A DNA stretch of 64,000 nucleotides from Parasitella parasitica NRRL 2501. Taxonomy: Eukaryota > Fungi > Mucoromycota. Below, in pieces: positions 1 through 64,000 of this stretch. The stretch spans positions 1 through 64,000 of the forward strand of contig MU619394.1 in NCBI GenBank assembly GCA_025201805.1, given 5' to 3'. Numbering within the stretch: position 1 is the stretch's first letter; each line of letters opens with the position of its first letter. The position numbers and the translations under genes are program-made. The notes beneath the pieces are model-generated. The model was given only the letters and a program-made list of their open reading frames with translations, searched no databases and was not told where the DNA came from.

Positions 1-3000
1 AAACGCTTTCATTTTTCAATATTTATCATAAATATCAGATATTTGCTCGTAAATTGTGCTAAAATCATCGTAGAAGCATGACCTAACTTGGAAAACTTAG
101 CGTTGACTCACCCCTATCTGAAAACAACATTGGATTTTATGTTTTTATTGATATCTATAAAGTTATCAAATTATATCACAAATTTATATATCAGAATTGC
201 ATATAATCGATGATAGGCTTCGATGAAAAACAGAATAAACACTGTCTTATGTGCCATAAGAACAGGCATGATCATCGCTATCTGAGCATAACTTGCTTTC
301 CATTGGGAGATGTCTCTATCAAACGTTTTTTTGATTTTCATATCGGAGTTTAAAATAAAATCACGTGTTTTTCTTTTTTTTCTGTGGTTGTATTGCGCGA
401 TACTACTTCTGCTAAAGTGATGATGTGAGGTTTGTTATTTTTGTTTATGATTAATCGTAAAACCCGATTTCAAATCAATAAAAACTTATTTAAAAAGTAA
501 ACTATCGGGTCAATATATACTTATATTTTCAAAATCATTGGTTGTGAGAAATTATGATGCTCTATTAATTTGCTAACAAAAATTGAATAAAAAAACAATA
601 AATGCAAACTTGATCAATGTCAAGGTTCTATTATCAAATCGGCAGGTGTATGAGACTCTCTTTTATGTATTGGCCAAGTGAATGATTCTTTATATACTTA
701 AGCTAAGGATAAATGTTGCTATTATAATTCAAAGTGTAGAAAAATTTTGATTAATAAACATGTTGATCTCGTGCTAAACACCATCTCAGCAGACTAAAAA
801 AAACTTAGATATTCTTAAGTGAGTGGAGAGACTTTATCCAAAGTGTTCTGAACAAAACTAATATCGACCTATAAGCGTATATAATTTCTAGTGTTATAGT
901 ATAGTCTTATTTAGTCTATGTATGAATAGTACATATCTGAGTGATTTATCAGAATGAGAAATTATTCAAATAAAACGGTTGTGAATTAATCAGGTAAAGA
1001 TCTCGTTTATTACATGGAAAAAATGATGGTTGATATACTAGTGAATCTCAGTGGACTGATGGGAGGATAAGATACAAGTGTGAGACATGGTGTGATTTAG
1101 AGAATGGAACGATAGATTGTATCTATTATCCACGAACATGTCATGCTGAGTTATAAATAAAGAACATGATCCATTGGGATATGTTCCTGAATTGTGTTCA
1201 GGATTGAGTTTACTTGAGTATGACTTCCGGTTGGGAAATTGACACATCACTGAGTGTGTAACACTTGTTATTCATCTTGGCACATATCTGTATGTAACAT
1301 GTCTATAACATTTCATGAGCACATCTATAGCACTGCACACATTATACAAGTCTGTATTACATAAGGCATCTATAGCTAATATTATTGATATAAGAATATG
1401 TTTCGTCGCAAGTGTCTGGAGCAAACAGGGAATACAGATCTGAAGCATAGATTTTATATGGCATAAGCTCATAGCACTTACTAAATCTAGTAAATGTCCA
1501 AGGTTTGTGTCAAGATATAAATATAAGTCTATAGCGTCATCCATCCTAATGGTGAAATCTTTGGCCTAAAGCTTTATATAGTATAAATCTGTATCTTACA
1601 TCTTATCAACTGCGCAGATATGTAGTCTATATTAATTAAAAGGTAACTAAATAAAACTAGAAGTGGGACGCAGATCATTATAATGAATGTATTTCATAGC
1701 TTCCCATCAATTATAACGTTTGACATCCAATTCAATCCCAAGTCCATTTTTGCGGTTATTTCGCTCTAAAATACTGGATTATTTAGCACTGCGAGATATG
1801 AGTTCAATAGGTAACTTGAAATTAATTTAATATAGCCCAAAGTTATATGAAGAATATTAAATAAAAGTCTGTTTAAACTGGGCAACTACAATTTCATATA
1901 ACAACAAATAATACAGAAGTAGATATCAAGTTTATTATGTCATTCAATTACTACAATACACACAAATTTAGTTGTTTCAACTAATAGAAAAATACTTGCC
2001 TTTATGCTCCTATTTTCTAGCTTCTTTATCCATCGATAGCTGCGTAAATATACTCTTGAACCGTACTACTAAATGTACGACTACATAAACTTGGCACTTG
2101 TAATCTTGGTACAATCTTGCCAAATGCGATTTGATAATAAACATATACATGGTGGCACAGTATTAGTGTAAAACATATCCTAGTATATATGGCCACGAAA
2201 GAAAATGCATTCACCTAACATGTCTAATGAAGTAAAGTAAATTTAAATAAGCATTTATATTGTCTGAAGGACACATGCTAGGTAAAAATATATATAGTGA
2301 TAGATACGGATCTCTTATGCGACATAAATAGAGTAGACTATCATCATTCTTTCTGATCAATATACTGCGAAGATATAGCCCTAGGATTCCATATTTCCTG
2401 ACTATTGTCGTACTATCTCTTCAGTCTCTATAACTCTGAGGATATGATTATGATCTCTACTTTCCTTTCAATAAAGACAAAAAAAAAGAATTCCAAGAAG
2501 AATTTAAATAGTATTGTTATGAGAAGACCGCCAGGGTAAATAATGATGTATCCACCATTTCGGATTGAGGTTGGGCAATGAATAATTGTCCGTTTCCCGC
2601 CTTATTAACATTTTAAATGGATGTATCATATATTAGAAGTGATGAAGGTAATTTTATAATCTTTGCATTCAATTTTTATTTGTTTTCTTTTACAATGTGC
2701 CCTGAAAAGAATTTTTGTTCTAATCTTATGAGTTCTATAGTAACTTGTCAGTGCAGAGGACGAGCGCGGACAAGTTCAAGACTGAAGTGTTACAGAGAGG
2801 TTTCATTTGATATGATGGTTTGGTTGTGTAACAAATGCCTCATCGCACATACCAGGATAAAGAAAAAGAGACAAATATAAGTAGTATGATAGAAATACTT
2901 AGGATACAGCAAGTATTAAAACCTCCTTTGATTTGAAATAACACGCAAGTAATTTGCTGCCAGGTATTGCCAAGTGATGCCGAGCAATAATTTTTTTTTT

Positions 3001-4439
3001 TTTAATTGATAATCAAAAAGATCTGATAAGTTAAACCGTCATACAAACTAAAATACCGGTATACACTCAAACCGACTCAGATTGAACCTCATATATCAAA
3101 AATTGGGTAATAACGAAGAAAATCGACACCGACACTGTAATCCAATTATTCTATGTTGCAAAAATTTAGTAGAAAATGAACTGCAGTCAAATTAGTTATC
3201 ATGTAAAAACGGCATATGATGAAGAGTTTTTCTTTTTCTTTGCATGAACAAATGTATGTTATCGAGCCTAATTCCGAGGCATAGGAGACGTGTCTAATGA
3301 ACAAGGATGTGATACAACGAGTTTACAGGGCAGTAAATTTTCTTGGTATTTTTTTATAGATGTTATTACTCACAGGAAATGATTAGGTTGTATTGGAATC
3401 CAGGAGTATATACGAATATATATAGCTTGGTGTTTTAGAATATTTTGCCTATAATGCCTTTTATTTATGCATGCCATGAAATTTAATTTATGGCAGGCAT
3501 TTCTAGCCACCACATGAGTCTAATCATGTACCACTTACTTAGAAAATGGCAAGGATGCGCATTGAACCAATTAATTCTTGCTCAAGTAATTTTATAAAGA
3601 GAATTAGCTAAGGAGCACTATTTTTGATATTTCAAGAATAAACAGTATTTGTACTTGATTTATTGAGCAAAAGCTGGTCATTGCAATGGCAACTAATTTA
3701 TTAGACCTCAATCTTTCTCTTTTGAAATTGATCCCCCTTTTAACTATAAAAAGGAAATTCCTTTATGACGATTGTTACTATAGACGTTATATTGTATTCG
3801 TTTTTGTAAAATGAACACCCTATTTTACATACTGATGCGCCGACGAACACACAAAAAGGATCTGATAATATATATATACAAAAGAAACGGTTCTAGTTTT
3901 TGTTTCACTCGTCTTTAATACCGAGATTGATTCTTTAATAAGCGTCTATAAAAATCTACTCGGTAATCTACCTTATAACATAAATAGTCCATGATGATTA
4001 GATCAATCAAGTTACTACACATTTGAAAACCTTGTAAAAGTTCAATTTTAAAATCTACCAGGTTTTTAAATTGAGTGCATATCAACTTGATTGCTTTGAA
4101 TAAACAGGCTTCCCATGCTCCTTTCGTTATCTATCGGATGATCAAATAAATCATAACATTTGGTATAAAAAGGACGACTTCCAACTAGCCAATTCAAAGG
4201 TTTCGTTCAACAACATCTCCGATCTAAAGCATAGGTCTTGCGAATTTAGAGATTTTCTATTTTATCAGATCTTTTTTTATCGTTGCACAACCTATTCCTT
4301 CTTTTCCCTAAATCTTATATATAATAGCATCTTTTTTATTTTTCTATATACAATCTTTCTCTTTTATCTTTTACATCTACACTTTTATATTTGGTTTATT
4401 TATTTCCTTATTTCTAGAGATTTTCACTTAGTAATTCAA

Positions 4440-5923
4440 ATGTCTAAGATTAATAACTTTAATTTTATTTCTGCTTGTTCTGATGTTGCATCTTCTTCAA
4501 GGTAAAGGAATAAATGGCCTGATTACCAGGGTTATTATAGAAGAAAAAAATTATCTGATCTTATTTATCTGATCATCATTTTATTAGTGCATATTCTTTA
4601 TTGAACCGTCAAGAGCCCATTCATGCTCGTATTAGTACTAACAATGAAAGAGGTATAGATAAAATGTCTTTGGGTGATAGTTATAGACCTTATTCACTCA
4701 TCTTTGTATATTTTATCTTAGATCGTCGACCAATAGACCCCCCTCCCATCGTTCAAATTCGACTCAACCAGGCTACTCCGCAACAAACAGAGTATGTACT
4801 ACCTTTGATCATCTTGTTTTATCTGATTTTATTAATATTTCTTAATAGTGCTTTCCATCAAAACTCTTACTTTTACATGTGTGCTAATTTAGCCCACCCA
4901 TCTGATGATAAAGAGATATACACACCAACGCATAATGCTCTATCTGGCCAAACCGTTTCTTCTATGTATAAACTTAAAGACATTGATAATCGTGGTAAAC
5001 TCACATGAAATTTGTCAAGTATAGCAATCTTAAGTTTTAACATATTTCTTTTTCTTTTTTTTTTTCTAGAAGGGGCATTCTTTATTTTTGGAGACCTGTC
5101 TGTCAAAGTAGAAGGCAACTTTAGACTTAAGCTTTCTTTATTTGAAATCACTGCGACTGGCTCGGTTTATCTTCAATCTACATTCACTGGTCCTTTTATT
5201 GTTTACCCTGCAAAGAAGTTTCCCGGAATGCTGGATTCTACCTTTTTATCAAGATCGTTCTCTGACCAGGGTGCACGTATCAGAATTCGCAAAGAAAATA
5301 GAGCCCAAATACCTAATGTCAGTGCTCCTGCTTCATCAGCTGGCAATATCTCTCGCAAGAGGAAATTGGAAATCCAAACTGAGCAGCACATTTTACGCGC
5401 TTCTCCCTCTGCATCATACCATCCTGCTGTTATTGCTCCTGTTATTTCTAATAACACTGGCATCAATCATGTCACAGCCCCGAATCCTTCACTTCCAGCT
5501 ACGGATTTACCCGGAGCATACTACGAAAGAAGAGCCAGCGTCACCAGCAGTGGTACAGAAAGTTGCAGCAGCGATGAAAGCCCAATTGCCACTCACTTCT
5601 CATCTCCTCGTGTCTCGCTCCCCCCACTATCGCCTCCCCATCAATCCTGCGATAAATTCTTTCCTACGGGCTCAGCCAACTATATTCCTTTATCTTACCA
5701 TTCTTCCTCATCACTGCCTCTCCATGTCCCTCATTATTTGCCTATTCAGCACAAACTTGATTTTGATTCTTCTGTTAAATTACCGCCTATTCGCAACATT
5801 ATCTCTTCTTTAAAGAGGCAAAAAACCACTAGAACCGAGCAAGATGCTGTAGTAGCAATGATGCAATTATCCCATTCCTACAATACACCTCCAAAGCAGC
5901 ATTATTTGCTCCATATAGATTAG
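4440..5923 (+). CDS. Velvet-domain transcriptional regulator (VosA/VelB-like), multi-exon
   Basis: Spliced translation gives RQEPIHAR, DRRPIDPPPIVQI, LSGQTVSSMYKLKDIDN, GAFFIFGDLSVKVEGNFRLKLSLFEI and KKFPGMLDSTFLSRSFSDQGARIRIRKE, all hallmark velvet-domain blocks. ATG at 4440; GT-AG introns. Confidence 0.93.
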
Positions 5924-6287
5924 GAAGAAGAAAAAACATACACATATATAGATTAACCTTGTAATATTATCCCTCACGCACTAATTCATTTCATTATTTC
6001 TTTCATTATGTGTATATTATTCTTACATTACACAGCCACTATTGCTTTTTTTTGTTAATATCGTCCTCATTCATTCTCTTGATAAATAAACAGTTTCAAT
6101 TTGACATTATTATTGTATTGTGTGTAACATTGATCTCTGATAAACAGGGCATGACTCGAACACACATATGAAACGCTTATAAACAGAAAACGTGATTTGC
6201 AGGCATTGGTTGTGCATTTGCAAATATTGGATTAATGCAAAAAATACCTTTTGGCTCTCTTTTTATTTCCGTTATACCACAATAATT

Positions 6288-7360
6288 ATGACTATACCCC
6301 AAGCACAATACTTTTGGCTAACAGGCGGCTTCTTTTTGGGCATGTTCTTCATGTATAATATTGTTCCTTTCAGAGTAACCGATCATCAGAACAGTGGCGG
6401 CCTGCACAGTAGGCAGCAACCGCCTAACAGTGTATTGCAATTTGGAAACCCAGGTAAGCATTACACGATGCCGGCCATTGCTACAGATTAACAGATGTAT
6501 ATAATATAAATAGGCCCTATTAATGATCTGTTTGAGAGAACTGCTTACACCGCATCTTACAATCGCAGGGATCGAATCCCACATTGGGTTGGTGAACATA
6601 TTACAGCCGATAGTTTACGCCGTGGTGAAGGTGTCTCGCGAGACAAATCTCGATTTACAGATGATAGTGCCTTGCCAGATTTATTCAAGGTATATACCAA
6701 GGATTATACGAATAGCGGCTACGATCGTGGGCACATGGCCCCTGCAGGAGACGCAGTTTTCTCACAAACGGCCATGGATGAAACTTTTTTGATGACCAAC
6801 ATAGCACCTCAAGTTGGCCCTGGATTTAATCGCCAATGTACGTAAAAAGACTTGTGTACGAAGAAAAGCAGCTCACTTTTTATTTTATTATTACGTTCTA
6901 AGATTGGGCCTATCTAGAGCAATTCTGCCGTGATTTAACAAAAAATTTTACAGATGTATATGTCTATTCAGGTCCACTCTTTTTACCTCAATTGTCGTCT
7001 AATGCTTATGCCTTGGCTGACTCAAAGATTGAGTTCAATGATGATGGAGCAATCAGAGTCGTCTCAAAGATAGCAGGGAAGCAAGAAAAGTACACAATGC
7101 AATATAATTTAATAGGTGCCCATGGGCCTACAGTTGCTGTCCCTACTCATTTTTTCAAAATTCTCTTGGTGTCCAATGGCACTGATTATGCGTCGGGAGC
7201 CTTTGTGCTACCAAATCAGGTTATTGACCGTACCACTCCTCTTGATCAATTTCAAGTTGACCAAAGAGCAATCGAAAAGGCGTCTGGCTTAACGTTTTTT
7301 CAGACACTAGATAGAACCACAATCACAAATTTGTGCGATTTAACGAGTTGTGTCGTATGA
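6288..7360 (+). CDS. DNA/RNA non-specific endonuclease (Nuc1/EndoG family), 3 exons
   Basis: YNRRDRIPHWVGEH, SGYDRGHMAPAGD (DRGH active site), FLMTNIAPQVGPGFNR, VAVPTHFFKI; hydrophobic N-terminal segment. Confidence 0.93.
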
Positions 7361-7845
7361 TGATATAAAGGCTGCATAAATTGCCATATTTAAAACCATG
7401 TGAGTAAATAAAGCACAATATTTGAATCATAGAAACCCTTCCAACGTTTACAACTTGACCCAACGTCGACGTTATTATTTTTTTTTTTTTTTTTTTTTTT
7501 GCTACTTGCTACGACTCCCATCCCACTTTTATATACCAACGCATACAATAAATCGCTTGAAAATTGTGTTGCTTAGTTTGCCATTCAACATGCTTACGGT
7601 TGCAAAATGCGCTGATATGTGAATGTCATAAAGAGGCAGAGTTTCAAAGCCAAACCCTTTATAAATTTTGGGGTGATTCATGCCAACCTTAATGATGTCA
7701 AAATGAGTGAAAACGCTTAACTGGAAGGTTTTTAATCGAACCCATGTATAATTCAGTTGTGTATAAAAAGTGGCCTATTTACATGCGTCCTCTCGCTATT
7801 TTCAATTTTTTTTTTTTTTACTTTAAAATTCTACATCAATTCAAA

Positions 7846-8185
7846 ATGCCTATGCAGAAAGATCTCGGTAAGCCTGAAGCAATCGCTCAGTAACCCCATT
7901 GCTGATGTAACATTTAATGTAGAACGCATCCATCAAGAAATCCAGGGAGTCTTGCGTGATAGTGAAAAGCTGTCTAACCACAAGTATACCCCTGACGAAA
8001 TCCATGGGCTACAAGAACGTTTGCAAAAAATCGACGCTCAATACAAGGAGGGCATCATTGATGACCGTAATAGTCGGGACATCAATGACGACCCATATGA
8101 GCATAAAGGCCAAGGTCAAGTAGCCGACGACATTGCGAAAGTTCATGAAAAACTATCCCAACTCCTGCAACATGCTGATCAGTAA
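7846..8185 (+). CDS. Small (94 aa) helical protein, possibly one DUF2408/Cub1-like repeat
   Basis: ATG 7846, intron 7868-7922 (gtaagc...tag), in-frame to TAA 8185. LQERLQKIDAQYKEG...GQGQVADDIAKVHEKL resembles the DUF2408 repeat from memory. Confidence 0.65.
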
Positions 8186-8254
8186 ATCATTTCTCCATTT
8201 TAAAATAAAAGCAGACTCTTTGAATTCCAAAAACAATTTTATTACATATTATAC

Positions 8255-9765
8255 TTATTTCTTGGGAGCAAGCTTAGAATAAGGGATGAAAGTCTCGCCA
8301 CCCATATAAGGAACCAAAGGAGGAGGGATTTCCAGACCGTCTTCACGTTGCCAGTTCTCTAACAAACCACAAAGTGCTCTCTCAGTAGCACAGAGTGTAG
8401 AGTTGAGACAGTGAACATACTTCTTTTCACGATCAGACATTTTCTTGACACCGCAACGGATTTCCAGGTTGCGAGATTGGTAATCGGTACAGTTGGAACA
8501 AGAAACAAGCTCCTTGTACTCACCTTGGAAGGGGAACCAAGCCTCTAAATCGTACTTCTTGGCAGCTGCGCTATTCAATGCGCCAGAGACAATAGCAACA
8601 ACGCGGTAGGAAAGACCCAGACTCTGGAAGAAATCCTCAGAGTGATTGATCATCTCATCAAACATTTCCCAAGATTTCTCGGGGTCCGTCAAAACAAATT
8701 GCTCAATCTTTTCAAATTGATGAACACGGAAAATACCCCAGGTATCTTTACCATGAGCGCCAGCTTCCTTACGGAAACAGGTAGAATAACCAGCATACTT
8801 GATAGGCAATTGCTCCGAAGGTTTTTCGAACCATTCGCCTTCGTGGAAGGCAGAAATGGGTTGCTCCGAGGTAGCAATGAGATATTTGTCCTCGCCATCA
8901 CCAGAAACCTGATGAAAAAAATATTGTCAATCATTTGATCCACATACTGAATCAAGCTTCATCTTTACCTTGTAAAGCTCCTCATCAAATTGAGACAATT
9001 GGGCAGTCTTGGCCATCATTTCCTTGTTCATGAAGAAAGGAGTTTGCAGCTTTTTATAGCCACGTTTAGCAAGGAAGTTGAGGCCGTATGTAATCAAAGC
9101 CAAGTTGAGATCTACACCAACGCCTGTCAAGAAATAGCCGCGGTGACCAGCAATCTTGGCTCCACGTTCCTGATCATAACCGTCTAAACGAGCAAGAACT
9201 TCATGATGAGACAGGATGTCAGTCTTTTTGACAGGTTCGACACCGTTGTGAAAATAAGTACGGATAACCACGTTGTCGTCCTGATGAAATATGTGTTAAG
9301 TGCACGTCAAATCAGATGTGTTTGCTCCCAAATATATATTACCTCATTCATAGAAGTAGGGACTGAGGTATGGACAATGTTACCAAGAAGATTCAGTTTG
9401 CTCTTCCAGGAGGTCTCCTTCTCCTTGGCTTGGGCGATGAGTTTATCCTTGTCTTCTTGAAGAGCGTTCTTTTGAGCAACTAATTCAGACGCATCTTCCT
9501 TGGCCTTGTATTTTTTACCGATTTCCTTTTGGATACCATTTGCTTCCTTGTTCTTTTGGTCACTGGCGAATTGTACTAAGATGATTTTAAATATTCAGCG
9601 GGTTTAAAGGCACACAACATGGGGAAACATACATGTGGTCCATTCCTTGTATTCAGCAATAATTTCATCGATGCGCTCAACATTTTCACCACGTCTCTTT
9701 TCAGACTCTTTCACAATATCAGGGTTGCCACCACGTTCCTCCAAAAGCAAATTGATATCAAGCAT
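8255..9765 (-). CDS. SES1: Cytosolic seryl-tRNA synthetase, multi-exon
   Basis: [17 protein letters not shown]-terminus; [37 protein letters not shown] (motif 2), [24 protein letters not shown] (motif 3). Confidence 0.97.
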
Positions 9766-9929
9766 ATTTGTACCAGGCACGTCAAGTATGAAAAAAACAG
9801 AAAAGAAGAAGGCTATCTACAGCCAAACGAGGGAAAAAAAATTTACTCTAAAACGATGCGGCATCTCAAACGACACTTGTGCGGCTTTGTTGACTTATTG
9901 CATTTTAGCACTCTTCCTTCCTCTTGGAA

Positions 9930-10388
9930 ATGTCGTTAAACTTCTTCAAGACAAAGCCCGCAAAAACTGACGCTTCACTCGATTATGAATCGGTCATAAA
10001 CAACTTGAATGCTATGGATAGCTCCATAGCAGGTCTTGATATCGACCAGTTTATTCAGAATGAGAGTATCCTTCTTGGAAAGCACCAAGGTATTTCTAAC
10101 AAAGATGACTCAGTTTGAGTAATCTTTATTCAAAGTCTCTGCTTAGATTTCTACCATAATGAGAAAAAAAATGATGCAGAGGCTTTACCGAAACAATTAC
10201 AGAAAGATACACAGTGCGCAGCAGATGACAAGACACGCGCTCTAGTCAATTCGTATATTGAGCTTTCAAAGACTATGCCCGACATTAAATCTGAAGCTAT
10301 TGAATGCAATAACCAAGTCAAAGCCTCAATCCTACAGAATCAGAAAACTATCGACGATATCAATAAAGCACATGCCGATCTGCTGTAG
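9930..10388 (+). CDS. Hypothetical 133-aa protein with coiled-coil-like C-terminus, 2 exons
   Basis: Exons 9930-10089 and 10147-10388 join in frame through a 57-nt GT-AG intron; no family recognised. Confidence 0.6.
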
Positions 10389-10635
10389 TTGGAAAAATCG
10401 TATTTCCACATTTGCAATTAATTATTGTTGCCACATGAGAATAAACGTTGCATACAAATGCCCATTTACAGGCAAGCACCATCAAACTTTGTTTGAGCTT
10501 TTAGTAGAAAACTAAAAATTCGTTTATCATTACGCATCTCTAATTGCGCTTCACAGCGTTACATGCCATTAGCCCTAAAAAAAAAAAAAAAAAAAAAAAA
10601 AAACGAATACAGCGTGTAGTTCTTGCCTTAAAAAT

Positions 10636-12213
10636 CTATATACTCCTGCTGTTTAACCAGCTCAAGATCTGTTCATAGCATGCAAACTGAATTGCCCCAC
10701 CTTTCAAAACGAAAGCGTCAGCTCGTTTGCCACTTGTTCATTTGATTGATATCTCATTATTACCTGGCGCAATGCGAATAATGCGAAGCCAAGAACCTCT
10801 AAAGAAGGATGCCGGCCCCTCTTGTCTCATCATCGATTTGATACAATCCCATGTGCTAGTATACGATCCTCCTGCATCTTGCATTCTGTATAATATTAGT
10901 ACACAGGATGGCCAACTGGATTATTACACTGACCTTGTTTTGACAACATCTGGCGGAGAATTCAATACACCGACAAGCACATTAGCCATGCCTCCGCTAA
11001 TCTGAAGAGCCCAATTGAGTACATAGTCAAAAATTAAAGAATTCGTTATTTATATACCATGTGTTGCCAGGGCTGTAATGTTGCATCTGCATTGTTGGAA
11101 GCCCTCTCAAACATAGCCTTCATCTCAATGTATGCCGAGAATTTGACAAATAATCCTTGATAAGTGGTATATGATGTTTAATATGTGGGTTCTCACTTTG
11201 ATAAAATATCTTTTTGTTTACCCCAACTCTGTCGTGCCACTGTTGCCATCAAACCGCTGTAGAGAGCTGCAAACCTATACATGTCAAAAAAATAAACAAA
11301 AGATGAATACTGAGACCAAGTCGTACCCGCCCGCCAATCTCTAACAAACCCTTCTTGTCGCACAATAATAGAGGCTGTATTAATCAATCCACAATACTTT
11401 CTCTTCTGGCCCTTATCGAGAACCATTTCTGTTTGCTGGCGAACCTTGATCATCTCTAGAGGCGTCACTTATTTCCATACACAACATGTCAGAAAAGTAT
11501 CGTTATTCAATAGATTACAACGTTGGCGCTTACCTAATGTTATCGCTTGTGTAATTCCCGTGCAGATGCCTGCCAATCCAGCAGAGCTATGAGCGGGCAA
11601 GATGGAACGCTCCTCAAGACTCTCAAATATAGGCTTGTAGAACGCTAACCCCATATATTGAAGTGAAATACGCGGGCCTACAATACATAATACGGGGATC
11701 GTTCCTCTATAAAATGCTACAGTGGCATGAATGTGTATATAAAAAGGTACCAGTAACTGCTGCTTATACCTGATATTCCTTCTTCCTTAAAAACGCTACT
11801 AAAGGCTTTGAAGATACCATTCTTGTAATGAGCTGCCGCATTGACAGACTGTACATGTTTATGAGAGTGGTAGGTCCTTGGTGGGTTAAACACAATTTTA
11901 AATCGTATTTACCTGAAATCTGGTTTTGATCACATCTGTTGGCTAAATTGTCGTAATAGTATTGATTACTGTAGGCTCAATTAATGGTATATGCATTTGT
12001 GTATAAATGTATTTACCTGCATTAGCAAGATCTCGACCGTTCCTGCTCCTGCTCCAGCTAAAGTTGAGTTCTTACATGTATAGTTGCGTGAGTTCTAGTG
12101 GGGGAGAGGGGAGGGGAGGAGCGGCCGGTTTTCGACAATCAACTGGCGCAAAAACTTACTAGTACGTTTAATTTCGGCTTGGACGAGCTTTTTTCAGATG
12201 CGGAAGCACTCAT
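10636..12213 (-). CDS. Mitochondrial carrier (SLC25; Sfc1/citrate-carrier-like), many exons
   Basis: Three PX[DE]XX[KR]X[RK] signatures (PTDVIKTRFQ, TPLEMIKVRQQ, SPPDVVKTR); ends LRIIRIAPG/GAIQFACYEQ. Confidence 0.88.
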
Positions 12214-12950
12214 TACTTAGGTTACGAGAATAAGGAAAGAAGATGGAAAAGCCTAATAAAGCAAACTTTTAAGCTTTTTGTTACGCTAGTGTAACAATGG
12301 CAAATGTCAGTTACTCGACATAATCTCTCGAGCCTTGACCTTGATTCGATATCAAATAGCATCACTATATCCATAATGTTTATATATATTTATGTTATTG
12401 ATATAGTAATTATTTAATTTATAATCTATTTATTATAGGGTTGCTAGGGATACTACCTTGAAATCTTGCACTTGGAATGACTCACTGCTTGACGATTGGC
12501 TTGACAAAATTTCTGGCTCATCTCAGTGGATGACTAAACGCTTGATGAATCCACTGCAGTACTATTAGCTTGCAATAAACGTGAATCATAAGCATCTACC
12601 GGAGATTCCTGATAATCAAGCAGAAATTAGGTTATTAAAGTTGAGACACCAAAGTCAGTAGCAGCTTTCGATTTGAAAACAATCCCCCCTACAGAATGTA
12701 GATTTTAGTACTCTCTATGACTAAAAATTGTTTGATTTTTTTTTTAATGCTTTAATGTTAAGGTTTGATATACCATGTCCTCTACGCTCCAAGACATCTT
12801 GCTCTAACTTCTTGCCTTTCAAATGAGCTGCCAGTGCCGGAACAGTATTTGAGCCTCCCAATCCAGGTGACTGGTTTGGTTTTTGACTTGTTCAATGTGA
12901 ATACCTAATGAAGAAAAAGATTTCTTCTCCCATTTTACAATTCTATAACA

Positions 12951-14013
12951 ATGGTAAGAGGGTATCCTACGCACATACACGCACTCTAAAACGCCATTAA
13001 CAATGGCAGAAGAAAAGATCTAATTGAAACAATAGTCTCGATTAGAACTATTGACTCCTGAAGGTCTGCGTATCGACGGCCGTCGTGCCAATGAACTTCG
13101 CAAAATCACAGCAAAGACTTCTGTGTTTAGTCAAGCTGATGGGTCGGCTTACATTGAACAAGGTAATACCAAATGTCTTGCTGCTGTTTATGGCCCCAGA
13201 GAGGTTTGTATTATGGTTTATTCGTCGCCTTGGCTTTGCTTGATGAGCTGACATTTTACATGCGGTAGCTTCGTTTCCGTCAGCAAGGTCTTGCGGACCG
13301 TGCCATCATCAATGTTGAATTCAACGTGGCCCCCTTCAGCTCAAGTGAACGCAAAAAGAGATCAAAGAATGACAAGTAAATACAGCGCATGTGTGCAGTG
13401 TGAATCGCATCAGCATGTATTAACTCTTCAGCATGTAGACGCTCACTAGAAGTAGCAGCGTTCATCCGTCAAACATTTGAGCCTGTCATTTTCACATCTC
13501 AATTCCCCAAAACGCAAATCAGTATATATCTTCAAATTTTCCAAAACGATGGGGGTAATGCATACATAAAAAAAAAATTGGAATGCTCATCTTGCTTATT
13601 GACATGGTGCTTTGCTACAGGCTTACTACAGGCTTGCATTAATGCAGCCACTATGGCATTGATCGACGCAGGTATCCCGATGATGGATTATGTATGTGCT
13701 TGCTCAGCCGGCTGCATCGATAAGGAACCAGTATTGGATTTAAACAATCTCGAAGAGGCTTCGGACACACCTGAATTAACGGTCGCGATATTACCACGAA
13801 CAGGCAAGGTTACTTTGTTAGAGGTGAGTTGATATGCTGCATGTTCATTTGATAATATACTGACGTGTAGATAAGATGGAATCTCGCCTTCATGTGGATA
13901 AACTTGCAAGCGTTACAGAATTAGCTACTGAAGGCTGTATGAAGATTCACACCATTTTAGATGCAGTCATCAGAGAGAACACTGAACATCTCATGTCAAA
14001 ATTAAAAGCATAA
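12951..14013 (+). CDS. RRP41: Exosome core subunit Rrp41/Ski6 (RNase PH domain)
   Basis: MSRLELLTPEGLRIDGRRANELR, ADGSAYIEQGNTK, VYGPRE, DGGLLQACINAATMALIDAGIPM; first exon is ATG only. Confidence 0.95.
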
Positions 14014-14181
14014 AAACAATCGTGTACTTGTATATTATTATGAAAGGGTCTTTTTTTTATTGTGATTATGTGTTGTTTTATGCTACTAAATGCTGTATAA
14101 AAAGGTGAGAGGGAGAGAGAGAGGGAGAGAAATAATGTTGTGTATAAAGGTGGTTGTCGAGTAAAATTAGGGGGGTTTTTT

Positions 14182-17100
14182 TTAGCATACACTGAGTGCC
14201 ATTTCGACATAATTACTAGGGAATACACCTTCAACGAAAGAGCCATCCGATTCTATGCAGAGTGCGTGTTAAAGACGTGTTATATACAATGATTATAAAT
14301 ACAACGACTTACTGGCTGCTTTGTATCCAAACCACCAGATGTCGTCACTCGAGTCAACAACGATAATGGGATCTCCTTTCTCAAAGCCAAGTTCGCCCTT
14401 TTCACGGGCACTAAACTCAAACTTGGCATAATACAAATGTGGGTGGTTTTCAGTAGCTACTGCAAAACTGGTGTTGTTCTCGATAGCTGCTTGCATAACA
14501 GATTTGAAATCACTCTTGTACTTGCTTCTCGCCTTGGTGCTTTCTTCTGTGTTGGGTACCTTTTTAGATGTCAGATATTCCTCTACCATTCGCTTCGATG
14601 CAGCTCTTCCATCAAGAGCATTCACTCCGGATGGCGAAGGCGTTGCACGAACGTTTGTTAGAGCTGGCACATTCCCTTGGCTCTGTTGCTGCTGCGTCTC
14701 CATTGTTTCTTCATCAATGAATGCTCGTAATTCGTCCAGAGCATGGCTGGGAACCCCTTGATCCTTGACTTCAACCTGATCATCAATAGGCTCAGCCAGC
14801 TTGGTCTCATCAGCAGCAGAAGAAGAGTGCGATGTATTGACTACGGGCTTAAACTTGTCAGATTTTTTGGTCGGTGTGGGTGGCACAGATGCTTCAGAAA
14901 GGTAGTACTCGTCAAGAGAACCATCGTCGGTTGCTACATGAGCAGATCTACGAGTTACCATGGCTGAAGCCGGCTCGACGAATAGAGGAGCATGCACAGT
15001 TTCAATGGGCGAACCTGCCTTGGCCGTCTTCCAACGAACAGCCGAGTCATCTGTCTCGGTATCTTGACGAGCCGTGTCAATAGGAGCAAGAGATCCGGCA
15101 TCAGAGAGTCGGAAGGCATCAGCATTCATGACTGTGCCGGCATACAATGTCGAATCGTTTTTGAGACGGGGAGTGGGTGCAATGCTGCTCAAGCCAAGCT
15201 TGGTTTTGTCCTGAGACACGTTGTAAGAGTTGGAGTTGTCGCTATTGTCTTCGTTGGGCTCGACAAGCTCAATGGTAGCCACTGCCTTGTTCTTTTCAGC
15301 AGATGGCGCGTTTGTCCAGCGAGCGATAGCAGGGTCACTAGAGAAGGCTCCGCCAGACTGGAACGAATTGTACAGGCTGGATTTGGTCAGTGCAGCAGGC
15401 TTCTCGAGAGGATAGTTGTCATACAGCTCATTAGAGACTACAGGCTCGACAGTAGCCACGCCAACAGCGCCCTCTGTGTTGCAGTTGGTCCATCTCACAT
15501 TGGAAGCAGGAGCTTTGTACGAGTTTGCAGTAGCGGAGTTTTGGTTTGCGTGCATTAAAACATCTTCTGATGAATGGGTTGTTGGGACAGGAGGCATAGC
15601 TGGGATCACGATAGCTGTGCCTACTGCATCCTTGCTGCTGGGAGCTTTTGTCCATCTCACTTTTTCCGCTTTCTCTGCTACGACAGCACCAGGTCCGTAA
15701 ACGGGGTCGATAAGAGAAGAAGAGCCGCCTGACGATCGAACAAAAGATATGGGCTTTACGACAGCTGTGCTCTTGGCAGCATTAGCTGACGAAGCGTTTG
15801 TCCAGCGGACGTTTTCGGGAGCAGGTGTCACAGCAATAGTCGATGTCTCTGGTGGTGCAATGTTGCTGTAGGTGACAGTTTGTGGCAGTGATCTTTCAGA
15901 GCTGGTAGGGCTACTGCGGCTATTGTCGTGATTGTTGTTGAAGGCAGCTGCAGCAGCGCCAGAAGCGACAATGGACTCGTCTCCGGAAATAGCCAAGCCG
16001 ATTTCAGAGCTTCTGAATGGATTGAAAGGACTGAAACGACGGAATTCAAACATCTCCCGATTGGGAGTAGTTGTGTACTCATTGTTGTAGAAAGAGCCGT
16101 TGTTGGAGCTTCGTTGAGAGCTACCATAGGGATTAGCAAAAGTCTCGGAACGGCCAGCATCATGAGAGACAGCAGGAGAGGATATAATAGTTTCGTTACT
16201 GTTGGGAGACTGATAGTTGGTACTGTGTTGATGTGGATTTTGAGCAAAAGACCTAGGGTGAGCAGTTGGAGGCAGAGGGGCAGCTCTTGCAGTCGTGGTA
16301 GCAACGGCACCGCTATTGGCCGTGTTGTTGTACGGAGACAATGTTTGTTCGTGCAGGCGTTCTTGACTAAGCGATTTAGACATGTTGTACAGCTGCTGGT
16401 TCTCTGGCTGAAGGTGGCGGGATTTCTCATTGCCGCCATCTTCCTTTTCATATTTTTCATCATCGAGAGTGTTTGCTTTCAGCGAGGCTATAATGTCCTT
16501 GGGTGAGCGTGGAGGGTTTCCGTAATACGTGTTGGGGTTTGTCTGGGGGTTGATTTTGCTGTCTCTCTTTCGCTTAAAGTAGACATATAGCATGCAGAGC
16601 AGAACAATCAGGAATACAATGCCCAACGAGATGGCAATCGACACGATGATGACTAAGGGTTGCGCCATGCTTCCGCCTGCATTCAGCGAGCTTGTGAAGA
16701 ATAGTGCTGGATCGACGTAAAAGATGCTGTTCAAACCAGAGCTGACGTCGCCATTGGCATCAGAGGTGACCAGATAAGGGGTCCATTCATCGCCATCAAA
16801 GAAGGCTGCGCTGACATTACCAAGCTCTCCCAAGTTGATGAATCCAGATACCAAAAGCACGCTTTGAGCCGACGAATTGGCAGTAATCACAGGCAACATG
16901 GATAAGCCAGCGATAGAGCTACCAGGCCCCAGCTCCTTTCTGGGAGCAATGAACTGTTGGCCATCCCAAATGCGAATGTATGCAGCAGCAGGAGCATCGC
17001 TGCTTTGGCCAGACACATAGACCTGCTTAGTGATGCTGTTGTAGGAGATGCTGGAGGAAGGACCGGGAAGATCGGCAGTTCCAAATGGGCCCCAAGTATT

Positions 17101-20100
17101 ATTAGCAAAGTCATACTCGGCAATAGCGAGAGGGGAGTTGTTCAGACTGATGTTGCCAGCAGCAACCAGCTTCCCATTGATGAATTGGACATCGCTGACT
17201 TGGCCTAAAAGGCCGGAGCCAAGCGTACTCCATTGCAGGCTGGTAGTATTGATCGAGCAAATAGAAGAGCACGGCATGGAGCCCACAGACGTAAAGTTTC
17301 CTCCGACAATCATGGTATTTTGGCTAGACACATGGCGGATAATGTTGACAGATGCAGGAGACCCATCCAGCGTCTTGACTTCAGGCCCAAGTGATAGCGC
17401 CTTGCTGCTCAAATTAAATACGGCTAAATTGTTGCTGCTGGGTCCAGTGAAGCGACCACCCACGTAGAGCAAATCGTTGTTGACGGCCATCGTATTGATG
17501 GTGCCTTGCCAGTCTGCGCCTTGAACTCCGCTCCAGACACCATTCTCGTAAATAGCGACATTCTGGATATTGCCAGACAAGGTAAACTGGCCACCAAAAA
17601 TAGCTGCATGGGTGCTGTTGCTACTCTCTGTCGAGACATCTCTTTTGGCCAGCTTTGAGGCGGTGTGTTCCTTTGTATAGAGCACGCCGACACGAATAGA
17701 AGAGTTACTACTACCTCCAGGATAGAATGCATCGAAAGGCGACAGGGTAGAGTCTTTTGAAATGAATGAAATGCCTCGAGATTGGTATCGTTGCGCACTT
17801 TTAATGCTGCCAATAAAGTAGTCGTTTTTGTTAAAGTTGATGATGGAATAGACCACGCCTGACAAGTAAGGTATGTCGGAAGTTGTGTCCCATAGATTAC
17901 GCTCTGTACTCCAAATAGCTGTGCCAGCAGTGCTGTTTGAATAGGCTTCGTTGCTCGTTTTCAACAATTGCGAAAATTCGCCAGAGACAACGATCGATTG
18001 CTTGTCTTTGATCCAATTCATTGCCTTGACAGGTCCATCGACGCCCTATTAGAAAGAAGAAGAAGAAAGAAAAAATTGCAATATTAGTGAATCAAGTTCT
18101 GTAGTCTGAATGCAATATGTGAGCTTACTCCATGCAATGCGCTCCAGGTGCCTTTCTGGATATCGTAGCGTGCGACATTAGATAAATTATCGCTACTCGT
18201 TGTATTCGTTCCTGCGAGTTTTGCAAACGATCCTCCAACGTACAACTCTGCAAATGACGTTGTGTGTCAATTAACACATCTAATTCTAACGTTTATAAAG
18301 TCTTCACTTACCATTATCAGTGCAAACAAGAGATTCAACAGTGCCGCCAACGCCCTCGTTTTGCAATGCTTTCAGCTGACCGATATTCGTATCGTATTTG
18401 ACAACATTGGTGTATTTGGTCTTTGATTTGTCGGTGCCTGTAAAACTTCCTGCAATGTAAACGCCGTCGCTGGACAAGGCCATGCTTTTGACAATAGAGT
18501 TGCTAGACATAGCATCTATATATGGTGATGTTAATCTACAAGGTCGAGACTGATAATCAAGCGCCAAAAATGCACATACCTGGTAACTGGCCCCATGGAA
18601 TAGACGTGGCATTGATGACAGGCTTGCTGATGTTGTATTGAATTATGCTCGAGAGCGCATCCACAGATGGAATTTTGATAAACTGGACGGCATGGGCAGC
18701 AAAGGTCATGGTGGCATTGCCAGAGAATGTCGTATTTTTGCCCAGCTCAAGTCGAACGCTTGGTGTGAAGCTAGACGACACTACGAAATAGCCAGTGAAG
18801 ATGGACTGACTGAGAACTGAGGAGGGCGTAACAGTGGTTGTATTTGGCTTTTCAAAGGGAGATGCTGATACAGTTGCATCGACATCGGTACGCCCAACAC
18901 AATTATCGGTTGCGCATCCAGGAGAATAGAGCAGAACTTGGTATATGCCAGATTCCGCTATGTTGGGGTAAAATGTCACTGAAGGCGGCGATGCCAAGTC
19001 TGCTTTGGAAACTTGGTTTAGTAGATAGGGAATGCTGGTGTTTGATGAAGCCCAGTCTCCCACTGCTGATATCTTGGGGAGCAGTGTGTTGTTGTTTGTG
19101 ATGGTCGTAGGAGCACAGATGTTCGTGCCTGGGGGGTCGACAGCATAAGCAAAAATTTCTAGAAATGCAAAAAGAGTTGGCAAAACATTTAGCAGCAAAG
19201 GTGAACATGTACATGCCTGACTGAAACACTTTGACAGATGCCAAGCCGCCACCAACGCCATACCAAGAGTTGATGTCGATTGCAATGCCACTCGCCAATG
19301 ATATATTAGTGATTCTGAAATCTTGGTGCAAGACGTTTGTATTGTTTGAGAGAGAGCAGTTTGTCGAACAGGTTTTTGTGAGATTTGTGTCTGGGTCAAA
19401 ATAGGAAAGCTGATATGTGGTTGCATCTGTTAACGATCGAATGCTGTTGTAATAGGCAAAAAGAGTTAGTATTTACTCCTGTCAGAGATTTTCCCTCTCA
19501 CTCGCTCTCGCTCTCCCTCCCTGCCATGCACTCCTTAAAAACAAAAAATACGCACGAAAATTGATTTGTTTGATGATCTCTCAGTTTTGAGTTGGAAATT
19601 CGAATCAAGACTGGATTCACGCTGTATTCGAGAAAAGTTACTTGCCATGTGCCCTTGACGCCATCAGACAGAATCCAAGGGCTGGCATTGGTAACGTCTG
19701 CGCAGACGATGGATCCGGGGGTCGCAGAATTCGACGCAGTATTTGTAGCTGTTACACTCTAAAAAAAAAAAAAAGTTGTGGTCGTCAAATTAGTGCAGCA
19801 TGTAAAAAAAAAGGGGAATTTCATTGTTATTTTTAATTACTTACTGCTGATGATAGACGGATTGGCTGTGTTGCAGGTGCGTGGTAGGGCTGCCCGTCGG
19901 TAGTAGCGTTGAACTCGCCTGCAAATAGCATCGAGTTTTTGTTGGATTTAATGATGGAATAGACTGGCCCATTAACACCCTTCCACGGCAGTCCTTGCCA
20001 TTGATCATTCTTCCAGAGAGCAATACCGCCTCCAAATTGGGAAAGCGAGTCCGAATAATTGATCATGGAAATATCAACGGGTGCAATGAATGAACCACCA

Positions 20101-20534
20101 ACGTACAGCTGCTGATTGGCTGTATCACAATAAAGGCTATGAACGGGCCCGTCGAGACCGTATTTCAATGGCCTCAGTTGGTTGATTTTGAGGTCGATCG
20201 ACGCAATGTTGTTGACGCTTTGTCCCTTGATGGTGGAAAAATTACCGGCAATGAACAGCTTGTTGGAGAGCATGCAGGCGTCGTAGATGGATCCATTGAT
20301 GTTTGATGATGCAATCAGCCTGAGGGTGTCGTTCGAGAGAGAAACGACAGATGAGGTCGATCTTGGGATTTGTGTTAGTTGTTTGGTGTCTTTGTACAGC
20401 GATATCCCGCTATACGATCCTGAAATACCCAGCCTCTCGACAGGATCAAAGTTGATGTTGGGATGTGTAACAAACGATGCGAGGCAGATGTTTATCGCTG
20501 CTGACAGTAGAATGTAGAATAAGCCTGCTGTCAT
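14182..20534 (-). CDS. rax2: Rax2-like polarity landmark: signal peptide, beta-propeller ectodomain, TM helix, long cytoplasmic tail, C-terminal SH3
   Basis: LGISGSYSGISLY start, repeated LYVGGSF/FAGEF propeller blades, NVSAAFFDGDEWTPYLVT, TM VIIVSIAISLGIVFLIVLL, SH3 YAKFEFSAREKGELGFEKGD...WWFGY, last exon EGVFPSNYVE. Confidence 0.88.
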
Positions 20535-20550
20535 TTATGTGCGTGAGTCT

Positions 20551-20600
20551 GTGTGTGTGTGTTTGCGTATTTGTATATGTATGTATGTATGTATGTATGT
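20551..20600. repeat. (TG)n + (TATG)n microsatellite upstream of the rax2 start
   Basis: gtgtgtgtgtgt...atgtatgtatgtatgtatgtatgt seen directly. Confidence 0.85.
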
Positions 20601-22389
20601 TGGTTTATTTCAATGGGTAAAATGTTGGTACAAGTATATATATCGGTGGAATTAGCTCGATCAGGATTATATCATCAATAATCCTCTGCAAGCGTCAATT
20701 AGAGAAAGCAAAAAGGAAGGGAAATAAACGAACGGATGGGGATTTCAGACAATAAAAGCGCAAGCAAAAGAGAAAAAAAAAAAGAAGGAGAGAATGGGTT
20801 AAAAATAATGAAATAATAAATGAGAATAACAAAAGGAGTCTTGGTTGGTCAATAAAAAGGTGGTGTTATACAAGAATTGGAAGGGTTACAATTACAGAAC
20901 AGAGTAAATTGGCACATGTTTATTTGGCATTAGGGCAACACCGCTTAATGTCACACTAGTTAAACTACATTTATAACTGGGCTTTTTGTTTGCTTCAAAA
21001 TGAGCACATACAGCAGAACCACCGACACAAATGACGGCTCATTTTTAATGTGCTTTGCAAGATGCAGGTGTTGATATAAAGTTCCATTTCACCAGGAATT
21101 TGGAAGATTATCCCTGTCAATTTGTTTAAATTAAAATTTATGAGGAATCGATGTAATTGATCATGCTACTACTGTATTACTTTGGACGCGATTTTTCTCG
21201 ATAATTCATTGTTTTGCTGTGCCACCATATCAAGGAGCATAGTCCACTGTAAAGATGGTTGGTAAAACATATAAAAGCTGCACTCAAAGAAGCGTCTTGT
21301 TACTTAATAAAGGGTCTATAATTCTCTTGTCAAAGATCTTTTTTCATGAAATCAGCAGGATAGACACAAAAAAACAGGGGGAGATAAAAGGCATGAATGA
21401 TGATCTAGTATATTCTAGCTTTATCATTAGACTCTTCTACTCGTAAACTCTTGGCATGATAGGTCCAAACATAAGCCTACATGTATAATCGACTGAAAAA
21501 ATCTTTTGCTGCTCTATGGATCCAGCAGTAGCATGACATGGCCATGAAAGACCTTTATATTTGTATCTTTAGATAACATGTTTACATGTATTTGTCAAAG
21601 TCATTGTAAACAACGATAATAGAACCGATAAGAGCAGGAAATTGCTAATAAAGCCTTCCTACAAGCTTAATAATATGCTACTGGCTTTTTAAATTTAGAG
21701 CGACCAGTGTCAGTAATTTACTTTTAAAGCGAAGATTGTTATGAAGCAGGCATTTGTGCTCTAACGGTTTATGCGTCAAAAGGGCTCACATCATATACTA
21801 TATACAAATCTATCACTGACAAATGGGCCGTGTTGTTATAAGAGGTACGATATTCTGGAGTTTATACACGCACCGTTTTTCCTTGCATATTTAACTATTC
21901 ATTGCATGTCTTCACAACTGACCACATTTGCTTTGAAATCCAATAAGAGCACGCTTGGAGGTGCTACTCGAGCAGAACCAACTTTTTCGAGGTGCTGATC
22001 TTCTCAGTCGCCTATTGCTCTACGGGCAAAACATCAAGTGCCCAATTCAAAGTCGTAACTACAGAGTTGTGTTGTATAAATATGAACAGAAAGAAATCCG
22101 TAATCTGAATATGATATGCCATTTGGAAATAGTGCGAGCACTTAATTAAAGTTCGTTTATTAGTGCGTGTTCTGATTACTGTTCGTCTAGAGGAGTTGAG
22201 CTTTTTGAACGCTCAGAAGCTTTAGATGTGTGATATGTTTTCTATTAACGCATTTGATATGATAACGAAGCACCACTGTAAAGATTTGAGGAAATTAGCT
22301 CAAAAAGCCTAAGGTCCGGTGAAAAGTTGCGAGCGAAATTTTAATGCAAGCAATCGCAACTTGTTGAAAGATTCGACAGGGCAAGAGGA

Positions 22390-23206
22390 GTATCAGAGCG
22401 TAGACAAAGCAAACCTAGTGGGGTCCCACAAAAATTGGTAGATCCAGAAGGATGTTTGGGAGTCTCCTAGATAAACCCAAGCTACTGATCAAATTTCCGT
22501 AATACAAGCTTCAATATAATTGATATCCATTCAAAGAATAAGAGGGCGGTGGAAATGCGGAGTGTCTCCTAGATAAAATTGACGCCAATTGTAATGTCTT
22601 TGTGGAGCAAGCTTCAATGTTATTAATTGTGTTTGGCGAAAAAATGACAGAGCAAGGGAACATCAGAGCGTGGACAAAGCAAACCCGGCTGAATACTACA
22701 AAGTAGCATAGATCCAGAGGTGTGTTTGAGAGTCTCTTAGATAAACCCAAGTACTAATCAAATCTTCGTTACCCCAAACATCAATACAATAAATATCAGC
22801 CTCAAAAATATACAAGGCGAATAATATCAGAGTGGCTATGGCAATCCAGGGGCTACCTCCCAATCTTTGCCTGACTGGCCACAACACGATCGATCTAAGC
22901 TTGAAAGAGAGAAGGAGCGAAGTAAATGCGGGAGTGTCTCCAAGATAAAATAGACGCCAATTGTAATGTCTTTGTGGAGCAAGCTTCAATGTCATTAATT
23001 GTGTTTGGCGAAAAATGGCAGAGCAGGGGAGCATCAGAGCGTGGACAAAGCAAATCCGGCTGAACACTGCAAAGTAGCATAGATCCAGAGGAGTGTTTGA
23101 GAGTCTCTTAGATAAACCCAAGTACTAATCAAATCTTCGTTACCCCAAACATCAATACAACAAATATCAGCTTCAAAGATATACAAGACGGATAATATCA
23201 GAGTGT
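22390..23206. repeat. Degenerate tandem direct repeat, ~2.5 copies (offsets ~270 and 371 bp)
   Basis: atcagagcgt[ag]gacaaagcaaa at ~22392, 22662 and 23033; agataaacccaag[c]tact recurs in all three; gacgccaattgtaatgtctttgtggagcaagcttcaatgt at 22581 and ~22953. Confidence 0.9.
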
Positions 23207-23500
23207 CTCGTGGCAAGTTCTAAGGCTGTTCTTCATGTCTTTGCACTTAGGCGCAAGTGTCGCTATTGACTCCAATAATCAATGGAAATGTGATAGGGTA
23301 TATAAACAAACTTACAACTTTACGATTGACCAAATTGACACTATTGATTTACGCAGCATTGCTTCCATGCGAATAATACATCAAATACTTACTTTTTGTT
23401 ATCGTTTAGTTGGTGAGCAGTAGGAAGAAACAAAGCATTTTTATTGTACTGGTGTTCATTTGCAGGGAGTGACTCGTGTCAATGGAATGGCACGCTATAA

Positions 23501-25468
23501 ATGCACGATCAATTTATGCAGCAACCCTTTTGCCAACAAATGGAATTATTAGAAGCTTATGTTACTGAAAGCAATTCAAATGAAATTGTCTTTAGCAAAT
23601 TTATCCAGGAAAAACATGAGGCGGTTATAAATTATCTAGCTTCAGTGACCATAGATAAACAAAGTGTGAAAAACGGCGATGTGGAACACCTGCTTTCTCG
23701 TATCTTCATGTCATTCAAAAAACGAAACACGAATCCCAAGCTCTTGGTTAGTGTTTAGGGCAAGTGATATAGTCAAAAGCTATTAATGTGCGTTTTTCTA
23801 GTACATAATGGACAGATATAAAGTAGGATGGGATACAGTCATGGAAGATTTAGAAAAGGTACCCATAAATTGGACACCATTTAATGAATTGAATAGTCTG
23901 ACAACAGTCAACAGGCACGAGTGGCACAGACAGAGTCTGAAGTAAGAAGACTAGCTAATAAACGACGAAAGACGCATTTGTATTTGCACCTTAACGAAAA
24001 CAGCTATGTGGAAAGTCTCATCAACGTATGTATTAGGTTGAAATATGTGTATCAACGGTCTAATGGAATATAGCAAGGTGCCACCATTATCAATGCAGAA
24101 GATGATGTTTTCAAGACTGGACTCCCCTTTGACTTTTTAACTGTGAAAAATGATATCAGATTATGGCGAGATGCAGCTCAAAGAGTTGACAAGTTGTCAA
24201 AACAAGAGTGAGTTGGTTAATTACCAAAGTCTGTTGATGCGAAATACCAATATGCTAAATTGCTTCGGACATGTAGCCTCTTATATTACGGAACTACTGA
24301 TTTCACTAACAAATCACCAAAATCAGCAATCAAAGCAATTTTAAAAGAAAACTTTACTGTATTCAAGAATCACTTTGAAAAGCTGTATGTGTCTAATCAT
24401 GACATTGAATGTACTATCAAGGTAAAGTATGTCACCCCTAGATGCATTGGAAAAAGAAACTAATCATCGAAATCTCTTCTTCCAATTCACAGATAGAAAA
24501 ATTGAGCGAACTGATGTAAATTTGAAGGCATATTTTACTTGTTGAAAGAATGATTGAAACACCTCTAATTTTTGTTTCAGGAACGACCAATTCAAAGATG
24601 GCACCAATAGTTTCAAAGACGATTATATTAATGAAAGACACTACATAGCATGCTTTGTATATCCCTTGGTACAGATAATTTTGCATGATGTGTCAAGACA
24701 ACAGATCAGACAGAGATGGTAAGCTAGCTTTTGCTTGTAGAAAATATCGCTAATGTCATACACACACTTGCATAGGGGAGAGGCAAAGCTGAGTTGCTCC
24801 AAACAGGAAGAAAATAGGGCGCTAGATGATGATGATCGACGTTCCTCTGGTGCCAATATTGATGCCATTATTGATTTAAAGCAATTAAACAATATGGAAT
24901 TTGTAATTGTTGAGGTCACAGGTGGACCTACAGGGAACCATCACGAGCACTTTTTAGAAGACAAGAATAAGTTAGCTAAAAACTTGAAGACCATCCTCAA
25001 ATTTATCATTTCACTTCGTCCTGATCTAGCTTTGTTGGTACCCAGCTTGAAACTTTTCGGTATACAAATTTATAGTAAGTTTCCTGGTAATCAAGCATAG
25101 CTATAGGTGCACTAAACATTATATATTCTAGTGAATGAAATACATGTATACAGCATCAATAGCCCCATCAACAACATGTACATATATCGAGAAGAAAAAA
25201 AAAATCAAAATACCCAGCATGCAAGCTTTGTTGCACATTGAAATGAAACCATTCCTACGCGAGTTGGTTGTGATCAAGGCAGGTTCAACGACATTTAAAT
25301 TGTTTTGTTATATATATGATACACTAACTTGGCTTATAGAAATTTATTTTATCTAGTTGTACAAGCATCGAAGCATTTATTCAGGCAGAAGCAGGAGAAA
25401 ATGATCAGAGTACTATAAGCGCCTCCTCATCTCCATACGTGTCTCCCAGCAAAGGCAAAAGAAAATAA
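23501..25468 (+). pseudogene. Multi-exon hypothetical gene with PD-(D/E)xK/REase-like motifs; probably damaged
   Basis: Spliced exons give NERHYIACFVYPL, WGEAKL, NIDAIIDL, EFVIVEVTGGP and EDKNKLAKNLK. The exon/intron structure breaks down around 24420-24570. Confidence 0.55.
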
Positions 25469-26120
25469 TGATATTCATAGTCATCAATGAATAGCTTTTT
25501 CATGTATGATAAATCATTTACATAAAATGAATCTTCGCTGCTTCATTCGACAATTATATCCTCTTTATCTATACATGATTTGTTAAATGTGTGTGTCTGT
25601 GTGTGTGTGCCTCGCCTCTGACATGACTACAAACTATATTACAACACAACTCCAAAAATCTTTTTTGAATTAAAGTGATTTAATCAACACACTCGGGAAC
25701 AGTTTATAGGTTATAATAATCACATAATATCAAATCTAGGCATTGCTTATATATGATAAAACTGATTGTTGTTTACCCAAGCAATTCATGGCTCGCGTCA
25801 AATAATAATTAATTTACTAGTAATTTACCAATAGGAACTTGAAAGATCCCCTTTCATTACTTTGTTAGTAGCATAACTTGCTATGACACAATTTTAGAGC
25901 ACAACTTTATAATTATGGTCATATACAAAGCTCTAAAATAGTTGCTTGATGGAATATAGCCAGCGTAACCTTCTCGATTCGAGAAAGAAGACACATTATG
26001 ATGTCTCTGGCTGACGTTTCTGGCCATGTATTTACGGATGTTGCCATGCGTGCTAGTTGTAAAAGAGCACTGTGCTATGTACAATCTATAAACGGCCATG
26101 CTTTAAATAATGAAGTTAAA

Positions 26121-26130
26121 NNNNNNNNNN
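26121..26130. other. Assembly gap (10 N) flanked by a poly-A run
   Basis: nnnnnnnnnn in the sequence. Confidence 1.
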
Positions 26131-26131
26131 A

Positions 26132-26162
<31 letters not shown>

Positions 26163-26870
26163 GTTTGGAAACGTTCTCGACCTATTGAGTTCTGCATACA
26201 GGGATGTAAAAGATTTGCAACTTCAAAGGAAGCTGTTTCAGGATTGATTTGGCCTGAGCATTTATTGAGGTATGACATGATGATTTTCCAGCAGAGTTTG
26301 TGCGTCTGCATCTGATAGACGTGATATGTTATAGAACGAGCTGGTAATGCAAATTAACATTGCATCATGTGTATATTTATTGCTGGCTAAATCCACATCT
26401 CTTCGTGCACGAGGATTTTCGTAGTAACAGCTTATGTGAGGTTATACGGATATTCCATTTATTGTCTTTTCTCTTTTAATGAAAAATAAGGCTTTGGCTC
26501 AATCCAGACTGTGCTATTCTTATAAATGTCGATTTCTACGTTGCAATTAATCGAGATATTCAGGGTGCTGTCAGGTGGTATATTGCAATTCATGAATTCT
26601 GTATCATTGCCATTTTCATTGATTTTATTATTGGAGGAGCCGACTTATTCAATACTCTCATCATTTATGTCACTTACAATATTAAGCTAATTCTTCACTA
26701 ACGTTATCCCGAATGAAGCATGAATAGCTGGGAAAAAATGCATTTACCAATGATTTGAAGCGTTTTCATATAACGCGGTGAGTTAAATGACGTCGTGGAA
26801 GCAATATTACTAAAGCATTTGGGTTTCGAGTTTGAGCAACATCGTTTTTTATATCTCTTTTTATAACATA

Positions 26871-28964
26871 ATGAGTTTTCACGTTAATTTCACTACTCAT
26901 GGGGCAAAGTTAAAGGATGCGTATGAAGCTGTTGTTAGCCAGACTAACGATACCAACTGGCTAATTTATGCCTATGATAAAGGAACTTATGACCTTCGTG
27001 TACAACAGACTGGTGGTAAGTTATAGAAATACATTACAGCTAAATGTATGACAGCTGTGTCGAATCTCTGACATTATCTTTAGATGGTGGGCTTGAAGAA
27101 CTAAACGACGAGTTCTCGGATGGAAAGGTTCAGTTTGCCTACACAAAGGTGATTGATCCAAATACTGAGCTTCCTAAATTTGTGTTTATCGGATGGGTAT
27201 TATTGAATTACGGTAACTTTTCTTGATTATGCCAAGCTAATGTGTTCTCTTAGTGTGGTAGCGGCGTACCAGAATCAAGAAAGGCTTTCTTCAACTCTCA
27301 GCTTGGTGAAGTTTCCAAATTTTTCAAAGTAAGTAGCTTTACAAAGTATGAATGACATTTAGTCTAAATATTACGTAGAGCTTCCATGTTCAAATTAATG
27401 CTCGTGATGAAGTAAGGAAGCAGAAGGAGCTGTATGCACAATACCGACATTTCGTTTTTCTTACTAGGCCGATGTCGATCCAGAACTTATCATGAAGCGT
27501 GTTGCCGAGTCTTCAGGCGCTAACTACAGTGTTCATAAGGAAAGCGCAAAACCTCAATCTAGAGTGACACCTGTTGTAAATGAAGAACAATCCCAGCTCT
27601 ATTACTTTTTTACTCACATTTAGATGTAGGGCTCTGTATACAAAAAGACCGAGATCCCCAACATTGCTGCCATGCAACGTGAATCCATGACCAAAGAAAA
27701 TGCACCAAAACCTGTGGGCACCAACTACATGCCTGTTCAAACTGCACCAAAAAAACTAGAGCAGCGCTGGAATGCTGCTCAAAACCAAGATTCTGGTGCT
27801 AGTGCTGTACGTGCAGAACGCGAGAGATTTGAAAAGGAAGTTCGTGATCGTGAAATTCAAAAAGCTAGACAAGTACAGCCACAGCGTCAACAAGAGGATG
27901 ACGATGACAGATTACGAGCTGAAGCTGAAGCTGCTGCAAAACGTGAAAGAGAGGATGCTGACAGAAGAAGAATGGAACAAGAGGCCGAGCATAGACGTAT
28001 TCGTGAACAAGAAGGTGAAATGGCTCGTCAAAGAGAAGAAGAGGATCGTCAGCGACGCCAACAAGAGGAAGAATATCATCGCCGCCAAGCAGAGCAAGAG
28101 GAGAGTGCTAAACGTGCGCAACAGCAGCAGAAAGAGCAAGAAGAAAGACGTAGACAAGAGCAAGAGCAAGAACAAGAACAAGAGAGACGGCGTTTCGAGG
28201 CTGAAAAGGCAGAGAACGAACGCCGTGAAGCTGCTGAACATCAGCGTCAACAGCAGCAAGAGGCCGAACGTCAGCGTCAACAGCAAGAAGAGGAAGAGCG
28301 TCAAAGACAAGAAGCAGAAGCTCTTCAATCCCAGTTGAATAACGTAAGAGCATCGAGCTTAAACAAGACAAACATGGGTTTAACATACTGATAGACTGCT
28401 GAGCGTGCTGTCCATGCATCGCAAACAGCAGCAGCAGCGGCTGTTGCTTCTTCTGGCCTTCAACAAGGTATATCTGCTGTTGTCCTATTTGAATATGATG
28501 CGAGTAAGTACAATATTGCGTTACATGAGATGTTTTGATACTAAAATCCTGAAGGCGAGACAAACGAAATGTCTCTTTTGGAAGGAGAGGTTATTACCCA
28601 AATTGACCAAGTGGATGAAGGTTGGTGGTTTGGTGTAAGTGAAGATGGCCAAAAGCAAGGCCTCTTCCCTGCCAATTATGTTCAAATTGTGGAGCAAGAG
28701 GAACCTGCGACAGCAGAAATTCCTGCTCCACCACCGCCACCACCAGTACCTGTTCATCCTGAAGAACCTCAACAACAAAGCCAAGGGGGCGTTGCTGTTG
28801 CACTCTACGATTATGCAGCAGAGGAGGATAATGAAATCTCCTTTGCTGAAGGCGATACTATTACAAGCATTGAGTTTGTTAGCGAAGACTGGTGGCAAGG
28901 CTTATCTGCTGATGGTAAAAGTAATGGCTTATTCCCTGCTAATTACGTCGAATTGAAGCAATAA
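26871..28964 (+). CDS. Abp1/drebrin-like actin-binding protein (ADF-H, charged coiled coil, two SH3 domains)
   Basis: WLIYAYD...GGLEELNDEFSDGKVQFAY...KFVFIGWCG ADF-H domain; E/R/Q-rich helix; two SH3 domains ending GLFPANYV. Confidence 0.92.
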
Positions 28965-29413
28965 AAAGCTTTTTGAGATGATTATTTTTTCTCGCTTTGG
29001 CTAATGGAGTAAAATCCAATTCTCGCATATGGCACTCTACATTCATGGAATGATTTTTTTTTTTTATAATAACAAATCACAAAGTTTGGAGATTCAGTAC
29101 TAGGTGTGCGCCATAATCCTGATAGGATAACTCGTTGATGGGTGTCTTTTATTATCTGATTGTATTGCAGAAGAGAAAGAGGATAAATAGCATATGTAGT
29201 GGTTTCTGAAATCAGGTACGCCATATCCACACATGTACAATCACTGTGGGAAATAAGCAAATATCACGTACCGGCACACAGCTGGGGAACTTCATATGCA
29301 AATAGATATGTAATCCCAATTCATTTACTTTTGGCTTTATCCACTTGTTTGGCTTTTTCCATTAAAAAGAAGCTTCTACATTTTATTTTCTTCTTTTCAG
29401 TATATTATACAAT

Positions 29414-30641
29414 ATGCCCAAAGGATTCACAGTTGACGTATCAAAGGCTGCTGGCCACGTTTATCCTGCAGAAACTGTACGTTTCCGTATTCTAACATGA
29501 AAGGAAGAACTATGCGACTAAACATATATTCAGGTAGCATGCACACGTCGCGATTTCTTGCTGTACGCTTTATCTGTTGGTGTACCTGAAGATGATCTTC
29601 AATGGCTTTATGAACTCGGTAAAGCTTTACATTTTTGCATATATTTTTTTTTCTTGAAATAAAAAAAAACGGCTGTTGATTAACCTTGTTTTAACAGATA
29701 TCGATTTTGGACCGCTTCCTACATATCCTCTTTGCCTTTTGCTAAAGGGAGATGACTGGGATGTCAATTCATTTATGGAAAGATGGACTTCGGGCGGTCC
29801 TTTACCTGGCGTACCAAGCTATGATTTCAATAAAATAGTCCACGGAGAACAATCTTTCGAAGCATTGCGTCCTTTCCCTGCCGAAGGTGGTCGTTTCAAG
29901 TCTGTCAAGTCCTGCGTTGGTGTGTACGACAAGGGATCCGGCATGGTGATCGATTCAGTTGTTGACTTGTATGGCGAGGAAGATGGTGTGCATTATTGCC
30001 GTATGGGCACAAAGATGTTTGTTAGAGGATATGGCGGCTGGAACGTAAATGCGACAACTGTGTACAATGCAGTACGTTTATTTTTGACTAATTCTTGGTA
30101 AATCATACTTAGGGCCCTAAAGGTCCCAAGTCAATCACTTATAACCCTCCTCAACGTAAGCCTGATGTAATTGATACGTTCAAAACAGCACCGAATCAGG
30201 CACTTTTATATCGCTTATCTGGGTATGTGTATTATTAAATATAATCAAGATCAATCCCTCACTAAAAAGCCCACACACACACACACACACATCGCATACA
30301 GTGATTTCAATCCATTGCATGCAGATGTTAATTTAGCGCCTAAAGTCGGCTTCTCTAAACCCATCTTGCATGGTCTCTGCTCTTATGGTAAATGTGGACA
30401 TGCTGTTGTCAAGCATTTTGGGGACAACGATCGCACTCGCTTCAAGTCCATTGAAGCAAGATTTGCACAGCCCGTCTTTCCAGGCGAGACGGTCGAGGTT
30501 TTGATGTGGAAAACAGCTACAAGCAATCCCAAGCTAGACGCTGTCACCTTTCAAGCTCGTGTCAAGGAGAGAAATGCTTTAGTTTTGACTAACGGATATG
30601 CTACTCTTTACAAAAAAGATGCAAACACTGCCAGATTGTAA
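29414..30641 (+). CDS. MaoC-type (R)-specific enoyl-CoA hydratase 2 (peroxisomal)
   Basis: RRDFLLYALSVG, IVHGEQ, YRLSGDFNPLHAD, PILHGLCSYG, RFAQPVFPGET; C-terminal ARL fits a PTS1 signal. Confidence 0.92.
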
Positions 30642-30717
30642 TTCGCTTTTTCTAAAATGCCATGTATTTTATTTGAAAAAAAAAAAAAGGGTCTATACAA
30701 CGTACAATATAGTAAAG

Positions 30718-33700
30718 TTACTGGTGTCCTTTGAAACTGGCTTCTGCAATGCTCAAAAGTTCAGAGTATTCCCCACTTCTTTCGCACATTTGCTGGAAAA
30801 TGCTGCCATCTCTTGTCATGAGTTCATAAGGCGTGCCAAATTCTTTCACTTGGCCTTGATCCAAGACCAGAATACGATCATAATCGGCCACAGTGCGGAT
30901 GCGATGAGCAATGCAAAGTAAGGTGGAATCAGTAAACTCTTTTCTAATTGTTTCTTGGATCTGTTGATCAGTATCAAAGTCAACAGAGGAGGTAGCTTCG
31001 TCTAAAACGATCAATGAGGTCTTCTTGACAAGCGCTCTCGCCAATGCAATGAGTTGTCGTTGCCCCTGTGACCAGTTACTACCAGAGCTAGTGACTACAG
31101 AGTCTAATGTAATGATTCTTTCTGTATTGACTAACGATGACGAAGGTGATGGACTAGCAGATTGATTATGATGGCCTTGCTGTTGGTGCTGTTGGCCGTC
31201 AATGAGATGTGATCGTTTCAGCGCAGCCCACAGAACAGCGTCATCATACTGGCCAAATGGGTCCAAGTTGCTTCGCAGTGTGCCAGAAAAAAGCACAGGG
31301 TCTTGGGGGATGATGGTTAATCGTGACCTTAGATCATTCAGACCAATTGTATGAATGTCAACGCCATCGATGCAGATTTGACCAGACGTTGGTTCCATAA
31401 AACGGAACAGAGACATGGCCAGGGTTGATTTTCCAGAGCCCGTGCGTCCAACAATTCCAATCTTCTCTCTGGGTCTAGTTTCAAAGGAGATATCGCAAAG
31501 AACGGCTGGTGTGTCAGGAGCATATTTCATGACTAGATTTTTGACTTGAACAGTGCCTAATTCAGGCCATGAAATCCTAGGCGAAGTTTCGGGAATATAG
31601 GCAGGAGGCTCTTCTTCAATATCAAGATATTCATGGATACGTTCAATGGCATTCATATTCATCTCGTTGAAAGCATACATACGCACAACCCAAAGCACAT
31701 GTTGAGTAAATGTGAGTGAATAACTAAGAGAAAGGCCAGCTAAACCAGGATTAACCCAGTCTCTGGAGCTTACAAGCACAGCACCTGTACAAAAACTGAC
31801 AAAGGCGCCCAAAACGTCGACACGGCAATGAAGCCAGCGGTTGGTAGCCCACATCCATAGGAACGGCCGGTTGTTGGCATCGATACGTTTGTAGTTTTCT
31901 TCAGTGAACCGACGTTGACAGCCGAAGGCTCGAATAGTTGCAACACCCAGCACTGTTTCGTTGAACTGCACATAGATTGGACTACGCGATACAGCATTAA
32001 GACGCTTCATATCTCGAGAAGTCTTTAGATAATAAATGCCTACAGATCTAAACATCATTGCAACAAAAAAGCCAGGAACAATGAATGCAGGAGTAATGAC
32101 AGACACCAATACAATGACATAGATAGTTGCAATAACCGAGTACAAAAGAAAAGAAAGGGATGGCGCAACTGCTTGATCCACTGTCTCTAAATCAGAGGAG
32201 AATCTGTTTACAATACGGCCTAGTGGTGTTACATCGAAGAAACGAACTTTGGCACGAAGAATGCGGTCGAGCAATTCAGAATGGATTTTACGAGAAGCTT
32301 TGAGAGAGCCGAGGAAAAGAACAAGAGATCTTGTAGTAGTAAGACCAAGGGATAGCATGCCAATCAGAAAGTAGACACCGAGATAATATGCTACATTTAC
32401 TGCACTGCCATCTTTTATCTCTTGAGCAAAGGCCTTGACGGATTGAGGGGCCACATAGTGGAGCTTGTTGGCTAATTCTAGCTGACCCACACTGCCAGCA
32501 TGTCCTATGTACGAAAATGCTGTAAAAATGCTCTTCTCGCTTCCACTGTACGCCGCTGCACTTTGAGATGTCACTGTGCCATTGGAAATATTGTCGTACG
32601 CTGCAGACCAAACTTTGATCCAGTAATCCTGTCCCAGTACGGATGCCTGGGCACAGCAAAACAGCACTACAACGCAAGCCCAAAAAATGAACCCACCAGA
32701 AGCATAATAGTAGGTGCCATACACGGCCCATTTAACGCTTCCTTCTGCACGAGTCTCTTCTTTTACCAACTTTCCAGCACCATTAAGAGCAGATGCATCA
32801 TTTTGTGAGCTAATCTTTCTAGGGACAATAGGGATGGGACCATCAGTAGCAGCTTCTTCATTAGCATCAATCTGCTCCATGTAGCTTTCTTGTGAGAACT
32901 CGTTGCCCAAGGCACCCGATTTAACAACATCTAATGGCTTGCCTGCAGCTGCTACAGACCCGGATTCTTCGAGGGCAACTATGTAACCAGCACCGCGGAT
33001 ACAAAGACCAACATGGTGCGTGACTAAAATGACGGTGCGGTAACGCATATATTCGCCCATCAAGCAATGTTCATACAGATGTTTGGCAGTATGCGCATCA
33101 ACTGCGCTAAGACAATCATCTAGAATCACAATGTCTGCTTGAGAATACACTGCTCTTGCAATAGCGACTCTACAAACATGTTATTAGAAACAGTACGTGC
33201 GCACCCTCAACTAAAAACGAGTACTACATACCTTTGCTTTTGCCCACCACTTAAAGTAACGCCCTTTTCTCCAACTTCTGTCGAATCTCCAAACTCCAAA
33301 ATCTCGAGGTCTCTTGTCAAAGCCGTCATGTACAGAATATTATCATATTTTTCCTTGTCATAAGGTAGACCAAACAAGATGTTGTCTCTGATGCTACAGT
33401 TTTGAAGCCATGCTGTCTGTGCTACATACGCGATACCAGAAACAGCACCACCGACAGCAAAAGGTACAGACGCAGACGTGGCGTCTTTTCTCGGCAATAT
33501 AGCAGCGCCTGACAGACAATAGGTCTCGCCCAGCAGACTAAGCAAAAGAGTAGTCTTACCTGAGCCAGTAGGGCCACATACAATAGACATTTGGTTCAAG
33601 GGGAATGACAAATTGAGGTTCTTGATTTGGGGAGTTGATGGCTCCCCACTCTTTGATGAGCTCCAACTGAAGCTAGCATTGTCGACGAAACCAATACGGG

Positions 33701-35859
33701 TGCTTGATGTTGTATTAGGGGCAGGTAGCTTGACCTCCTCCTCCTTCAAGAAGGCTTGGATACGGCTTAAAGACACATTTGCTTGCAAAAGAAAAGAAGT
33801 AATGATAGGAAGTTCATCCAATGTAGTTTTGAAATTGTTGAACAGCGCAAGAGCAGTGAATGCAGTAGATGCAGTCAAGATGTAGACTCGAGTATAAGCG
33901 TAAAAGACAGCAACCATGATCAAGACAGGGATGATAAACCAGACGTTACCGATCCACATGTAGCTCATTAAACGGGCACGAATGACCTTGAGTTCAGTAT
34001 CTCTTGCTTCCATGATGCGAGCACGGAATTGCTTCTCCCAAGCGAAAAACTTGACGATGCGGATAGCAGACAGCAGCTCATTGACGAGACTGATGCGTTT
34101 GTCCGTGCATTTCATTGCAGCATGTTGCATTCTTTGAAAATGCCTGCTCAGCGCAAACGTTACAGGTTGAGACAGACAAATAATTAAAACGCCCCAAAGA
34201 GAGGCACTGCCCAACAGTTTGTACAGACTCCAGATACAAATGGTGATTTGGATGGGAAAACAGTAAATGTAGAAGATATAAGCCATTAGATCACCTAATT
34301 TCTGAGCGTCCACCGATAGTAAATTGTTGACATTGGCTTTTGGTTTATCCAGTGCAACACTGTTTGCCTTGCTGCTGTTACCTTCTTCGTCTCGGCGTCT
34401 CAATGATTTGCTGTAGACTTCACCGATAACAATAGACTGGATCTGAATACCAAGAGATCTGCCAATGTACAGAGCTTGCTGGTAACACAACGAGTGGCCA
34501 CAAGATGTCAAAAACAAGCAGGAGACATAGATAAAGGCCGACGACACAGTTTCATCTTGTTTACCATGCTCAATAAACTTGATTATCTTGTTTAAAAAGT
34601 AGGGAGGACCAAACATAAGCACAGACCATGCAAGGCAGTAAAAGAATTGAATGGTTAATGGTCTTTTGAACGTGGAAAAAAATTTCAACAGCATTGTAGC
34701 TTTCTTTTGAAGTCGGTAACGTTTCAACGTGTTTTTAGCTCTTTTCTCGGGAGTCACTTCAAACAAATCGTTGTCGTTCAATGTTTTGCGGTTGCCCTTT
34801 TCCATCATCGGGTTCACCCAAGAGAACATGAACCGCGAATAAAATGAAGCCCAATTTTCACCAGACATGACACGCCCCTATTTTTGGTTTTTAGATTGCA
34901 TGGATTACAATGAGTAAAAGATACCAGGACTTACCGTATCTGTAATTATAGGGCTTGCAGGAGCACAGCGGCTTTCATTTGAAACAGCCACTAATAGCAC
35001 CAATGTGATGGTCCCATACATTACTTCATGTTGATATCGTTGGCTCATCTCCAAAATATCATGCACCTGATAATATGCCGTGATATTCACTAATTGAACT
35101 ATAAAATCTAGTATATAAAGGTAGTTTAAATGCGTGCAGATGCTGTTAGAAAGTGATTTTCCGCCGATTGAAAGTGATAGACAGATATTGAGTAGAGCAA
35201 GAACAGCAGCATATGTCTATGGTATATGACTATTAATCAAACATAAAGCTACGCATAGTATCAGGAACCAAATTTACCCAGAATATAATGCGTGCATAAT
35301 ACATGTGCAGCAAATCAGTATATCTCCCTTCAACAACTACATCCATATTTGATTTATCTAATGATAGAGCCATATAAACAAGACATCCTAATTGCAGGCC
35401 TGACAAAAACAACCGCGTCCAGTTGTACGCTGACCATGGCTCACTCAACAATAGCTCAACAGATACAACCGTACTTGAGGTACTAACATCATCATTGCTT
35501 TCTTCGTTGTTGGATGTAGATGATGTGGACGCCGCTCCATAGATTGCATTTGTTTTTTGATTGATTGGCTTATACAGTGCTGTGTTTTCATTTCTACGAG
35601 CTTTAGTGGTTTCAAAGACCAACATAATGCAAGATACCACCACTAGAGCACTTGGCAGTATCGTATTGAGATATCTACGCACAAAATTTAAAACACTACC
35701 CAATTCTCTCTTCTTTTATACATATGTACCTTTCTCTAATACATGGTGTCAAAAAAAGACCGCCCTATATGGTTAGCAATAAAAAAATTCACATGATCAA
35801 TTTCACTTCAACTCCAACACCTTGACTCAAGCCCTTACCCAAAAGTCGCAATCCTCCAT
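30718..35859 (-). CDS. ABCC/MRP-type ABC transporter (Ybt1/Bpt1-like)
   Basis: NBD1 GPTGSGKT and LSGGQKQR; NBD2 GRTGSGKS, WSQGQRQL and LDEATSSVD; two TM domains plus N-terminal TM extension. Inferred first exon MEDCDFW at 35859. Confidence 0.95.
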
Positions 35860-36039
35860 TTTGGTTGTAAACTAAAACAAGAAAAGACAAGGCTATTGTA
35901 TATACAATGCGCCAAGATTCTAAAGAGATTTATGTAAGAAAGAAAGGAGGTACAAGTTGCTTTGAAAGGACCCAATTTATGAAACTTTTCGCAAAAAGGG
36001 AGTTTGTTCCAAATGTAGATTTTATTGCTTGTCATGAAT

Positions 36040-36184
36040 ATCGGGTTAATGTTTTCACCCCAGATTTTTTACTTGCTACTTAAAGAAAAACTTGAGTAAA
36101 AAGAAAATAATGGTTAGGATATTGACTTAAGTTTAGAATGTATATATACTTACATCTGTAAGGAGTATGAGAGAGTTATATCAA
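36040..36184 (-). ncRNA. Putative Fanzor omegaRNA scaffold region containing a 63-nt intron (36091-36153)
   Basis: Directly 3' of the Fanzor stop. GTAAGT...CTAAC...polypyrimidine...CAAG intron; spliced product forms a CAGATTTTTT/AAAAAATCTG stem; GGGT...ACCC hairpin follows. Boundaries are inferred. Confidence 0.5.
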
Positions 36185-37734
36185 TCATACGGGCGAGGTG
36201 TGTCGCTTAAATATGTCTGGACGCTCGTTATTATTGAATACAGCGAAGAGAAAGATGTCCAATATGTTATTTGCGGCCATTATGTCGCGATTCCATACCG
36301 TATTACAAGTGTTTTGCTGACACTGCAATACGGCATGTACTCTTCGCACTGACTTGGCCGTTGTAACATTTTCCAAATTGCGTTCTTTACAGATGTTGCA
36401 AACTTGGCTTGTTAGGTACTCGTCTATCAAGCATATATCTAACGTCTCCCCACAGCGCTTCCTCAATGATTCCTTGATACGTCTTACTGGTGCTGATTTA
36501 TTCCCTCGAAGACTCCCATCATTGAACATCGCATTTCCTAGGGTGAGAATTGTTTTACGAGGTTTGATATAATGATCAATCGGTGTAGGTGGAATATAAC
36601 TAGTTTTTTGTTTCTTTTCTGTCATTCTTGACTTTTCACCGTATTTAGCGCTTCCATATGTAAGTCGTCGGCAGATTTCTTCTATGCATTTTTGTTTTTT
36701 TATGTCACATTTGAACTTAAGCTTGGAAGAACTAGAGTCGAACGTATTAGTAAAAGGTAAATAAATTTAATGTTGAGCGCTTACCGATCATCGCTGTCAT
36801 AATATTTTTTGATATCATCGTATAGATCAAATCGTTCTTTACATGCTTTTACAAAATCTTCTAAGTTAGTTGTCTTGAATGAGCTTAAAGTGGAAATTTT
36901 CTGATATTCGTTCATGTACTGTTTCTTATGCTGCTCTCTTTGTGTGCTAGCAACATTAAAGCCACAAAGGTGGTAGTACTCTTTTAAGCTTGTTGTTCTT
37001 TCTCTTCCTAATTGGTCGACAGCTGTTGTAATATCACGAATTCCCGGATCGATAGCAAAAATCTGGCAGCCAAGTTGAATATCATTAATAAAGTCTGAGG
37101 GTTGCTTTTCAACATAGCCTTCGTTTTTCTTCTTTACAGCACGAATAAAATGGAAAAAAAACTGAATAGCCATCTGTGGTAATCACATTACTAATACAAG
37201 GACAGTGCTATTTCTCAACAAAATCAAAGAAGCTTACTTGAAACGTTTTTTGCCCGTCGACAGACTTTCTCTTGTTCGAAATCCAAGCTTAGAAAAACGG
37301 AAAAGATTATGATGGGCATCTGTTAGCTCGGTTTCTGTCTTTTTGCCTGACCGATATCATGGTACGTCGGATTGTTTAACCAACCTCCACAGTGCTTGGG
37401 CTTCTATTTGTATTGCTTTGCTCTGTACAGTATAAACAGGAGCGATTGTGAAAAAGCGATAACCTCTAGGATCAGTATATTTGGCCGGGAAAAATGTTCC
37501 ATCGTCAATCCGTGCTTTGACGGTATCTATAAAGTGCTGGATAATTGAAATCTGCTGTGCAGTGAGTAAGGATAATTTTCTCCCTGATACAAAAGTCTCA
37601 TTCGAGTTAATCGACTGCAGAACTTGCTCTTGTAAAGATGGGAATTGCTTTCTGCTCAAAGTTTGAATGAATTGAATTTCTTGAAGTTTTCGATATACAT
37701 AGCCTTTACTAGCAACTTTTGACGGTGAAAAAAT
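36185..37734 (-). pseudogene. Fanzor (eukaryotic TnpB-like RuvC nuclease), 5'-truncated and disrupted, with 2 coding introns
   Basis: RuvC-I FAIDPGIRD, RuvC-II IDEYLTSQ followed by zinc finger CNIC...CQQNTC, RuvC-III WNRDIMAANNI; upstream TDGYSV and FFTIAP blocks. Introns 37191-37237 and 36732-36784. In-frame TGA at 37357-37359; +1 frameshift in the A8 run 37154-37161. Confidence 0.9.
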
Positions 37735-39827
37735 TCAATTTCAAGTGAATGATAAAGGTCATGGTGATTTTGATGACATGTATTAGGGTTTTTGATAACA
37801 AACCTTTTATTTCTGATAAAAGCTGAGAAGTTTCTGAGAGAAGAGAAATGTCTCTCGAAGAATATTTCAAGTAGTATTTCTATTTTAGATTAAAAATGCC
37901 CAAGAATAGGGAACGTCTTGAAATAATATGCGAGATTGCGACGCCCTAATTATTTTATTTTTGATCAAACAGCCATTGTGCAAGAACGATAGGTATTTTT
38001 AAATGAATGACTATTTGGGTTTTTTAATAACCATTTTTCAATACAATGAAAAGACTTTAGCGACACTGACGACATGAACTTCAGATACCTGTAACTGAAC
38101 AATCACAAACGGATCACAATACAGAATTGTTTGAATTTCATAATTGATAAATTAATTCAGATATATCTGTTATTGGACATCTAAATAAGCCTAAATATTC
38201 AGACAAGTCATTGGTTTTTAAAATAAAAAATGGTTAAACCACAAAACCTTCAAAGTATCAAACAGTATATATTAATGCATGTACTCCTCAAATTATGCAT
38301 TTACACAATGGAAAATCATAACAGATTCTGCAAACGACAATCTCTATTTTTTTAACTTCATACCTATTATCATTTTGTGTTACATCTGTTACGTTAGGTC
38401 AGCATATTGAATATCAAAGAAAGAATATACTGTCAGGACTAGTTATAACAAAAATGTGTTTGGTATAGCGAATTATCCCTTAATGAAAATTTGATACTTA
38501 AAAGTACAGTGCCTGGGACCTGGAATCTACAAGAAGCTTATTATGAAGCTTAACTTTTGATAGTAAAACTACCTCGAACTCAATCTTAACTTCTATTTTA
38601 CTTTCTATTTTACATGTTTAGCATTATAATCACAAAAAAGGGAACTCTTGAACTGGCACCAAGCATTATTATAAGCAACAATGGTAATAGAGCTTCTCTG
38701 CCACTAGTAATTTATAAATTTTGAATTATTCACATACAACAAGGGGTAACTACAGCAAAGTATTCATTAATTATCCTCTTCCGCTTCCAACTCGATGGGT
38801 CACACCTGTTTTATCATATTACTATGAAGAAAAGTATACTTGCGGTATCAAAAATACCCACTTTATAGAGCTATGTCAAATACTAGAATTAATATTAACG
38901 TAATATCCTCTCCAGACACATGTTTTTTACTGCTTAAAAACAAGAACTTTAGTTTTGTGTGTCATTTTTTGATTGATTTTGATAATCAAAAGTGTCCTGA
39001 AAACACCAGAAATAGTATCTATTGGGAAAAAACTATATTATATATGATTTTGGTGCAATTTGAGCATGATTTTTTTTTCGATGCAAAATCATGAATTTTT
39101 TCGATTTTTTCCTTGTATCCACACATCAAAAATCATCAATTATGCATTATCCTCGATTTTGACCTCAAAAATGCAACTTTTGACTATGACATATATTGGA
39201 GGAAAAGGATCGTAAAAGACCATTCCATGATCTGAAAGACTGGCAATGCGTTTTGATTAAGCAAAATATTGACTTTTTCCTCTTAATCTGTTTTTGATGT
39301 TTTTTGGCAGAAATCCTTCTATAAGCATACGGGAATCATGAAATGGTACCATTGTGTAGAGCGCCCAAAAATACAGCTATTATCATAGACTGACAGCCGT
39401 GGTATGTATAGTATCAGAGGATGATATCTTGCCTTAAAGAAGTAATTTTGTTTTCTGATTGTACAAATGGAGTTTCTGAAAGAACTTTTCTTTTCTGATT
39501 TTGGATGCGTTTAATCTCCGCCATCAAACAAAATTGGTGTAATTTTTAAAGAAAGCGTTAGCTTTGAGAAGCCACAGCTTATCCAATTTAAGAGAGAAAC
39601 AATTGAAGCCTAGTTTATTTAAATTGTGTACTTCGTGGCTTTCTAATGGTAGCACTCGCATGTCTGTACCTGGCCAGACGATCTCACGCTCCGACTTTGA
39701 AAAATACTTTTCCAAAAAAGTCGTTCCTTTCATCTGATGTCAACTTGAAAAGTACAAAAACTTGCTCTAGGCTATGCAAAAGTTTGATCAAAAGGTGCCT
39801 TATAGTCTAATGCATTACTTTGAATTA

Positions 39828-40307
39828 CAGTAGCCGCTCGATTTAAGGCTGTTCGATATAAGGCTATTCACGATATAAGGCTAAAATTTTTGTGAATTTT
39901 TTTTTTAAGCAGGGAGTTAGCCTTATTAGCCTTATTCGATATAAGGCTGAAAAATTTCGAAATTTTAGCCTTATTTTACAGTAAATTGACGGTATTTAAA
40001 TTTGTGTTGTGTTGGAAACTGAGCATTATGCTACAGATTTCGTACTTTTGCTCGATAGTGAGACGCTCTCTTGATTGTTGATTAATGCTCATAGTATAAT
40101 TGTTTGTCAAAATATGCTTTTTTAAGAATAAAGAAGTAAATGGATTTGACTGGACATGTGTCAAATTAATCTAATAGCTGTAGTACCGTATCAACTATGC
40201 CGGTGACTGTTTTAAGAGTAATAGTCACATGCACGATATAAGGCTATGTTCGATATAAGGCTAAAAAAAGCTTGCAAAAAAAGTAGCCTTAAATCGAGCG
40301 GCTACTG
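39828..40307 (-). mobile_element. Non-autonomous pogo/Tigger-like (Tc1-mariner superfamily) element, 480 bp
   Basis: Perfect 23-bp TIRs cagtagccgctcgatttaaggct (39828-39850; inverse 40285-40307), TA on both sides, five internal cgatataaggct motifs, and remnant MSINQQSRERLTIEQKYEIC (CENP-B/psq HTH start). Confidence 0.92.
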
Positions 40308-41300
40308 TACTTGTTTTTGTGTTTGAGATCGTTAAACATTGTTCTCTTACAGTTTTTGTCTTTTTTCTGACAATAGCACCCTGAAGTTTGCGTAGACCAA
40401 AAAAAAAAAAAAAGAAAAAACGGGCGCCCAAAATCTACGCTGTATGAATGGGTGGTGATTTACCCTGGTGGCAGATTGTTTCATTTTCTCCGGCATTTTC
40501 TTATACCCTCAGTTGATCTGGCATCTTCTAGTCTAGAAGGTCTTGTCAGACAAGTCCCAAGCTGGGTTCTGTATATCCAGTTGCACAATAGAACAGCTAG
40601 TCAAACCTGTGTCATCTTTTCCATAACGCTGGAATGTTTCAAAAGTGTATGTCTTTGTGAAGCCAAAAAATTATCTGTGTAGAAATTTAGGACATAAATG
40701 TGTTCATCTCGACCTTGCCCATTCCTCCTCGAACGGTTTCAAAGACCGTTTAAAGCAGCAATAGTCTTCAAGTTGTAAAAAATTCATGGATTGTGTTTAT
40801 CAAAGCACGATTAACTTAACTTCGTCAATGACAATCGTTCATGTTGTACTTTTTCTTTCTTTCAAGTTTCATAATAGCTTCCAACCTCCAATTTTTACCA
40901 GAAAGCTTATTGCATATATGGTTGTACTGAGGAGATTGTTAATTCACTAATCGTCTCCAAATGTTAATGAAGGCACAAAATCTCTATAGTTGAGAAATCG
41001 CTTCCGCTACAACAACGATTACACAAGAAAATAAAAATCAATAAAGCTGGAATTATACTGATAATGTATCCAGGTACAACCTCCTGGGATCAAATTTTAA
41101 CTTGATATAGATTTCTAATAACGTTAGTCTTGTAATATTCGTTAGCAGACAGGTTGATGCAGAAAGTTCACTGAAAGGTCAACATCAACACGAGCCTTCG
41201 TGACCGCTGCTACATCCCAACCCATCCCCCCGCACAAACGTGTTTCAAAAAAGATCAGTTTATACTTGATTCTTTTTACTTTTAAAGTATATTACAAAAT

Positions 41301-41638
41301 ATGGCGGTGGCACCTAATACACCTAGATTTGTCTTACTAGGATGGTAAGAATTTACAAATGAGACAATTAAGCCAAACACTCATTTTTGTTACATGTGTA
41401 GGACAACCGTTGCTGTTTGTAAGATTTGATACTCATAATTTAATATTAAACTAATCTAAACTGTGTATAATTGTATGCAGCTGCTTTAGTTGCTTACACA
41501 GTTGGTAAAGAATACACACTAACCCGTCTAAAAAATTATACCAAAGACAACTCTGTCACTTCGAGTGGAGGTCATGAGATTCAAGAAGCACCCAAGGAAG
41601 GCGAGCCTTTACGTCGTTCTGTTAACAGAAGACTCTGA
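41301..41638 (+). CDS. 72-aa single-TM microprotein (DUF4748-like), 3 exons; absent from the ORF track
   Basis: Exons 41301-41344, 41402-41418 and 41481-41638 give MAVAPNTPRFVLLGWTTVAVSALVAYTVGKEYTLTRLKNY...RRL*; both introns are canonical GT-AG. Confidence 0.8.
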
Positions 41639-42073
41639 ATAATAAAATTGACAGAAAATTACCTATTTATAGCATAAATTTACTCCTGCATCTACACAAT
41701 AATGTAGTTTTTTGCCTGCAACATTTCATCGGTCGACTGGATATTAGACATACTGATACATGAGCAAGAACATCCGTTGAAACAATCATGCAAATAATTG
41801 TAATTACATACATTTACGCTAAATGAGCCAGGTCTTTCTTCTTTTTTAAATCAAAAACGTGGTATCACATTTCGTATAACCCGTCTAAAAAATAGCTTCT
41901 AAAATATTTTGTCTCCTCAATCCAACATATATAAAGAAGTCTACCACACCTTCATCCCCTATCATTATAGACAAAGATTTCTATTTAAAAAAAAGACAAG
42001 CAGCATTTTTCATTTATCCTCTTTTTCCTGTTCTTCTTCATATTCTCCCTTGTTACGTCGTTCTTATTTCAAC

Positions 42074-43288
42074 ATGTGGAAAAAGATAATACTGTTAATA
42101 TCAACCTCTGTCGCTTTAGTCTCATCTGTACCAGCATCCAATGCGAAACCAATTCATTTGCAGTTACAAAACACTAAACACGCATTATCACTCGGGAAAA
42201 GATCATTGCGACACAGCGAAATACCGCTTATCAACGACCTTGATCTTGGTGAAGTAGCCGTAAAAGTTCAAATCGGCACGCCGGCTCAAGAATTCCTGCT
42301 ACTATTTGATACAGGCAGTTCTGATACTTGGGTTCCTTCGCAACAATGTACCACCAAAACTGGATGTCCAGATTTTCTTAAACACTATGACAGTAAAGCT
42401 TCCAGCAGCTATCGTGCATTAGACAATGACAAATTGAGCATCGCTTATGGCATTGGCAGCGCTGATGGCCATTACTTTGAAGACGTTGTGTCATTTGGAG
42501 GTGATTACACTAACAAGAAGCAAATCTTGGCATCTGTCGATGAAGCTGTCGGATCCATCTCGCATCAAGATAAATCAAGTGATGTAGATCATGTGTTCTT
42601 GGACGGCATATTTGGTGCAGGATTACCTGGAGGCACAGTGCGTGCTTTACAAGGTGGAGAAGAATATGATCCATTAATCGTTGCATTGTATAAATCCAAA
42701 ACTATCCCTAATCCAGTCTTCTCTGTATATATTGCACAAGATGATGCAGAAGGCAATGTTATTTTAGGTGATGTCCATCCTGGCTATGACTTCATTTACA
42801 CGCCTGCTATAGGAGCTCGATGGTCTGCTCAAATCACTGAATTCCAGCTCCAAGCATCAAAGAACACTACAAACTTTAAATTTAGTCAAAAGACATTGTT
42901 TGGCATTGACACGGGATCTAATTTTATGTATCTTCCTGTCCCTTTGGCTACAGGTTTAGCTAAAAGTATTACCCAAGAAAAAAATTTAATACAAGAAAAA
43001 TCAGGCGTCTACGTTGTGGATTGCCAGCTCCAGGATAGCTTGGACTTTGTCAACATCTTTTTCCCTTCAAGTGATTTTCCTGGAAAAAGTATTTATATCT
43101 CAATACCTGTCAAGGAACTAGTATCCAAACGTGAAGAAGATGGTCAGTGCTTATTGCTTTTCATACCTTCAAGTGACAAGTTCATCTTGGGAAATATGTT
43201 CCTTCGACACTTTATTACAGTCTTTGACTTTGGCGGTAAGGCTCCCCGGATCGGATTTGCTCCTGTGAAGCATCAAGTGAATTCTTGA
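42074..43288 (+). CDS. Secreted pepsin-family (A1) aspartic protease, intronless
   Basis: Signal peptide MWKKIILLISTSVALV; two catalytic motifs LFDTGSSD and IDTGS; flap YGIG; ILGNMFLR...FD...IGFA. Confidence 0.95.
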   Translation: MWKKIILLISTSVALVSSVPASNAKPIHLQLQNTKHALSLGKRSLRHSEIPLINDLDLGEVAVKVQIGTPAQEFLLLFDTGSSDTWVPSQQCTTKTGCPDFLKHYDSKASSSYRALDNDKLSIAYGIGSADGHYFEDVVSFGGDYTNKKQILASVDEAVGSISHQDKSSDVDHVFLDGIFGAGLPGGTVRALQGGEEYDPLIVALYKSKTIPNPVFSVYIAQDDAEGNVILGDVHPGYDFIYTPAIGARWSAQITEFQLQASKNTTNFKFSQKTLFGIDTGSNFMYLPVPLATGLAKSITQEKNLIQEKSGVYVVDCQLQDSLDFVNIFFPSSDFPGKSIYISIPVKELVSKREEDGQCLLLFIPSSDKFILGNMFLRHFITVFDFGGKAPRIGFAPVKHQVNS

Positions 43289-43368
43289 ACGAATATGTAA
43301 TAATAATATAGGAGAGGTCAAAATAAAACTGCTCATCATTCTTATACATTTTTATTTAACTGTTTTTT

Positions 43369-44526
43369 TTAAGGATTAATAAAAGGACTTTGTGAGGCAT
43401 TAGTATTTACTGGAGTGGTAAAAGTAGTATTATCATTATTAGTTGAGGAAGAGGCAGATGCGCTATTTTCGTTTATCATAACTACAGGTACTTGCTCTTT
43501 AGCTTTGAGTCGTATAGCTTCAAGTAACGAGTCTATTAAAACATTGTTATGAGTAGAAGGCTCACTGATTAACATGCGCTGAGCTTGTTGGGCTAAAGTA
43601 CTATTAAGCATGGAAGAAGATTGAGATAGCAATGTATTGATGCTTTCAATTTCAGCTTGAAGTTGATCTCTTCTCGTAGAAAGAGCCCTACAAAACTTTG
43701 CTGGTTCCAATAATAGCATACTTGTCAATGCAGCTGTCGTCGATGCAGTTGTTGTGCTAATATTATCCGTGGATAACGACGATGAAGAAGAAAACGCGGC
43801 TGACAATAATTCAGTTAAACTGCCTACGCTACATGGGTCTTTTCTGTTGCATTGTTCTTGCTCGTCTTCTTCTTGTTGAATCAGCGAAGTCATAAAAGAT
43901 CGAAGATTTGGCAATGATTCAGTAGTAGGCGGTAATGTTGAATTATGGATGGGTGATAGTTGGAATGAAGACCGACGTCTTTCTGTTGGTAAAGCAGGGA
44001 TATCAAGCGGTTGCGTAGCTTCCACGGAAACCGTAGAAGACATACTATGGTTACTATGGGCACTATGGTTGCTATGGCTGCTATCTCTTCTAGTAAACGG
44101 ATCATAATGTTGATCTTGATAGGCAAAACTGAAAGATGGTCTTTGATTAGTTGAAAAAGAAGATGGTAATGGCTGATTTTCTTGTTGCGTATATTTTTTT
44201 GCCATGTGAACTCTTTTACGTCTATGAATAACCGTTCTTTTCATTGAAAGAGGACGATGCACGTTATGTAATTTATAATAAAGCCCACAAGCATTACATA
44301 TATTGTTGCCCTCATCATCACGTCTCCATAATGGAGTGGTTGTTGTATCGCAATTGAAGCATCTTGTATTTTTATTTATCTTACAATCTTGACAATCTTC
44401 GTTGGGATGATGGTGGTGATGATTGTTTTGGTTGGAGGATACTGACGGGTGCTGTTGTTGTGGTTGTGATCTAAGCCAATGTTGTTGTGATGAAGAAGAA
44501 GGATTTTGATTAGCTGCATTAAACAT
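43369..44526 (-). CDS. GATA-type zinc-finger transcription factor (single finger)
   Basis: [50 protein letters not shown]. Confidence 0.95.
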
Positions 44527-45076
44527 TTCTTCGAGTAATTATTAGAGCAAAAGAGAGGGAGGGAAATAGGTATATAAACAAATGGTAATATAATCAACAG
44601 GTTTTCGTACCTTTTAATTTTTGTATTTCCCAAATACAGAGTTGGAGATAAGATACGAAATTTTTAATGACCTTTATAATTCGTTGACAGATAACAAATT
44701 GATATCCCAGCTTAAATAGGGCATAGTTGTAGGTAGCGTCTTGTGAAATATATACATGTTCCTTGATCTACCCTTTCATCAGATCAATATTTATAGTACA
44801 TGCACCAAATAAGTTTTCTCAGTCATATATATCTCGCAAAATACATACTCCCATTGTTTGTATCTATTTCTTTTATTTTAGGTAATATCAAGTGCTACCT
44901 TGTTGTGTTTATATGTATTTCAGAGAGATAATCTACCGTGGGATTTTATTTACTATTTGAAGCCGCTTAAAAATATACAACGAGGACGGTTAAAATGCTT
45001 TACCATCGATGAAAGATAAGAAGAAAATGCGAAACACATTAGGTTTCCTCTTTTTTTCACTGCAACCCACAACATT

Positions 45077-46833
45077 ATGTTATTTACTAGCAGGATTATT
45101 GCGCTAGCAGCATGCTTTTTTATTGCTTCTAATCCTGTCAACAGTTTGAAATACTCACCTCAAGTTGCATTACAAAATGCTCGTTACGAAAGTCAAGGAT
45201 TTCGTATTTTAAGCAGTGAAAAAATCGACAATTATTCTGTTAGAATAAAGCAGCCAAAATCTTGTGAACCTGGAGTTCAGGTAAATAAAAATGATGTTTT
45301 GGCTTAGTTATTATCCTAAACTCGATTTTTAACTTAAATATATAATAGTATTCTGGGTATATTGACAAGCATGATACCAATGACCATTTCTTTTTTTACT
45401 TTTTCGAGTCAAGAACTGATCCTGAAAACGACCCTACTGTGCTTTGGCTGAATGGTGGTCCTGGATGCTCCTCGATGATGGGGTTATGGATGGAATTAGG
45501 GTAATATTTGTCTCAAGGGAATATGCACTACATAAACTAACGATGTTGCATGTGATAGACCTTGTCAAGTAAATGAGTTTGGCAATGATACCAACAGAAA
45601 CGCTTACAGCTGGAATACTGCCGCCAACGTTGTATTTTTAGACCAGGTATAAGAAAGACACTCCATATTTATAGTGAATATTATTTAATACATCAAAAAA
45701 ATAGCCTGTGAATGTAGGTTACAGTTATGGTGATACCAAAGTTCGAAGCACTGAGGAATCCGCTCGGGATGTTTATGCATTTTTACAACTTTTTTTTGCC
45801 GAATATTCCCAATATGCCAATAATCCTTTCCATATTTCGGGTGAATCCTACGGTGGCCATTACTTGCCTGCCATTTCTACTGAAATCATTCGCAACAACA
45901 AGATTGCCAGAGAGAAGAACTTATTAGAAATCAACTACCAGTCGTTATTGATTGGTAATGGATGGACTGATCCTCGCACACAATTCAAAGAATATGCTAC
46001 TTATGGCTGTTCCAATGACAGTAGTCCTTACAAGCCTTTGTTTGATCAAAAGACCTGCGATAAGATGACGAACTCTTATTCCCATTGCCGTAAATTGCTA
46101 GATGCTTGCTATAAAATGCCAAACGCTATAACTTGTGTACCCGCCAATTTCTACTGTGAGAAATCGCAAACTGGTGCGTTTGATGAGACTGGTTTGAATC
46201 CCTATGATATCCGTAAAAAGTGCGAGGGAGATTCTGGATTATGTTACGACCTGATCGAATCTATTGAAGTGTATGCCAATAGAGAAGATGTTAGATCAGC
46301 ATTAGGTGTGGATGAAAAGGCAGGAAAATATGCAGGATGTAGTGATTCAGTTGGGTACAGGTTTTATCAAACTGGTGATGGGTAACTATATACAATTTGA
46401 TGTAATTCCTTGTATATAATGAATTTACGAAAATATACGTATATTAGTTCAAAAGATTATAGCGGACATGTTGCGGAGACGCTGGAAGCTGGTGTCCGTG
46501 TTCTGCTTTATGTAGGCGATATGGATTGGATTTGTAACTGGGTTGGTAACTTGGCTTGGAGTTTGGATATGGAGTGGTCTGGAAAACAAGGATATAATAA
46601 TGCTCCAAAAGAAAAGTGGTATAGCGATTTCACTGGTACTCAAGCTGGTGATGTTCGCGAATTCAGCAATTTGACCTTTTTGAGAATCTTTAATGCTGGA
46701 CACATGGTAAAAAAAAAGCTATCCCTAAAAAAAATCTTATTAACATAGAACACTATAGGTTCCTTACGATCAGCCGGAAAATGCATTGGATTTCTTTGAC
46801 AAATGGCTCAATAACATTTCTTTAATAAATTAA
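45077..46833 (+). CDS. Serine carboxypeptidase S10 (CPY-like), multi-exon
   Basis: Signal peptide; [26 protein letters not shown] (catalytic Ser), [18 protein letters not shown]. Confidence 0.95.
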
Positions 46834-47449
46834 ACGAATCCGTGTTGTTATTGGTTTGTTCACCATCATCTTTGAAACGTTTTAGGTATTGTGAACTGAA
46901 AAGCAACACTCTAGTGTATATTAGCGTAATTAAACATTACTTTTGAAAGCAATTTAGATTACAACTATTTTTTTCAATCGTTATTAAATGAAAATGAAAA
47001 CTGTTTTTGCTCATAACTTTTGAAAGGCACATCGCCCAGTAGAAAGCAAGTTATGCTCAGATAGCTCTGATCATTCCTGTTTAATTAGGCTTAATTCAGC
47101 CTTCTTTTTGCTGTGTATTAAAAAGTAAATGCTTTTACGGTATTCGTGGTTTTCAACTGATAAAAGTTATACCTATCGATTTTATTTTATTTTTCATTTA
47201 TAGAAATACTTTTATTAGATAGCACTGGTTATATCAAAGTTATCTCGTAGATCTCTTATTCAAGGTCTCATTCTCCTTAGTACTGGTATCTAAGGTAAAT
47301 CATGGATAATCCTGATTTGCAACATTCCACAATAGTAAAGTTCTGTATGTTCTAGTTCACATTATGCTACCACCATCATAATGACATTGTGCATTATTGC
47401 ATTTATAGGGTGTATGCGTAAAAAAGTGTACTTCTTTGGCAGATTTACT

Positions 47450-48050
47450 TTATACTGAAATTTGGCAGAACAGTGCTATATTTACCAAGTTAGATCTTGG
47501 TCCTATGGTTTACTTGACAGAAGTTATGATGACCAAATGTCTATTAATGTCTGTTAATTATGAAAAAATATAAGCTGTTGTTGTACATAATTTGTTCTTC
47601 ATCTACAGCAGCAGCTATTGTTGAATACCTAATTCCATCAGCACAATTCAGGCTTGATATTTCTGTTAAGGCTATTGATAATAAGTTACAGCTGGACGAT
47701 TCAATATGATTTTTCGCTCCTGTCTAGTAAAAAAAGATGAAATAATGATTTTTTTTTATATTTCACATGCTGCGATTATTACATACAAAATGATTGATAT
47801 TCGAAAAGGAAGGCGCGTTCATTATTAGAAGGAGTAATAGGAGCCTTGTGCCTACACTTATATACAAAGTCTTGAAGAGTGTTTCGGATGGAACGAAGCA
47901 AATATCTTTCTTGATAATTTGCAGCAACGGATATTTTTCCAAAGTCAAAGTCTTCTAATTCATCCATGTTTTTGCAATTTAGAGCCAAACGAAGGATACG
48001 CAAAGAATTTGAAAAATTTTGGTGGCAATTAATGCATCAGAACCATTGTT
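47450..48050 (-). pseudogene. Decayed copy of the REase-like hypothetical family
   Basis: Fragments PSNNERAFLFEY and LNCADGIRY echo the NER and DAI blocks of the 23.5-25.5 kb gene. Boundaries approximate. Confidence 0.35.
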
Positions 48051-48545
48051 TACTGAAATAGCAAAATCCTTGAAAACGAAAGGTGTACAGTGGCAACAAT
48101 ATTCAAGGAAACAAAAAGCAAGGAAAGACAAAAGATAATAATTGGTGGTGAAAGCGTTTTTCATAGCCGATTACTACAGGTGGTGTACAACAGTTACTAA
48201 TGCCCACTTTGACCATAATCCAAACAGAGATATTGTTATGCTTCCTGAATTCCTTTACAGTTGCAGAAAGCGGGTTGTAAGGATTGATATGAATTTAAAA
48301 GCTGTTTTTTGTACATAACTTTACTAGAAATATTACGACAATATGTTTTGTTCATGATGAAACAAATCAAAATTTGGGTTGTCAAAGTCTATTTTTTAAC
48401 TTTTAAAACATATTAAGAGATCTATAATATACGCTCTACGACAATTACCACAAGATTGAGGGTCATCCTCCGATCCTACAGAATTAATAATGCCATCTAA
48501 TTTTTTTTTCATTAGATATTTCTTTTCTCTGTTTTCTCCAAAATA

Positions 48546-50216
48546 ATGGCTGCCGAGGATATTGTGAATATATATGGTGATAACAAAAGAGATCCAACAA
48601 AATTCATCAGCAAGCACTCGGGCGCTTTTTATAATGGCCATAAAGTCATAAATGATCCTATCCATGTATGTGTGGAATAATATCCCCCCTATAATATATT
48701 TGCATGCTAATAATTGTATCTGTTACAGGGACATATCACCTTGGATGATTATACAGTAAATTTCATCGATACACCTCAGTTTCAAAGATTGAGAGACCTC
48801 AAACAAGTAGGCAGCAATACTTTTTGTTTATTTTGCGATCTAACCATGTATTCCACAATTAAAGCTTGGTGTCCTTTACTTTATTTTTCCAGGAGCAAGT
48901 CATAATCGATTTGAACATTCTGTTGGTAATTGTTAAACACACTGATAGTGTAGACTATTATTGTGAATCTGATGAGTTTCTGTGATAGGTGTATCCCACT
49001 TATCTGGCACCCTTGTTGAGAGATTCGCGAGAGAACAACCAGAATTGGGCATATCCCAAGATGAAATTAAATGTGTCAAATTAGCTGGGTAAAGATTTTT
49101 TTGTATTTGGATGTAACAGCAGAATTAACATGGTTGCATAATAGATTATGTCATGATTTAGGTCATGGACCTTTTAGTCATGTTTTTGACAATTCATTTA
49201 TGCCTCATGCTAGACCCGGTCTGGAATGGTCTCATGAGCAAGCCTCCGAAATGATGTTGGAGTATCTTGTTGACGATAACAACATTGACTTGGAAAAAAC
49301 AGACATGGACTTTATTAAGGATCTAATTGCTGGAGAATCTAGATCAGCCAACAAATATTCGGAACGTAAATTTTTGTTTGATATTGTTGCCAACAAGAAA
49401 AACAGCGTTGATGTGGACAAGTTTGATTATATTGAGAGAGACACTTACAATATGGGACTTCGTAGTTCTTATGATGCCAAACGTCCTTTGGTATATAGCC
49501 GAGTGGTCAATAATGAAATATGTTACCATCACAAAGAAGTTTACAACATGTACGAAATGTTCCATACACGATACAGCTTGTTTAAGCAGATTTACAACCA
49601 TCGTGTGGGTAAATGTATCGAATTGATGATTGTAGACACTTTATTATTAGCAGACAAGTACTTGAAGATTTCTGATAGTGTGGACAAACCAGAAGATTAT
49701 TTGTATTTGACGGACGATGTCCTTCGCACCATTGAAAGATCCAAATGTCCTGAATTGCAAGAAGCTCGAAAAATCATTCACAACATTCGAACCCGTAAGC
49801 TATACAAATTTGTAGACGAATTTTTAATTCCTCCTGAGAAGGAATCTTATTTGAACAAAAACACCGTAACGTCCCAGGAGATCGTCAATTACCAAGCCGA
49901 TAATGCTGGCCTGGTCCCAGAGGATGTTATTGTCCAGTTTTCCAAGATTAATTATGCCATGAATGAAAAAAATCCTGTCGACTCGATCCGATTTTTTTCT
50001 AAGTTTAATGACCAAGGTACAGCATAGCTTGCGTGTGTTAGTATGTACATATTACTAATCTCTGCTTCAGAATCATTTAAGATTCCTCAAGAAAAAGTTT
50101 CGTACATGATTCCTACCAAGTTTCAGGATATAAACATTCGGATTTTCACAAGAAATCCCAGCAAAACTCATGCAATTCAAAAGGCTTTCCGTAGATATCT
50201 TGAAAAGATCAAATAA
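48546..50216 (+). CDS. SAMHD1-like HD-domain dNTP triphosphohydrolase (no SAM domain)
   Basis: VINDPIHGHI, IDTPQFQRLRDLKQLG, FPGASHNRFEHSVG, LCHDLGHGPFSH, WSHEQAS, VDVDKFDYIERD, FHTRYSLFKQIYNH. Confidence 0.93.
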
Positions 50217-50610
50217 TATAATATACACTCTTATATATTTAACTAATTACATTTAAAGTATCTATAATTTGACACTACATAAGAACTTTGAATGTATACA
50301 TACCGGTAGATGCTCAATTTTTAATTGCTACATTGACCTAAGTTTTACAAGTGCGGGCCAAAGGAAAAGAGAAATCAAAACAGACAATTAACAGTTCTTA
50401 CGATTTTAAACACTTAGTTGTGCAAAACGGTATATTTAAGTAGATTGAATTATGCATGCTATAATAATACCAAGTAATACATAAAAAGGGTAGTAAAAAG
50501 GGGGATATGTTTATAAATAAAGGTATGTATATAAAGTGGTTGAATCGAGAAAGAAATTGGCTTGAGGGAATACATAAAAGACTATTTTTTTTTATACAAT
50601 TAGTATTTTT

Positions 50611-50946
50611 CTAGAGGTGAATCATGTCATTTTGATCAAAGTTTTCAACAGCTGATTTCATATAAGCCTCAGCATCTGACGGATTAAAGCTTTTTCGTTT
50701 ACTAGAGACGGTGGTAGGTCCATTCTGTGATAGTAACATTTGAATCCAACCTTTGGCTAATTTGAATACTTTAGACGAGCCTTTGATTTTCGAATATCTC
50801 AGAGCAACAATCTGCAAAGGGGTTCCATCATCATTGTATTTTGAAGAAGGCACAGAGAATAAATCAATGGATAGCATGGCATATCCATCAGGGTCCTCGG
50901 TTGTGTCTGTTTCTGTAGTTGACTCTACTTGCGAGTTCTGTTGCTC

Positions 50947-50994
<48 letters not shown>

Positions 50995-53559
50995 TTGTTG
51001 TTGTTGTTGCTGTGTTAATTTCCCCATAGACAACAAGTCGTAGCTACTGTTCATTACCATGGCGGATGAAGCTGTGGAGAGTATTGATTGACTAGAGCTG
51101 AATGGGGCTGATAGTCTGTGCACCTGACGGCTCCACCACCCATTGTTCATAGAACTATGGGTTGAGCTGTTGCTTATAAATGACGTGGATTGTCTTTTAT
51201 GCAAATCAGATAATCGGTCATTAGAGGTAAACATTTTTGAACGAAAGAGAGGATGTTGCGTGGTTAGAGGTGGTACTTGTTTATACTGCTGCTGCTGCTG
51301 CTGTTCTTGTTCATGGTCTTGGTCCTGGTCCTGCTGTGGCTGGGCAACCAGAACACTGTTGGATTTCTTGTAGTTTCTTAACGTCAGCAAACAAACCAGT
51401 TGTGAGGCACTAGTTTGATAAAATGTAATGCCGAGTATCTCACAAACCATGCGAACAATTTTGATCATTTCAGACTGATTGGTTTTGGCCTGTTCGAGGT
51501 CAGACTCTTGTTGCTGCTGCATCTGCTGCTGCTGAAGAGTAAGATCAGGTATTGTGTTGGAGAAAAACACCATAGAAAACCGGTGTGAGAGTCTTCTAGT
51601 CTGTCGAGTACGTCTATTTTCTGTGAACGTGGACGAAGATGAAAACCCAGAAACTACAGTCGTCGATGAGCCTGAGCGAATATTGCATTGGATCGAGAAG
51701 TAGCTTATGTGGTCTTTAGCTACTCTCTGGTATAATTGTGAGATGTTTAAGGCGGAGGCAGCTTTTCGGAGAGGTCTAGGCTGCTGATCTGATATCCTCA
51801 TCTGTTCCTGATTCATATTTGTTGTGTAGGATTCTGTGCGTTTGAATTTGCGTAGTAGATGGTTTATTGGTGATTTGATATCCGTAAAACTGACATTGTG
51901 TATCTGATGAAGCCGTACTTGTTTCAAAGTGACTAGTAGATTTTGGTTCAAATCCATTACAACTTGATTTTGCGTGTCTAGCTGGATAGGGTTGTGCGAA
52001 GAATGGGGTATTGGCCCAGTGAAGTAGGTTGCTGGATTCGTCAAGTGGTAAATGACAGTTTTGGGCACTTTTCTGCCCCTTTTTTTTTCGTCCTGAAGAT
52101 ATTGTTTACATTGGCGTTTAGTATTTTGAACACTTGATTGGATTTGGCTGCTATCTCTTGACTTTGCAGACACAGCGTAAGATTCGGTTACATCATGCGC
52201 ACTGTAGGGTGGGTTGAATTGACGTTGCTTAAACACATCATCCAGTTCGCCGTAGTTGTTGAACCATGGATCTTGGCTCAGGAACGTTTTTAAGCTGAGC
52301 CGGTCAAATCTATCTATCGAAAGACACTTTTGTATTGTCTGCTGTAATTCGGTGCTTAAGTGGGAGGGGAATTTATAGTTGCGATTGACGATAAACTGTT
52401 TCAACTCGGATGGTGCTATTATATATACTGTTAGTTTTTCATTAGAAGGCTAAAATTGCTTGGATGTATCTTACTTTTAGCATGTGAAAATAGCTCTAGA
52501 CCGGCTGTCATTCTAAACAGCATGATACCCAAACACCATGAATCCACTTCTGGCCCAACATATGGTCTAGCGGTGATTATTTCAGGGCTGTAATAGAGCA
52601 TGGATCCACAGACTGTCTTTAGTCTTTGTAATCCAAATCGGTTCCCTAATCCAAAATCTGCAATTTTCACTTGATGATCTCTAGTCAACAGAATATTTGG
52701 AGTCTATAGAGGTGGGGGGCGAGAAGATGTATGTTTAATTAGGCACACATGCTTGTACACTATTTGATGCATCACATTAATTTACCTTTAAATCTCGGTG
52801 AACTACCCATTTGGAGTGGCAGTGGTCTATTGCGGTTACCACCTGACGAAATATATCACGCGCTTCGTCCTCTGGTATGATGCTTTTGTCGACTTTTTTC
52901 AGGTATTCTTCCAGATTGTAGCCTGGGACATATTCCATAACCAGATACAATGCATCTGCCGTCTCGTATGTCTCGTATAGCTGCACAATATTCTCATGGT
53001 CTAATACTTCCATCAAAGCAACTTCGCGAACAAGCCTCGACATGACTCTGTATATGTGTGCTCTTTTGTTGATTACCTATGTAAAATCATGCATATTACC
53101 ATAATTAGAAAACGCAACTGAAAACAAATGTATAAATATATATTAAGTGCATACCTTGATGGCTACTTTGGCTCCTGTCGAGTAATGATGTGCTAGCATG
53201 ACTTTGCTGAATTTGCCGTCGCCAAGTCGAGAATCAAAAACGTAATCGCCAATACCGTGTAATAAGCTGTCTGAATTGAACGGTACCTCTTTAGCATGCC
53301 TTTTATTTTTAGTGGCGTTTGAAGGAGAAGAAGAAGGAGCACCGGCAGCACCAGCAGCACCGGTAGTAGCACCAGTTGTAGTAGTAGTTGTGGTGGTGGC
53401 AGTAGCTGTACTAGTAGAATTAGAGGGCTGGGGGTGGCTACTAGATGGTGGTGGTAGTGGTGGCGTTGGTTTTATTTGTGCATGTTCTTCATCTTTCATT
53501 TCAATAGTAGTCGAGCGATTTTTCCACTTGTTTGAGCGGAATGGGTTAATGACAAACAT
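50611..53559 (-). CDS. Ser/Thr protein kinase, CAMK group (MARK/Kin1/AMPK-related)
   Basis: LGDGKFSKV, VAIK, HRDLK, IADFG, CGSMLYYSPE, DSWCLG; long low-complexity C-terminus. Confidence 0.92.
50939..51013 (-). repeat. CAG/CAA trinucleotide repeat encoding polyQ in the kinase
   Basis: tgctgctgc.../tgttgttgt on the + strand; about 22 consecutive Q. Confidence 0.95.
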
Positions 53560-54935
53560 GTTGTGTTGGCTGTTAGAATTGTGCTGCAATGATACGGTAA
53601 AACTAAACAGTTGTAAACAATCCTCTTTCGATTTCTAAGCAGTGTATTCTATAAAAGAAATATTCAAGGAGCAAAAGAAAGAGAAAAAAAGAAAACAAAA
53701 AAAAAGGGAAAGTATTTAAAAAAACTTGTTGTGTGGAACCATCAACACCATTATTAAAAAACTACAATCAAAGCAAGCAGACAACATGCACATTGTGCTT
53801 ACGTTAAAATAATATAATGGCACCCACCCTAAATCCGCGGTTATTCAAACGAACGCATTATTGTGGGGTTTTTTACAGACACGATATTTGCATTAGCTCT
53901 CCCCGTACACTTGATATCTGTGACAATACCAACCCGTAGTATCATGAGATTTGTATTTTTAATTGATTTCATTACATTGCAATTATGCATACCAGAAATC
54001 ATGCTGTTGATAGGGCGTTGATGGCAATATCTTGATCGGGAAAGTAACAAACTACCATATTAGCGACATGTGGTGTTTCAATTAACGGTTTACACAGTTA
54101 TTCGTTAACCAAGTTTATAAATAAACGCTAATATGCTAATTAACTTATTGAAAAAAATTAACTGTTGAAGATATGAATCAGCAATTCATTGTATTTTCAC
54201 AATGGCCTTGTCTCTGTATTAAAGATTTCATTGAATAATCTAATGACGATCTACACTACATGCAAAGCGGAAGGTGAAAACAACAGATCAAGATATACTC
54301 TTCAGGCACCAAACTTACCATGTAAAAATACAAAATCTCGAGACTGGAGACGCTCAAAATCCCTAAAAACAACACCAACCTAGTACTATTACTTGAAATT
54401 TTTTGCTTTATTTAATTTTATAATAATAATTGGTTAAAATATTACAGGATTGATGGTGAAAATGACATTCGAACAAAGAATATCAGTATCTGCGAAAGCA
54501 ATTACCATTTATGTAGTATGTAAGTCTGGATGCTAAATTGCTCCTCATGATAAAAAAAAAAGGGCCTGAGTGGGATTGGTAATAGATTTCTAATGTATCC
54601 AGAACCTGGTCATATATGTGCAAGTATCTTGAGTTCGCTTTTCAAGTTGGAGCATGCGACAAGCAGTTAATAATATCAGTCCCATGAGTAATTGATAACG
54701 CGCTCGTGTGGACACATGTCTCTGTCATATACACATGAACTCGATATTGTGAATAAAACAATTTTCTATGCGGCTTTCGACTTGATACATACATACAGTA
54801 GTGTACAATAAAGATCCAAGTATCGCGAATGTCTTGATTTAGCAATTTCAAGAAATGCGTGCGTAGCACTTGTGTTTATTTGGAACACAAGTGTGTAACT
54901 ATTTATTATTGTTGTTATTATTATTATTATCATTA

Positions 54936-56876
54936 TTAAAAACCAAAAAGACCGTTCTTTGATAATGCAGATTCTAAATGTAACGGTACAGTCTTTTCTG
55001 CCTCTTCCTCTCTCTTTTTATCCATCTTTTTAGCTGATAATGCACCAATGTTTTTATAGTATTCTATCAGTCGAGTATGTCCACCCGCTTTGGCCAAGTC
55101 GTAAGGTGTTGATGACTTGCTACATGTATTGTAGCTGTTGATATCACATCCATATTTTTCGATGAATAATGTCGCTACTTCAAGATTACCATGACGCGAC
55201 GCCCAGTGCAAAGGAGTTTCTCCCTTGATGTCAGATTGGTTAACTGACAATTGACATGTATTGATCAAAAATAAAACCAGATCAGTGTGGCCGGAGGCGG
55301 ACGCATAATGGAGTGCACTTGAGCCTAAGTATTCAATGCGTCAGAATGTGCGCAACCTTTCGAATTTCTCTCTACCTACCCATGCTATCCACCTGTAAAT
55401 GGTATTCAGGTTGTGTGCGTGATACGATATACTCGACGGTAGCTTTATGACAGTGTTCTGCTGCTACTTGCAGGGCAGATTTGTTTTTCACACCAGCACC
55501 TCTTGCATTAGGGAGATCAGCGCCTGCCTTCAGCAGCATTTCAAGCCCTGGGAGCCAGCCCATACTTGCGGCCAAATAGACAGGAGTTACTTTGTCGTCT
55601 TCCACTTGACTCAGTGTCATGGCATTGGGATTTGCGCCGTTTTCCAAGAGGAAACCAAGTGCGTCTTTTTCTTTTTTCACAACCGCTGCGTGAATCATAC
55701 CATATCCGTATTTAACTGCTTGGTAACTCGACGATTGTTTCGCTGTATTGGGGGACCCACCGCGACGCATGAAATTACTAGCAAGTATTATTGAATACAA
55801 CATGTTCCGCTCACTACAGTCCATAGGTTTTTACTTTACCTGACTATCTTTTTAAAGTTGGGTTCAGTTTTGCTACTTCTAGCTAAATCATCCCAAAGTG
55901 TATCCGAGCCACCAAAAGCGATTGGATCCACCTTGCGCTGCTGGATTTCTGAGCTGTTTACAGAGCCCACATGGCTAGCATTTGTAGCAGATCGAGCGAC
56001 CCCTGATTGTGGAGTATTGCTGACAACATGGGCTACATTTTTATGTGCAAGTACCGGACTTGCAAGAGGCGAAGTAGGACTAGGCTGTTGCATATACTGC
56101 CAAGATCCTTTCCTTGCTGGTATGTATTTGCCATTGAGTGATTCGCCGTCAGTGGTTGCCGAATAAACACTACCAGGGCCAGCATTTGAGGTTTTGCTGA
56201 TTCTGGAAACAGGCGAGTGAGGCGCACCTGAGTTGATCGAAGAAGCATTGGACGAAGAAGAAGCGGTTGAGACGTGTCTGCTAGCTTTGGTTTCGGCTGG
56301 TAATGGAGCAACGGGCAGAGGAGGGGCAAATGAATTAGGGTTTGCTGCTCCATCTGGAACCGAGACAGATGAAGGAGGCGGGCTGCTAGGATTGTCGCTA
56401 TAAGCAGGGTTCAAGTGTGAAGGTGAAGTGCATTCCATTGATGGACTTCCAGGTCTTGCAGCGCTAATTACAGCATATTGCTTGGTCAGCTCAACTGCTC
56501 GCTCGTATTTTTTCCTGAAGAACTGCATTTCTCTGACAGCCTTCTCGTATCTGTGCTGATAACTGTCCTCTGTTAATTGCAATGCATCATTCTCTTGCTC
56601 CAAAATTTCTGATCTTTGCTGGAGAGTTGAGATGAGGCCGTCATAGTCGGTCATTAGTTTAGTAATCTCTATTTGGAAGGCTTCCTTCAATTCACTGTTC
56701 GATATGCGCTGCGTCAACTTCACCAGATTGTCTTTGGGAGTGGTGCGTTGATGCTGTTGGTAGTGTGGTTGGGCCATTGCATTGAGTTCAGGTATACCTT
56801 GGGTTTGGATCCTTTGTATTTGGCAGCTGTTGTCAAATTGATAGCTGATATTGTTTATTGCAGATGGTGTTGTCAT
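54936..56876 (-). CDS. Ankyrin-repeat protein with N-terminal coiled coil, 3 exons
   Basis: TPVYLAASMG, SALQVAAEHCH, SALHYASASGH and GETPLHWASRHGN ankyrin repeats; heptad-rich N-terminal part. Confidence 0.88.
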
Positions 56877-59650
56877 TTACCAATGAAAACAAGAAACAAA
56901 AGGGAAAAGAGAGCAAAGAGTATGAAAAAAGAGAAATAGTAGAATATATAGGGTTTTTCCCAACGGATTACTGCCGCTGAGATCTTCTTGGGGGCGGGTT
57001 AATAAATAAAGGCAATTTTGGATTTTCTATTGTATCCCTTTTTGTGCGTGTTCTCCCCCCCCCCAAAAAAAAAGGCTAGACGATCCCTGGCGCTAGATTC
57101 AAGAAGGCCCTCTAACATAAAAACAATGCAACTTGTGCTTTTAGTTGGCATAAACCCTTTAAATATGACGATATTCACTGAAACAAAGAAAATTTATATA
57201 AAAAGGGACAGGAGGGAAAACAACAAAGAAATTGATGTGTCTTTACTAAGCTATCCTTCTCCTATCTCAGTCATATATGCCTCGGACTTGAGTCATGTAT
57301 GCACTATATGAAGTGTTTCGAAATACACCCTTATCAAAGCAGGCTCCCCATTTATTGTTCCTTCAATTTTCACAGTGTATCTATTTTGATCGGTAAGAAT
57401 ACGCTATGAATGTCGATTTCTCTCAGGACAAGTTCCCTGCAAACATCTTGCTTGTGTCTAAACTGATTTCCGATCATATGAACTTGTCATACAGTAATAC
57501 AAGGAGCGGTGCTCCGTTCTAAATCGCTAATATCATACATGTCTATTTCGTTAGCGCAGAGATCCGCCCATTGTATTAAATGCTCCCCGCTTTTCAGATC
57601 ATTATTACTTTATTAATGAGGAGAACATGGAACAAAGTTTGATGAAGACCTTATACATAGTGGGAGCAATTTGATTGTGCATTTTCTAATTGCACAAAGT
57701 ATTAGGAGCCAGCATCACTCTGCAATATTGTCAAGGCGATGTGCTCTCATTTTTTGTTTGTGTACAAAAATACCTTTATGAAACTGGTGGGCACAAACAT
57801 TTGCTATTGAGAATGTAAAAGATCAAGTGTATCATATGCTCGCCAAAATGATCAGCTTTATACATTAACAATATGCAGCAATAATCGCTATTGTAGAATT
57901 ACACTACATTAGGTAAATATGTCTCTTAATTGACAAACATAACATGCTAAACCCTGATTTGTCTATAATATAGTTTTCTCGCATAAGTAGACTTACATAC
58001 ACAAAAGGGTAGAGTACAAATAAAAAGAAAGTGTGGTTGAAGGTGTCTATCGTCCCAAATGATAAGCATAACAAAGCATACAAAGCCCCTTTTACTGCAA
58101 AAATGATCTCGAAACCAAACAGTTATACAAGATGAACATAATATTATGATGAATGGAGCGATAGTCTGAAACAGTTTAAATGTTCAGGTTACAAATCTAA
58201 ATCTAGTGGCGTTCTGAGGCTACAGGTATAGATAGCATTGTGAATTCAAATTTCCAGAAATTAAATGCAAGGCTTGGATCGCCAAAGCAAGGGTTCAATA
58301 CTGGTAATGACATTTGATGGCGATACACTAGTAAATGTGGACAAAACAATCATTAAATATATTACAACAAATCGATTCAGCATTCAATGTATATGAGCTT
58401 ACTCGTTATTTTCAAAGAAACTTTGCGATCATTGCAAATCAATGGAGGGCGCAGTTCTGATCTGCGACACTCTACATTTTGCATGAAATCTCCTTTCCAG
58501 TAGAACTTTGTAGCGATCATCCAATACTTTTACGTCCCATCAAACTTCAGTGCAACTCAAAATGTAGTAAAATCGAATTGATAACCTCCTTTCCTTACTA
58601 AGATCCAGTTCTTCGTACAACGACGTTAGCGTGCAGGTGATGCCTGCCATCAACGGTAGCAATTTTACTGTGATTGTAGTAGGTAAAGCAAAGTCTTCGA
58701 CTCCCTTCACAGCAACCCTACGTTCTTGCAAATTGCTTACGTGCCTTCTTGCTATTAAGAGATTTACAATGCTCATATCAAATCATGACGAGTAAAGAAT
58801 TTTGCTGATATCACACTTCCACTTAGTTTGATGATGATGTAAAAGTCTCCTGATTACACATTCAGCAAAATCAATGGTGCTTACACCGCAAAAACATCAA
58901 AGTTTTTTCGATCTATGATATTGTTTGATACAAACAATAAATTACACGGGCAAAAATAAGAGAAGCATGTATTTGATTTGAAATGTTGCATTTATCAAAA
59001 GTTGCAGAGTGAGGAACAAGGGATTATTCAGGTTATTATAAAAAAAACTTACAAAACTTCATACATAAAGATCAAACATTAGATGCCAAATCGTGGTTCT
59101 GCTTTAAAGTTTTATCCTTTGGCATTATCGATTCTATTACTTTTCCCCAAGCTTTTCATCTTGCTAGATTCGCCCTCAAGCCAGCATCACTAGCAAACTA
59201 GCAAATTAGACAACGTATCTATTGCTTGATGCCAGACACTTGAGAAGACTCAGCCTTTTAAATTGAGAAACGTTAATTATCATCTACAGTAAATACACTG
59301 AAAAATACGATATAATTGACGGTATTTTAGATGAAAGAAATCGAAAGTGAAAGATTTCAAAAGATCTCATAGCAACTCAACGATATTTATGGTTTAATGC
59401 ATTGATGATTAGACTCCAGATGTGGCTCCATTTAATAGAGTAACTTCTCATGCAAACTTGTACAAGAAAGTAAACCTTTTCATTTTCTCTATTTGCACTA
59501 AAAATGGGGTTTCTGGATATTTTTATTGGGTACTTGTTGCCTTACATCATATATCAAAGACTTTAAATCGGAGTAAGCCATGCCAATGCCTAAAAGAAAT
59601 GCTTCCAATGCCGAAAATTAACGTCATTCCCTTTCTTTTTCGTTACAAAA

Positions 59651-62219
59651 ATGAAAAATTCAGAAAAAGCGGTTAAAAAAACAACAAACAAGATAGTAAA
59701 CAGTGCAGACGACTCTGGTACGAAATACTTTGAAGACAAAAACTACAAGGTCGAAAACCCACTGGATGTGGAATACGTCAATGAGGTTCATGTAACTGAT
59801 TTTATGAAGGCACTTGCTTACGATCCCGTCAAAGGGGTTGATACATCAAATGCTGAACATATCTCGGCATGGACAGATGCACTTCCAGTGAGAAGTACTT
59901 CCAGTAGCACTAGAAATCAAAAAAAACCTTCCAAGAGAAAATTAAGAGAACAAGAAGCAGCAAAACCAAAGGGTATATCTCACTCTCTGCTACAATACCC
60001 CTTGATCGTAAGTTTGTTTGACTTTTATCCTTGCATTGCTGTTACTGAATCGGATGTCTATAGCTCATAATCGGCCTCATCATGTTTGTTGAATTGGTTG
60101 CTTATATATCGCTACGTCAAATTGTTCGCATTTGGGAAAATTTGTTTAGTTGGTAAGAGCATCACCATGATGGTATCTAGTACAATATACTAATATAAGA
60201 AAAATAGGAGAGGCAAAAAAAGGACGCTTCGAAACAACCTACGAGCCTCCAAGACTTACAAGGAATGGTGCGAATCTGCTGACGCTTTGGACAAATACAT
60301 GCATAAGGATGAGTGGAAAAAGACAATTCCTTTTGCATATTATGACTATCGTTTGCTACAGAAAGTCGTTAAACATTTGAAAATGTACCGTCAAGGTGAT
60401 ACAATTGAGGATACAACCAAGCTGATGGATGTGTTGTATGTATGTTTGAAACAGAATTTTGCTGGAATCGAGAATGCGAAACTATACAGCAACACTTATT
60501 TGGGCACAAAATTTCTGATTGAGGAATACGTTGAAGAAGTTACTCGGTCCATTGAAGCACTTGCGACAAACAAGCATATTGCTGACGAAGAGAAAAGACT
60601 CGCTTTCAAATTGTATTCCAAGAATTACGGTCGCACGGCATTTTGCTTATCAGGTGGTGCTGGCTTTGGATACTATCATTTGGGCGTCATTCGAGCATTG
60701 TTGGATCGTGGATTGTTGCCTTCCATCATCACAGGCACATCTGCTGGATCACTTATGGGGGCGATTGTGTGTACTCGTACAAACGAAGAATTGGGTCAGA
60801 TTTTGAATCCTGAATTATCCCGCAGAATTCGCATTTGTCAGGATAGCTGGCCGACTAAACTCTTCCGGTTTGTCTCACAAGGATCTTTGTTTGATGCTGA
60901 ACAATGGTGCCGCGAGGCAATGTGGTTTTGTAAAGGCTCACTTACATTTAAAGAAGCCCATGAGAGAACTGGCCGTATCTTCAATGTGTCAGTCATCCCG
61001 TATGATCCTCATTCTCCACCCAAGCTCTTGAATTACCTCACAGCGCCAGATTGTGTCATTTGGAGCGCCGTGCTTGCTTCGGCTGCGATCCCTGGTGTAA
61101 GTTGTATTATACATTATGCCCACTGTTTGGGGACATTGGGGTTAATGGAACTAAACACATCTCTTGCGGTTTTAGATTTTGAATCCCGTGGTTCTTATGC
61201 AAAAGAAGCGCAACTCCACGCATTTGATTCCTTACAATTATGGACACAAGTTTAAGGATGGCAGTTTATCCACAGATATTCCTACCTTGGCTCTGAACAC
61301 TCAATTCAATGTCAATTATACTATCGTTAGCCAAGTAAATCCCCATGTACATGTCTTTTTCTACGCTAATCAAGGTAGTCCTGGAAGACCAGTAACCCAT
61401 CTACAAGGCCGTGGATGGCGTGGCGGCTTCTTGGCATCTACAATTGAACAAATGTTGAAGCTGGATTTAGCAAAGTGGCTTAAAGTTCTGAGATCTTTAA
61501 AGCTACTACCAAAAGTGCATGATCAAGATTGGAGTTCAGTTTGGTTACAAAAGTTTGACGGCAATGTTACTATATTGGTAAGCTCATAATCATTGCAATA
61601 CACACCAAAGACGAAAGCAAGGCTTATTTATTTTCCATACTGCTAAACATTTTTATAGCCTAAATCCGACCTCTCAGATTGGCTCTACACTGTCGCAGAT
61701 CCTGACCCTGATAGACTCAAGAAATTGATGAGTATTGGTCAGATTCGAACCTGGCCTAAGGTCTCGATGATTTCCAATAGAATGCGTATTGAATCATCTA
61801 TAGAAAAAGTTCGTAAAATGATCCGCATGTCATCCAGTAAGAACAGCCGTGCTTTTAGTCGATCTAATAGTCAGTACGATGCCGAAAACGACAAGTTATC
61901 ACAATATTTTGATAATCAAGATGCTATAAACAATTGCCTGAATCACAGCGATGTGGGTAGTGGCGATGAATTAGTATTCTTAAGCCGACGTCGTGTAAGT
62001 ATGCCTGATGGCTCCTCCCAGCATTTGCAAGACAAGGATTTCTTCAAGGAGCAAAAGAGAAGACGCAAATTTATGGCGCAGTTTTTGGATTCATCAAAAG
62101 AGCAAGGAAGCAACAGCACTCAGCCTTCTACTCTCTTGTTCGATTCTCATTCAGATGATTCAGACTCTTTTTCTTCACCTCCACCAAGTTCTCCAGAAGA
62201 CTATATTCCCCATCATTAA
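59651..62219 (+). CDS. Patatin-like triacylglycerol lipase (Tgl3/4/5 family); start uncertain
   Basis: YGRTAFCLSGGAGFGYYHLGV (oxyanion loop), GTSAG nucleophile, LLNYLTAPDCVIWSAVLASAAIPG, KDGS, FNVNYTIVSQVNPH. Confidence 0.93.
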
Positions 62220-62424
62220 AATCTTCAAATTTTTCGTTTCTATTTTAATTTATTTCTATTTCTTCTTGCATAAACATCCATAAATATAGAATAAAGGAAA
62301 ACAGAACAGTAATGCATACACATGATATTTGAAAAACAAAAACTTCAAAAGCTTGACATCAGATCACATATTAAAAAATGGGTCACCAATAAAGAAATTT
62401 AATGCATGCTTTTTATTTTGCCTC

Positions 62425-62676
62425 TTACAATCCTTTTTCACAATTCAAGCATCTCTGCCAGAACGTCAAAGAATGCTTTATCCAATTCTCGCAGCCTTCT
62501 CTGCTGATGTAAAATGATGCATTGCGAATACGATCAGAGATTTTTTTATTCTGCCTGACAGAAGAGGGATCGTTATTTACAACAGTCTTCAGCTTGGACC
62601 AAAACTCTTCGATTGGATTCAAAAAAGGAGAATAAGGGGGCAAAAAGAGAAGTTTATAGCCACGTTGATCTGCCAT
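62425..62676 (-). mobile_element. Tc1/IS630-type DDE transposase C-terminal fragment
   Basis: RGYKLLFLPPYSPFLNPIEEFWSKLK...CENWIKHS; the upstream part is missing. Confidence 0.85.
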
Positions 62677-64000
62677 GATTATAGACAGGAGATCATGGCA
62701 ATGTACTTCAATTGAAGATTGAGGATTGTTGTCTAATGATGTGATTTGATACGCTTGTGTAAATTGGAGAATAAAGTCTCTGTTTCAAATCAAGAAGGTT
62801 ATTCATGTAATAAGTAACACAGATCTGAGCACCAGGATAAAGTTTAAGGCTCTGTCAAATCAAAGACGTGTAGCCCTTGCTGTATAACCTCATACCGTAC
62901 CCTGCTGTCAAGTAGATTGTCACTGTGAATTAGTCTTGTCAATTAGTAATCTAAATAAGTCACCATAAATTTATGTAGTTGTAAAAAGTATAAATAGCAG
63001 ATGCAATTTCGATCTTAAATAAAGTATCTTTAGTTTTCGTATCTCGTTAAACTTTGGTTTTTATTATCTTTTTTGATCCAACAATTACGTTAAAATAACA
63101 CATTTGCACAACATTTCGCTGTGCGCATTATATTGGGTGAAACGGAGATGATTTTAAAGAGAACACATTCCAATACTATTTTTTGAGATACTAAGCAATG
63201 AAAATTAGGGATATGCGCAATTTGCAATGGAAACATATTTCTGAGCTTGAATTTACCACTGCGAATACAGCTTTTTATTGCAGTGAAGCACTTATTTCAA
63301 TTAAGGAGCAGAGCATGAAACCCAAAAACAACCTGGTTATGTCTTTACATGAATCGATACCCAAGATGCTGTGAAATATGAATATAAAAGCTATTTTCAT
63401 GTGACTTTATGTTTAGGTTAAAATAAATGTCACCTAATCATGACCATCACCTTTTTCCCCGCTTAAAGGCATTAGTCTACAATCTCTGATATCTTTACAA
63501 ACTAGTAAGTGATAAAGACACAACCTTCAGCCAACATCTTATTTTTTTGCGTCCTTCTACAGCATATCCAAGTTTCATGCATCACTGACCATTTTTCAGA
63601 TTTTGCTATGTTTGGACCCCAAACCTCAGATTCGATTTTCAATTTTCAACTTTGGATCAACCTTCAGGGTCATTTTTAGGTACGGATTTGAGGTCCAAAC
63701 TAAGAATCAAGGCTAATACTAGTATGACAACTGTAACTCACTACGTCTTTCGATTCTCGATATCTATCTTTGTTGTCGAGATATTACCACAACTAGATTT
63801 TTCAGATTTTGCGGATTTTACAGTATATGTTCCTATTACAAGTACCTTATTTTGCAACTAAACCAAGTTGACATTCCTAAGTAAAGTAATAAAGCACATT
63901 TTGGTACACTTACTGGTGTTAAACATGTTGTACAAAAGCTCGAATTTGACAATCTAGAGCCAATTTTGTCTTTTTACATTAAACTTTGTCCCCCTATTTC

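Follow-up and report, generated by a model that had tools for sequence, protein, structure and literature searches.

The window (the whole stretch of DNA analysed, 64,000 nucleotides of contig MU619394.1 of Parasitella parasitica NRRL 2501) carries on its minus strand the 3′ part of a gene that, judged by its protein motifs, is a Fanzor1, a eukaryotic TnpB-like RNA-guided nuclease (Table 1). Its last coding exon matches the Cas12f1-like TNB domain (Pfam PF07282, 28.5 bits against a cutoff of 26.3) as well as the C-terminus of the Guillardia theta Fanzor1 (GtFz1, PDB chain 9cer, E 3e-5). All three residues of the RuvC triad can be located (D in FAIDPGIRD, E in IDEYLTSQVC and D in WNRDIMAANNI), the rearranged RuvC-II glutamate lies 7 residues before the first Cys of the zinc finger, and the protein ends ∼30 residues past the RuvC-III motif, as it does in relatives.

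Table 1. Features of the Fanzor1 fragment and its surroundings in the window
Feature	Positions	Strand	Remarks
Probable degenerate remnant of the right terminus, with 6-nt filler	36061..36083	(-)	Family terminus TTAAAGTAGAAAAACTG; holds the 3′ stem arm 36070-36061
First 7 nt (TTTTTCT) of the 18-nt micro-exon of family 1	36084..36090	(-)	Family homology stops here; 8-copy alignment
Internal 1.6-kb fragment of a 3.8-kb Fanzor1-carrying Tc1/mariner-like element, family 1	36084..37680	(-)	97.4% identity; corresponds to L030:3571-5163 only
Intron 1	36091..36153	(-)	63 nt, GTAAGT .. CTAAC .. CAAG; junction in an RNA contig of sister copies
UACAG box just 5′ of the donor	36156..36160	(-)	Conserved in all lineages; complementary to the element-ending CUGUA
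Hairpin SL1 (GUAUGA, 14-nt loop, UCAUAC)	36165..36190	(-)	Overlaps the stop codon; candidate first stem-loop of the omega RNA
Last coding exon of the Fanzor gene	36185..36731	(-)	TNB zinc finger, RuvC-II E in IDEYLTSQVC, RuvC-III D in WNRDIMAANNI; stop TGA 36187-36185
Coding intron, 53 nt, GT..AG	36732..36784	(-)	Homologous L030 4465-4517 skipped in a 2606-nt RNA contig
Coding intron, 47 nt, GT..AG	37191..37237	(-)	Homologous L030 4014-4060 skipped in the same 2606-nt RNA contig
Premature stop TGA; TGG (Trp) in intact copies	37357..37359	(-)	Window ORF ends ..KQSDVP*; L030 reads ..KQSDVPWYRSGKK..
Unrelated dispersed repeat in place of the missing 5′ part of the Fanzor element	37681..38400	.	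57 matches, 70-86% identity, genome-wide

The copy in the window is a dead, inert relic, since it is truncated on its 5′ side, carries a nonsense codon and loses all family homology at 36084. A whole-genome search returned seven further copies (97–98% identical), every one of which diverges from the window at that position, 7 nt past the acceptor of intron 1; from there the sister copies run on together in a different sequence, and the window flank beyond the breakpoint (35500–36083) is single copy in the genome. Missing from the fragment are the left ∼1.96 kb of the full unit and the greater part of its right ∼260 nt, the right end of full copies being reached about 270 nt further on, and with this loss and the TGG-to-TGA change no intact full-length Fanzor1 protein is encoded at the locus.

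The full family-1 unit, for which the sister copy L030 serves as reference, is ∼3.8 kb long and is bounded by 190-bp terminal inverted repeats of 96% identity. Its termini read TA/CAG...CTG/TA (four left ends and six right ends), which are the TA target-site duplication and inverted CAG..CTG termini of a Tc1/mariner-type element. The ORF lists contain no transposase gene between the L030 repeats, where the Fanzor gene stands alone, and by this gene content the element would be non-autonomous. L030 is the only sister copy that can be read end to end, most of the others (L028, L029 and L031–L034) having N over much of the Fanzor ORF; it has an in-frame stop of its own at 4362–4364, which is absent from the expressed RNA contig (A to T at 4363). 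In intact copies the stop codon of the Fanzor gene and the right end of the element are 366 nt apart, and different genera share the right terminus itself (..GAATTTAAAG TRCRRAWACYGTA). In four full copies inserted independently (L028, L030, L032 and L033) the left flank always presents AAA(A)TA before CAG, and the right flanks have nothing in common after the TA. Such a one-sided preference looks like a TAM and not like a transposase target, and it is compatible with the ATN TAM of PpFz1.

An earlier note, made from the DNA letters of the window, had proposed that an intron-like segment behind the Fanzor stop codon interrupts the omega RNA region and that its removal builds a hairpin. Each of the signals it named is present on the minus strand: the stop codon TGA (36187–36185), the donor GTAAGT 31 nt 3′ of the stop (36153–36148), the branch-point motif CTAAC (36117–36113), and a T-rich tract followed by the acceptor CAAG with its last base at 36091, which together delimit 63 nt. 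Joining 36154 to 36090 brings CAGATTTTTT (36158–36154 plus 36090–36086) opposite AAAAAATCTG (36070–36061) in a perfect 10-bp stem, continued by CTT/AAG (3 bp) past a 1-nt bulge, and ViennaRNA returns the same fold at –9.7 kcal/mol. When flanks are drawn at random from the window, the probability of a junction-spanning perfect stem of 10 bp is P = 0.0013, so the stem exceeds what chance would easily produce. The resemblance to host introns in size and signals also holds, as two coding introns of this gene, 47 and 53 nt long, are spliced in the RNA of sister copies.

Direct evidence for splicing comes from run X1 (Parasitella parasitica, 23 million letters), the contigs of which were compared with L030:2300–5500. 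The run is cDNA-like, in that the 2606-nt contig skips both GT..AG coding introns. At L030 5093, the base before GTAAGT, an RNA contig reads ..CAGAT and then 18 nt identical to those found behind the acceptor in sister copies, and it terminates precisely at a second donor GT, as expected if the assembly graph branches there. The junction has zero matches in genomic DNA at ≤2 mismatches; its support is one contig of one small run, and the letters are those of full copies and not of the window copy. The 36154/36090 junction that the earlier note predicted is thus found in RNA, and because this exon-exon junction is absent from genomic DNA, the 63-nt segment, with its consensus GT-AG signals and host-typical size, is with high confidence a genuine spliceosomal intron (intron 1) whose splicing in RNA we regard as established. 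Splicing is partial and retention is common, since an unspliced 101-nt contig spans the intron at a depth of 137.5. The assembly contains no genomic copy that lacks intron 1, or intron 2 as described below, and an Rfam search of L030:4900–5460 gave no family at threshold and no group I intron of the IStron kind. Transcripts sought through protein matches and their encoding contigs were genomic-type, unspliced contigs only, and the junction predicted for Rhizopus arrhizus found no match in a metagenome scan. A further RNA contig of low depth (15.1) skips 53 nt bounded by CT..AC (L030:5082–5134, about 36165–36113 in the window); it may come from an antisense transcript that runs over intron 1 and is itself spliced, with GT..AG on the other strand, or it may be a deletion variant.

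To gather relatives, the last exon was searched at the protein level and the contigs encoding the matches were retrieved; their 3′ ends were compared across Rhizopus microsporus, R. arrhizus, two Logan assemblies, several metagenomes and a second Parasitella family (family 2, 76% identity). The hairpin SL1 is present in all of them with 6–7 bp and a nearly invariant 14-nt loop, and it overlaps the stop codon in most, the stop lying upstream of it in family 2, L047, L048 and L049. In a set of 12 sequences representing at least 8 lineages, the share of paired cells is 95.2% against 84.1% in shuffles (0/500), compensatory changes occur in 4 of the 7 pairs (e.g. GUGUCA/UGAUAC and GUGUGC/GCACAC), and sliding the partner reduces pairing to 5–61%. 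Conservation and covariation of SL1 are thereby established.

These data also bear on GTATGA at 36190, a hexamer with an initial GT that runs into the stop codon and that the earlier note had flagged as a possible donor of a terminal coding intron that would own the downstream signals. This is extremely improbable: the motif is the 5′ arm of SL1, its partner UCAUAC lies 14 nt downstream and relatives show compensatory changes in this pairing, the stop precedes the hairpin altogether in the four groups just named, the junction seen in RNA lies at GTAAGT instead, and the protein already ends where its relatives do. We therefore rejected this candidate. A hairpin CUUAC/GUAAG over the donor was likewise discarded as a conserved second stem, as L036, L039, L043, L048 and family 2 show no consistent pairing there.

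Just 3′ of the UACAG box a donor (GTAAGT, GTGAGT, GTGAGA or GTAAAT) is kept in 8 of 10 lineages, even though the intron interiors beyond it cannot be aligned between lineages. The CUGUA at the element end consists of the terminal CTG plus the TA target duplication, and because this terminus is fixed by the transposon, the UACAG/CUGUA helix is invariant and gives no covariation signal. Covariation is seen at SL1 instead. In family 2 the 3′ half of the intron (CACCAA..TTTGG) was considered as a structure resembling the SL1 of PpFz1 and dropped, as the related L049 keeps the branch-point motif without the stem. In two family-2 copies (L010 and L023) deletions have taken away the donor together with the beginning of the intron, whereas the branch-point region, acceptor and terminal hairpin are kept. 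A metagenome scan with the SL1 loop gave 120 matches, all of them to an unrelated GTGACATGACTC satellite; TGACATGACTCTCTCATA belongs to a tandem satellite (GTGACATGACTCATTCATAT-like units) of several JGI metagenomes (L054–L133) that has no relation to Fanzor.

If the 366 nt between stop codon and right end of intact family-1 copies are the precursor of the guide RNA, then they would comprise, in order, SL1, the UACAG box, intron 1, the 18-nt micro-exon, a putative intron 2 and a final 13-nt exon. The putative intron 2 (213–236 nt) would contain nearly the whole right terminal repeat; its signals are the donor GTAAAT, a branch-point-like ATTAAC and the acceptor ..TTTAAAG 13 nt before the element end, and its removal would join ..TTTTCTAAG to TAGAAAAACTGTA plus the copy-specific flank. 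With both introns out, the product would be a 68-nt scaffold made of SL1 and a 16-bp hairpin, SL2, modelled as UACAG-AU-UUUUUCUGCUU / AAGUAGAAAAA-CUGUA (MFE of the 68-nt model about –21 kcal/mol). The 5′ arm of SL2 would be formed by UACAG and the micro-exon and the 3′ arm by the right terminus, the UACAG/CUGUA helix closing SL2 in every spliced model. The spliced 5′ arm closely resembles the left terminus (TA CAG TTTTTCTACTT), and intron 1 would therefore split an internal mimic of the left end. Flanking host sequence would follow the scaffold directly, as the position of a guide requires.

The same layout recurs in L036, L039 and L043, each with two introns, a micro-exon of 8–15 nt and a last exon of 13 nt, and in a simpler form in R. 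arrhizus (L050; one 86-nt intron and a 14-nt last exon). Conservation of the donor and of the exon layout across genera is established. The spliced models of the five lineages are 51–68 nt long and consist of two hairpins with a last exon of 13–14 nt ending in CTGTA. When spliced and unspliced forms are folded side by side, a check the earlier note had proposed, their z-scores against dinucleotide shuffles are –6.6/–1.7, –2.2/0.15, –3.1/0.18, –1.3/–0.24 and –1.3/0.15, that is –6.6 to –1.3 for the spliced and –1.7 to +0.2 for the unspliced RNAs, the spliced values being weak in two lineages (–1.3 in both). For family 2, where 21 nt separate the acceptor from the end of the element, the spliced model measures 85 nt and terminates in a 9-bp hairpin, with a predicted junction (e.g. 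in L009) of ..CATTACAG joined to CATCTCCG. The version in R. microsporus L035 is compact, at 83 nt too short to accommodate an intron; reading it as a 76-nt intron plus a terminal hairpin was rejected, since the conserved terminus ..GAATTTAAAAGTGCGAAAACTGTA lies inside that stretch, so the element ends there. As regards a candidate omega RNA, SL1 covaries, and the spliced models, as predicted structures, end at the element terminus.

It is unlikely that these are ordinary 3′-UTR introns of the Fanzor mRNA, with the guide derived from another transcript or from unspliced RNA and the hairpin at the stop codon serving as an mRNA element. The junction contig can be assigned neither to mRNA nor to a small RNA, unspliced RNA is abundant at the depth given above, and the published Fanzor omega RNAs were all defined without splicing, each of which would fit such introns. 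However, a guide must be covalently linked to its scaffold, and without splicing 340–366 nt would separate SL1, the only covarying structure, from the right end. In addition, five lineages have a last exon of 13–14 nt, folding is far better than chance for the spliced products but not for the unspliced ones, and the family-2 acceptor is only 21 nt away from the element end.

Less probable still is a model in which splicing competes with guide formation as in IStrons, the unspliced RNA being the functional guide that splicing destroys or down-regulates. Both forms do exist, conflict between intron and omega RNA has a precedent in IStrons (PMC10690162), and any activity of the compact element of R. 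microsporus would have to be independent of splicing. Against this, the arms of SL2 are ∼300 nt apart in the unspliced RNA, which carries no excess structure (z –1.7 to +0.2), and a scaffold of 366 nt would be far longer than the known Fanzor1 scaffolds of 49–150 nt.

We infer that intron 2 is spliced as well and that the spliced RNA is the guide bound by the nuclease. At the level of the family this spliced-guide model is plausible and supported, though unproven, and its chances appear even or slightly better; common retention of intron 1, the intron-less L035 and the omega RNA of PpFz1, which needs no splicing, count against it. What the earlier note had said of the segment holds in part: the region in which it lies should encode the scaffold, while the spliced RNA as the nuclease-bound form belongs to the model; and splicing would indeed build a long hairpin whose 5′ arm spans the junction in intact copies, whereas the copy it was read from is dead.

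The hairpin of the window requires a separate explanation. AAAAAATCTG is absent from the next 400 nt of intact copies, so the stem as drawn in the window is no feature of the family, and the earlier note's 3′ arm (36070–36061) is not normal family sequence. In intact copies the final 13 nt of the transposon serve as the partner arm; they are ∼235 nt away, and only removal of the second intron would bring them close. We consider that the window hairpin is probably a decayed SL2 that took shape after a DNA deletion. In that event the remainder of the micro-exon would have been lost together with almost the entire intron 2, and the deletion, not a second intron, would have placed the right-terminus arm nearby. 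Splicing of intron 1 alone would then restore the decayed SL2 in the window, because the deletion took from the DNA what intron 2 removal takes from the RNA. Consistent with this, the 23 nt past the breakpoint resemble the terminus TTAAAGTAGAAAAACTG in an anchored alignment with a 6-nt insertion (P 0.0003–0.003 against random 29-mers of the window), although their ungapped identity is only ∼75% and no TA follows the CTG.

Alternatively, the hairpin may be pure chance, with the T-run at the junction meeting an A-run of unrelated single-copy flank after a simple truncation at 36084. BLAST homology does stop at 36084, the flank is single copy and its 24-nt end sequence is unique in the genome, the CTG is without its TA, the ∼75% ungapped identity to the terminus contrasts with 97% for the rest of the copy, and the site was picked for its stem, a selection effect. 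We nevertheless hold chance to be the less likely reading, as both the stem with random flanks (P = 0.0013) and a terminus similarity that starts right at the breakpoint (P = 0.0003–0.003) are hard to obtain in that way and a related terminus variant, ..TTTAAAGTAAAAAAACGGTA, occurs among the RNA contigs. The locus by itself has small value, being a relic, although its partly deleted end displays, by accident, the second hairpin.

The explanation as a whole, namely a genuine intron 1, a 68-nt scaffold spliced from two introns and an inert window copy with a decayed SL2, is in our judgement the probable one, by a modest measure. For the wider proposal, that in a Fanzor1 lineage of the Mucorales the host spliceosome assembles the guide RNA by removing the transposase-binding interior of the right terminal repeat, the scales are evenly balanced. 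If true, guide RNAs would have a biogenesis route not described before, in which the scaffold comes into being through the spliceosome alone, and an RNA-guided nuclease of eukaryotes would depend for its activity on Pol II transcription and on splicing in the nucleus. The proposal would also account for how a Fanzor cassette can reside on transposons whose long terminal repeats must bind transposase, and it would mean that for intron-rich hosts omega RNAs may be wrong when they are predicted from genomic sequence alone or have been defined in vitro, in yeast or in bacteria. The spliced models provide directly testable scaffolds of 51–68 nt for genome editing.

To our knowledge, the characterised Fanzor and TnpB guide RNAs are all contiguous transcripts of the element end. 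Introns have been described in Fanzor coding regions only (PMC10530073), neither Saito 2023 (PMC10432273) nor Xu 2024 (PMC11423790) uses the word ‘intron’ in its main text, and a full-text search of the literature found no spliceosomal intron in an omega RNA, the bacterial IStron (PMC10690162) being the nearest precedent. Omega RNAs (fRNAs) have been defined for the Fanzor1 proteins PpFz1, SpuFz1 and GtFz1 (Saito 2023, PMC10432273; Jiang 2023, PMC10530073; Xu 2024, PMC11423790). Like the RNAs proposed here, they are the 3′ non-coding end of the element, abut its right end and take the guide from the flank, with one stem-loop close to the ORF end or right at it and another, short one beside the guide. 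PpFz1 comes from the same host species, and its 49-nt scaffold of SL1 and a short SL2 (PMC11423790) compares with the 51–68 nt predicted here; it belongs to another family and its omega RNA needs no splicing. In contrast to the published scaffolds, which are contiguous in DNA, SL1 is here parted from the terminus by one or two introns that hold the interior of the terminal repeat. The sequence of SL1 also differs from the published ones, as does the protein family from PpFz1, the PDB match being to GtFz1 only. Two decayed PpFz1-type loci with the published SL1 CCACCAAAGTTATCGCTTTGG are present in the assembly (L037, G000:C6:393300-396320, and L038, G000:C101), which holds one exact copy of that SL1 and one with 2 mismatches. 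PpFz1 binds cyclophilins via its FRI insertion, a human U4/U6 snRNP cyclophilin being among those tested (PMC11423790), and given a splice-dependent guide this binding raises the possibility of a physical link to the spliceosome.

IStrons, bacterial IS605/IS607 elements that combine a group I intron with TnpB (PMC10690162, PMC13521648), are likewise transposons in which the guide-RNA region overlaps an intron and splicing is coupled with guide biogenesis on one transcript. Their introns are self-splicing and antagonistic, the group I intron and the omega RNA competing with each other (PMC10690162), whereas those described here are spliceosomal (GT..AG, branch point, 62–236 nt) and their splicing is predicted to build the scaffold. 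With non-autonomous Tc1/mariner elements the present family shares the TA duplication, the CAG..CTG termini, long inverted and subterminal repeats and a 3.8-kb unit without transposase, but it adds a Fanzor1 gene, a putative guide-RNA precursor and an internal, intron-interrupted mimic of its own left terminus. Finally, like the 3′-UTR introns that ordinary genes of fungi contain, the segment has canonical signals and host-typical size, lies downstream of the stop codon and is partly retained. Unlike them, it keeps its position across genera within a mobile element, and in the model its exon pieces (8–18 and 13–14 nt) pair with each other only once they are spliced.
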